DNA from: Acutalibacteraceae bacterium
GTDB lineage: Bacteria > Bacillota > Clostridia > Oscillospirales > Acutalibacteraceae
DNA length: 64,000 bases
Reading direction: 5' to 3'
Assembly: GCA_045544175.1 (NCBI GenBank)
Contig: JAZPYL010000064.1
Coordinates: forward strand, 57,332 to 121,331
The translations under genes and the position numbers were made by a program. Positions within the stretch are counted from its first letter, which is position 1; each line of letters begins with the position of its first letter. Below, piece after piece: positions 1 to 64,000 of the stretch. The notes beneath the pieces were generated by a model that made no database searches, was not told the DNA's origin, and saw nothing but the letters and a program-made list of their open reading frames with translations.

Positions 1-1174
1 TTTCAGGATTCAGGAAACGCTCAAAAAGAAGATTATACTCAAGAGGATCAATACCCGTTATGCCGATACAGTATGCGGCAAGTGAACCTGCACCTGAGCC
101 TCGTCCGGGGCCTACGGGAATATTTTTACTCTTAGCATATCGGATAAAGTCGTGAACTATAAGAAAGTAGTCAACATAACCCATTTTATTGATTACATCA
201 AGCTCGTAATTTAGTCTGTCAACATACTCTCTCGGAGGATTTTCTCCTTTGTGCTTACACAAACCGTAAAAGCACTGATTTCTGAAATACTCGAAGTGGT
301 CCATCTGATTGGGTACTTCAAAATGAGGCAGCTTAGTGTTGCCGAACTCAAATTCGACATTACACATATCGGCAATTTCTGATGTTATATCAATCGCTTC
401 GGGAATCTGCGGGAAAAGCTCGCGCATCTCCTCTTCACTTTTAACATAGAATTCATCTGTACTGAACTCAAGGCCCGTCTCTTCACCGAGAGTGTGGTTA
501 GTCTGAATGCAGATAAGAACCTGTTGAACCGATGAATCCTCTTTGGTAAGATAATGTGCGTCATTGGTTGCAACAAGAGGAATTCCTGTTTCTTTAGAAA
601 GTCTTATTAAATCGGGAATAATTTCAAGCTGTTCCCGTAAGCCGTGGTTCTGTATTTCAAGAAAATATTTACCCTTACCGAAAACACTCTCATACCAAAG
701 TGCAGTTTGTTTTGCGCCTTCATAATCCCCTCTTACAAGCAAGGTTGCAATTTCACCTGCAAGACAAGCTGAAAGAGCTATAATTCCCTCGTGGTGCTTT
801 TCAAGTAATTCTTTATCAATTCTCGGTTTAGTATAAAAGCCTTCAGTCCATGCTTTACTGACCATTGCAATAAGATTCTGATAACCTATATTATTTTCGC
901 AAAGAAGCACAAGATGATGTCTTTCGTTGTCAATGCCGTGAACCTTATCAAAACGGCTTCTTTTGGCAACGTAGCATTCGCATCCGATTATAGGCTTAAT
1001 GCCTTTTTCTTTGGCAGCTTTATAAAAATCAACAACACCGAACATTGCACCGTGGTCAGTGATTGCAACACTTGTCTGACCAAGCTCTTTGACTCTGTCG
1101 ATAAGCTTATTAATTCTGCAGGCACCGTCAAGAAGACTGTACTCCGTATGCAGATGCAGATGTGTGAACGACAT
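1..1174 (-). CDS. dnaE: DNA polymerase III alpha subunit (DnaE), N-terminal PHP-domain part; rest of gene lies beyond window start
   Basis: Hand translation of the minus strand from ATG at 1174-1172 gives [69 protein letters not shown]... The frame stays open to the window edge. It is absent from the ORF track because it is truncated. Confidence 0.9.
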
Positions 1175-1189
1175 AACCTTAACCTCCTT

Positions 1190-2938
1190 TTATTTTACTC
1201 TGAATTTTTCTACTGTATCCTTATCGGGATTTACAATAATTGTGTAATATTCGTGATAAATAACCATACCTGCCTTACTTCCGTTAGGCTTTTTTAAGGC
1301 TTTTACTCTTGTATAATCAACGGGAACAAGCGATGAATCCCTTGCCTTGCTGTAATAAGCGGCTATTACTGCTGCATCTTCAATTGACTGATCAGATATT
1401 TCTCTTCCTTCACCAAGAATGATAACGTGTGAGCCGGGAATTTTCTGTGTGTGGAGCCACATATCATTTTTTGTTGCAGTTTTTAAAGAAAGCTTCTCAT
1501 TCTGTACATTGTTTCTTCCGACAAGTATTTTATATCCGTCACTTGAACGGAATTCCATTGGAGGAAGCTCCTTGGGAGGCTTCTGTTTTTTACCTTTAAT
1601 ATTTTTTATATAACCGCCGTCCGCAAGCTCACGTCTTATAAGTGAAATTTCACTGTCGGTATCCGCTCTTGAAAGCTCATCGAGAACAGATTCAAGATAA
1701 ATTATTTCATTTTTACCCTCTTCAATAAGTCCGCCAAGCATTTTTTCCGCCGTCTGAGCCTTACGGTATTCCTTATAATATTTCATTTGATTTTCCGTAG
1801 GACTCAAAGCGGGATTGCAGGGAATTTTAATAAGCTCACAGTTGTTATAATAATCCTCAACCTCGTAGTAAGTAACACCCTTATTGAGTCTGTAAAGATT
1901 TGCTAAAATAAGCTCACCGTAAAGCTTTAACTGCTCTTTATCTTCACACTTTTTCAGTTCCTCACTCTGAATTGCAAGCTTTCTTGTTGTTCGTTCAATA
2001 AGATTATTTATGAGCTTGATCAGCTCGTGACCTCTGTGATTAATACGGTTGATTCTGTCTCTTTCAAAATAAAAATCGTCAAGTAAATCTGAACAGCTTT
2101 CGTATGCTTTAACCTTAAGACTGTCTCCGTATTGTCTGATATCATAATGAGACAAATCCTTGGGCTTGCCGTTTTCTTCGGTAAGCATATAGAGAGGATT
2201 TTCTCTATGCAGATTTTCTTTAATGTACAAAAGCACTTTTTTAAGAATCTCAATCTGCTCGTTTGAAAGGGATGAAACATATACATCATCAAACGCTGTT
2301 CTGTAAGCAATTTCCCTTGATACAATTGGTGAAACGCCTTGCAAAGTATTAATTACTGCATTTGACAGATATCGGTCTTTCTGTGCTAAAATTTTATCTG
2401 TAACGGTATTAATGTCTTCTGTCTCAATATTAAGCTTACCCTGAGCGGGAGGAAGCTTATATTCACCGCCCGGAAGAATCTGTCTTACAGAAGAAGTTGT
2501 AATGTCAACTCGCTTGATAGCATCAATTACTCTGTCTCTGCTGAGAAGAATAAGGTTAGAATACTTGCCCATAATTTCGATGCATAAAGACAAATCTACC
2601 CTGTCTCCTATTTCATTGGTTGCATCAAAATCAACGAAAAGTATTCTGTCGAGCTCATGCTGTCTGACATTTTTGATAAGCGCTCCCGTAAGATGCTTCC
2701 TCATAAGCATACAGAACATAGGAGGAACCGGCGGATTATCAATTGTGTGTGAGGTAAAATGTACCCTTGGGCTGTCAGCACGCACACAGAAAAGAAGTCT
2801 GTACGAACAGCCTTTACCTCTTAAGTTCAGAATTATTTCATCTCTTGTGGGCTGATTGACCTTATCTACTCTCAGGCCCACTGCATTTGAAATAAGCTCG
2901 TCTTTGATTTTAGATAAAAATATACCGTCTAATGCCAT
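1190..2938 (-). CDS. rqcH: RqcH / fibronectin-binding protein A family (NFACT) ribosome quality-control factor
   Basis: 582-aa ORF. N-terminus MALDGIFLSKIKDEL..VDKVNQPTRDEIILNLR and C-terminal DMWLHTQKIPGSHVII are typical of FbpA/RqcH proteins. Confidence 0.85.
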   Translation of the reverse strand: MALDGIFLSKIKDELISNAVGLRVDKVNQPTRDEIILNLRGKGCSYRLLFCVRADSPRVHFTSHTIDNPPVPPMFCMLMRKHLTGALIKNVRQHELDRILFVDFDATNEIGDRVDLSLCIEIMGKYSNLILLSRDRVIDAIKRVDITTSSVRQILPGGEYKLPPAQGKLNIETEDINTVTDKILAQKDRYLSNAVINTLQGVSPIVSREIAYRTAFDDVYVSSLSNEQIEILKKVLLYIKENLHRENPLYMLTEENGKPKDLSHYDIRQYGDSLKVKAYESCSDLLDDFYFERDRINRINHRGHELIKLINNLIERTTRKLAIQSEELKKCEDKEQLKLYGELILANLYRLNKGVTYYEVEDYYNNCELIKIPCNPALSPTENQMKYYKEYRKAQTAEKMLGGLIEEGKNEIIYLESVLDELSRADTDSEISLIRRELADGGYIKNIKGKKQKPPKELPPMEFRSSDGYKILVGRNNVQNEKLSLKTATKNDMWLHTQKIPGSHVIILGEGREISDQSIEDAAVIAAYYSKARDSSLVPVDYTRVKALKKPNGSKAGMVIYHEYYTIIVNPDKDTVEKFRVK

Positions 2939-2947
2939 AATTCACCT

Positions 2948-3709
2948 TTAGCCTATAAACTTAACCGGATTACTCTGCTTAAGAATTACTGTTTCGATTT
3001 CAGAAAACTTATCAGCAACTTTTTTCATAAGTACAGTCATTGCCGGATTTTCGGTTTCAAAATGTCCTGCGGCAATAACTGTTATGCCTTTATCTGCAGA
3101 ATCGAGGAATTCGTGGTGGCTCATATCGCCCGTAACATAAGCATCTGCACCCATTTTTATTGCATCATCAATAAAATCAGCGCCTGCACCGCCGCAGACA
3201 GCGACTTTTCTGATTTCATTGTTACCATCAACAACCCGGCAGACTGTACTAAGTTTTTCACTGACCTTCTTGGCAAATTCCAGTGAGGTATGTCTCTCGA
3301 TTTCACCTATTCTTACCATCGGCACAGTGCATTCAGCAGAAGGCACACCGATCGGATTATTAATTTCGAGTATATCGCATAATACATCATTAACGCCGCC
3401 TACAGCACAGTCAAAGCAGGTGTGGGCAGATAAGACGGTTATACCGTTCAAAGCTGCTTCAAAGGCCATATTGCCTCTTAAAAAGCTTTTTTGCGCCTTA
3501 AAAATAACAGGATGATGTGTAATTATCATATCAACACCCTTTTCACAGGCATCGTTAAGAGTTTCTTTTGTTAAATCGAGACAAAAGCCGATCTTTTTGA
3601 CCTCTTTTTCATTGTCCCCGACAAGAACCCCACAATTATCCCATTCACATTTGGAATCATAAGGTGCAAAACTATCTATAAAATCGGAAATTACTTTAAC
3701 AGTTACCAT
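2948..3709 (-). CDS. Nif3-family dinuclear metal centre protein (YqfO-like)
   Basis: 253 aa with DMIITHHPVIF and AAGHFETE motifs. It is overlapped by trmK upstream, as in the Bacillus yqfN-yqfO pair. Confidence 0.85.
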   Translation of the reverse strand: MVTVKVISDFIDSFAPYDSKCEWDNCGVLVGDNEKEVKKIGFCLDLTKETLNDACEKGVDMIITHHPVIFKAQKSFLRGNMAFEAALNGITVLSAHTCFDCAVGGVNDVLCDILEINNPIGVPSAECTVPMVRIGEIERHTSLEFAKKVSEKLSTVCRVVDGNNEIRKVAVCGGAGADFIDDAIKMGADAYVTGDMSHHEFLDSADKGITVIAAGHFETENPAMTVLMKKVADKFSEIETVILKQSNPVKFIG

Positions 3710-4397
3710 TGTAAACCTCCGTAACTTTTGTTTTTATCTGAGAAATAATCTCTCCTAAGTTGTCAGCATCTTCTTTTCCTGCAGCAATAAGTGCATTATG
3801 CTTTTTTTCAAGTGCGGTAAGCAATTTATTAATATATTTTCTTGTTATTTCGTCATTGTTTTTTGTCAGCTCGCCAAGATAAATATATGATTTGTCTCTT
3901 TCTTTTTTCTCACCGGTATAAGAAGCCGACATTACACAGTAAATATGTTTTCCGTCAGTAGCAGTCTTTTCTTCTTTAATTTCAAATCCGTTATTTATGT
4001 AAAACTCTCTTAAAACCTCTGCGTGCGACATAGGCTGAGCAACAATGTTAATTTTTTTGTCGTAAATCCATTCACAAGCGCTCAGAATATCAGCTATCAG
4101 ATTTCCACCCATACCTGCTATTACAATGTCTTCGCAGGAATTTTCCGATATCTTCTTAAGTCCGTCTGAAAGAATAAGCTCAACTTTTCCACTGATTCCC
4201 TGCTCAATAACAGTCTGCTTAGCATTATTAAGAGGACCTTCTCTGAGGTCAGCGGCTATGCCTGACGGTGAAATCCCGTTTTCAATTAAGTAAGTAATAA
4301 GATATCCGTGGTCTGTGCCGATATCTGCAACTCTGCTGCCACTTCTGACAAGGGATGCTACCGCAGAAAGCCTTGAATCAAGTCTGATTTTTCCCAT
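3696..4397 (-). CDS. trmK: tRNA (adenine22-N1)-methyltransferase TrmK
   Basis: 233 aa with the SAM-binding N-terminus RVADIGTDHGYL. Synteny with the nif3-like gene. Confidence 0.85.
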   Translation of the reverse strand: MGKIRLDSRLSAVASLVRSGSRVADIGTDHGYLITYLIENGISPSGIAADLREGPLNNAKQTVIEQGISGKVELILSDGLKKISENSCEDIVIAGMGGNLIADILSACEWIYDKKINIVAQPMSHAEVLREFYINNGFEIKEEKTATDGKHIYCVMSASYTGEKKERDKSYIYLGELTKNNDEITRKYINKLLTALEKKHNALIAAGKEDADNLGEIISQIKTKVTEVYNGNC

Positions 4398-4410
4398 AAT
4401 TACCTCACAT

Positions 4411-4442
4411 AAGAAACAGAGCCACCTGAAACAAGGTGGCTC
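4411..4442 (-). terminator. Intrinsic terminator after the DUF1858 gene
   Basis: GAGCCACCT/AGGTGGCTC stem (4419-4427 / 4434-4442), followed on the minus strand by a U-rich tract. Confidence 0.6.
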
Positions 4443-4457
4443 ATTGTTGAATTTGAA

Positions 4458-4661
4458 TTATTTTGAAGCAAGATATTCGTTAATCTTAGCTACAAGCTCA
4501 TCAACGTTTACGCCGTGAACAGCACATGCTTCTTCAACAGTTTCGCCTCTTGATGCAGGACAACCAAGACAGTGCATACCCATTTCAAGGAAAAATACAG
4601 CTGTACCTCTGTCTTCATCAAGAATATTACCGATAAGCATATCCTTTGTAATTTCTTTCAT
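4458..4661 (-). CDS. DUF1858 / hybrid-cluster-protein-associated redox disulfide domain protein
   Basis: 67 aa with a central MHCLGCP motif typical of this small family. A terminator hairpin follows. Confidence 0.7.
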   Translation of the reverse strand: MKEITKDMLIGNILDEDRGTAVFFLEMGMHCLGCPASRGETVEEACAVHGVNVDELVAKINEYLASK

Positions 4662-4694
4662 GACAAATAAGTCCTTTCCTGGATTTTAGTATTA

Positions 4695-5651
4695 TTATTT
4701 ACCAAGCTTATGCTTGGTGTCAATAGCAATTTTTGCCTTTTTAACAATGTTAGTTGAATCAAGTCCGTAAATCTTAAGAAGCTCAAGCGCAGGACCGGAT
4801 TTACCAAAAGTATCATTAACACCAAGACGGATAACAGGAACAGGATACTCATCAGCGAGTGCCTCGCATACTGCACCGCCGAGACCGCCGATAATGCTGT
4901 GTTCTTCAGCAGTTACGATAGCACCTGTTTCCTTAGCAGCCTTTACAAGAATATCTTTGTCAATAGGCTTGATTGTATGGATATTGATAACTCTTGCTTC
5001 AATACCTTCCTTAGCGAGCTCATCAGCAGCAGCGAGAGCTTCAGCCACCATAAGACCTGATGCAACGATAGTTACATCGTTACCTCCTCTGAGAGTAACA
5101 CCCTTACCGATTTCAAACTTATAATCTTCAGCATTTACACGGGGAACGGCAAGTCTGCCGAAACGCATATAAACAGGACCTTCGTGCTCAGCAGCAGCTA
5201 AAACTGCCTGTCTTGCTTCAACATCGTCTGCAGGGTTGATAATAACCATATTAGGAATTGAACGCATAAGAGCGATATCTTCACAGCACTGATGGCTTGC
5301 GCCGTCTTCACCAACAGAAATACCTGCGTGTGTAGCACCGATTTTAACATTAAGGTTAGGATAAGCGATTGAGTTTCTTACCTGCTCAAAAGCTCTGCCT
5401 GCAGCGAACATTGCAAAGCTGGAAGCAAATACTGTATATCCCGTAGTTGCAAGGCCGGCAGCAATACCCATCATATTACCTTCGGCGATACCGCAATCTA
5501 TAAATTTTTCGGGAAATTCCTTCTTAAAAGCAACTGTCTTTGTTGCTTTTGCAAGGTCAGCGTCAAGAACAAGAATATCATCTCTTGCACCGAGCTCCTT
5601 TAAAGCGTTACCGTAAGCATCTCTGGTTGCACATTTTATTACATCAGCCAT
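4695..5651 (-). CDS. Transketolase, C-terminal (pyrimidine-binding) subunit
   Basis: 318 aa, FIDCGIAEGNMMGIAAGLA motif. Forms a split-tkt pair with the upstream ORF. Confidence 0.9.
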   Translation of the reverse strand: MADVIKCATRDAYGNALKELGARDDILVLDADLAKATKTVAFKKEFPEKFIDCGIAEGNMMGIAAGLATTGYTVFASSFAMFAAGRAFEQVRNSIAYPNLNVKIGATHAGISVGEDGASHQCCEDIALMRSIPNMVIINPADDVEARQAVLAAAEHEGPVYMRFGRLAVPRVNAEDYKFEIGKGVTLRGGNDVTIVASGLMVAEALAAADELAKEGIEARVINIHTIKPIDKDILVKAAKETGAIVTAEEHSIIGGLGGAVCEALADEYPVPVIRLGVNDTFGKSGPALELLKIYGLDSTNIVKKAKIAIDTKHKLGK

Positions 5652-5653
5652 AA

Positions 5654-6496
5654 TTACGCCTCCAATTCTGCTAAAGCTGCATCAAGCTCAGCCATAGCCT
5701 GTTCATACTGGTCAGCATTAGGTGCTGTACCGTGCCAATCACACTTATCTTCCATAAAGGATACACCCTTACCCTTGACTGTAGTAGCAACAATACAGGT
5801 AGGCTTGCCTTTACATTCCTTTGCATTTTCAAAAGCTTCTTCAATCTGTCCGAAGCAGTGACCGCAAATTTCGATAACATTCCAGCCGAAAGCCTCAAAC
5901 TTTTCCTTAATGGGATAGGGCGAGTTTACTTCATCAATTGAACCGTCAATCTGAAGCTTGTTATAGTCAACGATTGCAACAAGATTGTCAAGCTTTTTAT
6001 TGCCTGCGAACATTGCTGCTTCCCATACCTGACCTTCTTCGATTTCACCGTCGCCGAGAATAGTATATACTCTGAAGCTCTTATTCTTAAGCTTTGCACC
6101 GAGAGCCATACCGACAGCAGCTGAAATACCCTGGCCAAGTGAGCCTGTGCTCATATCAACACCGGGAGTATATCTCATACTGGGATGTCCCTGAAGAATT
6201 GAATCGGGCTTTCTGAGGGTTTTGATAAGATCATAAGGGAAGAAGCCTTTAAGGGCGAGTGCCGCATAAAGTGCAGGTGCAGTATGTCCCTTTGAAAGAA
6301 CAAAACGGTCTCTGTCCTCACAGTCAGGTTTTTCAGGGTTTACATTCATTTCTGCAAAATAAAGATAGGTAATAAGCTCAGCAATTGAAAGAGAGCCACC
6401 CGGATGACCGGACTTAGCATTGAAAGTACCTTCAATTACTCCTTTTCGAACCTGAACCGCTAATTTTTTAAGTTCAAGCTTTTTGTTTTCTTGCAT
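5654..6496 (-). CDS. Transketolase, N-terminal (TPP-binding) subunit
   Basis: 280 aa with the SGHPGGSLS and GDGEIEEGQVWEA TPP motifs. Confidence 0.9.
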   Translation of the reverse strand: MQENKKLELKKLAVQVRKGVIEGTFNAKSGHPGGSLSIAELITYLYFAEMNVNPEKPDCEDRDRFVLSKGHTAPALYAALALKGFFPYDLIKTLRKPDSILQGHPSMRYTPGVDMSTGSLGQGISAAVGMALGAKLKNKSFRVYTILGDGEIEEGQVWEAAMFAGNKKLDNLVAIVDYNKLQIDGSIDEVNSPYPIKEKFEAFGWNVIEICGHCFGQIEEAFENAKECKGKPTCIVATTVKGKGVSFMEDKCDWHGTAPNADQYEQAMAELDAALAELEA

Positions 6497-6508
6497 ATAT
6501 ATTCCTCC

Positions 6509-7348
6509 TTATATATTTTCTTTGTTATTAATTAAGTGCTCTATCAAATCTGCAACTGCACCGAAATTACAATGACAGGTTACAAGCTTTGAAATAGCTT
6601 TCATATCATCAGGTGCCTGTCCGCAACAAGCAGGAAAACCAACAGCTTTAAGCATTTCCCAATCGTTGTAGTAATCGCCGATTGCAGCAGTGTTTTCTTT
6701 TTCAACACCTAAAATTTCAGCAAGCTTAAGAACAGCGTTACCCTTATTTGTTCCTTCATTGACCATTTCATAGCTGAACGGAGAAGAAGCCATAAGGTTT
6801 TCTGTTGTATTTGACAAGCTTTTTAAATATCTTTCAAGCTGTTTAATCTGAAACGGGAGTGCAGTATAAATAACCTTGTACCAATTTTCCTTCGGCATAT
6901 CTTCAAAATTGTAAAAGTACTTTATCGGAAGCTTTGCATTTATTGCAAGTATCCTTGCCGACAGTGTTGGCCTGAAAATAAGCACATACTTATCGGTAAT
7001 AGCCTGAAAAGCCAAAAAAGGAAAAGTTTTAACACTTTTTCTCACCATATCAATACAATGGTCGTTAAGAGGACTTGACCAAACCATTTTTTCTGAAGCA
7101 AAATCGTATATACCGGCACCGTTAATTACGATAGCTTTTCCGTCGGGTATATCAAGTCTTTTATAATGCTTTCTCATTGAATCAGGTGACCTGCCCGAAG
7201 CGAGAGTAAAATTACCGTTATACTCCTTCACAAGCTTCTGAATAGCATCATAATTTCTTTTAACAAGATGCCTTGATTTGTCATTTATAGTTCCGTCAAT
7301 GTCCGAAGCAATGAGCCAGTCGGACATTGTAATTTTTTTCTCACTCAT
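6509..7348 (-). CDS. Cof-type HAD-IIB family phosphatase
   Basis: 279 aa with ASDIDGT (motif I) and GDYYND (motif IV). Confidence 0.8.
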   Translation of the reverse strand: MSEKKITMSDWLIASDIDGTINDKSRHLVKRNYDAIQKLVKEYNGNFTLASGRSPDSMRKHYKRLDIPDGKAIVINGAGIYDFASEKMVWSSPLNDHCIDMVRKSVKTFPFLAFQAITDKYVLIFRPTLSARILAINAKLPIKYFYNFEDMPKENWYKVIYTALPFQIKQLERYLKSLSNTTENLMASSPFSYEMVNEGTNKGNAVLKLAEILGVEKENTAAIGDYYNDWEMLKAVGFPACCGQAPDDMKAISKLVTCHCNFGAVADLIEHLINNKENI

Positions 7349-8261
7349 CTTTAAGCCTCCTTAAAAAATCAGTGAAATAGTCGGGTAATTCACTTTGGAT
7401 TTCAATGTACTTGTTTGTTCTCGGGTGTTTAAAGCCGATTAAACCTGCGTGTAAGCACTGTCCCCCGAGATATTCGATAACTTTTTTCGGTCCGTAAACG
7501 GCATCACCTGCAACAGGATGACCTATATAAGACATATGCACTCTTATCTGGTGAGTTCTACCGGTTTCGAGTCGCAAAGCTAAGTGTGTGAAATCCTTAT
7601 ACTGCTTTACAATCTTATAGTGAGTTGTAGCATTTTTTGAATTTTTAGCTGTAACAGTCATTTTTTTACGATCAACGGGATGTCTGCCGATAGGAGCATC
7701 TACAGTGCCTGCTTCGTTTTTGAATTTACCGTACACTACACTCTGATACTCTCTTGTAAAAGTATGTGCTTTAATCTGCTCGGCAAGATTTATATGAGCA
7801 AAATCGTTTTTCGCAACAATCAGAAGACCGCTTGTATCCTTATCAATGCGGTGAACAATTCCCGGTCTTATGACTCCGTTTATGCCCGAAAGCGAGCCCT
7901 TACAGTGATACATAAGAGCATTTACGAGAGTTCCGTCGTAATTTCCTGCCGCCGGATGCACAACCATACCTTTTTTCTTGTTTACAACAAGCAGGTCATC
8001 ATCCTCATATCTGATATCAAGAGGTATGTTTTCAGCGATAATTTCAAGTTCTTTGGGCTTAGGTATTACAAGAGCGATTTTATCCCCTGCTCTTACCTTA
8101 TAATTTTTGGTAATCACAATGGAATTTACACTTACATTGCCTTCATCAATAAGCTTCTGAACTGCAGAACGGCTGAGGCCATCAGTATTTGAAGAGATAA
8201 TTTTATCAATTCTCTCGCCTGCTTCATCAGCAGATATTACAAAAATATGTGCATCAACCAT
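7341..8261 (-). CDS. rluD: RluA-family 23S rRNA pseudouridine synthase (RluD-like)
   Basis: 306 aa with an N-terminal S4-like domain and the catalytic motif HRIDKDTSGLL. Confidence 0.9.
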   Translation of the reverse strand: MVDAHIFVISADEAGERIDKIISSNTDGLSRSAVQKLIDEGNVSVNSIVITKNYKVRAGDKIALVIPKPKELEIIAENIPLDIRYEDDDLLVVNKKKGMVVHPAAGNYDGTLVNALMYHCKGSLSGINGVIRPGIVHRIDKDTSGLLIVAKNDFAHINLAEQIKAHTFTREYQSVVYGKFKNEAGTVDAPIGRHPVDRKKMTVTAKNSKNATTHYKIVKQYKDFTHLALRLETGRTHQIRVHMSYIGHPVAGDAVYGPKKVIEYLGGQCLHAGLIGFKHPRTNKYIEIQSELPDYFTDFLRRLKDE

Positions 8262-8799
8262 CAGCTGTTTTCACTTTCTTATCCTTATACTCTTTGTATA
8301 CCACATAAATCTCATAAAATATAATTGCAAAAGCTGAGCAGGTAACGAGACAGTCTGCAAAATTGAAAATATAGAAATCAATAAACAGCACCTCTATATA
8401 GTCAATTACAAAGCCTCTGAATACTCTGTCGATTATATTACCGAAGCCGCCTGCCGCCATAAAAACAAGACAGATATAATCAACTCCAAACTTCATTTTG
8501 CCCGAAAGAATTACTACTAATATAGCAATCATACAAACAATTGAAGCTATCGTCATAATTTCTGTTTTACCGCTCATAAAGCCCATCATTGCACCGTCAT
8601 TTTCAAAATAATGAAGCTGTAAAAATCCGGGTATCAGCATTTTGACGGAGATCGGCTTAAGATATGTATATACAGAATACTTGATTATCTGATCAAATGC
8701 AACCGAAAATAAGATTATAAATACAGATAACAATCTAATTTTATTCTTATTCTTCAACTGTATCTTCGTCCTTATCAATTGATTTCTTAAGTTCTTCAA
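8254..8799 (-). CDS. lspA: Lipoprotein signal peptidase II
   Basis: 181 aa, four hydrophobic segments, NDGAMMGF and FNFAD motifs. The ATG at 8799 overlaps the divIVA 3' end by 53 nt. An in-frame TTG at 8757 is an alternative start. Confidence 0.85.
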   Translation of the reverse strand: MKNLRNQLIRTKIQLKNKNKIRLLSVFIILFSVAFDQIIKYSVYTYLKPISVKMLIPGFLQLHYFENDGAMMGFMSGKTEIMTIASIVCMIAILVVILSGKMKFGVDYICLVFMAAGGFGNIIDRVFRGFVIDYIEVLFIDFYIFNFADCLVTCSAFAIIFYEIYVVYKEYKDKKVKTADG

Positions 8800-9847
8800 A
8801 GCTCAGTTCGTTTTCTTCAAAAGACTGCTCAAGAATATCGTTAAGACCGTCAGCAAATGAGGAAAAATCACTGTCATTGCTTCCTACAGACTCAAAAATC
8901 TTAGAAATATATGCGTTTACATCAAGCATTTCTTCTTTATTTGAACCTGAAATAAGGTCAGCATCGACCATTTCCTTCTCATCAAAAACTTCGTCAACAA
9001 CAGTTTCAACCTGAATACCGGAATTGCTTTCATTTTCTACAGCTACATCATCCGAAACAGCTTCTTCAGTGATTTCAGCTGTAAAATCAATTGAAAATTC
9101 TTCAATATCAGCCTTATCTATTACAAGAGCCTCGAGCTTGTCTCCTGCATTTACCTGAGCATCAAAATCACCGATTTCAATTGCAGAAATAGCTTTTACA
9201 GTTGTATTGACAGCATCTTCGATTTCCTTTTTAAGCTTGGCAGCTTCCTTTTTAATCGCATTAAGTTCAGCCTGAGCATCCTTAAGAATTGCATCAGACT
9301 TTTCTCTTGCTGTCTTAGCGTCATTATAAGCATCAGCAACAATTTTTGAAGCCTTTGCGTTAGCATCTTCAATTATCTCGTTAGCCTTGGCATTAACCTC
9401 ACTGATATATTTTTCTGAAAGTGCTACGGATTCACTTTTAATAAGCTCATATTCCTTTGCAGCTTTTTCGAGGTTGATTCTTGCTTCTTCAAGCTTTTCG
9501 GCATATGCAGCTTCAGCTTCGGCTGCCTTTGAAGCAATAAGGCTTTCACCCTCGGCACTCGCAGCATCAAGAAGCTTTTTTGCCTCGCTCTTGGCGTCGT
9601 TGATTGTCTTATCCGAAGTTGTCTGTGCCCAGATAAGAGCATTGGCAATTGCTTTTTTATTTTCGTTATATTCCTCAATCAACGGAGTGATTGAACCGAG
9701 TCTCTCTTTTAAAACATTGTTTTCATTGAAAAGCTTGTTATAATTCTGAGAAATTTTCTGTAAAAATGCATCAACCTCTGATGCACGGTATCCGCCTTTG
9801 CCTACAGTAGAAAAACGCTGTGTATTAATCTGGTTGGGTAACATCAT
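8747..9847 (-). CDS. divIVA: DivIVA-domain protein with long coiled-coil and acidic C-terminal extension
   Basis: 366 aa. N-terminus FSTVGKGGYRASEVDAFL is the DivIVA lipid-binding domain signature. An A/E/K-rich coiled coil follows. Confidence 0.8.
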   Translation of the reverse strand: MMLPNQINTQRFSTVGKGGYRASEVDAFLQKISQNYNKLFNENNVLKERLGSITPLIEEYNENKKAIANALIWAQTTSDKTINDAKSEAKKLLDAASAEGESLIASKAAEAEAAYAEKLEEARINLEKAAKEYELIKSESVALSEKYISEVNAKANEIIEDANAKASKIVADAYNDAKTAREKSDAILKDAQAELNAIKKEAAKLKKEIEDAVNTTVKAISAIEIGDFDAQVNAGDKLEALVIDKADIEEFSIDFTAEITEEAVSDDVAVENESNSGIQVETVVDEVFDEKEMVDADLISGSNKEEMLDVNAYISKIFESVGSNDSDFSSFADGLNDILEQSFEENELSFEELKKSIDKDEDTVEE

Positions 9848-9879
9848 TTTAATTCTCTCCTTTTATTGACAATGTTAAA

Positions 9880-10458
9880 TCAGAAACTGCCTAAATTATC
9901 AATTTCAACCTGTCCGTAGAAATCACCGTGAAGCTCGACACCTTCAGGAAGAAAAGCACAGATATTTTCGGTAAATCTTGTGAAAATTGAGTTGGTGACA
10001 TATTTTGCGCCGTCTAAAAAGTCCATAGCTCTTCTCTTTTGCTCGTCAGAAAGAAGGCCGAGATTTACAACAACCATTGCATTCTGATCAATCATAATAT
10101 TAGCTACATTTTTTGCATCATAAATATCATGAAGAGCGATGAAATTAAGCTTGAATTTATTCTGAGGCTTAGCAGTATTCATATTATAAATATTGCCCTT
10201 TGACTGTCTGCCGGCTGAAGCTCTTTCCTCGCGGGGCTGTGTTTTGGGTGTGTTGCCGTATCTCACATATTCGGGAGGATTGAGCGCGCTTTCAGGTGAA
10301 TAACTGTATGATGAATCATCATTTTCAAAAATATCATTTGAATCCTCATATTCATCTTCGGCGTCTTCGTATGCCTCATACTCGTCATTTTCAAATTCTC
10401 TTTCATCAGGAATAAAATGTTCCTCAAGCTTTGACTTTAAGTTTTTTACAAATCCCAT
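9880..10458 (-). CDS. sepF: Cell division protein SepF
   Basis: 192 aa with an acidic disordered N-terminal half and a conserved C-terminal SepF fold (VVVNLGLLSDEQKRRAMDFLDGAKY). Sits in the ylm cluster. Confidence 0.85.
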   Translation of the reverse strand: MGFVKNLKSKLEEHFIPDEREFENDEYEAYEDAEDEYEDSNDIFENDDSSYSYSPESALNPPEYVRYGNTPKTQPREERASAGRQSKGNIYNMNTAKPQNKFKLNFIALHDIYDAKNVANIMIDQNAMVVVNLGLLSDEQKRRAMDFLDGAKYVTNSIFTRFTENICAFLPEGVELHGDFYGQVEIDNLGSF

Positions 10459-10476
10459 TTTTATTACTCCTTAAAA

Positions 10477-11199
10477 TTAATATAATCTCGGTCCGAAAAT
10501 TGCCGAACCAATTCGCACGTGATTTGAACCGTTAAGTATCGCTTGTTCATAATCACCGGACATACCCATAGAAAGTATTGATATATCTGTATTATCTAAC
10601 TTTTTATCCTTTATGTCAATAAAAATTCTATGCATTTTTGAAAAATATTCATTCAATTCAATTTCATCGTCGCAAATCGGAGGAATTGTCATAAGACCTC
10701 TGATTCTTATTCCTTGCATTTCTGAAATCTGACATACCAATTCGTCCAGCATATCAGGATGAATGCCCGTCTTACTTTCTTCACCGCCGATATTTACCTC
10801 AATGAGACAATCAGTTGTAATTCCGGCAGCGGTACTGCGTTTGGATATTTCGTTTGCAAGTTTAAGAGAATCAACCGATTCAATCATTGAAACCTCACCG
10901 ACAATCTGTTTAACCTTGTTGGTCTGAAGATGACCGATAAGGTGTGCGTTAACATTGTCGAGATTGAGATAAGGCTTTTTTGAAAGTAACTCCTGAACTT
11001 TATTTTCACCAATAAGCGTAATTCCTCTTTCGAGAGCTCTGTTAATGAAAATCGGTTCGACAGTTTTGGTAACTGCCATAAAGTTGATATCTTCAAAATT
11101 CCTCGAGGATTTAATTGCTGCCTGAGCAATTTTTTCTTTTATAAACTCAACATTATAGTCAATATTCTTAAACCTTTCCTCAGTCGAGTACCATTCCAT
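10477..11199 (-). CDS. yggS: YggS/YlmE family pyridoxal-phosphate homeostasis protein
   Basis: 240 aa with FMAVTKTV (PLP lysine) and LSMGMSGDY motifs. Confidence 0.9.
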   Translation of the reverse strand: MEWYSTEERFKNIDYNVEFIKEKIAQAAIKSSRNFEDINFMAVTKTVEPIFINRALERGITLIGENKVQELLSKKPYLNLDNVNAHLIGHLQTNKVKQIVGEVSMIESVDSLKLANEISKRSTAAGITTDCLIEVNIGGEESKTGIHPDMLDELVCQISEMQGIRIRGLMTIPPICDDEIELNEYFSKMHRIFIDIKDKKLDNTDISILSMGMSGDYEQAILNGSNHVRIGSAIFGPRLY

Positions 11200-12490
11200 C
11201 GGTAATATTCATCCCCTTTACTATAATCTGATCATAAAGATTGATTGAACGGTAACGGCCTGTCTCTTCTTCATCAACCACCTTATTGCCGTCCTTATCC
11301 TCTTTATAAGCGATATATTTTTCGGCAATAACATATTCATCGCCGTAATATAAAACAGAAATCGGTGTGAACTGAACGTAATTACCGCGAATTACATATA
11401 CACCCTTAAGACCTTCATCATTTTCAACAATAGCACTGCTGTCAATTCTATAGCCTTCATAATCCTTAACAGTAATAGCAGCGTGCTCGATTCTGAGATT
11501 TGCCAGATCCTCATTCATTGATGTGCACTGAAGAGTAACGGTTATAGTGTCACCGTTGAGTTCAGAAACATTATAAACCTTCATCGATATGTCTTCAATA
11601 TTTTTATCGGGAAAATCGACTGTAACATAATTCCCCGTTTTAATAACAGATGCGTCGGTTATTGAGGTATCAAATATCATATACCATGTATGCTGAGCAA
11701 TAATTTTTCCGAATGCATTTTCATTGACTGTTTTTTCTGACTTGATTAATTTGTTGCCATCATTTACAGAAACCTTTTTACCCTCAACATCCTCATAGGA
11801 TTTTACTCCCTCATATCCGTCTACTTTGCTTACAAAGTATCCTGCGTATGAAGATTTTACGCTTCCGGATTTATCATAGGTTTTTTCAAGGCGTTTAATT
11901 TCCTTTTTAATCTCATCGATTTGTGAATCGATATCAAAGCTGTCACCGGTTGCAATCTGCTTTGTTGACATTTTTGCAGTAAAATCACTTATCGATTTAT
12001 CAAGCTCTGAAAGATTGCTGTCTGAAATGCAATCGACATAATTATCAACGGAGCTATATATACTGGAGTTCAGATAAACAACATTCACATAGCTGAGATC
12101 ACCCTGACTTTTAAGCTCACGCAAATCTTCAAGCTTTGATTTAAGCTCCTGAACCTTTATGTAGTTTTCAGCCTGTTGTTCATCATCAAAAGTAACAGCA
12201 ATTATGTCTTTTTTGCTTACACTTGCACTGTCAGAAAGAACCGGAACATAAACCTTATCACTTTGCTTTGTAAGAATAGAAATATTCTTACCGTCTTTAA
12301 TGCGGTACTCATCACGGACCGCGAAGCCTGTTACATTAAGCTTTTCTTCCTGAGTGTACCTTAGTGCATAGTCATATTCAATTTTACCGGTGCTTTTTGA
12401 ATATGCCGACTGCGCGAAATACAAAAGTATCAGAACTGCAAAAGATATCAGCATACCAATAGCAATTTTTTTATCCTTTGAGGTATTCAT
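11180..12490 (-). CDS. Membrane-anchored coiled-coil/beta-barrel protein, HlyD (membrane-fusion) like; function unknown
   Basis: 436 aa. N-terminal TM (IAIGMLISFAVLILLYF), two coiled-coil stretches, beta-rich C-terminal half. Family assignment rests on architecture only. Confidence 0.4.
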   Translation of the reverse strand: MNTSKDKKIAIGMLISFAVLILLYFAQSAYSKSTGKIEYDYALRYTQEEKLNVTGFAVRDEYRIKDGKNISILTKQSDKVYVPVLSDSASVSKKDIIAVTFDDEQQAENYIKVQELKSKLEDLRELKSQGDLSYVNVVYLNSSIYSSVDNYVDCISDSNLSELDKSISDFTAKMSTKQIATGDSFDIDSQIDEIKKEIKRLEKTYDKSGSVKSSYAGYFVSKVDGYEGVKSYEDVEGKKVSVNDGNKLIKSEKTVNENAFGKIIAQHTWYMIFDTSITDASVIKTGNYVTVDFPDKNIEDISMKVYNVSELNGDTITVTLQCTSMNEDLANLRIEHAAITVKDYEGYRIDSSAIVENDEGLKGVYVIRGNYVQFTPISVLYYGDEYVIAEKYIAYKEDKDGNKVVDEEETGRYRSINLYDQIIVKGMNITDGMVLD

Positions 12491-13428
12491 AAATTTTCAC
12501 CCAAATGCTTATCTATAATTTCTGCCGCCTTTGAAATAAGAGTGTCATCACCGAGGCAGTCAATGTTTATCCAGTTAATCTTTTCGTTTCTTCTGAACCA
12601 GGTGAGCTGTCTTTTGGCATATCTTCTGGTTTCCATTTTAAGCTTTTCAGTTGCTTCATTCAGAGAAACAAGTCCGTCAATGTAGGGCTTCAGTTCTTTA
12701 TAGCCGATTGCCTGCTTTGCCGTTTTTGAAATATCAGATGAGAAAAATTCTTCAGCTTCTTCAATCAGACCTTCTTCGAGCATCATATCAACTCTGAGGT
12801 TGATTCTGTCATAAAGGAATTGCCTGTTCTCAGCGTTAAGACCAATTATACACCAGTCAAATTCACTTTCATTGATATGTGAAAGCTCGTCTTGCTCACT
12901 GATAGTTTTGCCTGTTGAATAATAAACCTCAAGAGCTCTGATTATACGCTTTCTGTCATTGATATGAAGCCTTGAGTGAGCCTCAGGGTCAATTTCGCTA
13001 AGCTTATTATAAAGCGAGTCAATCCCCTTTTCTTCAGCTTCGGCTTCAAGTTTTTCTCTTATGTCTGTCTTTTCATAATCAAGAAAAGTAGTATTATTTA
13101 TAAGAGTATCAATATATAATCCCGTTCCCCCTGCGACAACGGGCAGTTTACCTCTGCTGAGAATATCCTTTATAATTTCAACGGCTCTGTCTTTATACAT
13201 AGCAACGCTGAACTCTTCATCGGTATCAATAATACTTATAAGATGGTGCTTTGCCTGTGAAAGCTCATCAGCAGTAGGCTTAGCTGTTGCAATATTCATT
13301 TTTTTATATATTTGCATTGAATCGGCAGAAACTATCTCACCGTTGTGTTTTTTCGCAATATCAATGGCAAGAGATGTCTTTCCTGATGCCGTGGGACCCA
13401 CAATGACAACAACTAAAGGCTTTTTCAT
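12487..13428 (-). CDS. miaA: tRNA dimethylallyltransferase
   Basis: 313 aa, P-loop GPTASGKTSLA, conserved MiaA core. Adjacent to mutL as in many Firmicutes. Confidence 0.92.
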   Translation of the reverse strand: MKKPLVVVIVGPTASGKTSLAIDIAKKHNGEIVSADSMQIYKKMNIATAKPTADELSQAKHHLISIIDTDEEFSVAMYKDRAVEIIKDILSRGKLPVVAGGTGLYIDTLINNTTFLDYEKTDIREKLEAEAEEKGIDSLYNKLSEIDPEAHSRLHINDRKRIIRALEVYYSTGKTISEQDELSHINESEFDWCIIGLNAENRQFLYDRINLRVDMMLEEGLIEEAEEFFSSDISKTAKQAIGYKELKPYIDGLVSLNEATEKLKMETRRYAKRQLTWFRRNEKINWINIDCLGDDTLISKAAEIIDKHLGENL

Positions 13429-13446
13429 TAATACTCTCCGATAATT

Positions 13447-15519
13447 TTATTGTATTCTGCCGAACATTTTTTCAAGTTCATACTTTGAAAGCTCAAGAAG
13501 AACAGGTCTTCCGTGAGGACAGTATCTGACAGTATCATCATATAAAACTGCTTCAGCAAGAACCTTCATTTCGGCTGTAGAATTCTTGTATCCCGCTTTA
13601 ATTGCAGCTTTACATGCCGAAGTATGATGAATACGGTCAATCTTTTCTGATTCAATATTTGTTCGGTTTTCGCTTAAATATGTTGCAATTTCAACTATAG
13701 TATCCTCGATATCGTCTCCCGAAATAAGCATAGGACATTCCCGTACAATGACTGTGCCTGTGCCGAAATCTTCAACAAGATAACCTGCTTTTGAGAAAGA
13801 ATCAAGGTTTTCGAGGATTACATTATATTCGTTTTTATTAAGAGTAACAGTCACGGGAGTCAGAAGCACCTGAGAAGATACATTGTCCTGTGCGTTTTTC
13901 TTTATTTTATTATAGATTATTCTTTCGTGCGCTGCATGCTTATCAATAAGACAGATTTTTCCGTCATATTCGCAGATTATATATGTTTTGAAAGCTTCAC
14001 CTAAAAGTCTTAAAGGCTTGGGTGCTTTCTTTTCTTCGGTTATCACAACTCTTGTCTGCCTTGTCGGTTCAGACACAACATGAGAGTCATTAGTTTTCTT
14101 AAACGGCTCTGCGAATTTAACGGCCTCAGCAGGTCTATTCACAACCGGTTGAGGTTTATTCTCTTCTACAGCCACTTTACGAGGCTGAACAACTGTTTCT
14201 GTACGTTTTTCCTGCACCTGCCTGCGTTTGAATCCAGATACCAAATCAGGCTCGTCGGAATTTGAAAAGCCTTTATTCGTTGTTTCCGGTGCATTTAGAG
14301 TAATTGAAGACTGAAACTCCGAAGAAGACATTTTATTCCAGAAAGGCTTGTCCTGCTTCGGCTGGGGAGACGATATTTTGTTCTGAAGAGTAACATTTTT
14401 AAGTGTTTTATCTTCAGCCTGTTTCATTTTAACAGGTGTGTCTTCTTCAACCATCTGCAACTGCGCATAATCAGGTCTTGCTTTTTCTGTAAGCTTAGCC
14501 ATTTTATCAGAATTCACCGAGGGAGCAGAATCAAACTCAGAAATCGCGCCTTTAACTGCATAATACACAGCTGAGGAAACCTTTCTTTCGTCGCTGAAGC
14601 GTACCTCAGTTTTTGCAGGATGCACATTCACATCAACAGTTTCGGGCCTTACCTGTACATTAAGTACACAGCTGGGGAATTTACCTACCATTATCGTGTT
14701 TTTGTAAGCATTTTCCATTGACGCCATAATTGAACGTGACTTAATGTTTCTGTTATTGAGAAAGAAATACTGCATAGCCCTTGACGGTCTTGCACATACG
14801 GGTTTGCAAACATAACCCGATACTTTTACACCGTCAAGCTCATAATCGACCTCAAGAAGACTCTCTGCAAAGGTTCTGCCAAAAACTGAATAAATTGCAG
14901 AAAGCAATTTTCCGTCACCGGGAGTAATAAGAGCCTGTTTGCCTTCACGGATAAATCTTATACTGATTTCGGGATGAGAAAGTGCAATTTTATCAACTAT
15001 ATCAGCGACTGCATTGGCTTCAGAAACGTCTCTTTTGAGAAATTTCATTCTTGCCGGCGTGTTGTAGAATAAGTCTCTTACAACAATTGTAGTTCCGTTG
15101 GGACAGCCTGCAGCATCGTATGAAGTCTGAACACCGCCTTCAATTGAATAGGCCGTTCCCATTTCTTCTTCAATTGTTTTTGTAAGAATCTCTGTTCTCG
15201 AAACAGCGGCAATTGATGCGAGAGCCTCACCTCTGAAGCCGAGAGTAAAAATAGAATTAAGGTCAGTTTCTTCCTTAAGCTTACTTGTAGCATGGCTCAA
15301 GAATGCCTTAGGAACATCTTCTCTGACAATACCGCATCCGTTGTCTGTAATGCGAATATAAGTAACGCCGCCGTTTTTTATTTCAAGAGTAATTGTTGTA
15401 GCACCGGCATCAATAGAGTTTTCCATAAGCTCTTTTACAACCGATGCAGGCCTTTCGACAACTTCACCGGCAGCGATAAGCTCAGCTATATGTCTTGATA
15501 ATACGTTGATTCTTGCCAT
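13447..15519 (-). CDS. mutL: DNA mismatch repair protein MutL
   Basis: 690 aa. N-terminal GHKL ATPase (AAGEVVERPASVVKELMENSIDAG) and a C-terminal endonuclease domain. Confidence 0.95.
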   Translation of the reverse strand: MARINVLSRHIAELIAAGEVVERPASVVKELMENSIDAGATTITLEIKNGGVTYIRITDNGCGIVREDVPKAFLSHATSKLKEETDLNSIFTLGFRGEALASIAAVSRTEILTKTIEEEMGTAYSIEGGVQTSYDAAGCPNGTTIVVRDLFYNTPARMKFLKRDVSEANAVADIVDKIALSHPEISIRFIREGKQALITPGDGKLLSAIYSVFGRTFAESLLEVDYELDGVKVSGYVCKPVCARPSRAMQYFFLNNRNIKSRSIMASMENAYKNTIMVGKFPSCVLNVQVRPETVDVNVHPAKTEVRFSDERKVSSAVYYAVKGAISEFDSAPSVNSDKMAKLTEKARPDYAQLQMVEEDTPVKMKQAEDKTLKNVTLQNKISSPQPKQDKPFWNKMSSSEFQSSITLNAPETTNKGFSNSDEPDLVSGFKRRQVQEKRTETVVQPRKVAVEENKPQPVVNRPAEAVKFAEPFKKTNDSHVVSEPTRQTRVVITEEKKAPKPLRLLGEAFKTYIICEYDGKICLIDKHAAHERIIYNKIKKNAQDNVSSQVLLTPVTVTLNKNEYNVILENLDSFSKAGYLVEDFGTGTVIVRECPMLISGDDIEDTIVEIATYLSENRTNIESEKIDRIHHTSACKAAIKAGYKNSTAEMKVLAEAVLYDDTVRYCPHGRPVLLELSKYELEKMFGRIQ

Positions 15520-15547
15520 AAAGTTGTCATTCCCTTCTTTTTATCAA

Positions 15548-18178
15548 TCAGAAGCCCGTTTGCCTTGCTTTTGTAACAAGCTCGTGGAGAGTAGTCAGGG
15601 CTTCAAGCGGAGTCAATGTATTAATGTCTATATTTTTAATTGAATCTATAATTTCGTCGTCAAGAGTGGATTTTAGCGAAAGCTGAAGCTCTTCTTCCTC
15701 TTCTTCTATAAGAATGTTCTTCATAGAGGTTATATGGTCCGGATTAAGTGCCTCAAGCTCAGATAAAATCTGTCTCGCTCTTGATACAATACCGTTCGGT
15801 ATACCTGCAAGCTTTGCAACTTCTATGCCGTAGCTTCCGTCAGCAGCGCCTCTTACAATTCTTCTGAGGAATGTAATTGTGTCACCTTTTTTCTTGACAG
15901 AAATATTGTAATTCTTAACCCCGTCAATCTGATTTTCAATCTCGGTAAGCTCGTGGTAATGCGTGGAGAAAAGAGTTTTTGCTCCGAGTTTTTTCTTGTC
16001 AGCGATATATTCAAGTACGGCTCTTGCAATACTCATTCCGTCAAAGGTGGATGTACCTCTGCCGACTTCATCAAGAATAATAAGGCTGTTTTTGTCAGCA
16101 TTTTTGATTATGTTTGAAACCTCATTCATCTCAACCATAAATGTTGACTGACCTGTTGCAAGGTCATCCGAGGCACCTACTCTTGTGAAAATACTGCCTA
16201 TTATTGAAAGCTCAGCTCTTCTCGCAGGAACAAACGAGCCAATCTGAGCCATAAGACAGATTAAAGCTACCTGCCTCATATAAGTAGATTTACCTGCCAT
16301 ATTAGGTCCTGTGATAATTGAACATCTGTTATCAGCACAATCCATATAGGTATCATTGGGTACAAAGGGTGCACCGTCGAGCATAAGCTCTACTACGGGG
16401 TGTCTGCCTTCACTGATGTCGATAACAGTGCCGTCAAGCATTGTAGGACAAGTGTAATTATTATTTATCGCTACCTTTGCAAATGAGCAAAGCACATCGG
16501 TTACAGCTATAGCTGCAGCTGTAGACTGTATTCTGTTGAATTCGTCAGCGATACTCTTTCTTATCTGGCAGAATATCTCATATTCAAGCTTAACAATTCT
16601 TTCCTCAGCACCTAAAACCTTACTTTCAAGTTCTTTAAGCTCCTGCGTGATATATCTTTCTGCATTTGCAAGGGTCTGTTTTCTTATATAATCATCGGGT
16701 ACAAGACTTTTAAATGAATTGGTAACCTCAATATAATAGCCGAATACCCTGTTATAGCCAACTCTGAGTTTAGTAATACCCGTTCTTTCTTTTTCACGGG
16801 CTTCAATCTCTCTGATGTATGTTTCACCGTTCGCCTTGATATCCTTGAGCGAATCAAGCTCCTCATTAAAACCGCTTTTGATAATTCCGCCTTCTCTTAT
16901 ACTGAAAGGTGCATCAGGGTCAATAGCAGCATCAATAAGATTGTATACATCTTCGAGCAAATCAACAGCTTCATACTGCTGCTTAAGATATGCGCTCTTA
17001 GAATCAGCAAGAAGTGCTTTAATTTCAGGTAAAGCCGAAACAGTCTGCTTGAGAGAATTAAGGTCTTTACCGTTAGCAGATTCAAAAACAATTCTTGTCA
17101 GAAGTCTTTCGATGTCGAAAACGCCCGAAAGAGCTTCACAAAGATCATAAAGCTTCATACTGTTATCAAACAGCTCGCCGACAGCATTATGACGGCGTGT
17201 TATCTGATTGTAATTAATAAGAGGCTTTTCAAGCCATGAGCGTAAAAGTCTTTTACCCATAGCTGTTTTTGTTTTATCAAGAACCCAGAGAAGAGAGCCT
17301 CTTTTTTCTCTGCTTCTCATAGTTTCAGTAATTTCAAGGTCTCTTTTTGTGGAATAGTCCACCTTCATAAACTGACTGTCAGAATAATAGTTGATTTCCC
17401 TTATGTTGCCCAGATCGTTCTTCTGAACATTCATAAGATACTTAAGTGCCGCACCGACAGCTATTACGGCATGCATTGATTTATCAGTAACATAAGAATC
17501 AAACTTTTCTTTACCGAAATGACTGTTGCAGATTTCAAGACAGTCCGCAAATTCAAAGAAGCTGTCTTCGGGAATTTCGCATACAGCATCAACTTTTCTT
17601 GTAATAAATGAAGAAATATTCTTATTTTCACTGACTTTTCTGTTCAGTACAATTTCACTGGGTGAAAAAACACCGAGCTCATTGATAATTTTGTTTTCGA
17701 GATTTTTGCAAGTCTCAAACTGCGTAAGATTAACCGTACCGGTCGAAACATCGCAGAAGCAGATGCCTACGCCGTTATCATCAAGGAAAATAGATGTGAG
17801 ATAGTTGTTCTTTGACTCGTCAAGCATTGAATTTTCAATAATACTACCCTTAGTGATAACACGGATAACATCTCTCTTAACAAGTCCTTTTGTTGTTGCG
17901 GGATCTTCAACCTGCTCACAAATCGCAACCTTATGGCCCTGCATAACAAGCTTTGCAATATAGCCGTCTGCAGAATGGAAAGGAACACCGCACATAGGCG
18001 CTCTTTCCCCACCACCACAGGCACGACCTGTGAGTGTCAGTTCAAGAATTGATGAAGCAAGCTTAGCATCATCATAAAACATTTCATAAAAATCGCCCAG
18101 TCGGAAAAACAGAATAGTATCCGGGTATTCCTTTTTGATTTCAAAGTACTGCGCCATCATAGGTGTCATTTCAGACAT
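15548..18178 (-). CDS. mutS: DNA mismatch repair protein MutS
   Basis: 876 aa with MTPMMAQYFEIK at the N-terminus, Walker A GPNMAGKST and STFMVEM. Confidence 0.95.
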   Translation of the reverse strand: MSEMTPMMAQYFEIKKEYPDTILFFRLGDFYEMFYDDAKLASSILELTLTGRACGGGERAPMCGVPFHSADGYIAKLVMQGHKVAICEQVEDPATTKGLVKRDVIRVITKGSIIENSMLDESKNNYLTSIFLDDNGVGICFCDVSTGTVNLTQFETCKNLENKIINELGVFSPSEIVLNRKVSENKNISSFITRKVDAVCEIPEDSFFEFADCLEICNSHFGKEKFDSYVTDKSMHAVIAVGAALKYLMNVQKNDLGNIREINYYSDSQFMKVDYSTKRDLEITETMRSREKRGSLLWVLDKTKTAMGKRLLRSWLEKPLINYNQITRRHNAVGELFDNSMKLYDLCEALSGVFDIERLLTRIVFESANGKDLNSLKQTVSALPEIKALLADSKSAYLKQQYEAVDLLEDVYNLIDAAIDPDAPFSIREGGIIKSGFNEELDSLKDIKANGETYIREIEAREKERTGITKLRVGYNRVFGYYIEVTNSFKSLVPDDYIRKQTLANAERYITQELKELESKVLGAEERIVKLEYEIFCQIRKSIADEFNRIQSTAAAIAVTDVLCSFAKVAINNNYTCPTMLDGTVIDISEGRHPVVELMLDGAPFVPNDTYMDCADNRCSIITGPNMAGKSTYMRQVALICLMAQIGSFVPARRAELSIIGSIFTRVGASDDLATGQSTFMVEMNEVSNIIKNADKNSLIILDEVGRGTSTFDGMSIARAVLEYIADKKKLGAKTLFSTHYHELTEIENQIDGVKNYNISVKKKGDTITFLRRIVRGAADGSYGIEVAKLAGIPNGIVSRARQILSELEALNPDHITSMKNILIEEEEEELQLSLKSTLDDEIIDSIKNIDINTLTPLEALTTLHELVTKARQTGF

Positions 18179-18222
18179 ATTGTTTTTCCTCCTGTGATTT
18201 ATAATTCCTCAGATATTAATGC

Positions 18223-18639
18223 TTAGTGGCAGCCGCTGCAAGATGCGCATGAACCGTTGCAATCGTGCTCGTGGGGCTTCTCGGGTTCGCAGGTTGCAGG
18301 ATCTGCACCGTTAACGCAAAGACCGAGGATCTGCATAATGTAGTTCATCATTTCATCTACTGCTGTTCTTGCTTCATCGTATGCCTGCATCTTTTCGTTA
18401 TCCATAAGCTTTGTGTAAGCATCGTTGAATTCTTCTTCAAAAGCATGCATTTTATCTGCATCAGGTGTTTCCTTAGAAGCTTCCATCTGATAGTTCATCT
18501 GAACGAGCTGAAGCTGAGCCATAAGGTCGTTGAGCTCTTTATCGTTCATATTAGCTTCCTGAGCCTTTGAAAATCTGATGTAGCGCTCGTCCTGCTGAAT
18601 AGCTGCACCGAGTTCTCTTGTAAGTTTGATAATGTCCAT
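18223..18639 (-). CDS. YmcA/YlbF (Com_YlbF, RicA-like) family protein with Cys/His-rich C-terminal tail
   Basis: 138 aa helical protein. It lies between miaB and mutS, the same position as B. subtilis ymcA. The tail is CEPEKPHEHDCNGSCASCSGCH. Confidence 0.6.
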   Translation of the reverse strand: MDIIKLTRELGAAIQQDERYIRFSKAQEANMNDKELNDLMAQLQLVQMNYQMEASKETPDADKMHAFEEEFNDAYTKLMDNEKMQAYDEARTAVDEMMNYIMQILGLCVNGADPATCEPEKPHEHDCNGSCASCSGCH

Positions 18640-18700
18640 TTGTGTGTACTCCTTAAAAAAGATATTTTATAATAAATACTCTTACTAAAGTAAGCGTAAA

Positions 18701-20119
18701 TTATCCTACATATTCGCCGTAAACAACCCATGTCTTAGGCTCTGTAACTTTAACGTTAACAAACTGACCGATAAGACTGTCATCACCCTTGAATTCGATG
18801 ATAACATTACCATCCGTTCTGCCTGAAAGAATGCCGTCATTCTTCGCTTTTCCCTCAACAAGAACTTTGTAGGTTTTACCGAGCATGGCTGCGGTTCTTT
18901 TACCTGCAATACTCTCCTGTAAATCAGTAAGCTCTTTAAACCATCTGCCTTTTTCCTCTCTTGAAACAGGATCGGGCAAATCGTAAGCCTTTGTTCCCGG
19001 TCTCGGAGAGAAAATAAAGGTAAACAGCGATGTATATTTTACCTTTTCAATAAGTGAAAGAGTGTCCTTGAATTCATTATAGGTTTCACCCGGAAAGCCG
19101 ACAATTACATCGCTTGTAATCGAAAGGTCAGGCATAATCTTATATGCATAATCAATCAGACTCAAGTATTTTTCTCTGTCATAATGTCTGTTCATTTCCT
19201 TTAAGACTCTGTCATTTCCCGATTGGAAAGGAAGATGCAGATGCTTTGCAATTTTATCTGATGAAGCCATAACATCAAGGAGCTCTTTAGTGCAGTCCCT
19301 CGGATGTGAGGTCATAAAACGCACAATAAAGTCGCCTTCAATTTCAGATATCGCCTTGAGAAGTGCAGGAAAATGCTTGTCCTCAGATAAATCTTTGTTG
19401 TACGAATTAACATTCTGTCCGAGGAGAGTAATTTCCTTGTATCCGGCTGAAACAAGCTCTCTGACCTCGTTTATAACAACATCGAAATCTCTGCTTCTTT
19501 CTCTGCCTTTAACATAGGGCACAATACAGTATGAACAGAAATTATTACATCCGTACATAACAGGTACCCAGGCCTTGAATGTGCCGTCTCTTTTAATTGG
19601 CATACCTTCAACAATATTGCCGTCGCTATCAGTAATATCTATAACTCTTTTGCCTGTACAAAGTACACGGTAAATAAATTCGGGAAGCTTGTGTGAAACG
19701 TGTGTGCCGAAAAGTAAATCTACAAAAGAAAAGCTTCTTTTAATTCTTTCAGCAACACTTTTTTGCTGTGTCATACAGCCGCAAAGCCCGATTATAAGAT
19801 CAGGATTAGACTTTTTGATTGGCTTTAATGCCCCTACATTACCGAACACTCTGTCTTCAGCGTGTTCTCTTATAGCACAGGTGTTATACAAAACAAGGTC
19901 AGCTTTTTCGGGAGTATCGATAAATTCATATCCCATTTCACGAAGCATACCCTGAAGCCTTTCGCCATCAGAAACATTACCCTGACAACCGTAAGTGTGA
20001 ACATAAGCTTTAGGTGCCGCTACCGGAAAACGTGAAGAAAGAACAGTCTTCACAAGCTCCATATATTCTCTTTGTTTATTTAATTCTGCCTCAGGGACAG
20101 TAAATCTGCTGTTACTCAA
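18701..20119 (-). CDS. miaB: tRNA-i6A37 methylthiotransferase MiaB (radical SAM)
   Basis: 472 aa. UPF0004 N-domain (TYGCQ), radical SAM CNNFCSYCIVP, C-terminal TRAM domain. Confidence 0.92.
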   Translation of the reverse strand: MSNSRFTVPEAELNKQREYMELVKTVLSSRFPVAAPKAYVHTYGCQGNVSDGERLQGMLREMGYEFIDTPEKADLVLYNTCAIREHAEDRVFGNVGALKPIKKSNPDLIIGLCGCMTQQKSVAERIKRSFSFVDLLFGTHVSHKLPEFIYRVLCTGKRVIDITDSDGNIVEGMPIKRDGTFKAWVPVMYGCNNFCSYCIVPYVKGRERSRDFDVVINEVRELVSAGYKEITLLGQNVNSYNKDLSEDKHFPALLKAISEIEGDFIVRFMTSHPRDCTKELLDVMASSDKIAKHLHLPFQSGNDRVLKEMNRHYDREKYLSLIDYAYKIMPDLSITSDVIVGFPGETYNEFKDTLSLIEKVKYTSLFTFIFSPRPGTKAYDLPDPVSREEKGRWFKELTDLQESIAGKRTAAMLGKTYKVLVEGKAKNDGILSGRTDGNVIIEFKGDDSLIGQFVNVKVTEPKTWVVYGEYVG

Positions 20120-21081
20120 TTCTGTTTTTCTTCTTTCTGTGATTTTTCTGAAATATCAATAAGCTTCTTCAATCTGTGATTGACTGCAGAGCGGCTCATA
20201 ACAGGAGAACACATCTCCCCTATTTCTCTTAAGCTTGAATCAGGATTTTCAATACGAAGAATTGCTACCTGCTTAAGATCCTCGGGCAAGTCATTAAAGG
20301 TACCCGATTCTTTGAGCTTTTCAATTGCACTTACCTGATCAAAAGAGGCGTAAACCGTTCTGGAAAGGTTCGCACTTTCAAAATTATTGCGTCTGTTGGT
20401 CAGATTTCTTAAATCTTTATATATCTTAATATTCATTATCTCAAGTGCAGCAAGCTGCGCACCCATTAAAGTGAGTAAGTCTTCTATGCTTTCGCTGTCT
20501 TTGACATAAATAACATTCACGTATCTTCTTACCATATGCTTGGCTTTGATACCATAATCATTAAGTATCTTTAAAAGATCCATGCTTAAGGTTTTAAACG
20601 GAACAACAAACTCAATATGGTAGCTTTTATTGGGATCGGAAGCCGTACCGCAAGAAAGAAAGGCACCTCTTAAAAACGCTGCATCACAGCAGTTTGTATT
20701 TTCTTCGGTGTTTCCCGAATCATTAGTGAGATTTCCTCTGTCAATTCTGAGCGTTCTTTCGGTTCCCGTGCAGGAAAATACCGATAAAACCTTCTTCCTG
20801 TCATCTGCAGATTCAAATCCGACTGTATGCTTACCTGCCTCCGAAACAGTGCTGTATGCCTTGATTTTACAAGCTTTTTCGGCAAGAGCAGTATATTTCA
20901 AAGCAACACTGCTGTTATCGGTCATTAATGAAATATCGTTAAGACCGAAGGAACGTCCGAAAAGGAACATTCCGTATGCCATTGCATGCGTACAGCACTC
21001 GGGCATATTGTCAATTTTAATAAGCTCATCTTTGATTTTTGACGAAAAAGACATTAATGCCCTCCTTTTGTTATCAGTCAA
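20116..21081 (-). CDS. whiA: DNA-binding protein WhiA
   Basis: 321 aa with a LAGLIDADG-like core and a C-terminal HTH (SRSAVNHRLKKL). Confidence 0.9.
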   Translation of the reverse strand: MTDNKRRALMSFSSKIKDELIKIDNMPECCTHAMAYGMFLFGRSFGLNDISLMTDNSSVALKYTALAEKACKIKAYSTVSEAGKHTVGFESADDRKKVLSVFSCTGTERTLRIDRGNLTNDSGNTEENTNCCDAAFLRGAFLSCGTASDPNKSYHIEFVVPFKTLSMDLLKILNDYGIKAKHMVRRYVNVIYVKDSESIEDLLTLMGAQLAALEIMNIKIYKDLRNLTNRRNNFESANLSRTVYASFDQVSAIEKLKESGTFNDLPEDLKQVAILRIENPDSSLREIGEMCSPVMSRSAVNHRLKKLIDISEKSQKEEKQN

Positions 21082-21192
21082 CGTTTTAAAACCTTACATA
21101 ATACATCTGCATTTAAAAGAGTTATTCATAGCACAGGTTTTCCCTGTCCTATGATTATCCGACTACAATTAAAAGCAACATATTTGCACAGT

Positions 21193-22092
21193 TTAGACGA
21201 ATTTAATTTCTGTTTCAAGTTCTACAGAAAACTTTTCTTTTACAGTTTTCTGACAGTATTTTATGAGTTCAACAACATCGGTTGTTGTAGCATTTTCATA
21301 ATTAATTATAAAGCCTGCGTGCTTCTCACTTACCATAGCACCACCGATTCTTTTGCCTTTAAGCCCGCTCTGTTCAATAAGAGCACCGGCAAAATATCCC
21401 GTCGGGCGTTTAAAGACACTGCCTGCACTGGGATATTCAAGAGGCTGCTTTTCCTTGCGTCTTGAAAAAATATCCTTCATTGTACTTTCTATTTCTTCTT
21501 TTATACCTTTAGAAAGGCTGAAAACAACGCTTGTTACAATGTAACCGCCTTCAGAGTAAACGCTGTGTCTGTAAGAAAAATCAAGCAGATCACCTTCAAA
21601 GGAACCTTTTTCACCGTTCAAAGAAATATGGTTGCATTTTACTGCAACATCTTTCATTTCACCGCCGTATGCACCTGCATTCATATATGCTGCTCCGCCA
21701 ACAGAGCCGGGGATGCCGTAGGCAAATTCAAGACCCGTGAGAGATTTTGAAAGAGCATACTTGCAGGCTGAAGCAAGACTTGCACCTGCACCGATTTCAA
21801 AGGTACATTCATCAATATCCTTTACCGAATCAAAATCAGATCCTATATAAATCACTGCTTTATCTGAAATTCCTTCATCACTTACAAGAAGATTACTACC
21901 GTTACCGAGAACAAAAATATCAATCGATTTCTCATTGCAAGCGGTTATTACTTCATTAAGCTCATTTTCATCTTTCGGTATAATGAACACTTTAGCAGGG
22001 CCACCCGTTTTAAAGGTAGTGTGAAGCTTCATCGGCTCATCAGTTTTATATGAAATCCCTTTACTTTCAAGAACACTGATTAAACTGTTCAA
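21193..22092 (-). CDS. murB: UDP-N-acetylenolpyruvoylglucosamine reductase
   Basis: 299 aa, FAD-binding GNGSNLL and MurB C-terminal domain. TTG start preceded by GGAGG. Confidence 0.92.
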   Translation of the reverse strand: MNSLISVLESKGISYKTDEPMKLHTTFKTGGPAKVFIIPKDENELNEVITACNEKSIDIFVLGNGSNLLVSDEGISDKAVIYIGSDFDSVKDIDECTFEIGAGASLASACKYALSKSLTGLEFAYGIPGSVGGAAYMNAGAYGGEMKDVAVKCNHISLNGEKGSFEGDLLDFSYRHSVYSEGGYIVTSVVFSLSKGIKEEIESTMKDIFSRRKEKQPLEYPSAGSVFKRPTGYFAGALIEQSGLKGKRIGGAMVSEKHAGFIINYENATTTDVVELIKYCQKTVKEKFSVELETEIKFV

Positions 22093-22110
22093 AGGATAAC
22101 CTCCAAATAA

Positions 22111-23070
22111 TTAATATGAAACAAGAGCTGCACCGATAATACCGGCATCGTTGCCGAGAGTTGCTCTGCAAATCTCAGTCTGCTTTTCCTGCTGTTTACT
22201 GTATCTCCATTTAGCAACGTACTCTCTGATAGGATTAAGAAGAGTGTCCCCTTCATTACATATACCGCCGCCGAAGCAAAGCATTTCGGGTTGAAAACCG
22301 TTTATTACGTTAACAGTACCGACAGCAACATATTTTATATAATTATCGACAACCTGTGTGCCGATTTTATCGCCTGCGCGCATAGCATCAAAAGCTGTTC
22401 TGCCACCGGCTTTTTCAATATCTCCGCCGCAAAGCTCCCACATTTTGCTTTCTTTGTGCTCAAGCATTGCTGCTTTTGTCTGATTGACGAGAGCTGTAGC
22501 AGATGCATATCTTTCCCAGCAGCCGACTCTTCCGCAATTGCATTCTTCACCGTCAAATTTAATTACAACGTGACCAAGTTCGCCGCCTGCTCCGTTGCAA
22601 CCGGTAAGTATTTTACCGTCAAGGACAATACCGCTTCCTACGCCTGTACCCAGTGTAATAGCAATAAAGCTTTCCTTTCCGACACCTGAGCCTGCGAGAG
22701 CTTCGCCAAGGGCCGCACAATTGGCATCGTTTTCGATGTGAACCTTAACACCGGGGATTTTCTCATTAACATACTCAACCGCAGGAACATTATAAAAATC
22801 AAGGTTGTTAGCGTAAATAATTACGCCGTTTTCCTGGTCACATGAACCTGGGGTACCGATACCGATTGATTCAACCTCAGACATATCAATATTCGCATTT
22901 TCAACAGCTTGAAAAATGCATTTTACTATATCATCAAATATTTCTTTAGCAGGACGGGGCATATTGGTTTTTGTTTTCCCCCTGCCTATGATTTCATATT
23001 TATCGTTAATAACGCCTACGGCAATATTTGTTCCGCCCAAATCTACACCAATTTTATACATATCTTTCAC
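22111..23070 (-). CDS. glcK: ROK-family glucokinase
   Basis: 319 aa with GVDLGGTNIAVG, the ROK Zn motif CNCGRVGCWE and GHV. Confidence 0.8.
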   Translation of the reverse strand: MKDMYKIGVDLGGTNIAVGVINDKYEIIGRGKTKTNMPRPAKEIFDDIVKCIFQAVENANIDMSEVESIGIGTPGSCDQENGVIIYANNLDFYNVPAVEYVNEKIPGVKVHIENDANCAALGEALAGSGVGKESFIAITLGTGVGSGIVLDGKILTGCNGAGGELGHVVIKFDGEECNCGRVGCWERYASATALVNQTKAAMLEHKESKMWELCGGDIEKAGGRTAFDAMRAGDKIGTQVVDNYIKYVAVGTVNVINGFQPEMLCFGGGICNEGDTLLNPIREYVAKWRYSKQQEKQTEICRATLGNDAGIIGAALVSY

Positions 23071-23073
23071 CTC

Positions 23074-24042
23074 TTAAAAATTTCCCCAGATTTTAAGTTC
23101 TTCTTCCTGAGGCATTATATCATCTGCCATACCGAGATTATGCATTAACTCTCTTGCGGCATTATAACCCATTTTCTTCTGTCTGTTATTCATTGCGGCA
23201 ACCTCAATAATTACTGCAAGGTTTCTGCCGGGCTTTACAGGCACAACAGTGTGAGGCACATTTACACCGAGGATTTCTGTATATTCGTTATCCATACCCA
23301 TTCGGTCATAAACCTTTTCACTGTCCCAAGGCTCAAGCTCAATAACCATATCGATTTTTTCAGCAAGCTTAACAGCACCCATACCGAAGATTCGTCTTGC
23401 ATTGATAATACCGATGCCTCTCAGCTCAATAAAATGTCTTATGTTATCAGGAGCTGAACCGACGATTGTTTTTGCACCTGTCTTTTTAATTTCAACAGCA
23501 TCATCAGCGACGAGTCTGTGTCCTCTTTTAATAAGTTCAACTGCAGTTTCACTTTTACCGACACCGCTGTCCCCGAGAATAAGCACACCTTCGCCGTAAA
23601 CCTCGACGAATACACCGTGGCGGGTAATTCTCTCAGCCAGCTCAACATTAAGATAAGCTATTACCGTTGCCATTGCTCTGGAGGTAGAGTCATTACTCAG
23701 AAGAACCGGGACGTCATATTTAGGTGCAAGTTCAAGAATCTCCCGAGGGCAAGGAAGCGTTCTTGTAATAATTACACAAGCAGGGCTTCTTGACATAAAC
23801 CTTTCAACTCTTCTGTATCTCTCTTCCTCGTCATAGCTGTTTATATATTCTACCTCGGTTTTTCCGAGGAAATTAACTCGGGTGTTATCAAAAAAGTTTT
23901 CATAACCTGAAATGAACAGACCCGGTCTGTTAACATCTCGTGATGAAATCAGGATATCTGAAGGAGCCTTTGGCAAATATAAAGTTTCCATCTGTGTATC
24001 CTTAAGAAACTTTTCGAGAGAAACACTGTATTTAGCAGACAT
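23074..24042 (-). CDS. hprK: HPr kinase/phosphorylase
   Basis: P-loop GDSGVGKSETA and the conserved HprK C-domain. I prefer the ATG at 24042 (MSAKYSV..), preceded by GGAGGTGG, over the track start at 24069. Confidence 0.92.
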   Translation of the reverse strand: MSAKYSVSLEKFLKDTQMETLYLPKAPSDILISSRDVNRPGLFISGYENFFDNTRVNFLGKTEVEYINSYDEEERYRRVERFMSRSPACVIITRTLPCPREILELAPKYDVPVLLSNDSTSRAMATVIAYLNVELAERITRHGVFVEVYGEGVLILGDSGVGKSETAVELIKRGHRLVADDAVEIKKTGAKTIVGSAPDNIRHFIELRGIGIINARRIFGMGAVKLAEKIDMVIELEPWDSEKVYDRMGMDNEYTEILGVNVPHTVVPVKPGRNLAVIIEVAAMNNRQKKMGYNAARELMHNLGMADDIMPQEEELKIWGNF

Positions 24043-24167
24043 AATCCACCTCCAAGTATTACTGTACATAATTATACTTGTATATTATATAATAAAACTC
24101 AGTTTAATCGCAACAGTTTTTTAAATATTTTTTTGAAAAAACAGTTAATTTTACGATTATTTTTTTG

Positions 24168-24201
24168 CCAAATAAAAACAGACGGCGTTTTTAACCGTCT
24201 G
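24168..24201 (-). terminator. Intrinsic terminator after the U32 gene
   Basis: CAGACGG/CCGTCTG stem (24179-24185 / 24195-24201), then TTTTTATTT on the minus strand. Confidence 0.7.
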
Positions 24202-25458
24202 TTATATAATAACACGGGCTTTTTCTTCCCGTTCTTTTCTGAGAATCATCTCTTTTTCAAGATGTTCATCACATTCAAAAGAAAATTTCATCATTGCGCG
24301 ATTGGCAGCTTCAATACTATCTCCTGAATCATTTTTAAGGCTTTTCACCGTTATTCTGAAAGGCTTTTCACCTATAGGCATAGCTTCAAGCTCATCGCCC
24401 TCAAAAAATCTGTTTCTCTGTGTGCAATACGCAACGCCGTTTTCGTACTTATCGACAACAGCAACTACGTCCCATTCTCTGTTGTATCCGCCCTTATAGC
24501 TGATATTCGCATCTTCCGAAGGATCACCATAGAAAAAGCCGGTGCAGTAATCTCTGTAGCTTACACGGCGCATTTCGTCGAGAATCCACTGTTCAGGAAC
24601 ATAGTCATCAGACGGATTTTCAAAATAACCGTCTATAGCTTTTCTGTAAGCGTTGGTAACAACAGCAACGTAATATTCAGATTTTGCTCTGCCTTCAATT
24701 TTAAAACTGGTAATCCCAGCTTTAATCATTTCGGGTATATGCTCAATCATACACATATCCTTTGAATTGAGAATATATGTGCCGCCGTCGCCTTCGTAGA
24801 CAGGAAAATACTGTCCCGGACGCGTCTCTTCCATAAGAGCATATTTCCAGCGGCAAGGCTGAGCACATTCACCTCGGTTTGCATCTCTGTTCACAAGATA
24901 ATTTGAAATAAGACATCTGCCCGAAAAAGATACACACATCGCTCCGTGTACAAAGCATTCAATATCCATATCGGAAGGAATATTGTCTCTTAAAGTGCCG
25001 ATTTCTTTAAGGCTCAGCTCTCTTGCTGTTACCACTCTTTTTGCACCCATTTTATAAAACGCATTAGCAGCAGCATAGTTGACAACACCCGTCTGGGTAG
25101 ATATGTGAATTTCAATACCCGGTGCATATTTTTTTGCATATTCGAGAACACCCAAATCTGAAATGATTAACGCATCCACACCCGCCGAAACCGCGTTTTC
25201 AAGAAAAGCAGGAAGCAGCTCTATTTCATTATTTCTCGGAAGAACATTGCACGTTAAATACACCTTGACGCCGTGCTTGTGTGCAAAGCTAACAGCCTCA
25301 TGGAGCTGTTCACCGTCAAAATTGGCAGGCGCGGCTCTCATACCGAAAACCGTGCCACCGAGATAAACGGCATCTGCACCGTATTTAACAGCTGCTTTAA
25401 GTCTTTCCATATCGCCTGCCGGAGCAAGAAGCTCAGGCTTTTTAAATTCTGTAATCAT
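24202..25458 (-). CDS. Peptidase U32 family protein (collagenase-like / RNA hydroxylation family)
   Basis: 418 aa with the U32 signature region ECFVHGAMCVSFSGRCLISNY. Confidence 0.85.
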   Translation of the reverse strand: MITEFKKPELLAPAGDMERLKAAVKYGADAVYLGGTVFGMRAAPANFDGEQLHEAVSFAHKHGVKVYLTCNVLPRNNEIELLPAFLENAVSAGVDALIISDLGVLEYAKKYAPGIEIHISTQTGVVNYAAANAFYKMGAKRVVTARELSLKEIGTLRDNIPSDMDIECFVHGAMCVSFSGRCLISNYLVNRDANRGECAQPCRWKYALMEETRPGQYFPVYEGDGGTYILNSKDMCMIEHIPEMIKAGITSFKIEGRAKSEYYVAVVTNAYRKAIDGYFENPSDDYVPEQWILDEMRRVSYRDYCTGFFYGDPSEDANISYKGGYNREWDVVAVVDKYENGVAYCTQRNRFFEGDELEAMPIGEKPFRITVKSLKNDSGDSIEAANRAMMKFSFECDEHLEKEMILRKEREEKARVII

Positions 25459-25469
25459 TTAAAACTCCA

Positions 25470-27128
25470 TTATTGACCGTAGAGAACTTTTTTGTAATTA
25501 GCCTCGTGCTCGCTCTTGGTAGAAGCAAGATAAATTTTACCCGAATCATCGTGACAGAAATAGTAATAATTTGTGTCTGCCGGATAAAGAGCGGCTCTTA
25601 TAGCAGCAGCACCGGGGTTACAGATAGGTCCGGGAGGTAATCCGCCGTTACTGTAAGTGTTATATGAGTTGCTGTATAAGCTTTCATAGAAATCGGAGAA
25701 GACATCATAATCATCTTCGAGAGTAGAAATATAATCACTCGTCGAGTCCATATTGATAAACGGATATGTGGCCTTGTCGGAAAGTCTGTTATGAATAACT
25801 GATGAAACATCATCCATCTGTGTTGTATCGTTAGCCTCTCTCTGAATAATTGAAGCGATAGTGATTATCTCATCAACAGACATATTAAGTTCTTTGAGTC
25901 TGTCGTTATATTCATCTTTCCACTTTACTTCAAAGTTGTTGAAAAGCTTTTTAATAACCGAGCTTGCATTTTCGCCGATAAAGAAATCATAGGTATCAGG
26001 GAAAAGATAGCCTTCAGCTTTAAGATATCTGCCGTTTACCGTTCCGATATCTTCGATGAAATCATACTGACCGCCAATAATATCAAGATTAGCGTAAAGC
26101 TTATCCGCTTCGCAGACCTTATATTTTTCAAGCTTCTCAAAAATCTGTGCAATCGTCCAGCCTTCAGGGAAGGTAAGACGAACTGTGTCGCTGGAATTCA
26201 TTCTGGACGACATCATTGATTCAAGCATTGCTTCAACGCCCATATCTGCGTCGAGATAATAGTTGCCTGCTTCGTAAGCGATTTTTTTGGTTTCAACATA
26301 TTTTCCGTCTTTGTCATATATTTCAATTTCATCATAATGACGGAACTTGCAGAAAATATCAGTAATAATCGGTTGCTTTATAAGGCCGGATTCCTTGAGT
26401 GTTTTAAACACATCTTCATAATCCGATTCAGGTGCGATATACACCGATACATAACCGTCATTATCATCTTTATCAATAACAAGAATATCATTGATTGTAG
26501 TCATAGCAACGGTTGATGCAGTAACAGTGAGAATAGCAATAAAAATTACACAAACGCAAGCAACAAGTACAGAATTAATAAAATTGTACCTTCTCTTTGC
26601 GCTCATTTTTTTAGGTTTACCACCGACAGTACTATTATTTTTCACAGGTTTCTGCTTAGGTGCATTTGCATTCTGAGGCTTAGGAGCAGCCGCTTGCTTC
26701 CTGTCAACAGAAGAATTAATCTTAGGAACAACTCTTGTATGTTGAGCAGATTCCGCGGGTGCTTTCGGCTGAACTACGGGAGCTTTTGCAGGTGCTGAAG
26801 GTACTTCGCCTGAGATGCCTGCGGATTTATTCTGAATAGATTCAAGATACTCTCTGCCTGTAACATTCTGAAGCTTCGGGGATGTTTCTCTATGCTGAAC
26901 AGGTGAAAAATCGGGAATGAGATTAGCCTCTTCGGGAAGATTTACCTGAAACCTCTTAGCCCTCGGAGCTCCGCTCACTGCAGGAGCATCATTCATTGAT
27001 TTACCGCGCACAGAATTAATATTCTCACTGAAATCACCGAGCGAATTCGATTTAGAAATATGAGGCGGCTTCGGAGTTGCAGACTTGTTGTTTAAGCCAT
27101 TTTCTTCCGAGCGGAAACGATCGTCCAT
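25470..27128 (-). CDS. mltG: Endolytic murein transglycosylase MltG (YceG-like) with ~180-aa low-complexity cytoplasmic N-terminal extension
   Basis: 552 aa, single TM around residues 181-212. YceG domain with IASIIQREA and GLPPGPICNPG. Confidence 0.85.
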   Translation of the reverse strand: MDDRFRSEENGLNNKSATPKPPHISKSNSLGDFSENINSVRGKSMNDAPAVSGAPRAKRFQVNLPEEANLIPDFSPVQHRETSPKLQNVTGREYLESIQNKSAGISGEVPSAPAKAPVVQPKAPAESAQHTRVVPKINSSVDRKQAAAPKPQNANAPKQKPVKNNSTVGGKPKKMSAKRRYNFINSVLVACVCVIFIAILTVTASTVAMTTINDILVIDKDDNDGYVSVYIAPESDYEDVFKTLKESGLIKQPIITDIFCKFRHYDEIEIYDKDGKYVETKKIAYEAGNYYLDADMGVEAMLESMMSSRMNSSDTVRLTFPEGWTIAQIFEKLEKYKVCEADKLYANLDIIGGQYDFIEDIGTVNGRYLKAEGYLFPDTYDFFIGENASSVIKKLFNNFEVKWKDEYNDRLKELNMSVDEIITIASIIQREANDTTQMDDVSSVIHNRLSDKATYPFINMDSTSDYISTLEDDYDVFSDFYESLYSNSYNTYSNGGLPPGPICNPGAAAIRAALYPADTNYYYFCHDDSGKIYLASTKSEHEANYKKVLYGQ

Positions 27129-27140
27129 ATGTATTCCTCC

Positions 27141-27704
27141 TTATCTTATGCTTATAATTTCATTTTCTGTAATTATTACATTGACTTTGCAGTCATATTT
27201 ATCAAAAGGTAAAGTATCGCATAAGCATTCTTTATAACATAAGCCTATACTCTTTCCTTTGAAATTGCTTAAAAACCTGTCGTAATATCCTTTTCCGTAA
27301 CCGATACGGTATCCGTTTTTATCAAAAGCCAGTCCGGGAACAATACAAATTGAATTAGCACTGTCTTCAGCTTCAACACATTTTTCAGAATCGGGCTCCT
27401 TAATAGAATACATACCTTCAATAAGCTGATTCTGAGTATCAATAATTATGTAAAAATCCATAGAGCCGTTTGCGTCACTGCATCTCGGAACTGCAACTCC
27501 TATTCCCATTTCAAGTGCAGCAGCAATAATTGCAGACGTATCAACCTCAGAGCCCATTGAGCAGTAAACAAATACAGTATCAACATCATTGAGGTTTACA
27601 TACTCGGAAAATTTGCGAAATATACTTTCATCCTTGTCTGCAGATTTCACGGCACTTCTTACGGATTTATATTTTTTGCGAAGTTCAGCTTTGCCGGTAT
27701 TCAT
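27141..27704 (-). CDS. 5-formyltetrahydrofolate cyclo-ligase
   Basis: 187 aa with the family pattern LRKKYKSVR..., PGLAFDKNGYRIGYGKGYYDRF. Confidence 0.8.
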   Translation of the reverse strand: MNTGKAELRKKYKSVRSAVKSADKDESIFRKFSEYVNLNDVDTVFVYCSMGSEVDTSAIIAAALEMGIGVAVPRCSDANGSMDFYIIIDTQNQLIEGMYSIKEPDSEKCVEAEDSANSICIVPGLAFDKNGYRIGYGKGYYDRFLSNFKGKSIGLCYKECLCDTLPFDKYDCKVNVIITENEIISIR

Positions 27705-28243
27705 TTTGACTGAATTGCCTTTCTGATTTCATCGGATTTTTCAGATGAAACAACAGCAGATACAATCTCAAGACCAAAATCCACAGCAACACCTGCACCC
27801 TTAGCAGTAATAATTTTACCGTCTCTGACAACGTGCTTGTCGCTGATAATTGCACCCTCAAGCTCCTTTTCAAATCCGGGGTAAGCAATAGCTTCTTTAC
27901 CGCAGAGAATGCCTCTGTGACCTAAAATGGACGGAGCGGCACAGATTGCGCAAAGAAATTTGTCACTTTCAAGTGCAAAATCAATAGCCTTCTGAACAAT
28001 GGCACTGTTTTCAAGATTGACGGTTCCGGGCATTCCTCCGGGAAGAATAACTGCTTCAAGGCTTTCATTAAAAACAATTTCATCCTCAGTACAATCGCAC
28101 TCTACTTTTATATTGTGAGCACCGCATATTAATTTTGAACCGACACCGACTGTTTTAAGTTCAACGCCCGCTCTTCTTATCATATCGACAGCCGCAAGAG
28201 CTTCAACCTCTTCAAAGCCGTCGGCTAAAAAACAATAAATCAT
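27701..28243 (-). CDS. DJ-1/PfpI family protein
   Basis: 180 aa with the nucleophile elbow AICAAPSILG. Confidence 0.8.
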   Translation of the reverse strand: MIYCFLADGFEEVEALAAVDMIRRAGVELKTVGVGSKLICGAHNIKVECDCTEDEIVFNESLEAVILPGGMPGTVNLENSAIVQKAIDFALESDKFLCAICAAPSILGHRGILCGKEAIAYPGFEKELEGAIISDKHVVRDGKIITAKGAGVAVDFGLEIVSAVVSSEKSDEIRKAIQSK

Positions 28244-28255
28244 TGATAATCTCCT

Positions 28256-29089
28256 TTAATCAAGGGCGATATTCATATATACGCCGTTTTCAACAGATTT
28301 TCTGATACTTGTGTTTTCGGTATATATCATACCGAATTTAATTTTTTTACTCTGACAAAACCTACTTAAATCGTACGGTGAAGAAATTTCTGTTCCTGAT
28401 TTAAGCTTAGAAAGAAATTTCTCTGTATTATACTTGAAATTCTCTTGTGAGCTCAGATACTCTATTACCTCAGTTTTGCCTGTATCGGAAATATAATAGC
28501 TGTCAACGCTGTTTCTGTAAATATGATATCCTGCAAAATCAAGGCAGGATGCCGCATATTCCGTTTCTGACTTTTCAAAAGAGAATTTATTTCCTCCGTA
28601 TAATTTTCTTAATTCAAAATATTCATCAAAACTAATTATCTCGTCCTCGTCAAACACAGCTCTTTCTTTCTCTGTCACTGATAAATATTTATACATCAGT
28701 GATTCAAAACCGTACTTAGCGTAATAACCGTAGAGCTTATCAGATGCAGGAACAAGCGCAATATAATCAATGTTATTATTAACGATAAATTCTTCGGCTT
28801 CATTGATAAGACGAGCCATTATTCCGTTTTTTCTGTATTCAGTCAAGGTGGCAGCAGCATACAAATACCTACCGTTATATATCTTACCGTCTGATGTTAT
28901 ATTGCACTTTAAAAGATACAATGCAGAAACAACCCTGCCGTCAGAAATTTCGCCGAAAACCTCAGCAGGTACATAGCCTTTATCAAAAATCAGACTTATA
29001 TATTCATCGCTGTCGCCAAAAACCTCAGACCAGAGATTTTTCAGCGAACCGCTGTATTTTTTTGCATCAATCAGCATTTTATAAGCCAT
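28256..29089 (-). CDS. GNAT-family N-acetyltransferase (substrate unknown)
   Basis: 277 aa with the acetyl-CoA motif YRKNGIMARLINEAEEF. Confidence 0.6.
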   Translation of the reverse strand: MAYKMLIDAKKYSGSLKNLWSEVFGDSDEYISLIFDKGYVPAEVFGEISDGRVVSALYLLKCNITSDGKIYNGRYLYAAATLTEYRKNGIMARLINEAEEFIVNNNIDYIALVPASDKLYGYYAKYGFESLMYKYLSVTEKERAVFDEDEIISFDEYFELRKLYGGNKFSFEKSETEYAASCLDFAGYHIYRNSVDSYYISDTGKTEVIEYLSSQENFKYNTEKFLSKLKSGTEISSPYDLSRFCQSKKIKFGMIYTENTSIRKSVENGVYMNIALD

Positions 29090-29964
29090 GCTTCATATTT
29101 TTCGGGAAGTTTTACCGGATGATATGAAAGCTTTGCCTTTCTTAAATTTTCAAGACCGAGATCATCTTCTCTGTCGATATATTTATAATCTGAAAGCTCA
29201 TTTTCAACAAACTGCTGATTAATCATAGGGTATGCACCTCTTAAATCTGAAAAAGCCTTTTCAAAATGTACACAGAAGGTGTCTGTATTGATTTCCTCGC
29301 CCATTGCAAAAGCAACAACGTCACCGTCAACTCTGATTACTCCGCCTTTACAGTCAAGCTCTTCAAAATTTTCAAACACCTTACGGATGATTTTAAGCTC
29401 GGTTTCAAGGTCTTCAGAATAAATACTTCCGCTTTTCTCAAGCCACTTTACATTCATATCGTAGCAGTCACCGATATTTTCAGAGGACATGCTTTCATAA
29501 GACCAGTTGTAGTTTTTTCTGAAATAGGATATATGATTTCTTTTCGGCTGATATTTCTTCCCTGAAAGCCTGATAAGATCCTCGCTGGAATAAATATAGT
29601 CTTCGCCGTCACGGTCATGAAGAATATCAAACCTTTCCGGAAAAAGCTTTTCAAGCTCTGTTTTATCATCGCTGCTGATGCCGAAAATAAAGCATTCCTT
29701 TTCTTCATTCATCATTTCTTCTATGACAAGTGATAAAACTTCTTTAATGTCACCTTCGCCTACGGGATAGCAATAGCCAATAGTATCTTCAATGTAACAT
29801 TTAGTTACAAGAAACCCTTTGACTTCTGCTATAAGCAGCTTCATCTTTTCAGTATAAGAGAAAATATTTGAAAATGAGTATTCACAGGTAAGATTGTCTT
29901 TTTTTGATAACAGCTCTTTTACCCACTGCTTATCACTTAATTCGGGAGCCCGAAAATCAATCAT
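29071..29964 (-). CDS. DUF2156-type protein (fold related to the C-terminal domain of lysyl-phosphatidylglycerol synthases)
   Basis: 297 aa. N-terminus MIDFRAPELSDKQWVKELL..LTCEYSFSNIF and length fit DUF2156. Assignment from memory of the family pattern. Confidence 0.55.
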   Translation of the reverse strand: MIDFRAPELSDKQWVKELLSKKDNLTCEYSFSNIFSYTEKMKLLIAEVKGFLVTKCYIEDTIGYCYPVGEGDIKEVLSLVIEEMMNEEKECFIFGISSDDKTELEKLFPERFDILHDRDGEDYIYSSEDLIRLSGKKYQPKRNHISYFRKNYNWSYESMSSENIGDCYDMNVKWLEKSGSIYSEDLETELKIIRKVFENFEELDCKGGVIRVDGDVVAFAMGEEINTDTFCVHFEKAFSDLRGAYPMINQQFVENELSDYKYIDREDDLGLENLRKAKLSYHPVKLPEKYEAWLIKC

Positions 29965-30643
29965 TTTTTAAAAGCTTCCTTTCAACAACATTGCAAACCA
30001 TCTTAGAAATATATTCAACAGTAAAAGGTTCGCCATTTTCGCCGCATTTTATAACTTCCCACCCTAATTTTTCTGCAGCATATACCGCAGCCTTATGGCA
30101 AGAAACAAGATACTGAACATCCCGTTCGTGTACATCTTTTTTATCTTCGTCGCCTGAATATCTTTTAAGAAGTAGCTTCTGCGAAATATCCACCGGCATA
30201 TCAAGATAAATGACACAGTCGGGTTCAGGTATACCGATTTTGTTATATTCAAAATCAAAAAGCCACTGAAGATAGGCATCCCAATCATCCTCGGAGAGCT
30301 TTGTCATCTGATGGGACGCATTTGATGTTGTATATCGGTTAGCAACAGTGATTTTATCAGAGTTGTATTCCTTTTCCCAATGCTTTTTAAAGCTTGCGTA
30401 ACGGTCAACAGCATAAAAGGTTGATGCAGCATAAGCATTGACATCGGAAGGCTTGTCACCCATTTCGCCGTTCAAATACATTTTAACCAGTGTACTCGAG
30501 GGATCGTTATAATACGGTAGATCAAGCGCATAAGTTGTATAGCCCTTATTTTCAAGATATGCTGACAGTAATTCTGCCTGCGTAGCCTTTCCGCTTCCGT
30601 CAAGACCTTCAATAACAACCATTTTGCCCATAAGACACCTCAA
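29957..30643 (-). CDS. Thymidylate kinase family protein (Tmk-like)
   Basis: 228 aa with P-loop VIEGLDGSGKATQ and a DRY-like motif (AVDRYAS). Confidence 0.7.
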   Translation of the reverse strand: MRCLMGKMVVIEGLDGSGKATQAELLSAYLENKGYTTYALDLPYYNDPSSTLVKMYLNGEMGDKPSDVNAYAASTFYAVDRYASFKKHWEKEYNSDKITVANRYTTSNASHQMTKLSEDDWDAYLQWLFDFEYNKIGIPEPDCVIYLDMPVDISQKLLLKRYSGDEDKKDVHERDVQYLVSCHKAAVYAAEKLGWEVIKCGENGEPFTVEYISKMVCNVVERKLLKND

Positions 30644-30987
30644 TATGTAAGAATTACTGCAAACACCTCAAGAGTTTCATCGCCCTTGTTTGCAATTGAA
30701 TGTTCCTGACCTGAAAGACAGACACAGCTGTCACCGGGATTTAAAATCTCAGTTTTACCGTTGTCGTTATATGTAGCTGTACCTTTGATTATGTAAAAAA
30801 TTTCTTCCTCGTTTTCATGGACATGTGCGCCGATTGAAGAACCGGGCTCAAGAGTAATTGTTGCAATCAATCTTGATGCACCCTTAAACTCACCTTTGTC
30901 AAATACATTTCTGATTACAGCCTGTCCGTCACCGCCACGCATCTGAACTTTTATATCAGTAGTCATATTGCTGTTACGTTTAATCAT
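30640..30987 (-). CDS. Cupin-domain protein
   Basis: 115 aa with cupin motifs GAHVHENEEEIFYIIKG and PGDSCVCLSGQEHSIAN. Confidence 0.75.
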   Translation of the reverse strand: MIKRNSNMTTDIKVQMRGGDGQAVIRNVFDKGEFKGASRLIATITLEPGSSIGAHVHENEEEIFYIIKGTATYNDNGKTEILNPGDSCVCLSGQEHSIANKGDETLEVFAVILTY

Positions 30988-31128
30988 ATCTCTACTACCC
31001 CCATTTTACATTACTCACTATTATATCACATTTTGCTGTATAATCAATCGTTTTTTATTAAATTTTTCTTTCATTTTAGTGCTATTTTTAAAACAAATTT
31101 TAATTAAAGACAAATGGCTGATATATGA

Positions 31129-31157
31129 TTGACAAAAAGACGTATTTAGACTAAAAT
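31129..31157 (+). promoter_or_regulatory. Sigma-A type promoter of the thyX-like gene
   Basis: TTGACA (31129-31134), 17 nt, TAAAAT (31152-31157). Confidence 0.55.
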
Positions 31158-31186
31158 ATAAAAGAATATATTACTTACCAAAGGAA

Positions 31187-32563
31187 GTGACAGAATTGGC
31201 GACACCGGGTGTTTATCTTGTAGGTATTTCCGACTGTGATGAGAAGATTTGCGCTGCAAGCGGAAGAATTTCCACTCAGAACGGTACAGCGATGGAAATT
31301 TATGAAAAATCTCAGGACAGGGAAAAAAATGAAAAATTAATCGGTAAGGTTACAAAATCAGGCCACACATCGACAACAGAGCACGTTTTTTTCAATCTTG
31401 CTTTTGAAGATGTTTCAGTTGTTGTTGAGCAGTTTATGATTGAATTCAGACTTGCATCATTTACCGTTAAATCAAGACGTTATGTTGATTTCAGTTCTTC
31501 AGGCTACTATATGCCTGAATTCAGAAGCGAAGAGGATAAAGCTCAATTTACCGAAACTGTTGAAGAACTGTTTGATTCATATATAAAGCTTACTGAAAAA
31601 GGCATCCCGAAAGAAGATGCCCGATTTGTTCTGCCCTACTGCTTTTACAGCAATTTCTTCTGTTCTCTTAACGGCAGAGAGTTAGTTAATGTTCTTAGTG
31701 CCATGCTTTACGGAAGAGGTAAAAACATCAAAGAAATTTATAATTTAGGCCTTTCTCTTCTTAAGCAGTGCAGAGAAAAAACACCGGGTATATTCACTGA
31801 TTTCGAATTAAAAGCTGCAAGATACAGCGATGATATCAACCTTGATTTTGAGGTTGAAGAAGACCATAGCAATGATGAAATCTGTGAAATTCTTTCATAT
31901 ACCATTGACGGCGAAAAGAACATCGCACGAACAGCACTTATCGAAAAATATAATTATTCAGCATCTGCAGTTGAAAAAATAATCAGCAATGACGATAACG
32001 TTAAGAAGATCCTCGCATCTGTTGTTAAATCATCAAGACCGCGTGCTCTTGAAAGCTTCAACTGCACAGTAAGATTTAACAAGGTTTCCCTTGCCTGTCT
32101 TACACATTTTGCAAGGCACAGAATGCAGGGCATCTGTATACCGAAGCTTGTTGTCGCAGACAGATACAGTTATGTAACACCTGAAACAGTCAAAGCTGAT
32201 GCTGAAGCCTTTGAAATTTATAACAACTGTTTTGAAAGCATGAAAGCTCTTTATGAGTCCTTCAAAAGTAAAGGTTATAATGAAGATCCTATGGTTTACT
32301 GCGTTCTCAGCGGTAACACTGTTGATATTGTAACTACGATGAACGCAAGAGAGCTTCTTCTTTTCTCAAAACTCAGAAGCTGCACAAGAGCTCAGTGGGA
32401 AATTCAGGAATTTGCAGTTGATTGTCTTAAAAAGCTCCGCAAGATTGCACCCGACCTCTTCTCACACTACGGTCCGAGCTGTTATGCAACCGGTGTTTGT
32501 CCTGAAGGTCGAATGACCTGCGGAAGAGCGGCTGAAATTAAAGAAAAGTTCAGTTCCTTATAA
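31187..32563 (+). CDS. thyX: Double-length (tandem two-domain) FAD-dependent thymidylate synthase ThyX-like protein
   Basis: 458 aa. The N-half has SGHTSTTEH and S-x4-S-R-RY. The C-half has ARHR and RAQWEIQ. The track start is GTG at 31187. The in-frame TTG at 31196 is better spaced from RBS AAGGAAG. Confidence 0.7.
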   Translation: MTELATPGVYLVGISDCDEKICAASGRISTQNGTAMEIYEKSQDREKNEKLIGKVTKSGHTSTTEHVFFNLAFEDVSVVVEQFMIEFRLASFTVKSRRYVDFSSSGYYMPEFRSEEDKAQFTETVEELFDSYIKLTEKGIPKEDARFVLPYCFYSNFFCSLNGRELVNVLSAMLYGRGKNIKEIYNLGLSLLKQCREKTPGIFTDFELKAARYSDDINLDFEVEEDHSNDEICEILSYTIDGEKNIARTALIEKYNYSASAVEKIISNDDNVKKILASVVKSSRPRALESFNCTVRFNKVSLACLTHFARHRMQGICIPKLVVADRYSYVTPETVKADAEAFEIYNNCFESMKALYESFKSKGYNEDPMVYCVLSGNTVDIVTTMNARELLLFSKLRSCTRAQWEIQEFAVDCLKKLRKIAPDLFSHYGPSCYATGVCPEGRMTCGRAAEIKEKFSSL

Positions 32564-32570
32564 TGTTAAT

Positions 32571-32602
32571 GACTCGGCACTTGCAATGCCGAGTCTTTTT
32601 TT
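32571..32602 (+). terminator. Intrinsic terminator after the thyX-like gene
   Basis: GACTCGGCA/TGCCGAGTC stem followed by T7. Confidence 0.8.
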
Positions 32603-32613
32603 CTGTTTTAATT

Positions 32614-33108
32614 TTAGTTTGATGCAGCTGCAGCAGCCTGAGAAGCCAGTACACAGTCAATAGCAAGAACAACGGCAAGAGCAACTATTTCATCGCTTTC
32701 GTTTTCGATATCAAGCTCATAACTGTCGCCCCAGGTCATCCACTGTTTATTTATAGTAACTATTCTTCTGCCGTTTTTATTTATACAGTAATTATGGGCA
32801 AAAAAGTCACCGTCAATCTCCCATCCGAGCCCTTCAATGGTGTACTTCTGTCTGAAAAATGTAAATTGCTTTACTATTTCAGCAACCTGACTGCCGCCGA
32901 TATACACAAAATACTTAGGCAAAAAGGTGAATACTTTCTGAGCTATAAAAGCAACTTCGTTTCCCCTTATATCATAAATATGAAGCTTTTTTCCGAATGA
33001 AATCAGTTCACCTTCAACATTATATCTTTCGTTTCCCTGAGCATCAAATACTTTGAATCTATCCTTCCATGAAAACACTCTTTGTTTAATATACAGTTTC
33101 ATTTTCAT
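32614..33108 (-). CDS. LURP-one-related / YxjI (tubby C-terminal-like) family protein
   Basis: 164 aa, MKLYIKQRVFSWKDRFKVFDAQGNERYNVEGE... is the typical family N-terminus. Confidence 0.7.
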   Translation of the reverse strand: MKMKLYIKQRVFSWKDRFKVFDAQGNERYNVEGELISFGKKLHIYDIRGNEVAFIAQKVFTFLPKYFVYIGGSQVAEIVKQFTFFRQKYTIEGLGWEIDGDFFAHNYCINKNGRRIVTINKQWMTWGDSYELDIENESDEIVALAVVLAIDCVLASQAAAAASN

Positions 33109-33151
33109 TCCTCCTTTTTGGACAATATTGTAACATCACTCTTAGCAGATG

Positions 33152-33742
33152 TCAATAAATAATAGGTTCTATCTGCTTCCCCTCTAAAGCATAAAGACCT
33201 GCTTCAAGAACCTTTTCAAAGTCGCACACTATGGAAAACGGCTTACTTTCAGGAGCATCTTGTCTCATAGGAATAAAATAATAATTTTTATAATTTAAAA
33301 GCGCACCGATATTTTTTGCTGAAGCACTGAGCGCATCATTAGTGGAAACTCCTATCAAAACAGGTCTTTGATTTCTCAAATGCGACTTGGCGGCAAGTGT
33401 AACAGGGGTATCGTAGATCCCTTGCGCAAGCTTTGCAAGTGTGTTTCCTGTGCAAGGAAGTATTACCAGCAAATCAATCATTTTTTTAGGTCCTATAGGC
33501 TCTGCATCTTCAATGGTTTTTATGACTTTGTTCCCCGTAATTCTTTCAATTTTCTCAATAAAATGTGCCGCTTTACCGAATCTTGTATCAATACTTGATG
33601 CGTTAAAAGACATAATCGGTAAGACATTGATCCCTTCCGAAATCAGATAATCTATCTGTTCGATGGTTCTTTCAAAGGTACAGAAAGAACCTGTTAGTGC
33701 ATAACCAAAAGTTAAGTTTTCCATTAATCTCCCCCTTTTCAT
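33152..33742 (-). CDS. dpaB: Dipicolinate synthase subunit B (flavoprotein)
   Basis: 196 aa, GYALTGSFCTF flavoprotein motif. Overlaps the dpaA stop. Confidence 0.85.
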   Translation of the reverse strand: MKRGRLMENLTFGYALTGSFCTFERTIEQIDYLISEGINVLPIMSFNASSIDTRFGKAAHFIEKIERITGNKVIKTIEDAEPIGPKKMIDLLVILPCTGNTLAKLAQGIYDTPVTLAAKSHLRNQRPVLIGVSTNDALSASAKNIGALLNYKNYYFIPMRQDAPESKPFSIVCDFEKVLEAGLYALEGKQIEPIIY

Positions 33743-34563
33743 TCTTTCATATATTGAAGTACTATTTCTGCAATTTTCTCAGCAGCGGAAAGCGGTAAAT
33801 ATTTACCGGGCAAGGCTGCCCCGCTAATATAATCCTCATATTTCCCGTAAAATTCTTCTCTGCTTACTCCGAACGGCGCTGAAGCGAGCTCAAAATATTT
33901 ACCTTTGAAACGCCTTATATCGCCCTTGGAAAAGATTTCAGCGGGTACAGTATTAAATATATAGCTGAAGAGAAATATTAAATTTCCAATACTACATATA
34001 TCAACCGTTTTATATCCCCTGCACTCTGCCTCCTGAAGCTGAACTGCATTTCTTGCTGCGATGTAAACATCTGCACCGTTGCTCATCAATATTTCCGCTA
34101 CTGCTTTAGCTACCCTGCCGTAACCGGTTATTAGAGTCTTTTTTCCTACTAACAATTCATCTGTATTTTCTAAAAGCAATCTCAGGGCTCCCTGAGCAGT
34201 CAGGTACGCATTATATATTACTAAAGCTTCTTCTGAAAAATAATCATAATAAGATATTTCCCTTTCACGAAGAAACGCACCAAGCGTTTTATCTATTGAA
34301 CCTGCAAATAAAGTCTGATTATTATTCATTTTACTGATAACATCTTTGATTTTTACAGAAAAGCTTTCGTTGTCGGAGTAGATATGCTCTTTATCTTTGC
34401 TGAGCGGAACCGGCAACAGCACTGCATCAAAGCTTTCAATCTGTTCTAAAATATCAGCTTCTTCCTCAGCGTTCACATGTTCACATATATATCCTTTTCT
34501 TATAAAAATATCTTTCAGATAAGACTGTCTTTTATCTCCGCCGACAATAATTATGCTTTCCAT
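33739..34563 (-). CDS. dpaA: Dipicolinate synthase subunit A
   Basis: 274 aa, NAD-binding ITGYGRVAKAVA. Paired with dpaB. Confidence 0.8.
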   Translation of the reverse strand: MESIIIVGGDKRQSYLKDIFIRKGYICEHVNAEEEADILEQIESFDAVLLPVPLSKDKEHIYSDNESFSVKIKDVISKMNNNQTLFAGSIDKTLGAFLREREISYYDYFSEEALVIYNAYLTAQGALRLLLENTDELLVGKKTLITGYGRVAKAVAEILMSNGADVYIAARNAVQLQEAECRGYKTVDICSIGNLIFLFSYIFNTVPAEIFSKGDIRRFKGKYFELASAPFGVSREEFYGKYEDYISGAALPGKYLPLSAAEKIAEIVLQYMKE

Positions 34564-34597
34564 ATGGGCCTCCGAAAGAAAAATCTTTTTTACAATA

Positions 34598-34624
34598 TAT
34601 CTTATGCAATAAAAATTTTAATGT
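34598..34624 (-). promoter_or_regulatory. Sigma-K-like promoter upstream of dpaA
   Basis: Minus strand reads AC-16 nt-CATAagaTA, against the sigma-K pattern AC/CATA---TA. Weak, short motif. Confidence 0.3.
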
Positions 34625-34641
34625 TAATTTCAAAGAAAGTG

Positions 34642-34670
34642 TTTACTATTTTTCTCCGATGCAATATAAT
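34642..34670 (+). promoter_or_regulatory. Sigma-A type promoter of murC
   Basis: TTTACT (34642-34647), 17 nt, TATAAT (34665-34670). Confidence 0.5.
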
Positions 34671-34703
34671 AGAGTGGAAATATACTTGTTTGAGGTGTAT
34701 AAA

Positions 34704-36074
34704 ATGTACGAAATAGATAAACTGTTGGATGAAGTCAAAAAAATACACTTTATAGGAATCGGCGGCTCGGGTATGTGCCCTATCGCTGAGATTCTTCACG
34801 CCTGGGGCTATACTATTACAGGTTCAGACAATAATACAGGCGACAATATTATCAAGCTTCGCTCAATGGGCATTGATGTTGTTCTCGGTCAGAAGGCAGA
34901 AAATATCGAAGGTGCAGAAATGATTATCTATACTGCAGCTATTCTTCAGGATAACCCTGAGCTTGTTGCCGCAAAGGCAAGCGGTATCCCTTGCTTTGAG
35001 AGAAGTAAAATCTTCGGTGCAATTACAAGAAAATACAACAACTGCATAAGCGTATGCGGTACTCACGGTAAAACTACGGTTACTGCAATGCTGACTCAGA
35101 TTCTCGTTATGGCTGAAAAAGACCCGTCAGCGCTTATCGGCGGCAGACTCCCCCTTATTGACAGTCATGCACGAGTCAGTAAAAATGAAACCTTTGTCTG
35201 CGAGGCCTGTGAATACTGTGACCACTACCATGACCTTTCGCCCGATGTAGCTGTAATTCTCAATGTAGACGAGGACCACCTTGAATATTTCAAGAATCTT
35301 GAAAATATAATCAAATCCTTTGAAAAATTTGCTACACTTACCTCAGATACTCTTATTTATAACAACAGTGATCCCGAAACAGTAAAGTCTGTTGCAAAGG
35401 TCGACAGAAAGAAAATAACATTCGGCAGGGATTCCGACAGCGATTACTATCCTGCCAATATTAAATATAACAGAGGCTCTTTTGCTGAATTTGATGTTAT
35501 GAGCAAGGGCAAAAAAATTGCTCACCTTGTACTTAATATACCCGGCGAACATAATATACTCAATTCTCTGGCTGCTTTTGCTGCCGCAATTAACGCAGGC
35601 TGCACACCGGAAGAATGTGAAAAAGGTATTGCAGCTTTCTCAGGTGCAGGCAGACGCTTTGAAATTTTAGGTGAAATCGACGGAATCACAATCGCTGATG
35701 ATTATGCACATCATCCCAACGAGCTTCGTGTCACTCTTGAAGCGGTTATGAAAATGGGCTATAACACCGTATGGGCAGTATTCCAGCCCTTCACTTATTC
35801 AAGAACCTCTATCCTCTTTGATGATTTTGTTAAGGTTCTTCAGATTCCCGATAAGTGCGTTATGACTGAGATTATGGGTTCAAGAGAAGTTAATACAATC
35901 GGCATTTATACAAAAGACCTTGCCGATAAAATTCCCGGCAGTGTATGGTTCAATACCTTTGAAGAGATTTGCGATTATGTACTTGATAACGCAAAATCAG
36001 GTGACATTATAATCACTCTCGGTTGTGGTGATATTTACAAAGCAGCACAGATGATGGTCAAAAGACTAAAATAA
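34704..36074 (+). CDS. murC: UDP-N-acetylmuramate--L-alanine ligase
   Basis: IHFIGIGGSGMCPIAEIL and GTHGKTT motifs. Start moved to ATG 34704 (MYEIDKL), 7 nt after TGAGGTG. The track start at 34659 lies inside the promoter. Confidence 0.92.
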   Translation: MYEIDKLLDEVKKIHFIGIGGSGMCPIAEILHAWGYTITGSDNNTGDNIIKLRSMGIDVVLGQKAENIEGAEMIIYTAAILQDNPELVAAKASGIPCFERSKIFGAITRKYNNCISVCGTHGKTTVTAMLTQILVMAEKDPSALIGGRLPLIDSHARVSKNETFVCEACEYCDHYHDLSPDVAVILNVDEDHLEYFKNLENIIKSFEKFATLTSDTLIYNNSDPETVKSVAKVDRKKITFGRDSDSDYYPANIKYNRGSFAEFDVMSKGKKIAHLVLNIPGEHNILNSLAAFAAAINAGCTPEECEKGIAAFSGAGRRFEILGEIDGITIADDYAHHPNELRVTLEAVMKMGYNTVWAVFQPFTYSRTSILFDDFVKVLQIPDKCVMTEIMGSREVNTIGIYTKDLADKIPGSVWFNTFEEICDYVLDNAKSGDIIITLGCGDIYKAAQMMVKRLK

Positions 36075-36193
36075 CATATTTTTCCTTTTATATTATTTGC
36101 ATCTCCACACATAATATTTTCAGCGGATAAGTCGAAGCGTTTGTGACTTCTCCGTCGGTTGTGCGGAGAAGCTCCGGCGCAATCATAGATTTG

Positions 36194-36233
36194 CCTCTTT
36201 GTCTCAACAGAGATGAAGAGGTTTTATTTTTTT
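36194..36233 (+). terminator. Intrinsic terminator after murC
   Basis: 12-bp stem (36194-36205 / 36210-36221, two G-U pairs), loop AACA, then TTTTATTTTTTT. Confidence 0.75.
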
Positions 36234-36244
36234 CTGAAAACCTA

Positions 36245-36273
36245 TTGACATGCAACTGTATCACTTGTATAAT
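36245..36273 (+). promoter_or_regulatory. Sigma-A type promoter of the gntR-ABC operon
   Basis: TTGACA (36245-36250), 17-nt spacer, TATAAT (36268-36273). Confidence 0.7.
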
Positions 36274-36280
36274 ACAGTTG
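36253..36280. promoter_or_regulatory. Perfect 9-bp inverted repeat CAACTGTAT-N10-ATACAGTTG overlapping spacer and -10; candidate autoregulatory YtrA/GntR operator
   Basis: Arms at 36253-36261 and 36272-36280 are exact reverse complements. Confidence 0.55.
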
Positions 36281-36286
36281 TAAACC

Positions 36287-36304
36287 GTATTAATCGATTA
36301 ATAC
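36287..36304. promoter_or_regulatory. Perfect 18-bp palindrome GTATTAATCGATTAATAC just downstream of the -10; second candidate operator
   Basis: GTATTAATC/GATTAATAC are exact reverse complements. Lies in the 5' leader of gntR. Confidence 0.5.
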
Positions 36305-36357
36305 ACTTTTTAAGGAAAGGCGGTGTTCAATTCTTGGTTTCGTTTGATAGCTTTATT

Positions 36358-36711
36358 ATGACTGACGGGCCTATTTATCAGCAGATTGTTCTTTTCATCA
36401 AGCGGGAAATATCGGCGAACAAAATTATTAATGGCGATGAGCTTCCCTCAAGACGAGTTTTATCTTCACTTTTAGGTGTTAACCCCAACACTGTACAAAA
36501 GGCTTATAAAATACTTGAGGATGAAGGTCTTATTGAATCTCATACCGGATCAAAAAGCCTGATAGTAATATCCGATAAAAAAAGAGCTGACATTCGCTCG
36601 GAGCTTGCCGAATCAGAGGTCGCAGATTCCGTAAGAACACTAAAGCAAATGGGCATTTCTAAGAATGAGGCACTCAGCCTCATGAGTAAATTCTGGAATG
36701 AAGGTGATTAA
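36358..36711 (+). CDS. GntR-family transcriptional regulator, short YtrA subfamily
   Basis: 117 aa from MTDGPIYQQIV. wHTH LPSRRVLSSLLGVNPNTVQKAYKILEDEGLI, with a short two-helix C-terminus. The upstream part of track ORF 36250 overlaps the promoter. Confidence 0.85.
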   Translation: MTDGPIYQQIVLFIKREISANKIINGDELPSRRVLSSLLGVNPNTVQKAYKILEDEGLIESHTGSKSLIVISDKKRADIRSELAESEVADSVRTLKQMGISKNEALSLMSKFWNEGD

Positions 36712-37456
36712 TTTGAAAAAATATATATCAGTATTCTCTCTGTACATAAGAAGCAATATTTATAAGCTAATTAGCATTATTGTTCTTATGGCAGCAGCAC
36801 AGATTTTAATATTTAAAAATATACTAAGACCAGTTATGGTTGACGAGGTTGTCACACAAGCACTTTTAGGTATCGAAAATTATATCGACAGATCTAAGAT
36901 TATCCTTGTTTTCGGCGTTGCTTTTTTAACACTGACAGCATTTTTAACTATAACCGGCTGTGAATTCGGCTCAAAGCAAGGGTATACCTTAAGGCGACTG
37001 AGAATCAGTGAAAAAGAAATTTTGTTCTCTCAGGCTTTAGCGAACACCTTAATGTACACTGTTTTTCTTGTTTCCGAAATAATCATTGTATTTATATTAT
37101 GTCAGATATATGTTACTTTCGCAGTCGAAAACAATTTAGCTGACGTAACACATATAAACCATCAGACAATCTTCCTTGCCTTTTGCAGAAATGATTTTCT
37201 GCACGGTCTTTTACCCCTGGATGATATCATGAGACATTTAACAAATGCTTTATCAATAATCTCCCTGGGCTTCACAGGTGCCGTATTCCCCTACTTTTTA
37301 AGGAGAAGAAGGATTTCATTGGAAATGTTTATTTTAATTCCGTTTATCATCTTCAATTTTACAAATAATGAGCCTTATTTCGCTATTGCCGCCTGCCTTA
37401 TTTTCACAGGTCTTGCAATGGTAAGAATCGGAACGGAGGCGAAAGCTTATGATTAA
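36698..37456 (+). CDS. Polytopic membrane protein (ABC-2-type permease-like), unknown specificity
   Basis: About 6 hydrophobic segments. Overlaps the gntR stop. TTG at 36713 is an alternative start after AAGGTGA. Confidence 0.5.
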   Translation: MKVINLKKYISVFSLYIRSNIYKLISIIVLMAAAQILIFKNILRPVMVDEVVTQALLGIENYIDRSKIILVFGVAFLTLTAFLTITGCEFGSKQGYTLRRLRISEKEILFSQALANTLMYTVFLVSEIIIVFILCQIYVTFAVENNLADVTHINHQTIFLAFCRNDFLHGLLPLDDIMRHLTNALSIISLGFTGAVFPYFLRRRRISLEMFILIPFIIFNFTNNEPYFAIAACLIFTGLAMVRIGTEAKAYD

Positions 37457-37952
37457 GCACATAGAAAAATTATTACCCGTCGGAATACCGATAAAAAAAG
37501 AGCTGACAGGTATAATTATCGGAATTAGCTTTGCTATAATACGTTCACTGTCTTATTTCGGCTCATATTATAATTACTATAATCACCTGTTTGAGCATTA
37601 TAAAGATAAGAAGGCTCTTGTCGAGGGAAGAATCATGGCTGATTTTTACGTAGTAATAGATGGATGCTTTGAAGGCTTTCTCGTTGTAATATTTTTACTC
37701 ATTGCACTAATCGCTTTTCATTACGCATTTCACTATATTGACAGTAAAAGCATTTACACAATGAAGCGACTGCCACGAAAAAGTGAGCTTCATATAAGAT
37801 GTCTTACTGTACCGATTATCAGTATTCTGACTTGCATAATTCTCCCCGCGATACTGCTACTCGTATATTTTAAGCACTATATGACAGCAACACCACCCGA
37901 ATGTCTTGTAGAAGGACAGTGGGAAATTCTTATTACAAATCTATTCTTATAA
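37449..37952 (+). CDS. Small integral membrane protein, unknown function
   Basis: 167 aa, three hydrophobic segments. 8-nt overlap with the preceding ORF suggests translational coupling. Confidence 0.45.
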   Translation: MIKHIEKLLPVGIPIKKELTGIIIGISFAIIRSLSYFGSYYNYYNHLFEHYKDKKALVEGRIMADFYVVIDGCFEGFLVVIFLLIALIAFHYAFHYIDSKSIYTMKRLPRKSELHIRCLTVPIISILTCIILPAILLLVYFKHYMTATPPECLVEGQWEILITNLFL

Positions 37953-37982
37953 TTCTAATAAAACATACAGGAGGAGCTATAT

Positions 37983-38717
37983 ATGATTGAAATAAAAGAT
38001 TTAACAAAAACTTATTCAGGCAAAACAGCCCTTGATAATATAAACCTTACTATCCCCCGTGGAGAAATAATCGGTCTTTTCGGCGAAAACGGTGCAGGTA
38101 AAACCACACTTATGAAATCGATTTTAGGCTTTATATCATACAAAGGTGAAATTACCCTTGACGGAGAAAAAATCACTAAGAAAAATATTGCAAAAATCTC
38201 TTTCGCTACAAGTGAGCACTCATTTTTTCCGAATTTAACTGCAAACGGACACAGAGATTTTTATAAAGAACACTTCCCAGATTTCTCCGAAAGGCGCTTT
38301 GATTCGCTTATGAACTTTTTTGAGCTCAGTAAAAATAAGCCCATACGAAGCTTTTCTACAGGTCAGAAAAATCAGTTTGAGGTTATTCTGGCTTTATCGC
38401 AGGGCGCCGATTTCATTCTTATGGATGAGCCGTTTGCCGGAAATGATGTTTTCAACCGTGAAGATTTCTATAAGGTTCTGTTAGGTATACTTGAACCCAA
38501 TGAAACCGTTCTTCTTTCAACTCACCTTATTGAAGAAGTATCTGACTTTATCGGCAGAGCAATTCTCATTCATAAAGGACAGATAATCGGCGATAAAACC
38601 ACCCTTGAAATTGAAGAAGAAGGCAGTAATTTAATAAGCTTTATAAAAGAAACCTACAATTATCGCAATGACAGAGTAAGCAAAGCACTTGATGAGCTGA
38701 CAGGCAGAGAGGAGTGA
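37983..38717 (+). CDS. ABC transporter ATP-binding protein
   Basis: 244 aa. Walker A GENGAGKTT, signature FSTGQKNQ, Walker B FILMDEP. RBS AGGAGG upstream. Confidence 0.88.
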   Translation: MIEIKDLTKTYSGKTALDNINLTIPRGEIIGLFGENGAGKTTLMKSILGFISYKGEITLDGEKITKKNIAKISFATSEHSFFPNLTANGHRDFYKEHFPDFSERRFDSLMNFFELSKNKPIRSFSTGQKNQFEVILALSQGADFILMDEPFAGNDVFNREDFYKVLLGILEPNETVLLSTHLIEEVSDFIGRAILIHKGQIIGDKTTLEIEEEGSNLISFIKETYNYRNDRVSKALDELTGREE

Positions 38718-38721
38718 TATT

Positions 38722-40119
38722 ATGCGTAAAGCACTGGCTCTTTTTACGACTATTCTTATTGCTACACTCGGCATTTATACCGCCATATTTGTTCAGATAA
38801 ACAATGAAAAGGACAATGTTGTTGTGACAGAAAACGTTGTTTTCGGTGACAAAAGCTATGCTGATGGTATTACTGTAAGTGCAGACTCCAAGCATGGCAA
38901 CAGATTACTTTGGGAAACCGATTACACTATCGGAGAAGCACCCGTTACAAAGACAGATTTTACATATCATCATTTCGGGTTCAGATATGAAGACACTGAA
39001 ATCAGAAGAAATATGAGCATATACACATCTTTTCATTTTTCAACTTCTGCAGGAGATTATAATGAAATTTACAAGAACACAAAGAAAGCTTTTGAAGAAA
39101 TGATGAAAGATGCTGAGCCGTATGTTCAGCAGGAAAAAACCATACTTTTAAGTGATTATTATGACTACTATCCTTTAGTTGTAGATATCGACTTTCCGAA
39201 CTTTTATATAAGTGATTATTTCTTTAGAGATAATATCACAGAATATAAGCTTTCTGTTATAAACAAGTTTAATGAATTTTTCAGAATACCTGTTATTGAA
39301 GGTCATAAGCTTTCTATAAACGGCATAGCCGACGATGAAGGCAATCTCACCCAATGGGGCACTTCTTTTACCGAAGAATCTGCCGACAACTTCGATATGT
39401 ATATTGAGGATAGTATTACCGATGAAAACTGTTTCTTATCCTTCAGCAATAAAACAATGAACGGCAAAATGGTTGACATAAGTAATATTCCAGGCGGTTA
39501 CGGTGTTTATTGTCTCCCCTACACAGAAACAGAAAACAGTGTTAATTTTGACTTTGACAATATGAAGAACATTTACCCCGTTAACGAAGAAGCTGAAATA
39601 TATGAAATCCGTCTGTCTGACGATAACAGGCATCTTTACATTATGACCAGAGAAGACGGAAAATGTGTTCTGACGGTTATAGACGCAAAGACTTTTAAGA
39701 AGTTGCAGTCAATTGAAATCAGTAGCTTTATAAAGGGGTATTCCTACGTTTTTGAGATAAGAGACAATATGATTCTTTATAACACTTACGACGAAACTAA
39801 CGATAAGAATTATTATACACTTATCTCTATTGATGAAAACAAAATATTAAAAAACGAATTTACCGTTGAAGCCCTTTATACCGGTGAAATCGCAAAATGG
39901 GACGGTGAATTCCTTTATCTCGCAGATACGGAGTATTACGATGATACATATATATCTGATCCCTGTAGGTTCAATGTTACTGTGTATAACAAAGACGGAC
40001 TAAAATACCGAGGTTCATATGATCTGAGTCTTTCTACAGGATATGACGGAAACTGGAGCAGTATGTATTATGTAAATTTAGGATATGATTCAATAGATTT
40101 CACCCTTCCGACAAAGTGA
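38722..40119 (+). CDS. N-terminally membrane-anchored extracytoplasmic protein, no recognisable domain
   Basis: 465 aa. Signal-anchor LALFTTILIATLGIYTAIFV, then a Y/D/N-rich, beta-looking sequence. Last gene of the gntR-ABC operon, followed by a strong terminator. Confidence 0.5.
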   Translation: MRKALALFTTILIATLGIYTAIFVQINNEKDNVVVTENVVFGDKSYADGITVSADSKHGNRLLWETDYTIGEAPVTKTDFTYHHFGFRYEDTEIRRNMSIYTSFHFSTSAGDYNEIYKNTKKAFEEMMKDAEPYVQQEKTILLSDYYDYYPLVVDIDFPNFYISDYFFRDNITEYKLSVINKFNEFFRIPVIEGHKLSINGIADDEGNLTQWGTSFTEESADNFDMYIEDSITDENCFLSFSNKTMNGKMVDISNIPGGYGVYCLPYTETENSVNFDFDNMKNIYPVNEEAEIYEIRLSDDNRHLYIMTREDGKCVLTVIDAKTFKKLQSIEISSFIKGYSYVFEIRDNMILYNTYDETNDKNYYTLISIDENKILKNEFTVEALYTGEIAKWDGEFLYLADTEYYDDTYISDPCRFNVTVYNKDGLKYRGSYDLSLSTGYDGNWSSMYYVNLGYDSIDFTLPTK

Positions 40120-40120
40120 T

Positions 40121-40160
40121 AAAAAATCCTCCTGATTCTGCATCAGGAGGATTGCTTTTT
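40121..40160. terminator. Bidirectional terminator between the ABC operon and parC (convergent)
   Basis: 12-bp perfect stem AATCCTCCTGAT/ATCAGGAGGATT, flanked by an A-run upstream and a T-run downstream. Confidence 0.8.
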
Positions 40161-42417
40161 ATTCAAATCCGTCAAAGGTCATATTATTTTTCTTCATTAC
40201 ATCTTCATTGCTGATTACAGCACCGGCTGAGGGAAGATTCTTTGATTTGTATCTTGACGGTTTTACAAACTCTCCCTGCACATAGTCACGTACAAGAGAA
40301 AGCTTATGATTTTTCTTAAGTGTGATACAAGCGACACCCTGAGTATCCTTCATAGCCTTCGGAGCAATAACAGATGTATCAATGAGAAGGCATCTTCCGC
40401 CCGTAGTTTCAAGGACAATCTCCTTGTCATCGGGAAGATACATAAGTGTAACAAGGGGTGATTTATCGCTGTAAGCCTTGATAAGCTTCTTTCTGTTGGT
40501 CTTTGTTGCGTAGGATGAAAGGTTTACCTTTGCAGTTTTACCGTTATCAAAGAAGAACATCATATAACCCTTATAGCTGTTTGTAACAACCATAAATATT
40601 GCGTTCTCCCCTTCGTCCATTTCAAGCTTTGACGGGATATATTCACCGAGAACACTTGCCTTTGAATCAGCGAAATCATTCACCTTCGCCTTATAAACCT
40701 GACACTTATCAGTGAAGAACAGAAGGTCATTGTTGTTAGTGGTTTCAAAGCTCTGGAAAATCTCATCATTTTCCTTGAGTTTGTGTTCACCGCCCATTCT
40801 TAGTGAAAGCGGAGTAATCTTCTTAAAGTAGCCGCCCTTTGTAAAGAAGAGATTTACCGCATAATCGGGAATTTCTTCCACATCGTCATCCTCATCACTT
40901 TCAGCAACATAATAAAGGTCTGTCTTTCTCTCCTGAGCATACTTTTTGATTACATCGCCCAGCTCACCGATAATAATCTTCTTTATTTTAGCCTTTGATT
41001 CAAGAATTTCTTTCATATCCTTGATTGTAGCTTCAAGGTTTTCGATATCCTTAAGACGCTTGATAATATATTCGCGGTTAAGATGACGGAGCTTGATTTC
41101 AGCAACATATTCAGCCTGAATTTCATCGATTCCGAAGCCGATCATAAGGTTAGGTACAACCTCAGACTCTTCCTCGGTCTTACGGATAATTGCTATTGCC
41201 TTATCAATATCAAGAAGAATTTTTTCAAGACCTCTTAAAAGATGAAGCTTTGATTCAGCCTTATTTAAGTCAAATATAACTCTTCTTCTTACACACCTGC
41301 CTCTGAATCTTATCCATTCAATAAGAATGTCCTTTACACCCATAACTCTCGGGTAGCCGTCAACAAGAACATTAAAATTACAGGAGAAGGAATCTTCAAG
41401 AGGAGTGAGCTTATAAAGCTTCTGCATAAGCTTGTCCGGATCAGTGCCACGCTTAAGGTCAATAGTAATCTTAAGACCGTTCTTATCGGTTTCGTCACGG
41501 ACATCGGTAATTTCTCTTATAGATCCTGCTTTGACTCTTTCGATAATTTTATCAATTATTGCTTCAGCAGTAGTTGTCGGAGGAATTTCCTTAATATCAA
41601 TGCAGTTAAAGCTCTTGTCATAGCTGTACTTAGCTCTTACCTTGATACCGCCTCTGCCTGTACGGTAAACCTCTTCCATTTCTTCACGGTTGTAAACAAT
41701 AGTACCGCCGCCGACAAAATCAGGTGCAGGCATAGTTTCAATGCAGTTATGGTCAAGATTTTTAATAAGCTCGATAGTAGTTTCGCAAAGCTCCTTAAGA
41801 TTAAAAGAGCATATTGATGAAGCCATACCGACAGCAATACCTAAGTTTACATTGGCAAGAATTGACGGGAAGGTTACGGGAAGAAGCACAGGCTCCTTCA
41901 TTGTACTGTCGTAGTTATCAACGAAATCTACCGTATCCTTGTCAATCTCCCCAAAAAGCTCGTTACAAACCTTTTCAAGCTTAGCTTCAGTATAACGGGG
42001 AGCTGCATAGTGCATATCTCTTGAATAAGCCTTACCGAAGTTACCCTTTGAATCAACAAATGGATTAAGAAGAGCCTCATTGCCTCTCGAAAGACGGACC
42101 ATTGTTTCGTAAATAGCCGCATCACCGTGAGGGTTAAGGCGCATTGTCTGACCAACAATATTGGCAGACTTGGTTCTCCCTGAGCCTAAAAGTCCCATCT
42201 TATACATAGTGTATAAAAGCTTACGGTGTGAGGGCTTGAAGCCGTCAATTTCAGGGATAGCTCTGGAAAGAATAACGCTCATCGCATAAGGCATATAGTT
42301 GATTTCAAGAGTATCGGTAATATGCTGCTCTATCATTTCACCCGCATTGGCAATATGAGTGTTTTTGAGAAGCTCAGCACCGTTGTCTTCTTTTTTAGTT
42401 ATCTTTTTTCGTGCCAT
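40159..42417 (-). CDS. parC: Type IIA topoisomerase subunit A (ParC / topo IV-like)
   Basis: 752 aa, active-site AAPRYTE, RLNPHGD. I found no GyrA-box QRRGGKG in the C-terminal domain. Confidence 0.7.
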   Translation of the reverse strand: MARKKITKKEDNGAELLKNTHIANAGEMIEQHITDTLEINYMPYAMSVILSRAIPEIDGFKPSHRKLLYTMYKMGLLGSGRTKSANIVGQTMRLNPHGDAAIYETMVRLSRGNEALLNPFVDSKGNFGKAYSRDMHYAAPRYTEAKLEKVCNELFGEIDKDTVDFVDNYDSTMKEPVLLPVTFPSILANVNLGIAVGMASSICSFNLKELCETTIELIKNLDHNCIETMPAPDFVGGGTIVYNREEMEEVYRTGRGGIKVRAKYSYDKSFNCIDIKEIPPTTTAEAIIDKIIERVKAGSIREITDVRDETDKNGLKITIDLKRGTDPDKLMQKLYKLTPLEDSFSCNFNVLVDGYPRVMGVKDILIEWIRFRGRCVRRRVIFDLNKAESKLHLLRGLEKILLDIDKAIAIIRKTEEESEVVPNLMIGFGIDEIQAEYVAEIKLRHLNREYIIKRLKDIENLEATIKDMKEILESKAKIKKIIIGELGDVIKKYAQERKTDLYYVAESDEDDDVEEIPDYAVNLFFTKGGYFKKITPLSLRMGGEHKLKENDEIFQSFETTNNNDLLFFTDKCQVYKAKVNDFADSKASVLGEYIPSKLEMDEGENAIFMVVTNSYKGYMMFFFDNGKTAKVNLSSYATKTNRKKLIKAYSDKSPLVTLMYLPDDKEIVLETTGGRCLLIDTSVIAPKAMKDTQGVACITLKKNHKLSLVRDYVQGEFVKPSRYKSKNLPSAGAVISNEDVMKKNNMTFDGFE

Positions 42418-42433
42418 TTCTTTACCTCACTAA

Positions 42434-44413
42434 TCAGCTGACATCTGTCATATCAATGTATAAGTGTCCGTAATTTGCAATATAGTCTTTTCTGCCGGAA
42501 AGATTATCACCTAAAAGAAGGTCAAATTTTTCTGCAGTAAGCTGTGCATCAGCAGGGTCAATCTTGATAAGTCTTCTCGTTGCAGGATTCATAGTGGTAA
42601 GATTCATCATATCTGCATCGTTTTCACCAAGACCCTTTGAACGCTGTACAGAGTATTTAGCCTTGCCGATTTCCTCAATTGCATCAGCCTTTTCTTTTTC
42701 TGTATAAGCAAACCAGGTCTGATTTCCGCTTGTAATTTCATAAAGCGGCGATTCAGCAATAAAGACCTTGCCCTCTTTAATCAGAGTCGGAATAAGCCTG
42801 TAAATCATTGTAAGAATAAGGGTTCTGATCTGATATCCGTCAACATCAGCATCGGTACAGATAATAATTTTACTCCAGCGAAGATTGTCAAGATTGAAGG
42901 TAGACATATTTTTCATCGCCTTTGAGTTTACCTCAACGCCGCAGCCCAAAACCTTAAGCAAGTCAGTAATAATTTCGCTTTTGAAAATTTTATCGTATTC
43001 TGACTTAAGGCAGTTAAGAATCTTGCCTCGTACGGGGATAATTGCCTGAAATTCTGAGTCTCTCGCCTGCTTACATGCGCCGAGAGCAGAGTCACCTTCC
43101 ACTATAAACAGCTCACGCTTGTCTATGTCCTTACTTCTGCAGTCAACGAATTTCTGCACACGGTTAGCCATATCATTTGAAGAAGCAAGAGTCTTTTTGA
43201 TATTGATTCGTGCTGCTTCAGCTTTGACACGACTTCGCATATTAATAAGCACCTGATCGGCAATTTTATCTGCTTCCATCTTGTTTTCGATGAAATATAT
43301 CTCCATCTGATGACGAAGAAATTCAGTCATTGTTTCCTGAATAAACTTATTGGTTATAGCCTTCTTTGTCTGGTTGAGATATGATGTCTCTGTTGAAAAA
43401 GACGATGACACAAGCACAAGACAGTCGGCAATATCCTGAAATTTGATTTTACTGTCGCTCTTTGTATATTTGCCCGTCTGCTTGAGATAAGCATCTATCT
43501 GCGCTACAAGTGCATTGGTAACAGCCTTATCAGGTGAACCGCCGAATTCAAGAAAGCTTGAGTTATGATAATATTCGATAAGCTGCTTTTTATTTGAGAA
43601 AGTAAGAGCAACATTGAGCTTTACCTTATATTCGGGCAAATCTTCTCTGTCCTTACCGCTTCTGTCTGCCTGCCAGAACTGAACGGAAGATATTGTATCT
43701 TCACCTGCTATCTCCTTAACATAATCGCTTATGCCGTTTTCGTAATAGTAGGTAAAGGTTTCAAAGCCGCCCTTAATCTGATTTTTAAGCTCAAAGCGGA
43801 CCTTTGGGTTGACAATAGCCTGTCTCTGCATTACCTGCTGATAATATTCGAGAGTGACATCAATGTCAGTGAAAACCTCTGTATCGGGCTTCCATTTGAT
43901 TCTTGTACCCGTATCCTTTTTAGAATAAGGCTCACTTACAAGTCCGCCGATATTGTTACCCTTCTCAAAGTGCAGAGTATGTCTTTCACCTGCACTCTTG
44001 ATTTCTGCGTCCATATATTCACTTGCAAACTGCGTAGCACAAAGGCCAAGGCCGTTAAGACCGAGAGAATACTCATAGCTGCCGCCTGAATTGGTCTTGT
44101 ACTTACCGCCCGCATAAAGCTCACAGAAGACAAGCTCCCAGTTATAACGGTCATATTTTTCGTTATAACCTACGGGAATGCCTCGACCGAAGTCCTGAAC
44201 CTCAACAGAGCCGTCACTGAATCTTGTGACTATAATTTTATCGCCGTGACCTTCTCTCGCTTCGTCGATAGAGTTAGAGAGAATTTCAAAAATTGAATGC
44301 TCACAGCCGGCAATACCGTTAGAACCGAAAATAACCGCAGGTCTTTTTCTGACTCTGTCGGCACCTTCCAGCATAAGAATATCGTCATTTGAATATTCGG
44401 ATTTTTTAGCCAT
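42434..44413 (-). CDS. parE: Type IIA topoisomerase subunit B (ParE / topo IV-like)
   Basis: 659 aa, GHKL ATPase N-terminus, Toprim EGDSA, PL(R/K)GK-type motif IPVRGKILN. Confidence 0.7.
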   Translation of the reverse strand: MAKKSEYSNDDILMLEGADRVRKRPAVIFGSNGIAGCEHSIFEILSNSIDEAREGHGDKIIVTRFSDGSVEVQDFGRGIPVGYNEKYDRYNWELVFCELYAGGKYKTNSGGSYEYSLGLNGLGLCATQFASEYMDAEIKSAGERHTLHFEKGNNIGGLVSEPYSKKDTGTRIKWKPDTEVFTDIDVTLEYYQQVMQRQAIVNPKVRFELKNQIKGGFETFTYYYENGISDYVKEIAGEDTISSVQFWQADRSGKDREDLPEYKVKLNVALTFSNKKQLIEYYHNSSFLEFGGSPDKAVTNALVAQIDAYLKQTGKYTKSDSKIKFQDIADCLVLVSSSFSTETSYLNQTKKAITNKFIQETMTEFLRHQMEIYFIENKMEADKIADQVLINMRSRVKAEAARINIKKTLASSNDMANRVQKFVDCRSKDIDKRELFIVEGDSALGACKQARDSEFQAIIPVRGKILNCLKSEYDKIFKSEIITDLLKVLGCGVEVNSKAMKNMSTFNLDNLRWSKIIICTDADVDGYQIRTLILTMIYRLIPTLIKEGKVFIAESPLYEITSGNQTWFAYTEKEKADAIEEIGKAKYSVQRSKGLGENDADMMNLTTMNPATRRLIKIDPADAQLTAEKFDLLLGDNLSGRKDYIANYGHLYIDMTDVS

Positions 44414-44528
44414 CGTTTATCTGAATCCTTTCATCTGAAATACAGAATTATCCACTAAATATTGTACTGATTTCCTTATTTTAACACAACAGTTATACTT
44501 TACACTATTTTGCAAAAAAAATCAAGTA

Positions 44529-44774
44529 TTATTCTTTTCTTGCCTCAACAAACCACTTGCCTTCATCTTCAAAAAGGTAGGTTGTTTTGTTGCCTACAGA
44601 GATAGTATAGCGAATTCCTGTGCCTCCGACCTTACTTGCGTAAGCACGTTGCACGTTAATTATCTTATCAATTTCATACTTGCGTCCGTTCTCCCATATA
44701 ACCGTAAGAGGCGTAACAAAGCCGTCGCTGCCTATTTTGGCAACAACGTCAACATAAACCTTTTTACTTTCCAA
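44529..44774 (-). CDS. 81-aa conserved-looking hypothetical protein, translationally coupled to the Y-family polymerase
   Basis: TTG start 10 nt after the polymerase TAG, preceded by GGTGAG. Predicted all-beta (VYVDVVAKIG..VTPLTVIWENGRKYEI..RYTISVGNKTTYLFEDEGKWFVE). Confidence 0.6.
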   Translation of the reverse strand: MESKKVYVDVVAKIGSDGFVTPLTVIWENGRKYEIDKIINVQRAYASKVGGTGIRYTISVGNKTTYLFEDEGKWFVEARKE

Positions 44775-44784
44775 GAATACTCAC

Positions 44785-46026
44785 CTACCGATACATTCTC
44801 ATAGGAAGCGGTACTTTATCCTTATTATGACCGGGAATTTTATTTTCAGTTAAAAGGCAGCAATTAATAACTGCATTTTCGCCGAAACGTCTTCTGAGAT
44901 CCATTACCGCATCATCAATTATTTTCTGTTTTTCGTGCTTTTTATAGTCAGCATAAAAGCTCATCTGCACCGGTTCATTATCGTTTCTCAGATTAATTGC
45001 CCTGACACTGACGGCTCTTACATCGTAATTCCAGTTATAATTCTTGCTGAAAAGGTCAATCGCCGTCTGTGCAATCTCAGTGGCAGACTGAGTGAGAAAT
45101 GGCATTTCACATTGAAATTGCCTTGTAAGAAGCTTATTATCCTTTACGGCGATTTGTACTCCCGATGCAGCTAAACTGGCTTCTCTGAGCCTTTTTGACA
45201 CATTCTGACTAAGAGAAAGGAAAACCTTCCATACCTCGTTGACATCAACCAAATCAGCTGTACAAGTAATACCGTGTCCTATACTTTTTATCGGTGCAGA
45301 ATATCCGTCAGGCATTACCCTTGAAGAATCCAGACCGTTAGCAAAGGTCCATATTTCATTCCCCTGAACACCCAGAATCTTTTCGAGCCACTGAACAGAT
45401 GAATTTGCAATATCTCCTATCGTTTTTATGCCGTAAGATGAAAGCTTTTTTGCCGTCTTTCTGCCGACGCCCATCATAGCACCTGCAGGTAAAGTCCATA
45501 CCTTTTCTTTGTAATCCTCTTTTGTAATTTTATACACTCCGTCATTTTCTGCAAGGTCACTGCCAAGCTTTGCAAAAATTTTGTTATAAGAAACACCTAC
45601 GGAAACCGTAAGTCCCAGCTCATTTTTAAAGCTCTCTTTTATTTCATCGATTATCTTATCTGCCGAACCGAAAAGCATTATACTCCCTGTAATGTCACAC
45701 CAGGCCTCATCAAGTCCCATGGGCTCGATTTTATCCGTATATCTTGCATATATTTCATGGGCAAGACGAAAATATTTGATGTATCGGTCAAAATGAGGTC
45801 TTACGACAATTAAATCAGGGCACTTCTGCTTCGCCTGCCATATAGGCTCACCTGTAGTTACGCCGTAAACCTTAGCCTCGGCAGTTTTTGCTAAAATTAT
45901 ACCGTGCCTTTCTTCAACAGAGCCGCCCACAGCTACAGGTTTACCTTTGAGTTCAGGATTCAGGCTGCACTCAATTGACGCATAACAGGAATTCATATCA
46001 GAATGTATTATTACTCTTTCCATCAT
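44785..46026 (-). CDS. Y-family DNA polymerase (DinB/UmuC-like translesion polymerase)
   Basis: IIHSDMNSCYASIE and LDEAW(C)DIT catalytic motifs. Start set to ATG 46026 (MMERV), 6 nt after GAGG, because the track start at 46050 lies in the LexA box. Confidence 0.88.
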   Translation of the reverse strand: MMERVIIHSDMNSCYASIECSLNPELKGKPVAVGGSVEERHGIILAKTAEAKVYGVTTGEPIWQAKQKCPDLIVVRPHFDRYIKYFRLAHEIYARYTDKIEPMGLDEAWCDITGSIMLFGSADKIIDEIKESFKNELGLTVSVGVSYNKIFAKLGSDLAENDGVYKITKEDYKEKVWTLPAGAMMGVGRKTAKKLSSYGIKTIGDIANSSVQWLEKILGVQGNEIWTFANGLDSSRVMPDGYSAPIKSIGHGITCTADLVDVNEVWKVFLSLSQNVSKRLREASLAASGVQIAVKDNKLLTRQFQCEMPFLTQSATEIAQTAIDLFSKNYNWNYDVRAVSVRAINLRNDNEPVQMSFYADYKKHEKQKIIDDAVMDLRRRFGENAVINCCLLTENKIPGHNKDKVPLPMRMYR

Positions 46027-46043
46027 TTGAAGCCTCACAAAAA

Positions 46044-46057
46044 AGAACATTTGTTCG
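46044..46057 (-). promoter_or_regulatory. LexA (Cheo/SOS) box upstream of the Y-family polymerase
   Basis: aGAACatttGTTCg is a perfect GAAC-N4-GTTC core, placed right after the -10 of the minus-strand promoter. Confidence 0.75.
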
Positions 46058-46062
46058 ATATA

Positions 46063-46091
46063 ATTATACTACCTTCTTTTACATTTGTCAA
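46063..46091 (-). promoter_or_regulatory. Sigma-A type promoter of the polymerase operon
   Basis: On the minus strand: TTGACA (46091-46086), 17 nt, TATAAT (46068-46063). Confidence 0.65.
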
Positions 46092-46127
46092 CATAAAAAG
46101 AGACAGAAAAAATCTGTCTCTGAGTTA

Positions 46128-47606
46128 TTATAAAATTATACAGATAAGACCGCTGCAACCTTCATTGATTACTCTTTCAAGAGTTTCCTGTAATTTCATT
46201 CTTGCATCAGTGGGCATTTTGTAAAGCTTATTATGAAGTCCCTCATTGACAAGACTGTCAAGGGTTTTACCGAATATATTTGACTGCCATATCTTTGACG
46301 GATCTTCCTCGAACTCTTTAAGAAGATACATAATAAGCTCTTCAGACTGACTTTCCGTACCTACAATTGGTGCAACCTCTGTATTTATATTGGCTTTAAG
46401 CATATGAATTGACGGAGCAGAGGCCTTAAGCCGAACGCCGTATCTCCCGCCCTGCTTCATAATCTCAGGATCTTCAAGCGTCAGCTCATTCATCGTCGGC
46501 ATCACAATTCCGTAACCTGTAGCCTCAACCTCTTCAAGAGCTGTCTGAAATCTCGCAAATTCCTTCTTTACCTGCGAAAGCTCAAGAAGAGAATTCATAA
46601 GCTGCTGTTCGTTATTAATTTCCACACCTGTTTTTTCAGTGATAACCTTGTAGAATAAATCCGGTGAAATTGTCACATTTACTTTCACCGAACCTGTCGA
46701 AAGCTCAATACCGCCAAGCTCACACCTATCGATATTATCCGCCTTTGAGACTTCGCCCTCAAACATTTTTGCATCCTTTACTTTTTTCAGTTCAGCCGCT
46801 GCAGAATAAATAGCTGAATAAATATTTTTTCTTATTGGATGCTCTCTTTCAAGACCTGTTATCCAGCGTGGAAAATCAATAAGCATTTCTTTAATCGGAA
46901 ATTCATATAAAAGCTCAGTTAAAATACCGCTAATCTGAGATGATGTCATTTCAAGACAGTTTACAGGAATAACACTGACGCTGTATTTTTCGCTCAATTT
47001 TTCTGCAAGAGACCTGCAACCTGCTGAATCAGGGTTTCGGCTGTTAAGCACAACAACAAAAGGCTTTTCTATTTCCTTGAGTTCATTTATAACTCTTTCT
47101 TCGGCTTTTTCATATTCTTCTCTCGGAATATCACTGATTGTGCCGTCGGTTGTAATAACAAGGCCGATTGTTGAATGTTCGGTAATAACCTTATTTGTGC
47201 CGACCTCAGCAGCCATATTAAAGGGTATCTCTTCTTCGTACCACGGTGTTTTAACCATTCTCGGTTGCTCATTTTCTATGTAGCCCAGTGATGACGGTAC
47301 AACATAACCGACACAGTCGATCATTCTCACTTTAAATTCCATCGAACCGTCAATTTTAACCTCAGCCGCCTCCTCGGGGATAAATTTCGGTTCAGTTGTC
47401 ATTATTGTCCTTCCTGACGAGGATTGCGGAAGCTCATCCATAGCTCTTTCTCTTTTGGCTGAATCCTCAATATTCGGCAGAACAAATTCATCCATAAAGC
47501 CTTTTATAAACGTAGATTTGCCTGTGCGTACAGGTCCTACTACACCAATATAAATATCTCCGCCCGTTCTTTTTGCAATGGAATCATATATGCTTGTGTT
47601 TGTCAT
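46128..47606 (-). CDS. spoIVA: Stage IV sporulation protein A (spore coat morphogenetic ATPase)
   Basis: IAKRTGGDIYIGVVGPVRTGKSTFIK matches the SpoIVA N-terminus and Walker A. ATG 47606 is preferred over the track TTG 47612 on RBS (AAGAGGA) spacing. Confidence 0.92.
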   Translation of the reverse strand: MTNTSIYDSIAKRTGGDIYIGVVGPVRTGKSTFIKGFMDEFVLPNIEDSAKRERAMDELPQSSSGRTIMTTEPKFIPEEAAEVKIDGSMEFKVRMIDCVGYVVPSSLGYIENEQPRMVKTPWYEEEIPFNMAAEVGTNKVITEHSTIGLVITTDGTISDIPREEYEKAEERVINELKEIEKPFVVVLNSRNPDSAGCRSLAEKLSEKYSVSVIPVNCLEMTSSQISGILTELLYEFPIKEMLIDFPRWITGLEREHPIRKNIYSAIYSAAAELKKVKDAKMFEGEVSKADNIDRCELGGIELSTGSVKVNVTISPDLFYKVITEKTGVEINNEQQLMNSLLELSQVKKEFARFQTALEEVEATGYGIVMPTMNELTLEDPEIMKQGGRYGVRLKASAPSIHMLKANINTEVAPIVGTESQSEELIMYLLKEFEEDPSKIWQSNIFGKTLDSLVNEGLHNKLYKMPTDARMKLQETLERVINEGCSGLICIIL

Positions 47607-47640
47607 CTGCAAATCCTCTTTTCAATCAATCTTCATTGAA

Positions 47641-47670
47641 ATTCTATGCAGACAAACATCTTTATATGTC
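47641..47670 (-). promoter_or_regulatory. Sigma-E-like sporulation promoter upstream of spoIVA
   Basis: Minus strand reads acATATA-14 nt-CATAGAAT, against the Bacillus sigma-E pattern kmATATT/CATACAhT as I recall it. spoIVA is sigma-E dependent in B. subtilis. Confidence 0.4.
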
Positions 47671-47702
47671 AAAAAAATATACCCTCCTGCAACGAGGAGG
47701 GT
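47671..47702 (-). terminator. Intrinsic terminator after the Zn-ribbon gene 47721-48272
   Basis: ACCCTCCT/AGGAGGGT stem, then T-run on the minus strand. Confidence 0.75.
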
Positions 47703-47720
47703 AAAAAATACAATTTAAAA

Positions 47721-48272
47721 TCAAAGCATAAAGCTCTTTACAAAAACAAGGCAAACAATAACCATAAAAATGCAAAGACCAATCATAATTGTATTGAGAA
47801 GAGTGGTAGCCTTATTTTCATATCCTGCCTTCTTGGCATTGTTATGCCATATCCAAGGAATGAACTGTAAAATAAATGTAGCTGAGAAAAGAGCTGCAAA
47901 GAAAAGTAATGCCTTTGAAACTGCACTTGCATCCTTAGGTGCTCTTGTTTTAACAATCTGTGCGGGAGCTACCTGCTGAATAATTGCCTGCTGTGCGTAA
48001 ACAGGAGCAGACTGAGCATAAATAGGTGCTGACTGTGTATAATAAGGGGCAACATCATCATATACAGGTGCTTCAGGTGCTGCGGGTGCTGTAGCTTCAA
48101 CTGCAACAGCAGCTTCGGGAGCAGTCTCTTCTTCAATTGCCTGTGAAAAAACATCGTTATTTTCCGCTTTTTCTGCCTTTACTTCTGCTTCCTCTGCAGG
48201 ATTCTTCTGACCGCAGATAAAACAGAAATCTGAATTATCGTCAATTACATTGCCGCAAAATTTACAAATCAT
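47721..48272 (-). CDS. Zinc-ribbon membrane protein with A/P/Q-rich linker, unknown function
   Basis: 183 aa. N-terminal CKFCG-x12-CFICG, a repeat-like SAPIYAQSAPVYAQQ, two C-terminal hydrophobic helices. Confidence 0.55.
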   Translation of the reverse strand: MICKFCGNVIDDNSDFCFICGQKNPAEEAEVKAEKAENNDVFSQAIEEETAPEAAVAVEATAPAAPEAPVYDDVAPYYTQSAPIYAQSAPVYAQQAIIQQVAPAQIVKTRAPKDASAVSKALLFFAALFSATFILQFIPWIWHNNAKKAGYENKATTLLNTIMIGLCIFMVIVCLVFVKSFML

Positions 48273-48433
48273 AATTAGTCCTCCTAAACATTTATAAACA
48301 GATTATAACACTAATTTTTTATATTTACAAGGGTTTAATCAAACAATTTCACCATATTTTTTATCTTTTATACATATTTTAATAGGTTTTTCAGAAAAAT
48401 ATTACCAATGCTCTGAACTTAAAGGAAAAAAGT

Positions 48434-48784
48434 ATGATGAAGCTTTCTGAAACAATTTACGGAATTACTGTAGGTATCGTTAACTCTCTTCTCGGTGCAG
48501 GTGGAGGTATGATATCTGTGCCTGCAATGAAAAAAATCGGTCTTTCGCAGAAGAAGGCGCAAGCAACAACCCTCGCCGTAATTTTGCCGCTTACAATAAT
48601 AAGTGCAATAATATATCTTTTAAACGGCGAATTCTCTATATCTGATGCACTCAGATATATACCCTTCGGCTTTATCGGCTCTCTTCTCGGCGTACGTCTT
48701 ATGGAAAAAGCCGACAGTAAAATACTTAAGAAAATATTTGCTCTTTTTATGTTATGGGCAGGCATAAGAATAATTCTGAGGTGA
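48434..48784 (+). CDS. TauE/SafE-family anion exporter, N-terminal half-size (4-TM) protein
   Basis: 116 aa, LLGAGGGMISVPAM motif, four hydrophobic segments. Confidence 0.65.
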   Translation: MMKLSETIYGITVGIVNSLLGAGGGMISVPAMKKIGLSQKKAQATTLAVILPLTIISAIIYLLNGEFSISDALRYIPFGFIGSLLGVRLMEKADSKILKKIFALFMLWAGIRIILR

Positions 48785-48790
48785 TTTTTA

Positions 48791-49164
48791 TGGATATAAT
48801 AACAGCAGTTGCTTCATTTGTTTCCGGTTTTCTGTGTTCTATGGGCTTCGGCGGTGGTTCCGTTCTGATAATTTATCTGACTTCATATCTCAACACTCCT
48901 CAGAAGGAAGCTCAGGGAATCAACCTTATATTTTTTATACCCGCTGCCATATATTCAGTTATAAAATACAACAAAGATAATCTGATTGATAAAAAAGTTG
49001 CAAAACCGTTTATCATTTGGGGGCTGGTCGGTGTAGGTATAGGCTATATGATTATCAATATAGTAACAGCGGATTATTTAGGAAAAATTTTTGGCGGCTT
49101 ATTGATTTTAATGGGATTAAAAGACTTATTTTTAAGAAAAAAATCAGAGAACACTGCAAACTGA
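48791..49164 (+). CDS. TauE/SafE-family anion exporter, second half-size (4-TM) protein
   Basis: Starts at ATG 48791 (MDIITAV), 7 nt after the stop of the first half. RBS GAGGTGA lies inside the upstream gene end. Motif MGFGGGSVLIIY. Confidence 0.65.
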
Positions 49165-49187
49165 CTGCAAATGTTCTCTGTATTATT

Positions 49188-49595
49188 TTATCTTGATGCG
49201 AGGAAGCTTTCGAGAATCATAACTGCCGAAACAGCATCTACAATCTCTTTTCGCTTTTTTCCTCGAACATTAGTGACATTAAGAGCCTTATGTGCAGAAA
49301 CAGTAGTCAATCGTTCGTCCCACATAACAGCTTTAATTCCTGTCTGAGCTGAAAGGGAGTCTGCAAACTCTTTGCATTTTTCTGCTCTCTCCCCCGATGT
49401 GCCGTCCATATTTTTCGGAAGACCGACAACAATAAGCTCGGGCTTATATTGCGAAATCATCTTTTCAATCTCAGCAATTACCTTAGGTGCATAAGATTGC
49501 GTAATAACTGTTACAGGAGAAGCAAGCATCTCAAGCTTATCGCAGACAGCAATACCCGTCCTTACGTCACCGTAATCGACAGACATAATTACCAT
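49188..49595 (-). CDS. ruvX: Holliday-junction-resolvase-like / pre-16S rRNA nuclease YqgF
   Basis: 135 aa with SVDYGDVRTGIAV, VVGLPKNMDGT and WDERLTT. Confidence 0.9.
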   Translation of the reverse strand: MVIMSVDYGDVRTGIAVCDKLEMLASPVTVITQSYAPKVIAEIEKMISQYKPELIVVGLPKNMDGTSGERAEKCKEFADSLSAQTGIKAVMWDERLTTVSAHKALNVTNVRGKKRKEIVDAVSAVMILESFLASR

Positions 49596-49606
49596 AAATT
49601 TCCACC

Positions 49607-51682
49607 TTACATTTCAACATCCACAAGCTTGTTATCTATAGCTTCTCTTACCTGTGTAAAGGTCTTAGCGGGAAGCTCTGTATGAATTTTACTGAAGACA
49701 TTTCTGAAAATAGTTTTTGACGGGTTAGACGAACCTGTTCTCAGGTCAGAACGGTAGTCGAAGCCATACCATACAGCAGAAACGTAATGAGGTGTACCGC
49801 CGCAGTACCATTTGTCGCAGTTGTCTGAGGTTGTACCTGTTTTTGCAAAGGTCTGGAATCTGCTGATTTTTGAGCCGTAACCTGTACCGTAGCTCTGGTT
49901 AACAGCTCCGGTAAGCATTGAAAGCATTTCTGATGCAGTATTTCTGCTTATAGCCTGCTCAGGCTTATTATTGGTATTGTCGAGTAAAACCTCGCCGTTT
50001 CTGTCAGTTACCTTGTAATAGCTATAAGGCTTATAATATCTTCCGCCGTTACCGAATGTAGCAAAAGCTGCAGCCATTTCGAGTGTAGTGACACCTGTCT
50101 GTGTACCGCCAACGCCCAAGGGGCTAAGGTCTTTATCGCCCTCGCTCAGATTGAGATGGAATGCCTCATTACAGTATTTAAGAGGAATTTCAACACCAAG
50201 CATTTCATCAAGAATTCGTACGGGAACTGTATTAAGAGAACGTATAAGCGCATTTTCAACAGTTACATAATCTCCTGAGCCATGGTCACCGTTAAAGTTT
50301 CTCGGCCATTTTTCGCCCTTTAATATGATAGCCTGTTCAAGAACAACAGACTGTGATGTAAGTCTTCCTGTATCAATTGCGGGAGCATACACGGAAAGAG
50401 GCTTGATTGAAGAGCCCGGCTGTCTCTTGGCACGGACATCAGTTGCTCTGTTATAAGCGCGGTTAGCTGTCTTTTTTCCCGTACCGCCTACAAGTGCAAC
50501 AATCCTTCCCTCGTAGTCCATAATAGTCATCGATGATTCGGGAAGCTCACCGTATGAGTCATAGTGTGACCAGGGGAAGCCTGTACGGTTTTCGTAGGCA
50601 GACTCAAGAGTTTTCTGAATATCAAGGTCAACAGCTGCGTAAATCTTAAGACCGCCGTAGTATACCTGTCTCCATGCTTCATTATAATCGTAGCCGTATT
50701 CGTCCTGAAGGTCTGCAATAACCTGTTCTACAACGTATTCTTCATACCAGGACATAATTTCGGCTGTATCTATCTCTTCTTCACTTTCAGCGGAAGCGTT
50801 CTTGCTGAGAATCTTAACCTTCTTATTGTATGCCTTGTCAGCCTGCTCCTGGGTGATTTTCTCTTCTTCCACCATTGCATCAAGGCATCGCTTCTGTCTT
50901 GCTTTGCATTTTTCCATATTTGCGTGCGGATTAGTTGTATAGGGAGCCTTTGTGATACCTGCAAGCATTGCACATTCGGCAAGATTAAGCTCATTTACCT
51001 CTTTGCCGAAATAAGTTTCAGCTGCAGTTTTTACTCCGTAACAGCCGGAACCTAATGAAACAGTGTTAAGATATGCTTCAAGAATATCCTTCTTTGAATA
51101 GTTTCTTTCAAGATTCAGAGCCTTTGTAATTTCGTGGAATTTTCTGTTATAAGTAGCAGAATTTTCGTCAGTTAAATTTTTGATAAGCTGCTGCGTAATA
51201 GTCGAAGCACCCTGACCTTCATAAGCAGGGTTTATAATAACAGCAATTGTTCTTATCCAGTCAACACCGCTGTGATTATAAAAACGGAAATCTTCAAGGC
51301 AAATGAAAGCCCAGAGGAGATTTTCGGGCATATCCTCATAGTCTACCCAGATTCTGTTTTCCTCACCGTGAAGTCGGGTAAGCTCGATAATATTTTCTTC
51401 TGAATCGTAGGCGTACATAATCGATGTCTGATTCTGAGAGTTTTTATACATCTCAAGGTCAATAGCTTCATCGCCGTTGACAAAAGAATCCATATATGAC
51501 GCAACAGAACCGCCGACAATAATAAATGTCAGCATACCTGCCACGAATATACAAAAGAAAAAGAGGAATATTGTATAGAGCACTGAATGTTTCTTTTTCT
51601 TCCTTTTCTTTTTCACTTTTGGAGTCGATGCATCTGTTTGTACAGAGTTCTTTTTAACTCTTTTATTTTTATTGTTTTCCAT
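49607..51682 (-). CDS. Class A penicillin-binding protein (GT51 transglycosylase + transpeptidase)
   Basis: 691 aa, N-terminal TM. GT51 EDFRFYNHSGVD and GASTITQQL. Transpeptidase SSIKP, SLN, KTGT. Confidence 0.9.
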   Translation of the reverse strand: MENNKNKRVKKNSVQTDASTPKVKKKRKKKKHSVLYTIFLFFFCIFVAGMLTFIIVGGSVASYMDSFVNGDEAIDLEMYKNSQNQTSIMYAYDSEENIIELTRLHGEENRIWVDYEDMPENLLWAFICLEDFRFYNHSGVDWIRTIAVIINPAYEGQGASTITQQLIKNLTDENSATYNRKFHEITKALNLERNYSKKDILEAYLNTVSLGSGCYGVKTAAETYFGKEVNELNLAECAMLAGITKAPYTTNPHANMEKCKARQKRCLDAMVEEEKITQEQADKAYNKKVKILSKNASAESEEEIDTAEIMSWYEEYVVEQVIADLQDEYGYDYNEAWRQVYYGGLKIYAAVDLDIQKTLESAYENRTGFPWSHYDSYGELPESSMTIMDYEGRIVALVGGTGKKTANRAYNRATDVRAKRQPGSSIKPLSVYAPAIDTGRLTSQSVVLEQAIILKGEKWPRNFNGDHGSGDYVTVENALIRSLNTVPVRILDEMLGVEIPLKYCNEAFHLNLSEGDKDLSPLGVGGTQTGVTTLEMAAAFATFGNGGRYYKPYSYYKVTDRNGEVLLDNTNNKPEQAISRNTASEMLSMLTGAVNQSYGTGYGSKISRFQTFAKTGTTSDNCDKWYCGGTPHYVSAVWYGFDYRSDLRTGSSNPSKTIFRNVFSKIHTELPAKTFTQVREAIDNKLVDVEM

Positions 51683-51916
51683 AATCAGAAGTCCTCCGCT
51701 TTTAGAAATTTATCTGAATACAGACATAGTCTCACATATTAACTTATATTATAATAAATCAGTGAAATTAAATCAACATTAATAGTAATAATTTTCACAA
51801 TTTTAATTATTTTTTCTGTTAAATATAAGAAAAACGTTATTATTTTCAATTATTGGATACTTTCAGTCTTATATTCTGTAAAAAATAAGACAAGGTCTCC
51901 CCTGCCTTATTTTGCT

Positions 51917-51945
51917 TTAAGGTAACGGTAATCGAACCGAACAAG
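51917..51945. repeat. Left arm of a 29-bp inverted repeat (27/29 match)
   Basis: TTAAGGTAACGGTAATCGAACCGAACAAG is the reverse complement of 52167-52195 except for 2 positions. Confidence 0.9.
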
Positions 51946-52160
51946 CCAAAATGTCCGATTTCCGGCACCTTTGTAATTTTTTCTCCTCGCAATACGCGAG
52001 TATTGTTTCGTCGAAGAAAATCCCAAATGCACCAAAACTCGGGCATTTACGGTCTTCGAGTTTAATGGGTGAAGATTTTTCTTGTAGCAAGGCAAAAGGT
52101 GAAGGGAATACTTGCGTATTTCCGAGGCTTTTAACGATACTACAGGGAAAATATGCCCCA

Positions 52161-55100
52161 TTAAACCTTGTACGGTTCGACTACCGTTACCTTAACTGTT
52201 TTAACGTCGCTGTAATAGCCGTACATCTTTGTACCGTTGATAGTTTTATATGCTCTTATTTTAATAAAATAAGTTTTACCTTTAAGTATACCTTTAAGGA
52301 CTTTCTTAGTGTCAGCGGGATTTTTCACCGTTACGGTCTTTTTACTGCTGAAGCTCTTGTTTGTTGCATAGACAATCTCATATCCGTCACAAGCCATTTT
52401 CTTCCATTTAACCGTTATTTCTCCCTTAGAAGCAACAGGTTTTTTCAGCTTAGCTTTCGAAGGCTTAGTAGCAGAGGTATGAGTCTTCTTATAAGAAAAG
52501 ACTTTCGAGCCTGAATTATCAGAATAAGCTTTAACGGCAAACTTATATTCTGTGCCGCTTTTAAGGTCAGCTCCGTCTATTTTCTTTACTGTATACGAAA
52601 GGTTTTTGGTATCTTTGATAGCTACATATTTTTTAGTTTTACTGTTGTAATAATAAATTCTGTAGCCCGTTGCACCCTTGACTTCATTCCAGTAAAGCTT
52701 AATGCTCTTAATTGACGGCTCTGATGTAATTCTTTTTACTTTTGGCGGAACAATTTTAAACGACAGAGTTTTCGAGCCGGAATATTTACCTTTAAAAGTT
52801 ATTTTTACTGTATACTTCCCTGTTTTCTTTCTGCCTGACTGAAATTTTACAGTATAGTCGGTGCCTTCTTTAAGAGCGTTGCCCTTACTGTCCTTAACAG
52901 TTACGGCAGGCTTTTTGCTCTTTCCGTCATAAATGTAGGATGTCTCAGAAAGCTTCACTGAGGCAATTTTATAGATTGTTTCTGTAGCTGACACCCTGCC
53001 GCACATGGTGCAGGTTTTCTTTTTACTGCCATCCTTTTTCAGGGTAGCTTTCGTGATAACATATGAATAACTGTGGGAAAGCTTTTTAATTGTCTGCACA
53101 TCAGTTTTCGCATTACATCTTTTGCAATGGCGTGATTTGCTGCCGACGGATTTACAGGTTGCTTTTTTATCTACTGTAAAACTGCTTTTATAGCTATGAC
53201 CGAGTTTAGCGGTTATGCCAGATTTGATTTCTGCGCCGCAGGAACACTTATAAATACTGTAGCCGCCGGATGTGCAGGTCGGCTCAATAACTGAGGATTT
53301 TTTGTAGTCGTGTCCTTTTGCAGAAACAGTTCTTTCGCGATAATATTTACATTCAGTACAATCCGCTCTTTCCTTACCTTCAGTAATACATTTAGGCTTA
53401 TCAATTAAACAGAACTCGGATAATTTATGTCCTGAAGCTTTAACAATGTTATCAAAATAGCTGTCGCCGCAAGAGCAAGTATATATTGTGTAACCTATGT
53501 CAGTACATGTGGGTTCAACAACAGACGATACATATTGATGCTTTTTAAGCTTGATTTCTTTCGTATCAGAGTAATCGCACCCTCTGCTACAATACGCTCT
53601 AGCTTCGCCTTTTTCTGTGCAAGTTGATTCTTTAAGTACAACATAATCGCCCATACTGTGCTCACTGTATTCAGGCTCTATTTCTTCGTGACCCGATAAA
53701 TAAAGATTGCACTGTACACAAAACTCACCTGAAGTATAACCCGGGTATATGCAGACAGGCAAAATCTCAGGTATATTTGATACATTATGAGATTTACAAT
53801 GCTTAGTTGCAGATGCAAAATCAGAATTACCTGATTCATAAAGCTCAATTTCTTCAAGAGCCTTTTCATCACCGTCGAACAAAATCATAGACAAATTTCT
53901 GCAAAAACCGAATGCAGATTTTTCAATTATGTTAATATTTGTACATAACCTTACTTTCGCAAGATTATTACAATTATAAAAAATACCTTCGGATAACTTT
54001 TCAATACCGGACGGCAATGCTATATTCTTAAGTTTGGTACAATCAGAAAAAGCAAACCTGCCGATTGATGTTACTGAATTTCCTATAGTGATTTTTCCAA
54101 GCTCATTACAGTGTGAAAAAGCTTTATCGCCTATTGTTTCCACTCCAAACGGAATTTCAATTTCAGTTAATGAGCCGCAAGAGATAAAAGCACCATCCCC
54201 AATATGCATCAGATCATCATTAAGTGAAATTATACTAAGGTTATTGCAACAGTCGAATGCACCTACGGAAACAGTTACGGTACCATCAGGCACCTTATAT
54301 TTAGTCTTTGTAGAAGCGGACGGATATTTGATCAATTCTTTCCCGTCGCCACTGAACAGCACACTGTCTTCGACTTTAAAATTTCCGTTAAATCCATCGA
54401 CAGCTATCTCAGAAAGACAAGTACATTTACCGAATACATCTTTACCAATGGAACTTACCTTCGGACCTATAAACACGCTTTTTAGATCTTCGCATAAATA
54501 GAAGGCTCTGTCGCCAATTATCTCGGCACAATCAGATAGCTTTACGTTTTCAAACTTGCAACCGTAAAAGCACTCCACTCCGTAGAATTTTGCTTTCGGA
54601 CATAGAATCCACTCAGTAAACCCGCAACCTTTAAATGCTTTATCACCTATCGTTATTACATTTGACAAGCCCTCAGCACTATTCAATAATGAAGAATTTT
54701 CAAAAGCACTTACACCAACAGATAAAACATTGTCTCCTCCGCAAACGTTTTCAAGGTGCTGCATACCGTAAAAGGAACAGTCGCCTATATGAGAAATACC
54801 GCTGCCTACTGTAATCCTTGTTATATCATTACGGTATTTATAATAAGGAGAGTCGCCTGCAGTATAGTTCTTCATTTCACCTTCACCGTAAAGAACGAGA
54901 TTTCCGTTATCATATAACACCCACAAAATATCGCAGTCATTTTCACAGCAGAAGCCGGCGTCAATAATCAAGTGGCACTCATTACCACATACATCACAAA
55001 TTGTATCTCCGTCCTTGTCAGTATGATTAACCGTTATTATTTCTTTTGGTGTTATAAATGCCCCGCAGCCATTGCAACGAACAGCTTCTGTATATCCCGG

Positions 55101-56009
55101 ACTAACGCAGGAAGCAGGCAAGGAAGGCACAACAGATGTATCGTTGTGACTGCAGTATCCGCAAACAATATTGCTCTTATCAATACCGATATCATCCATT
55201 GATACGAAAGAAAGAGAACTTTCCGAACCGCAATAATATATTTCTCTAAGATTATTACAATTTTCAAATGCTCCTGTACCTATATTTTCTATGCCGTAGT
55301 TTATTATTACTGTTTCAAGACTATCGCATCCCCTGAATGCATTTTCACCTATATTTTTCAATGTTTCAGGAAAAGTTATTTCTTTAAGATTCCTGACTCC
55401 GTTGAAGGCGTCATTTTTAATATATGTTAAAGTTGAAGGCAAAGCATAATCAGATAAATCACTGTTAACCGGACAAAATATTAATTCAGTTTTATCAGAA
55501 TTATAGACAACTCCTCGCTCATCAACTGTAAATTCAGTGTTATTGATATCAACAAAGATTTTAAGCTTTCCGCAGCATGAAAATGCACCGTTTCCAATCG
55601 AAGTAATTTTTTTGGACAGAACAATATTTTCCGCATTATTCATACCATAAAACGCATAATTGCCTATTTTCTTGACTGTAGAAGCAATCTCAACAGTTTC
55701 AGCACTGCAACCGAAAAATGCATAGTCGCCTATTTCCGTAATTCCGTCTCTTATGATCAGTGTTGTTACCTTGGCCTCGTCAAAAAGCTGTGAATACGGC
55801 ATCTCCGTTTCATCGGAAAAAGGCAAAATTTTTCCGTTTCCTTCAACAATAAAAGTGCCGTCATCATAATAAGACCAGATTATATCAGAAGTTCCATCAT
55901 AACACCCATTCATGATAAGAACAGGCTCAGACGATAAGGCGAAAAAGCTCATTGAAATAATTAAAAGCATTAAAGAAATAATAAACAAAATTTTTTTCAT
56001 TGTGCACAC
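52161..56009 (-). CDS. Secreted giant surface protein: BspA-type leucine-rich repeats interrupted by Cys4 modules, C-terminal Ig/Fn3-like repeats
   Basis: 1282 aa with signal peptide MKKILFIISLMLLIISMSFFALS. Many IG(D/N)xAFxxC LRR_5 units. At least six ~33-aa Cys modules. Fn3-like tail (GYRIYYYNSKTKKY..). GTG start at 56009, or ATG at 56000. Confidence 0.8.
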   Translation of the reverse strand: MCTMKKILFIISLMLLIISMSFFALSSEPVLIMNGCYDGTSDIIWSYYDDGTFIVEGNGKILPFSDETEMPYSQLFDEAKVTTLIIRDGITEIGDYAFFGCSAETVEIASTVKKIGNYAFYGMNNAENIVLSKKITSIGNGAFSCCGKLKIFVDINNTEFTVDERGVVYNSDKTELIFCPVNSDLSDYALPSTLTYIKNDAFNGVRNLKEITFPETLKNIGENAFRGCDSLETVIINYGIENIGTGAFENCNNLREIYYCGSESSLSFVSMDDIGIDKSNIVCGYCSHNDTSVVPSLPASCVSPGYTEAVRCNGCGAFITPKEIITVNHTDKDGDTICDVCGNECHLIIDAGFCCENDCDILWVLYDNGNLVLYGEGEMKNYTAGDSPYYKYRNDITRITVGSGISHIGDCSFYGMQHLENVCGGDNVLSVGVSAFENSSLLNSAEGLSNVITIGDKAFKGCGFTEWILCPKAKFYGVECFYGCKFENVKLSDCAEIIGDRAFYLCEDLKSVFIGPKVSSIGKDVFGKCTCLSEIAVDGFNGNFKVEDSVLFSGDGKELIKYPSASTKTKYKVPDGTVTVSVGAFDCCNNLSIISLNDDLMHIGDGAFISCGSLTEIEIPFGVETIGDKAFSHCNELGKITIGNSVTSIGRFAFSDCTKLKNIALPSGIEKLSEGIFYNCNNLAKVRLCTNINIIEKSAFGFCRNLSMILFDGDEKALEEIELYESGNSDFASATKHCKSHNVSNIPEILPVCIYPGYTSGEFCVQCNLYLSGHEEIEPEYSEHSMGDYVVLKESTCTEKGEARAYCSRGCDYSDTKEIKLKKHQYVSSVVEPTCTDIGYTIYTCSCGDSYFDNIVKASGHKLSEFCLIDKPKCITEGKERADCTECKYYRERTVSAKGHDYKKSSVIEPTCTSGGYSIYKCSCGAEIKSGITAKLGHSYKSSFTVDKKATCKSVGSKSRHCKRCNAKTDVQTIKKLSHSYSYVITKATLKKDGSKKKTCTMCGRVSATETIYKIASVKLSETSYIYDGKSKKPAVTVKDSKGNALKEGTDYTVKFQSGRKKTGKYTVKITFKGKYSGSKTLSFKIVPPKVKRITSEPSIKSIKLYWNEVKGATGYRIYYYNSKTKKYVAIKDTKNLSYTVKKIDGADLKSGTEYKFAVKAYSDNSGSKVFSYKKTHTSATKPSKAKLKKPVASKGEITVKWKKMACDGYEIVYATNKSFSSKKTVTVKNPADTKKVLKGILKGKTYFIKIRAYKTINGTKMYGYYSDVKTVKVTVVEPYKV
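52167..52195. repeat. Right arm of the 29-bp inverted repeat; lies inside the last 11 codons of the LRR gene
   Basis: CTTGTACGGTTCGACTACCGTTACCTTAA. On the minus strand it encodes KVTVVEPYK. Confidence 0.9.
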
Positions 56010-56045
56010 ACTTAACCCCTAAATATTTTCAAAATTATTTTTTAT

Positions 56046-56073
56046 ATTCTAACATTTATTTGCATTTTGTCAA
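56046..56073 (-). promoter_or_regulatory. Sigma-A type promoter of the LRR surface-protein gene
   Basis: Minus strand: TTGACA (56073-56068), 16 nt, TAGAAT (56051-56046). Confidence 0.5.
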
Positions 56074-56094
56074 CTTGTGTAAATTTGTGTGGTA

Positions 56095-56127
56095 AATAAA
56101 AAAATAAAGGCGGAGATAATCTCCGCC
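56095..56127 (-). terminator. Intrinsic terminator after the GPH transporter
   Basis: GGCGGAG/CTCCGCC stem, then TTTATTTTTTTATTT on the minus strand. Confidence 0.75.
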
Positions 56128-56138
56128 CGAAAAAAATA

Positions 56139-57656
56139 TCATTCTTCGACAACCATCTTTGCTCTCTTTTCAGCAAGCTCAACAATCATTCTCATCTGAA
56201 GCTCACCGTGAATGGGATAAAGAATAAACGAAAGACCGTAAAGACCTCTTGCAAGAGCAGGAAGTATACAGAATACAATCCAAATACCTCTCAGAATCGT
56301 CGGATCAGTATTAGGTATAGCATTGCCTGCCTCATCAGTAAGAGGAACATATTTGATCCAGTGAAGAACCATACCTGAAAGCCAGCCTGTAACTGAATAA
56401 GCCAGCTTATTGAAATAACCCTGAACAGTAGTTACAAGTGCTTCGCTGCGGATGCCGTCCTTCCACTCCATATAATCAAGAGCATCAGCTGTAAGGATAG
56501 GATTACAAACAGTAATAATCTTATTGGGAAGACCTGCAATTGTAAGAAGCACAATAACAGCAATAAGGTTAATAACTCTTTTTTCGCCAAATTCACTACT
56601 AAAGATTGCACCGTTGGGGAAACCAAGCACAAACAGAAGCAGATATGCACCAAGACCGAACAGACCTGCAAAAATGGCAACTGCTCTTGCGCCGAACTTT
56701 TTAATGAACTTAGCGGCAATGGGAATCATAAAGTAGTTAGGAATACCCGTAAAAAGACCGCAGATTGTAGCGTGCGCAATGTCGCCCGTATTGTTAAGCC
56801 AGAAATAGCTTTCCGAAGAACCGCCAACAGCTTTAAAGCTGTTGAAGAAGTCAGAAAGTATAATTGCAATAAGAGGTCTGTTTTTAATAATAGTTTTAAA
56901 GGACTTCCACGCTGAAACCTTATTCATTTCCTCTCGGCTTTGAAGAGGTATTCTCTCACGCATATTAAAGAAACCGAACACAGCAAATGTTGCCGAGAAA
57001 ATAAGCATAAAATATGCAAATCCGCTATAAATGCCACTCATTGAAAATGACGGATTAATCTTGGGAAGAACAGAAACCAATATAGGCAGGAATGAGGGCA
57101 GCCAGACACCGAAATTCTCAACAAACTTGGTTACATATATCAAGTTGTTTCGTTCATTGGTATTTGGGGTAATACTGTAAATTATAAGACTCCATGCGTT
57201 GAAATAACTCATACCGAGTCCGTAAATAACAGTTGCAGCTGCTACCCATACTATTTTAAGGGTATCGCTGATATCAGGAACCGTATAGAACATATAACCG
57301 CCTAAAATCCAGAGCGGTAAAGGAAGGATAAAGAACGGACGCACTCGGCCCCAACGTGTTCTCGTACGGTCAATAATAAGGCCTGAAATCGTATCGTCAA
57401 CGGCATCGTAAATAGTTGCAAAAAGGTTTATGTTAGCAAAAACAGCAGGATTAATCTTTACGAACTGAATCATAAAGAACTCCTTAGATGCGCCTATGAA
57501 CTGAGTCAGGTTTTTCTGACCGAAGTTGACAAGCAGATATGCTATCATTTCTTTAGGTCTGAGATATCTTTTCTTTGTCTGTGCCAGTTTATTGAGAAGC
57601 TGTTCATCAGCCTGCTCCTGGGCGGCAGAACCGGTGTTTACCTGTGTATCTGACAT
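56139..57656 (-). CDS. Glycoside-pentoside-hexuronide (GPH):cation symporter family MFS transporter
   Basis: 505 aa, 12 hydrophobic segments, GPH-type DRTRTRWGRVRPF loop motif. Confidence 0.8.
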   Translation of the reverse strand: MSDTQVNTGSAAQEQADEQLLNKLAQTKKRYLRPKEMIAYLLVNFGQKNLTQFIGASKEFFMIQFVKINPAVFANINLFATIYDAVDDTISGLIIDRTRTRWGRVRPFFILPLPLWILGGYMFYTVPDISDTLKIVWVAAATVIYGLGMSYFNAWSLIIYSITPNTNERNNLIYVTKFVENFGVWLPSFLPILVSVLPKINPSFSMSGIYSGFAYFMLIFSATFAVFGFFNMRERIPLQSREEMNKVSAWKSFKTIIKNRPLIAIILSDFFNSFKAVGGSSESYFWLNNTGDIAHATICGLFTGIPNYFMIPIAAKFIKKFGARAVAIFAGLFGLGAYLLLFVLGFPNGAIFSSEFGEKRVINLIAVIVLLTIAGLPNKIITVCNPILTADALDYMEWKDGIRSEALVTTVQGYFNKLAYSVTGWLSGMVLHWIKYVPLTDEAGNAIPNTDPTILRGIWIVFCILPALARGLYGLSFILYPIHGELQMRMIVELAEKRAKMVVEE

Positions 57657-57687
57657 TCAATCACTCTTTTCAAACGTATTTTCAAGA

Positions 57688-58596
57688 TTATTTCTTGTCT
57701 TTTTTAGCCAGAGCTTCTTTGGCTTTTCTGACCTTTTCTGCCTGCTCTTCTTCGGCTCTCTTTTCAGCTTCAGCTTTCGCTGCTTCTTTTCTCTTTCTCT
57801 CTTCTTCTTCTTTTTCTTCCTTGATTCTGACTTTTTCTGCCCTTGCAGCCTCAAGTACTTCGTCAGAAGCAACCTCTGAACGTGAAACAAGTAAATTCAC
57901 AGCAGCTGCAGCAACAAGAAGAACAAGATATACAAAAGTGCCCCAAAGCACAGATACGGTAGCATTTTCAAATTCAAGTGTAGCAATCGCAAAAGAAGAA
58001 TTTACTTTTGAAGATGAAATCATAAAGATAACTGCACTGATAATTACAAATACTATACTTACAATATCAGTAATCCAGGTTGCCTTTGTGTCTGATTTTC
58101 TGAAACGCACAAGGATCATAAAGAAAGCAACCACAATAGCTACAACGCTGAAAAGCATCATTATAAATCCAAGCATTATAAAGGTTACGGGACCTTTGAA
58201 GCCTTCAGCACTCATAGCCGAAATAATTCCGCCTAAATTTTTGAAAAGAATTCCAAAAAACTTGATTGTTGACTCACCGTCGGTAAAAATACCTATAAGA
58301 TCAAAGCTTAAGGTTGATTTTTCACTCGAAACGGTTGCCCAAGGAAGAATAAATCCAATCGCAGGAAGAAGTGAAATTATCAATCTTATGATTCTTAACT
58401 TAGTTCCGATTACAGTGAATTTAAGTCGGTTTAAGGTCTTATAAAGAGCTGCAAATTTTTCTTCGGCTCTGATGTTATCCTCTTCAAGACGGGCTTCCCA
58501 GTTGAAATTGGGAATACTTACACCGCAATCAGGACAATCAGCCTTAAAATTATACCATTTGAGCACTCTGCCGCAATTAGGACAATTGGTTGCCAT
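57688..58596 (-). CDS. Zinc-ribbon polytopic membrane protein with K/E-rich C-terminal tail, unknown function
   Basis: 302 aa. CPNCG-x12-CPDCG at the N-terminus, about 5 hydrophobic segments, a 60-aa EEKEEEERKRKEAAKAEAEKRAEEEQAEK tail. Sits 31 nt upstream of the GPH transporter. Confidence 0.55.
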   Translation of the reverse strand: MATNCPNCGRVLKWYNFKADCPDCGVSIPNFNWEARLEEDNIRAEEKFAALYKTLNRLKFTVIGTKLRIIRLIISLLPAIGFILPWATVSSEKSTLSFDLIGIFTDGESTIKFFGILFKNLGGIISAMSAEGFKGPVTFIMLGFIMMLFSVVAIVVAFFMILVRFRKSDTKATWITDIVSIVFVIISAVIFMISSSKVNSSFAIATLEFENATVSVLWGTFVYLVLLVAAAAVNLLVSRSEVASDEVLEAARAEKVRIKEEKEEEERKRKEAAKAEAEKRAEEEQAEKVRKAKEALAKKDKK

Positions 58597-58778
58597 CTGA
58601 ACACCCTTTCTTTCTTAATGTTATGAACTGATTTAATTAACAGCCACGTAACACTATTGATATATCCTCTATTTTTGCATAAAGGTACTTGATTATTTTA
58701 TAATTTTATTCATCAATTGTCAAGGCGATTTGAAAAATGTAAACCAAGAAATAAGTAATTTTATCTGTAAATATTTAA

Positions 58779-58820
58779 ACAAAAAACAGGTGTCTCTGAT
58801 TTTTACACCGGAGACACCTG
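58779..58820 (-). terminator. Intrinsic terminator after the glycoside hydrolase
   Basis: CAGGTGTCTC/GAGACACCTG 10-bp stem, then TTTTTTGTTT on the minus strand. Confidence 0.7.
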
Positions 58821-58830
58821 AAATAAATCT

Positions 58831-61449
58831 TTATATCTCATCATAAGACAATGCTTTATTGAGCAATCTGACATTTACACCGATAAAAGTATCAGGAACC
58901 TCGCCCTTGAGATTGCAATAAACCGATTGCATACCGGCATTCAGATTTTTATTGAAATAGAGCTTCAGAACACCGTTTCTTTCCCTAACGGCAGTTATTT
59001 GTACAACATCAGTGCAACTTTCAGATGATTTAAGTGTGGAAACACCAACTCTGAATCTTACAAACCCATCATCACCGATATAAATCTCAATTTCATCGCC
59101 TTGCTTAAAGAGATGTTTAGCTTTATCATCAGTTATGTTTATTTCTACAGTGAAATCGCCGCTACCCCTGATTACGCAATCTGAAACTATATTTTTCTCA
59201 TAATAGCTGAACTCAAGTCTTATGTCAGCTTCATTATTCATAACATCCTTTACAGATAAAAGAGTCAGTTCATTTTCTTTATCAAAAAGCTCTTCAAACT
59301 CAATTACAGCTGTCATATAATCTTCAAGAAGGTTTATATTTTTTATTCTGTTTTCATTGCAGATAACTGACGAAATATCAACTGTCTGATTAAACTGCAC
59401 CTCAATTATTCTATCACTGACAGCTTTTACATATTCTGCTTTCAGCTCTTTCTTTCTTTTACCGAAATGCAGTATTCTGCTTTCATAAGGAGAGAGCCTG
59501 AGAGTTATTGTATCACCGTAAGAATAAGCTCCCTGACTGCCGCCGACAGTGTAAGGTAAAACCGTAAAAAGCTCACCAAAAGCAAAATCCTTGCTGACAC
59601 CGATAAGCTCATCAAGCCTCAATGTAAAGCTCTGTTCATTATCTGAGCTGTTTCTCACGGAAACAATTCCCTCGTGATCAGAAAAACAGCTGTACCCGTA
59701 TACCTTTGCCTGAGATGGTCTGCCGCCGAAGATAACGGAATTTGAAAGTACATCAATATTTTCCTCTATAAAACGCATACAGCTATAGTTTATACGCCAC
59801 TTGGCTTCATTCATCATATTGTAGCTGTAGTAAAGCTCCCAGAACTGTGTACCTCTTGTAGCCATCATAAACAGATAATCCCGGAACTCATTATCGGTCA
59901 TTGAAATCTTTGCTTCATTGCCGTAAATCGGCTCGTGATTATAGATGGCTCTCTGCGGGAACTGGAACTGACGGACCTTATAAAAGTCAAGATAAATCTC
60001 ATCACGGTAGCTGAGCATTCTGTCCTTATCAGATACACTGCCCTTTTTACCGATAAAGCCTATGTCTTCGCTGATCTGCAGCCACATACTGTTCACCCAC
60101 TGTAAAAACCAAGGAGACGGCCAGGCATAGCAGGTAAGATTAATCCAGAAATCACTGCCGCTGTTAAGGCTCAGCTTTTCAAAAGCCTTAATCCACTTTT
60201 CCCATACATCGCTATAGAAATACATATTTTTATAACCGCCTGTAAGGTGACCGTGATGTTTATTTTTGCAGGGCTTTCTGGCAAATCCGTCAAGCTTGAA
60301 ATAATTAATATCAAAACGTTTTTCGCAATCGACAAGAAAATCAGTTGTTTTATTTACATACTTTTCACTGCCGACACAGATATCAAGGGATTTTCTGTTT
60401 ACATAACCGTTACCGCCGGACTCAATTTTACGGGCAAATTTTATTGTATCCGAAGTATATCCGCCCCTCGGACCTAACCATAAACCGAATCGGGAGCCGA
60501 ATGACTCAGACAGTTTTTTCATCGGGTAAAGTTCATTGGGAAACTTACCGTTAAATGTCCAGAATGACTTTGAATAATCATTCCATCCGTCATCCATGAC
60601 ATAGGAATCAAGCGGCGGTTCACCTGTCGCTGTAAATTGCTTTTCCACCTCAAGAAAAGATTCAGTGATATTTTTTTCTGAAATATTAAGCATATGGTCA
60701 AACCATGAATTATACTGTCTTCTCAGATAGACAGGCTTTGAAATATCTTTTATGTACTCATAAAAAGACTTCTGAACCTGCTCATAAATATCACTCTCTG
60801 CACCACCGAGGACGCTTTTCGGTGACAAATATTTGTCGGAACCGATGATTTCGTGTAAGCTTTTGCCACTATAATATTTAACATTTGCCTTATAGTCAAT
60901 GATATTGTTTATTGCAGCAGGAAACTCACAACCCATGTAAAACGAATCAACATATACAGGCTGACCGAGAGATAAAGCAAAACCCGAAATAATTGAATCC
61001 TTCTGTTCAGGAATGGACCAATACTTGCTTTTTTCATCAATAATAAGATGCTCGAATTTAATATAATCAAGCTTAATTTCTTTCTTTCCTCTCTTTTCAA
61101 AAGAAAACTCAAGATGCTTTCTCATATAACAGCGAAAGTCGTTAAGTGTATATACAAGGCTGATTATTATCCTGCTGTCTCTTACCTTAACAGATTTAAA
61201 GTTAATTCTGTATTCCTTGCCACCGTCCGTTTCACAGCAGTGACAGTCAGAGATTTTAAGCTGAGAAGCAGACACAGTCATCGAGCCGAAGCCAACTTTG
61301 AAGTTAATTATAAACTCCTCTGAATTTTCGCCCGCAGATAATTGAATTCCGCTAAGGTTATTAGTAACTACACAGCCGTTAATTCTGCCCGATTTAATCT
61401 GTAGCTCCTTTTTTATATGAGGATTTTCAATAACAATATTGCTGTTCAT
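58831..61449 (-). CDS. Large glycoside hydrolase, alpha-galactosidase-like (clan GH-D TIM barrel, GH36/GH27-like) with extra C-terminal beta domains
   Basis: 872 aa. YVMDDGWNDY...FGLWLGP and NYFKLDGF resemble the DDGW and K(W/L)D nucleophile motifs of clan GH-D. Family not certain. Confidence 0.5.
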   Translation of the reverse strand: MNSNIVIENPHIKKELQIKSGRINGCVVTNNLSGIQLSAGENSEEFIINFKVGFGSMTVSASQLKISDCHCCETDGGKEYRINFKSVKVRDSRIIISLVYTLNDFRCYMRKHLEFSFEKRGKKEIKLDYIKFEHLIIDEKSKYWSIPEQKDSIISGFALSLGQPVYVDSFYMGCEFPAAINNIIDYKANVKYYSGKSLHEIIGSDKYLSPKSVLGGAESDIYEQVQKSFYEYIKDISKPVYLRRQYNSWFDHMLNISEKNITESFLEVEKQFTATGEPPLDSYVMDDGWNDYSKSFWTFNGKFPNELYPMKKLSESFGSRFGLWLGPRGGYTSDTIKFARKIESGGNGYVNRKSLDICVGSEKYVNKTTDFLVDCEKRFDINYFKLDGFARKPCKNKHHGHLTGGYKNMYFYSDVWEKWIKAFEKLSLNSGSDFWINLTCYAWPSPWFLQWVNSMWLQISEDIGFIGKKGSVSDKDRMLSYRDEIYLDFYKVRQFQFPQRAIYNHEPIYGNEAKISMTDNEFRDYLFMMATRGTQFWELYYSYNMMNEAKWRINYSCMRFIEENIDVLSNSVIFGGRPSQAKVYGYSCFSDHEGIVSVRNSSDNEQSFTLRLDELIGVSKDFAFGELFTVLPYTVGGSQGAYSYGDTITLRLSPYESRILHFGKRKKELKAEYVKAVSDRIIEVQFNQTVDISSVICNENRIKNINLLEDYMTAVIEFEELFDKENELTLLSVKDVMNNEADIRLEFSYYEKNIVSDCVIRGSGDFTVEINITDDKAKHLFKQGDEIEIYIGDDGFVRFRVGVSTLKSSESCTDVVQITAVRERNGVLKLYFNKNLNAGMQSVYCNLKGEVPDTFIGVNVRLLNKALSYDEI

Positions 61450-61471
61450 TTTAACAATCCTTTATATCAGT

Positions 61472-62398
61472 TCAGATATTTGCATTAACCCAGGAAATAA
61501 CATCCTTACATACTGTATCAAAGCAAGCGCTTTCATTAAGAATTTCGTGTCTTGCATCAGGGTAAAGTATTCTCTCGACATTATTCTTCCCTGCGTCAGT
61601 AAGCATTTTATATACCTTTTCAATACCCTTACTGTATTCGCCGACGGGGTCCATTGCACCTGAAATAATAAGTACGGGAAGTTCTTTTGAAAGACCTTCA
61701 AACCATTCTTTTGAAGAAACATAATTTAAAATTGAGAAAAGATCGCCGTAACCGCAGGCAGTAAAAAGGAATCCGCATAAATCATCAGCTATGTACTTAT
61801 CAACCTGTTCGTTGTCTCTTGAAAGCCAGTCGAAAGCGGTTCTTCCTTCAAATTTGCTGTTATATGCACCAAAGCCTGTTTTGTCAATAAGCTTACTTCT
61901 GTAATGTGTGCCTTTAAGCTTGGCAATAATTTTGGTAAGAGCAATACCTGCTCCCGCGGCGGGATTGGGGCCTGATGTACCGCAGTAAACTGCAGCTGCG
62001 ATTTCATCTGCATACTTAAAGCTGTATGCTCTTGCAACAAAGGACCCCATTGAGTGACCGAAGAAAACAACAGGCTTATCGGGGTTTTCTTCCTTTATAA
62101 TCTTTGTGAGCTCATGACAGTCCTCAACAAAAACCTTCCAGCCATCCTTTTCGCCAAAGAAACCAAGCTCACTTTCAGAACTAATGCTCTGACCGTGACC
62201 GATATGGTCGTTGATATAGAAAGCAAAGCCTGCCTTGCAAAGCTCTTGAGCAAATGGCTCATATCTTTCAAGATGCTCCGCCATACCGTGAGCTGCCTGA
62301 ATTACTGCTTTGATTTCGCCGTTTTCAGGATAATATGAGGCGGCGTGAATATCGGCAAGACCGGAAACCGATGGGAAAGTAAATTCTTTTTTAATCAT
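61472..62398 (-). CDS. Alpha/beta hydrolase (lysophospholipase / monoacylglycerol-lipase-like esterase)
   Basis: Nucleophile elbow GHSMGS with late D and H. Start set to ATG 62398 (MIKKEF), 7 nt after AAGGAGG. Confidence 0.75.
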   Translation of the reverse strand: MIKKEFTFPSVSGLADIHAASYYPENGEIKAVIQAAHGMAEHLERYEPFAQELCKAGFAFYINDHIGHGQSISSESELGFFGEKDGWKVFVEDCHELTKIIKEENPDKPVVFFGHSMGSFVARAYSFKYADEIAAAVYCGTSGPNPAAGAGIALTKIIAKLKGTHYRSKLIDKTGFGAYNSKFEGRTAFDWLSRDNEQVDKYIADDLCGFLFTACGYGDLFSILNYVSSKEWFEGLSKELPVLIISGAMDPVGEYSKGIEKVYKMLTDAGKNNVERILYPDARHEILNESACFDTVCKDVISWVNANI

Positions 62399-62582
62399 AT
62401 TTGTTCCTCCTTGGTAATACATTTTAAGTAATTATAACATAAGAAAATTTCAATTTCATTTATTTTTATAAATAATCCTTGTAGCATATTCAACAAAAAA
62501 CAGAAGTTTTTTTTGACAAAATTAAAATCTAACAAAAAAATCAATCAAAGTCCGTTTAATAGGACTCAAAAATTAAATTTAT

Positions 62583-62596
62583 CGAACATTTGTCTT
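62583..62596 (+). promoter_or_regulatory. Degenerate second LexA-like box overlapping the -35
   Basis: CGAACatttGTCT has a perfect left half and a 3/4 right half. Confidence 0.35.
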
Positions 62597-62622
62597 GACA
62601 TTTCGACAAATTGTGCTATAAT
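62595..62622 (+). promoter_or_regulatory. Sigma-A type promoter (extended -10) of the 83-aa ORF
   Basis: TTGACA (62595-62600), 16 nt, TGcTATAAT (62614-62622). Confidence 0.65.
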
Positions 62623-62636
62623 TTAATCAGAAACAA

Positions 62637-62650
62637 AGAACGAATGTTCG
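62637..62650 (+). promoter_or_regulatory. LexA (Cheo/SOS) box between -10 and RBS of the 83-aa ORF
   Basis: aGAACgaatGTTCg is a perfect GAAC-N4-GTTC core. Confidence 0.7.
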
Positions 62651-62668
62651 ATTAAGGAGGACAAATTT

Positions 62669-62920
62669 ATGTTTGATACATTAGGAAGCTTTTCGGTAGT
62701 ATATTTTATTCTTGCAACAATTCTTATTCTTTTAGTAGTTTTTGAGAAACAGTGTCTCAGACTTGAAGCCAAGTTTGATGCAAAGGTAAGAAAAATGAAA
62801 AACGCAAAAATGCAGAAAAACAGAGCAAAGGTTGTTCAGCAGAATAAGCAGAGACAGACACCTGTAAGGACACGACAGAATCCCCGTGCCTACAGAAAGA
62901 CGAGAAACTTTGCAGCATAA
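62669..62920 (+). CDS. 83-aa single-pass membrane protein with polybasic tail, LexA-box controlled (candidate SOS effector)
   Basis: Strong RBS AAGGAGG 8 nt upstream of the ATG. TM SFSVVYFILATILILLVVF. 19 K/R in the last 58 residues. Promoter plus GAAC-N4-GTTC box upstream. Confidence 0.6.
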   Translation: MFDTLGSFSVVYFILATILILLVVFEKQCLRLEAKFDAKVRKMKNAKMQKNRAKVVQQNKQRQTPVRTRQNPRAYRKTRNFAA

Positions 62921-62944
62921 TTTAATCTGCTGATACAATAATAT

Positions 62945-62966
62945 AACTCCCGAAAATTCGGGAGTT
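62945..62966 (+). repeat. First copy of the 22-nt hairpin repeat AACTCCCGAAAATTCGGGAGTT
   Basis: Identical 22-mer recurs at 63213-63234 in the same orientation (loop AAAATT in both). Confidence 0.9.
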
Positions 62967-63212
62967 CAGCTTGTCGAAAAAGCATTTTCGACAAGCTAAC
63001 AGACTGCCGAGAATGTTGCAAGATGCCCTTTTCTTCACTCCGAAGGCGTACACGGGTACTCCGAGAGGGTGAAAAAAGGGCAAATATATGCGAAAATCCG
63101 GGGGAATTCGATATTCCTCCGGATTTTGTTAGCAATATTGTTATTATATCTGCTTTAATTTATATGTATATATATTTCGCATATATGTTCTTGCGACTTT
63201 ATCGACAGTCTG

Positions 63213-63242
63213 AACTCCCGAAAATTCGGGAGTTGTTTTTTT
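63213..63242 (+). terminator. Plus-strand intrinsic terminator (second copy of the AACTCCCG hairpin) followed by T7
   Basis: AACTCCCG-AAAATT-CGGGAGTT (63213-63234), then G + TTTTTTT. Confidence 0.65.
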
Positions 63243-63250
63243 ATATTCCC

Positions 63251-64000
63251 TTACCTGACATCGTCATTGAATGCAACCATATCAAAGTTTACAACTGTAC
63301 AGTAATTCATACTGTCAATCTTATTCAGCTCAGTATCAAGCTTATCTTTAATCTGCTTTTTCTCAGACATAAGATCAGCAGGAAGTGCAATATCAAAAAT
63401 CAGATTTGTATTCTTCTCACCTTTTACAATGCGAAAATCGTGAATTGAAATCCTGTTATCCTGTTCTTTTAGAAGAACAATAACAATATCCTTAAGTCTT
63501 TCAAGCTCAGCATCACCTGTAACAATTGGATCATAATGAATTACAAGGTTTATATTATGTCTGTCAAGACAGATTCTTTCGAGATTGTCAATAAGCTCAT
63601 GACAGTAAAGAGGGTCTGCCTTATGATCCATTTCAACATGAATACTTGCGAATCTCTGTCCCGGACCGTAATCGTGAACCATTAAATCGTGATACCCCAA
63701 AACCTCAGGGTAAATTCCCATAACACTTATAATGTTCTCTTTAAGCTCAGGGCTTGCATTTTCGCCGAGAAGAGGACTGATTGTATCCTTAGCCATCATA
63801 ACACCGCTGTAAAGAATGAACAAGGCAACCGCAAAGCCCATATAGCCGTCAATGCGTATATCGAAAACAAACTCAATTATCCCTGCAAGAAGAACTGCAC
63901 TTGTAGCAACAGCGTCATTTCTGCTGTCAGCTGAGGTGGCAAGAAGAGCCGAGGAATTGATGTCCTTACCTAATTTGCGATTGAAAAGACACAGCCAGAA
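63251..64000 (-). CDS. Cation diffusion facilitator (CDF) family metal efflux transporter; N-terminus beyond window end
   Basis: Hand translation upstream of the track ORF stays open to 64000 (..SSALLATSADSRNDAVATSAVLLAGII..). The C-terminal cytoplasmic domain has HVEMD and LVIHYDP. Confidence 0.8.
   Translation of the reverse strand, partial: FWLCLFNRKLGKDINSSALLATSADSRNDAVATSAVLLAGIIEFVFDIRIDGYMGFAVALFILYSGVMMAKDTISPLLGENASPELKENIISVMGIYPEVLGYHDLMVHDYGPGQRFASIHVEMDHKADPLYCHELIDNLERICLDRHNINLVIHYDPIVTGDAELERLKDIVIVLLKEQDNRISIHDFRIVKGEKNTNLIFDIALPADLMSEKKQIKDKLDTELNKIDSMNYCTVVNFDMVAFNDDVR

Follow-up and report, generated by a model that had tools for sequence, protein, structure and literature searches.

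A previously unnamed family of small bitopic membrane proteins under predicted LexA control in Acutalibacteraceae-type Clostridia: a candidate SOS division inhibitor

The window analysed here, a 64,000-nt stretch of an Acutalibacteraceae genome, carries a coding sequence for an 83-aa protein (62669..62920, + strand, ATG at 62669), defined by its open reading frame, dN/dS, a family profile and the helices of an AlphaFold2 model. The protein belongs to a family made up of chromosomal long forms of ~76-87 aa, in several subfamilies, and short forms of 41-68 aa. Its gene is preceded by a sigma-70-type promoter (62595..62622, + strand) composed of TTGACA, 16 nt and TGcTATAAT, a 12/12 match with an extended -10 that is invariant in orthologues and was the top-scoring site of the region in a promoter scan. 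LexA box 1, AGAACGAATGTTCG (62637..62650, no strand assigned), is a perfect GAAC-N4-GTTC palindrome kept in all long-form subfamilies, and because it begins 15 nt past the -10 it is placed just downstream of the predicted transcription start. The spacer of box 1 fits the RNRY of CGAAC-RNRY-GTTYC, the LexA consensus of B. subtilis. A second LexA-type box, box 2, CGAACATTTGTCTT (62583..62596, again without strand), overlaps the -35 hexamer. The ribosome binding site AAGGAGG (62654..62660, + strand), read from the sequence, stands 8 nt 5' of the ATG, with GGAGG kept in all subfamilies; the predicted 5' UTR is ~40 nt and leaves this strong site exposed. The promoter, box 1 and ribosome binding site are all found where the original prediction had placed them. 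Its description of box 2, CGAACATTTGTCT, as a 7/8 match stands only if a GTTY half-site (GTT[CT]) is allowed, and falls to 6/8 against the strict palindrome GAAC/GTTC.

Directly 5' of box 2 and the -35 lies an A/T-rich, UP-element-like stretch, AAAAATTAAATTTAT (62568..62582, + strand), which recurs as AAAA(T/C)xAAA(A/T)TT in all subfamilies and may act as an UP element. Further upstream, a conserved inverted repeat, AAAGTCC-N8-GGACT (62547..62566, + strand), is centred ~72 nt 5' of the predicted transcription start. The left arm is GTCC throughout, the right arm reads GGAC, GGAT or GTAC, and the repeat keeps a fixed distance of 26 nt 5' of box 2 in 16/17 long-form loci. It could be the site of a second regulator or a 5' RNA hairpin; a terminator is ruled out, as no T-tract follows this hairpin on either strand in other subfamilies. 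The neighbouring hydrolase gene is likewise ruled out as the target of the boxes, since it is on the opposite strand and its -10 and ribosome binding site are ~150 nt or more away from them.

Next to the gene are found an alpha/beta hydrolase and either a CDF transporter or a PASTA kinase. In the window, a bidirectional terminator hairpin, AACTCCCGAAAATTCGGGAGTT (62945..62966, no strand assigned), is shared with a convergent CDF gene. In the relatives L013, L008 and L001 there is a single such hairpin followed by a T-tract, and in the window genome a 268-bp MITE-like insertion (62967..63234, no strand assigned) parts the hairpin from the plus-strand T-tract. The insertion, which is missing from the closest relative (L013), ends in a further copy of the hairpin (63213-63234, a direct repeat of 22 nt) that is followed by a T-tract; in the window genome alone, it probably gives the gene a longer 3' UTR. 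No Rfam family was found for the insertion or the region (E-value mode) or for the whole window (gathering mode), and ARAGORN detected neither a tRNA nor a tmRNA. The gene does not adjoin lexA, and none of the frames of the 64-kb window contains an S24-peptidase motif.

LexA of clostridia and of Bacillus binds the operator GAAC-N4-GTT[CT], and the LexA box of C. difficile uvrB is located at -30 (PMC4234289). In the window, GAAC-N4-GTTC occurs twice (46045 and 62638) against 0.5 expected, and all 19 matches to the core with one mismatch fall inside ORFs or at ORF ends. The other perfect box (46044..46057, no strand assigned) is in the promoter of the gene 44785-46026(-), whose IMS, IMS_C and IMS_HHH_1 domains identify it as a Y-family polymerase; the motif count and these domains agree with the earlier statement that this is the sole other perfect box in the 64 kb. 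The layout of the polymerase promoter also matches, with TTGACA, 17 nt and TATAAT followed by the box. This promoter is the one internal control for the motif, lexA, recA and uvrAB being located outside the window.

The strongest evidence that the operator is not a chance occurrence is comparative, and comes from 215 kb of sequence fetched around homologues, in which all but one of the perfect boxes precede the family gene. In every long-form subfamily box 1 lies 29-32 nt 5' of the ATG, box 2 is present in all 17 long-form loci as GAACATTTGT[C/A/G]TTGAC, and the two boxes are 54 bp apart, centre to centre, in 15 of these 17. This promoter layout is common to independent long-form subfamilies that share 30-43% protein identity, and orthologues with nearly saturated synonymous sites (pS up to 0.86) keep the -35, the -10, the ribosome binding site and both boxes unchanged. 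The proposal that the motif is a real LexA operator is thus supported by a phylogenetic footprint across subfamilies with ~30-40% protein identity, and orthologues as well as distant long-form subfamilies keep both boxes, as the suggested check on relatives had asked. Box 1 matches the Firmicute LexA operator, and both boxes are so positioned that LexA bound there would occlude RNA polymerase. Taken together, these comparisons strongly support regulation of the gene by LexA, which presumably binds at both boxes, and gut and rumen Clostridia appear to switch the gene on solely after DNA damage.

The encoded protein begins with a conserved, predicted ecto N-terminus (residues 1-8, MFDTLGSF, family profile), followed by a TM helix (residues 9-25) with no polar or charged residues, a conserved juxtamembrane helix (residues 26-39, EKQCLRLEAKFDAK), a polybasic tail of variable sequence (residues 40-81) and a terminal Ala-Ala-COOH (residues 82-83). 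The AlphaFold2 model contains helices at 5-24 (TM) and 26-62 (juxtamembrane and basic), with 63-83 a low-confidence coil. The 58 residues after the TM helix include 19 K/R and 3 D/E, exactly as first counted, and the 45 residues past the juxtamembrane motif contain 16 K/R and no acidic residue. Whole-protein dN/dS is 0.06-0.32, in agreement with the original view that the ORF is translated, and drops to 0.00-0.19 for residues 1-39; such strong purifying selection on the ecto N-terminus and juxtamembrane helix suggests a specific partner. The net charge of the N-terminal flank is -0.9 (range -3 to 0, never positive), against a mean of +7.8 for the C-terminal part. This distribution predicts an N-out/C-in topology, opposite to that of YneA and SosA, and agrees, at the level of prediction, with the cytoplasmic tail proposed earlier. 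The claimed lack of a LysM domain also holds, as a Pfam search returned no domain even at E<=10.

An exhaustive HMM search and a protein-database search delineated a family of 59 clusters at 50% identity and 261 at 90%, in which all members are small and all matches begin at residue 1. Pfam, NCBIfam, PHROGs and PADLOC yielded only sub-threshold noise for the window protein, as did PHROGs and PADLOC for representative homologues; no YneA model or other equivalog of NCBIfam matched, and a profile search of the PDB gave chance TM matches only (E>=0.027). The sole label that the source databases give to members is 'hypothetical protein', and the description of the protein as undescribed holds for every library searched. 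The best explanation of these data is an unannotated, previously unnamed family of LexA-repressed small bitopic membrane proteins in Acutalibacteraceae-type Clostridia. A scan of GTDB species gave one Acutalibacteraceae MAG only, and the taxonomic range is therefore known roughly; pattern scans used a 13-sequence subset, the full 57-sequence alignment being too diverse.

A further conserved feature is the C-terminal Ala-Ala, encoded in the window at 62912..62917 (+ strand), a putative ssrA-like degron. It terminates 117 of 125 long forms, against ~1.5% expected from tail composition, and none of 43 short forms. In the AA-ending long forms position -3 is F, I, L, Y or V in 100/117, position -4 is mostly G or N, and the window protein ends in NFAA. 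The Ala and stop codons differ among orthologues, which argues that selection acts on the peptide. Terminal Ala-Ala is the critical determinant for ClpXP, and an inner-membrane protein with an ssrA tag is degraded by FtsH. By itself, though, Ala-Ala does not always suffice for ClpXP, as the residues before it count and a polar or Gly/Ser context makes a weak signal (PMC10862746). The window protein has the hydrophobic-Ala-Ala-COOH end of an ssrA-like tag, as read from its sequence, and this end appears accessible, with residues 63-83 unstructured in the AlphaFold2 model. The Ala-Ala end may function as a degron.

Genomic context was available for about ten short forms, which occur in prophage-like regions wherever this context suffices, and no LexA box was present in the short-form loci fetched. 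Four of them (L017, L018, L032 and L033) lie among phage-family genes, holin, endolysin and recombinase, and share 76-100% N-terminal identity with particular long-form clades. Across the family, the box, the -AA ending and the genomic context are correlated, and some 'short' clusters could be truncated chromosomal alleles. Scans of IMG/VR with different patterns revealed no relatives, and tblastn against 50,697 deposited phages gave no match for either the long or the short form; the evidence for a phage link is therefore confined to the surroundings of the genes on metagenomic and MAG contigs.

With this in mind, one may propose a membrane effector that is repressed by LexA and timed by proteolysis, and that most likely inhibits division through its conserved N-terminus, TM helix and juxtamembrane helix, a model to which we give an even chance. 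According to this model, LexA in undamaged cells would occupy both operators, 54 bp or about five helical turns apart, and silence the consensus promoter. DNA damage would remove LexA, and the monocistronic mRNA, with its strong exposed ribosome binding site, would then be translated. The protein would insert N-out/C-in, with residues 1-39, including the acidic/amphipathic juxtamembrane helix, as its active core. This core may bind a partner in the membrane, of which a late divisome protein such as FtsW is the likeliest, so that division pauses. The choice of a divisome partner derives from analogy with YneA, SosA and SidA, and by the same analogy we infer both the function as a division inhibitor and its target. 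The disordered end of the tail, with its hydrophobic-Ala-Ala-COOH, would make the protein a substrate of a cytoplasmic AAA+ protease, either ClpXP or FtsH, and the block would lift soon after LexA represses again. Prophages, in turn, would repeatedly carry copies of the core devoid of tail, degron or LexA control. A bolder version, which we regard as tentative and rather doubtful, is that the family constitutes a new mechanistic class of SOS checkpoint, acting at the cytoplasmic face or within the bilayer through its ecto-tip, TM helix and juxtamembrane helix, with a lifetime set by a degron read by ClpXP or FtsH, and with a degron-less, LexA-independent core, captured repeatedly by phages, that arrests the host irreversibly; if true, this would be the first membrane-bound SOS inhibitor with an ssrA-like degron logic of recovery.

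The original prediction had named a membrane toxin beside a division inhibitor, and a TisB/DinQ-type protein that lowers the proton-motive force and ATP and leads to dormancy or persistence, with the degron limiting the damage, would share with the E. coli type I toxins TisB and DinQ their LexA control, small size and membrane location. A single hydrophobic helix under very tight dual-operator repression would suit such a toxin, the sequence is compatible with an oligomeric pore, and the polybasic tail could bind anionic lipids. However, TisB and DinQ are ~30 aa long, against 76-87 aa here, and they have antisense RNAs acting in cis or in trans, a translationally inert primary mRNA, structured 5' UTRs and polar pore-lining residues, none of which is seen in the family: the TM helix lacks polar or charged residues and the 5' UTR is short with an exposed ribosome binding site. 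No promoter-like site was found antisense to the ORF or just downstream, where relatives carry only the terminator, and the gene thus lacks the control by antisense RNA that is typical of type I toxins. Type I toxin-antitoxin is therefore ruled out as the main reading. The selection on the ecto N-terminus and juxtamembrane helix also speaks for a specific partner, and an SOS-induced toxin of this kind seems unlikely to us. Between inhibitor and toxin, the conserved ecto N-terminus and juxtamembrane helix, the Ala-Ala end, the exposed ribosome binding site and the lack of an antisense promoter make the evidence lean towards a partner-specific, reversible checkpoint effector.

The tail-less homologues, found in early regions of a prophage-like kind and scattered among the host clades, raise the question of whether the gene is a domesticated phage gene serving phage-host conflict rather than a host checkpoint, by superinfection exclusion, by blocking prophage lysis or DNA entry during SOS, or by acting as a decoy or antagonist of the phage-borne short form. 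SOS is the signal for prophage induction, and a co-induced host gene could counteract it. Yet PADLOC, PHROGs, IMG/VR and deposited phage genomes gave no match, the chromosomal gene is stably syntenic with housekeeping neighbours across genera, and phage copies of a host division inhibitor are expected under the checkpoint model too, and we consider this reading improbable. The basic region, with its 16 K/R and much of it continued as a helix by AlphaFold2, might instead bind DNA, or else RNA or ribosomes, and tether the damaged nucleoid to the membrane, for Noc-like occlusion or to organise repair. We consider such nucleic-acid binding distinctly unlikely, as the tail is hypervariable and dispensable in the short forms, which have just ~10-20 basic residues left, and conservation resides in the N-terminus, TM helix and juxtamembrane helix rather than in the basic region. 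Finally, some other regulator might bind the boxes in place of LexA, or the gene might not respond to DNA damage at all, in which case the palindromes would owe their conservation to something else. The conserved inverted repeat at about -72 suggests that other factors may act, and the motif was assigned by the Firmicute and clostridial consensus rather than from lexA, recA and uvr promoters of the lineage itself. Against this, the motif is the canonical operator down to its spacer, is shared in the same window with the promoter of a Y-family polymerase, a classic class of SOS gene, and is otherwise essentially absent from the window and the 215 kb of fetched loci, so that we find a non-LexA explanation very improbable indeed.

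For most Clostridia, the abundant Oscillospirales of gut and rumen among them, no effector coupling DNA damage to cell division is known, and the literature searched described none for Clostridia. The family provides a concrete candidate with an unusually clean regulatory signature. If the checkpoint model is confirmed, SOS membrane inhibitors need not work from outside the cell, recovery can come from a cytoplasmic ssrA-type degron instead of extracellular proteases, and phages carry a stabilised mimic of a checkpoint protein that belongs to their host. With its two operators and near-invariant sequence, the promoter is also a possible ready-made SOS reporter for poorly tractable anaerobes.

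Several known systems resemble parts of this picture. In Caulobacter, SidA and DidA are small, hydrophobic, damage-induced inhibitors thought to act on the late divisome within the membrane (mentioned also in PMC13396833); the family protein is likewise a small, hydrophobic membrane protein, but SidA and DidA are much shorter, have neither a long cytoplasmic tail nor Ala-Ala, and belong to another phylum with another LexA motif. The prophage-borne short forms find a parallel in Kil of lambda, DicB of Qin and KilR of Rac, small proteins made early after induction that block host division. Their sequences are unrelated to the family, and we know of none that is a truncated copy of its host's own SOS effector. 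A cytoplasmic polybasic tail is, to our knowledge, without precedent among characterised Gram-positive SOS division inhibitors.

These Gram-positive inhibitors are small single-TM proteins (PMC6851548). YneA of Bacillus subtilis and Listeria and ChiZ of Mycobacterium resemble the family in being small, single-TM and tightly repressed by LexA from multiple operators, in the importance of the TM helix and in proteolytic removal. The TM helix of YneA binds TM7 of FtsW, a target predicted for other SOS inhibitors as well (PMC13396833), and YneA is cleared by proteolysis for checkpoint recovery (PMC6051672). In contrast to these proteins, the family has no sequence similarity to them and no LysM domain, its topology is predicted to be the reverse, with most of the protein cytoplasmic, its gene is not beside lexA, and its putative degron is cytoplasmic and ssrA-like rather than a target of the extracellular proteases CtpA and DdcP. 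As the gene is not next to lexA and the protein has neither an extracellular domain nor LysM, the analogy with YneA, SosA and ChiZ is a functional one only.

SosA of Staphylococcus is similar in size (77 aa against 76-87 aa), and also has an N-terminal TM helix with its best-conserved segment adjoining the membrane. Its extreme C-terminus governs turnover, and SosA lacking the C-terminal 10 residues is more stable and more potent (PMC6851548), a hyperactive truncation paralleled by the natural short forms. The SosA C-terminus is, however, extracellular, as determined with PhoA-LacZ fusions, and is handled by CtpA, and SosA adjoins lexA; two protein-database searches, the exhaustive HMM search and NCBIfam brought up no named relative. 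SulA of E. coli, a soluble protein that binds FtsZ, lacks a membrane anchor and is not homologous to the family. It is a LexA-repressed inhibitor that is cleared by Lon, after which recovery follows (PMC13396833), and this combination of LexA repression with clearance by a cytoplasmic AAA+ protease is the same logic that we propose here for the family.

The ORF encoding the 83-aa small membrane protein starts at an ATG at 62669 and ends, after 83 codons, at 62920. Its promoter (TTGACA at 62595-62600, then 16 nt, then TGcTATAAT with its last base at 62622) scores 12/12 with an extended -10 and is the top-scoring site of the region in a consensus scan. It is followed by a perfect LexA-type box (box 1, AGAACGAATGTTCG, 62637-62650) and the ribosome binding site AAGGAGG (62654-62660). 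Past its hydrophobic helix, the protein carries a 58-residue tail with 19 K/R and 3 D/E. The window sequence thus agrees with the original prediction on the promoter, box, RBS, ORF and tail charge. The predicted upstream box overlapping the -35 (CGAACATTTGTCT, box 2, 62583-62596) is also present, but it scores 6/8 against a strict palindrome, and reaches the proposed 7/8 only if GTTY is allowed.

GAAC-N4-GTTC occurs twice in the 64-kb window, where 0.5 copies are expected. As had been claimed, the one copy besides box 1 (46045) sits in front of a Y-family polymerase gene, ORF 44785-46026(-), within its promoter; IMS, IMS_C and IMS_HHH_1 domains identify the polymerase. The order of elements there (TTGACA, 17 nt, TATAAT, box) is that of the small gene, and one-mismatch matches to the core in the window all fall inside ORFs or at their ends. 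On the minus strand, spoIVA is followed directly by the polymerase gene (44785-47612). The window also holds mutS, mutL and gyrase/topoisomerase-like genes, named only from ORF N-terminal sequences; the organism is therefore a spore-forming member of the Clostridia.

Clostridial and Bacillus LexA proteins bind the operator GAAC-N4-GTT[CT], and in C. difficile uvrB the LexA box is found at -30 (PMC4234289). Orthologues do keep the box: six window-clade orthologues (58-94% protein identity) do not differ in box 1, the -10 or the RBS, and in box 2 with the -35 they differ only by single-base changes. A metagenome scan with an alignment from which the window clade was left out yielded 13 further loci, in which the long forms (chromosomal homologues of ~76-87 aa) have a perfect box 29-31 nt 5' of the ATG, between TATAAT and GGAGG, with the exceptions of L027, where the leader is longer, and of L026, a rearranged locus with a weaker box, AAAC..GTTT. 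The layout of promoter and boxes recurs in two additional long forms found on long contigs. GAACATTTGTnTTGAC, in which box 2 is fused to the -35, is found in 17/17 loci; in 15 of the 17 the box centres are 54 bp apart, and box 1 starts 15 nt past the -10 wherever measured, save in L026 and L027 (17 and 18 nt). The sequence between and upstream of these elements has diverged or carries indels, and across loci the small protein falls to about 30% identity, with the neighbouring alpha/beta hydrolase at 63-99%. In 215 kb of fetched loci, all perfect boxes but one precede a family gene. On these sequence patterns, with the lineage motif cross-checked on one other promoter, we hold with high confidence that the small gene belongs to the SOS regulon. 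The dual operator brackets RNA polymerase, implying tight repression.

The one perfect box elsewhere, GGAACATTGGTTCC (L032 16016-16029), is part of a GC-rich hairpin adjoining the serine recombinase of a prophage-like region, and is probably not a LexA site but a terminator or an att-type structure. At L026 (865-2172, 2499-2798) the degenerate box is AAAACGAATGTTTT and the box spacing 56 bp; this long form is out of the usual synteny, with an IS30-like transposase and an AraC-type regulator for neighbours, and may be a copy escaping LexA control. An inverted repeat, AAGTCC-N7/8-GGA(C/T), lies at 62547-62566 and at the same position in L001-L030; all long-form subfamilies keep it, at a constant distance of 26 nt 5' of box 2 (16 of 17 long-form loci) and about -72 from the predicted transcription start. 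With the change from GGAC to GGAT, pairing survives only on the plus strand, as G-U. The repeat could be the site of a second regulator, or a hairpin in RNA started at a promoter-like site further 5' (TTGACA at 62513).

Judged by its sequence evolution, ORF 62669-62920 is a real gene: orthologues show dN/dS of 0.06-0.32 over the whole protein, with 0.00-0.19 in residues 1-39, synonymous differences in the tail reach 0.6-0.86, and indels keep the frame. A word-indexed search found 11 close clusters, an exhaustive profile search 59 at 50% identity (all 41-126 aa and aligned from residue 1), and a broader profile 261 at 90% identity, none with a Pfam domain and with 'hypothetical protein' as the sole source name where any is given. 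The protein is indeed undescribed, as searches of Pfam, NCBIfam, PHROGs, PADLOC and PDB returned nothing meaningful. The only species-level genome match is an Acutalibacteraceae MAG; the remaining loci come from gut and rumen-type metagenomes. The family signature is MF(D/E/N)T(L/I)(G/E)SF(S/T), a TM helix, (I/L)FE(K/E)xL(I/L)ALE(D)K(F/Y)D and a basic tail. Four homologues of 99-110 aa (P0035, P0061, P0064, P0068) share the N-terminus and TM helix, but the basic tail and terminal Ala-Ala are replaced by a long C-terminal extension (..INSINLE.LRQERL..), probably a coiled coil.

The N-terminal flank is net positive in no member (mean -0.9) and the C-terminal part averages +7.8, so that the positive-inside rule predicts an N-out/C-in orientation; these family-wide charges uphold the proposed cytoplasmic tail, opposite in topology to YneA/SosA. 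AlphaFold2 (57-sequence alignment, mean pLDDT 80) gives helices at 5-24 and 26-62 with a break at residue 25, and a low-confidence coil at 63-83. Most of the conservation falls in residues 1-39; of the tail, only the composition is kept. 117 of the 125 clusters of >=70 aa end in Ala-Ala, compared with about 1.5% expected from tail composition, and 100 of these 117 have F/I/L/Y/V at position -3. None of 43 shorter clusters ends this way, and the Ala-Ala end tracks with the LexA box. Orthologues use different Ala and stop codons, so selection acts on the C-terminal peptide. Degrons of the ssrA type depend chiefly on their terminal Ala-Ala for ClpXP, and ssrA-tagged proteins of the inner membrane can be substrates of FtsH (PMC10862746). 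The simplest reading of a hydrophobic-Ala-Ala end on a predicted cytoplasmic, disordered C-terminus is that the protein carries its own degron.

Exactly at the bidirectional terminator, the window has a 268-bp insertion (62967-63234) that the closest relative (L013) lacks and through which the 22-nt terminator hairpin is present twice (62945-62966 and 63213-63234). With imperfect terminal inverted repeats (CAGCTTGTCGAAAAAG / CTTTATCGACAGTCTG), internal hairpins and a fold of -141.6 kcal/mol, it looks like a MITE; it matched no Rfam family and has no second copy within the window. The insertion comes between the SOS gene and its T-tract, probably giving the gene a longer 3' UTR in the source genome. 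An 872-aa ORF, 58831-61449(-), is syntenic with the hydrolase in all clades (40-96% identity), with no Pfam domain on record in relatives. A PrkC-like PASTA-domain Ser/Thr kinase (L028 10345-12252; L030 10323-12158; L013 13245-15035) follows the small gene directly and in the same orientation in two subfamilies, past a terminator overlapping the kinase's own promoter-like site, and is a few genes away in the window clade; a functional link to cell-wall or division signalling is possible.

In the most economical model, the protein is a membrane effector repressed by LexA and timed by proteolysis, with the ecto-tip, TM helix and juxtamembrane helix as its active core. By analogy with small single-TM SOS inhibitors, we favour division inhibition as its action, at odds close to even. 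A TisB-like toxin is disfavoured by the size of the protein, its apolar TM helix, the exposed RBS and the lack of an antisense promoter. The short forms (homologues of 41-68 aa) bear on two other readings. The LexA box and hydrolase synteny are absent from all short-form loci examined (L009-L011, L017, L018, L025, L032, L033). In their first 42 residues, many short forms each match a specific long-form clade at 76-100% identity, so tail-less versions arose repeatedly. The basic tail, being variable and dispensable in these forms, argues against a nucleoid tether. A role in phage-host conflict is a rival account: among the subset of short forms whose context was seen, neighbours match phage families at L017 and L018, the L032 block holds a GH25 endolysin, Phage_holin_1, ParA and a serine recombinase, and L033 lies within a long run of small same-strand ORFs. 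IMG/VR and deposited phage genomes held no relative, so the phage link is one of contig context alone.

The family is of interest mainly for giving the Clostridia of gut and rumen a concrete candidate for an SOS checkpoint, along with a new recovery logic open to test. Among the small single-TM SOS inhibitors behind the division analogy, C-terminal truncation stabilises and potentiates SosA (PMC6851548); the TM helix of YneA binds FtsW TM7, and other SOS inhibitors are predicted to bind likewise (PMC13396833). SOS-induced small membrane effectors are a kind already known, and this family departs from it on several points. It showed no named relative in two protein-database searches, an exhaustive HMM search and NCBIfam, lacks LysM (a domain search bearing out the predicted absence) and is not encoded beside lexA. 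Unlike the described effectors, it has the opposite predicted topology, an ssrA-like end and phage-borne truncated copies.
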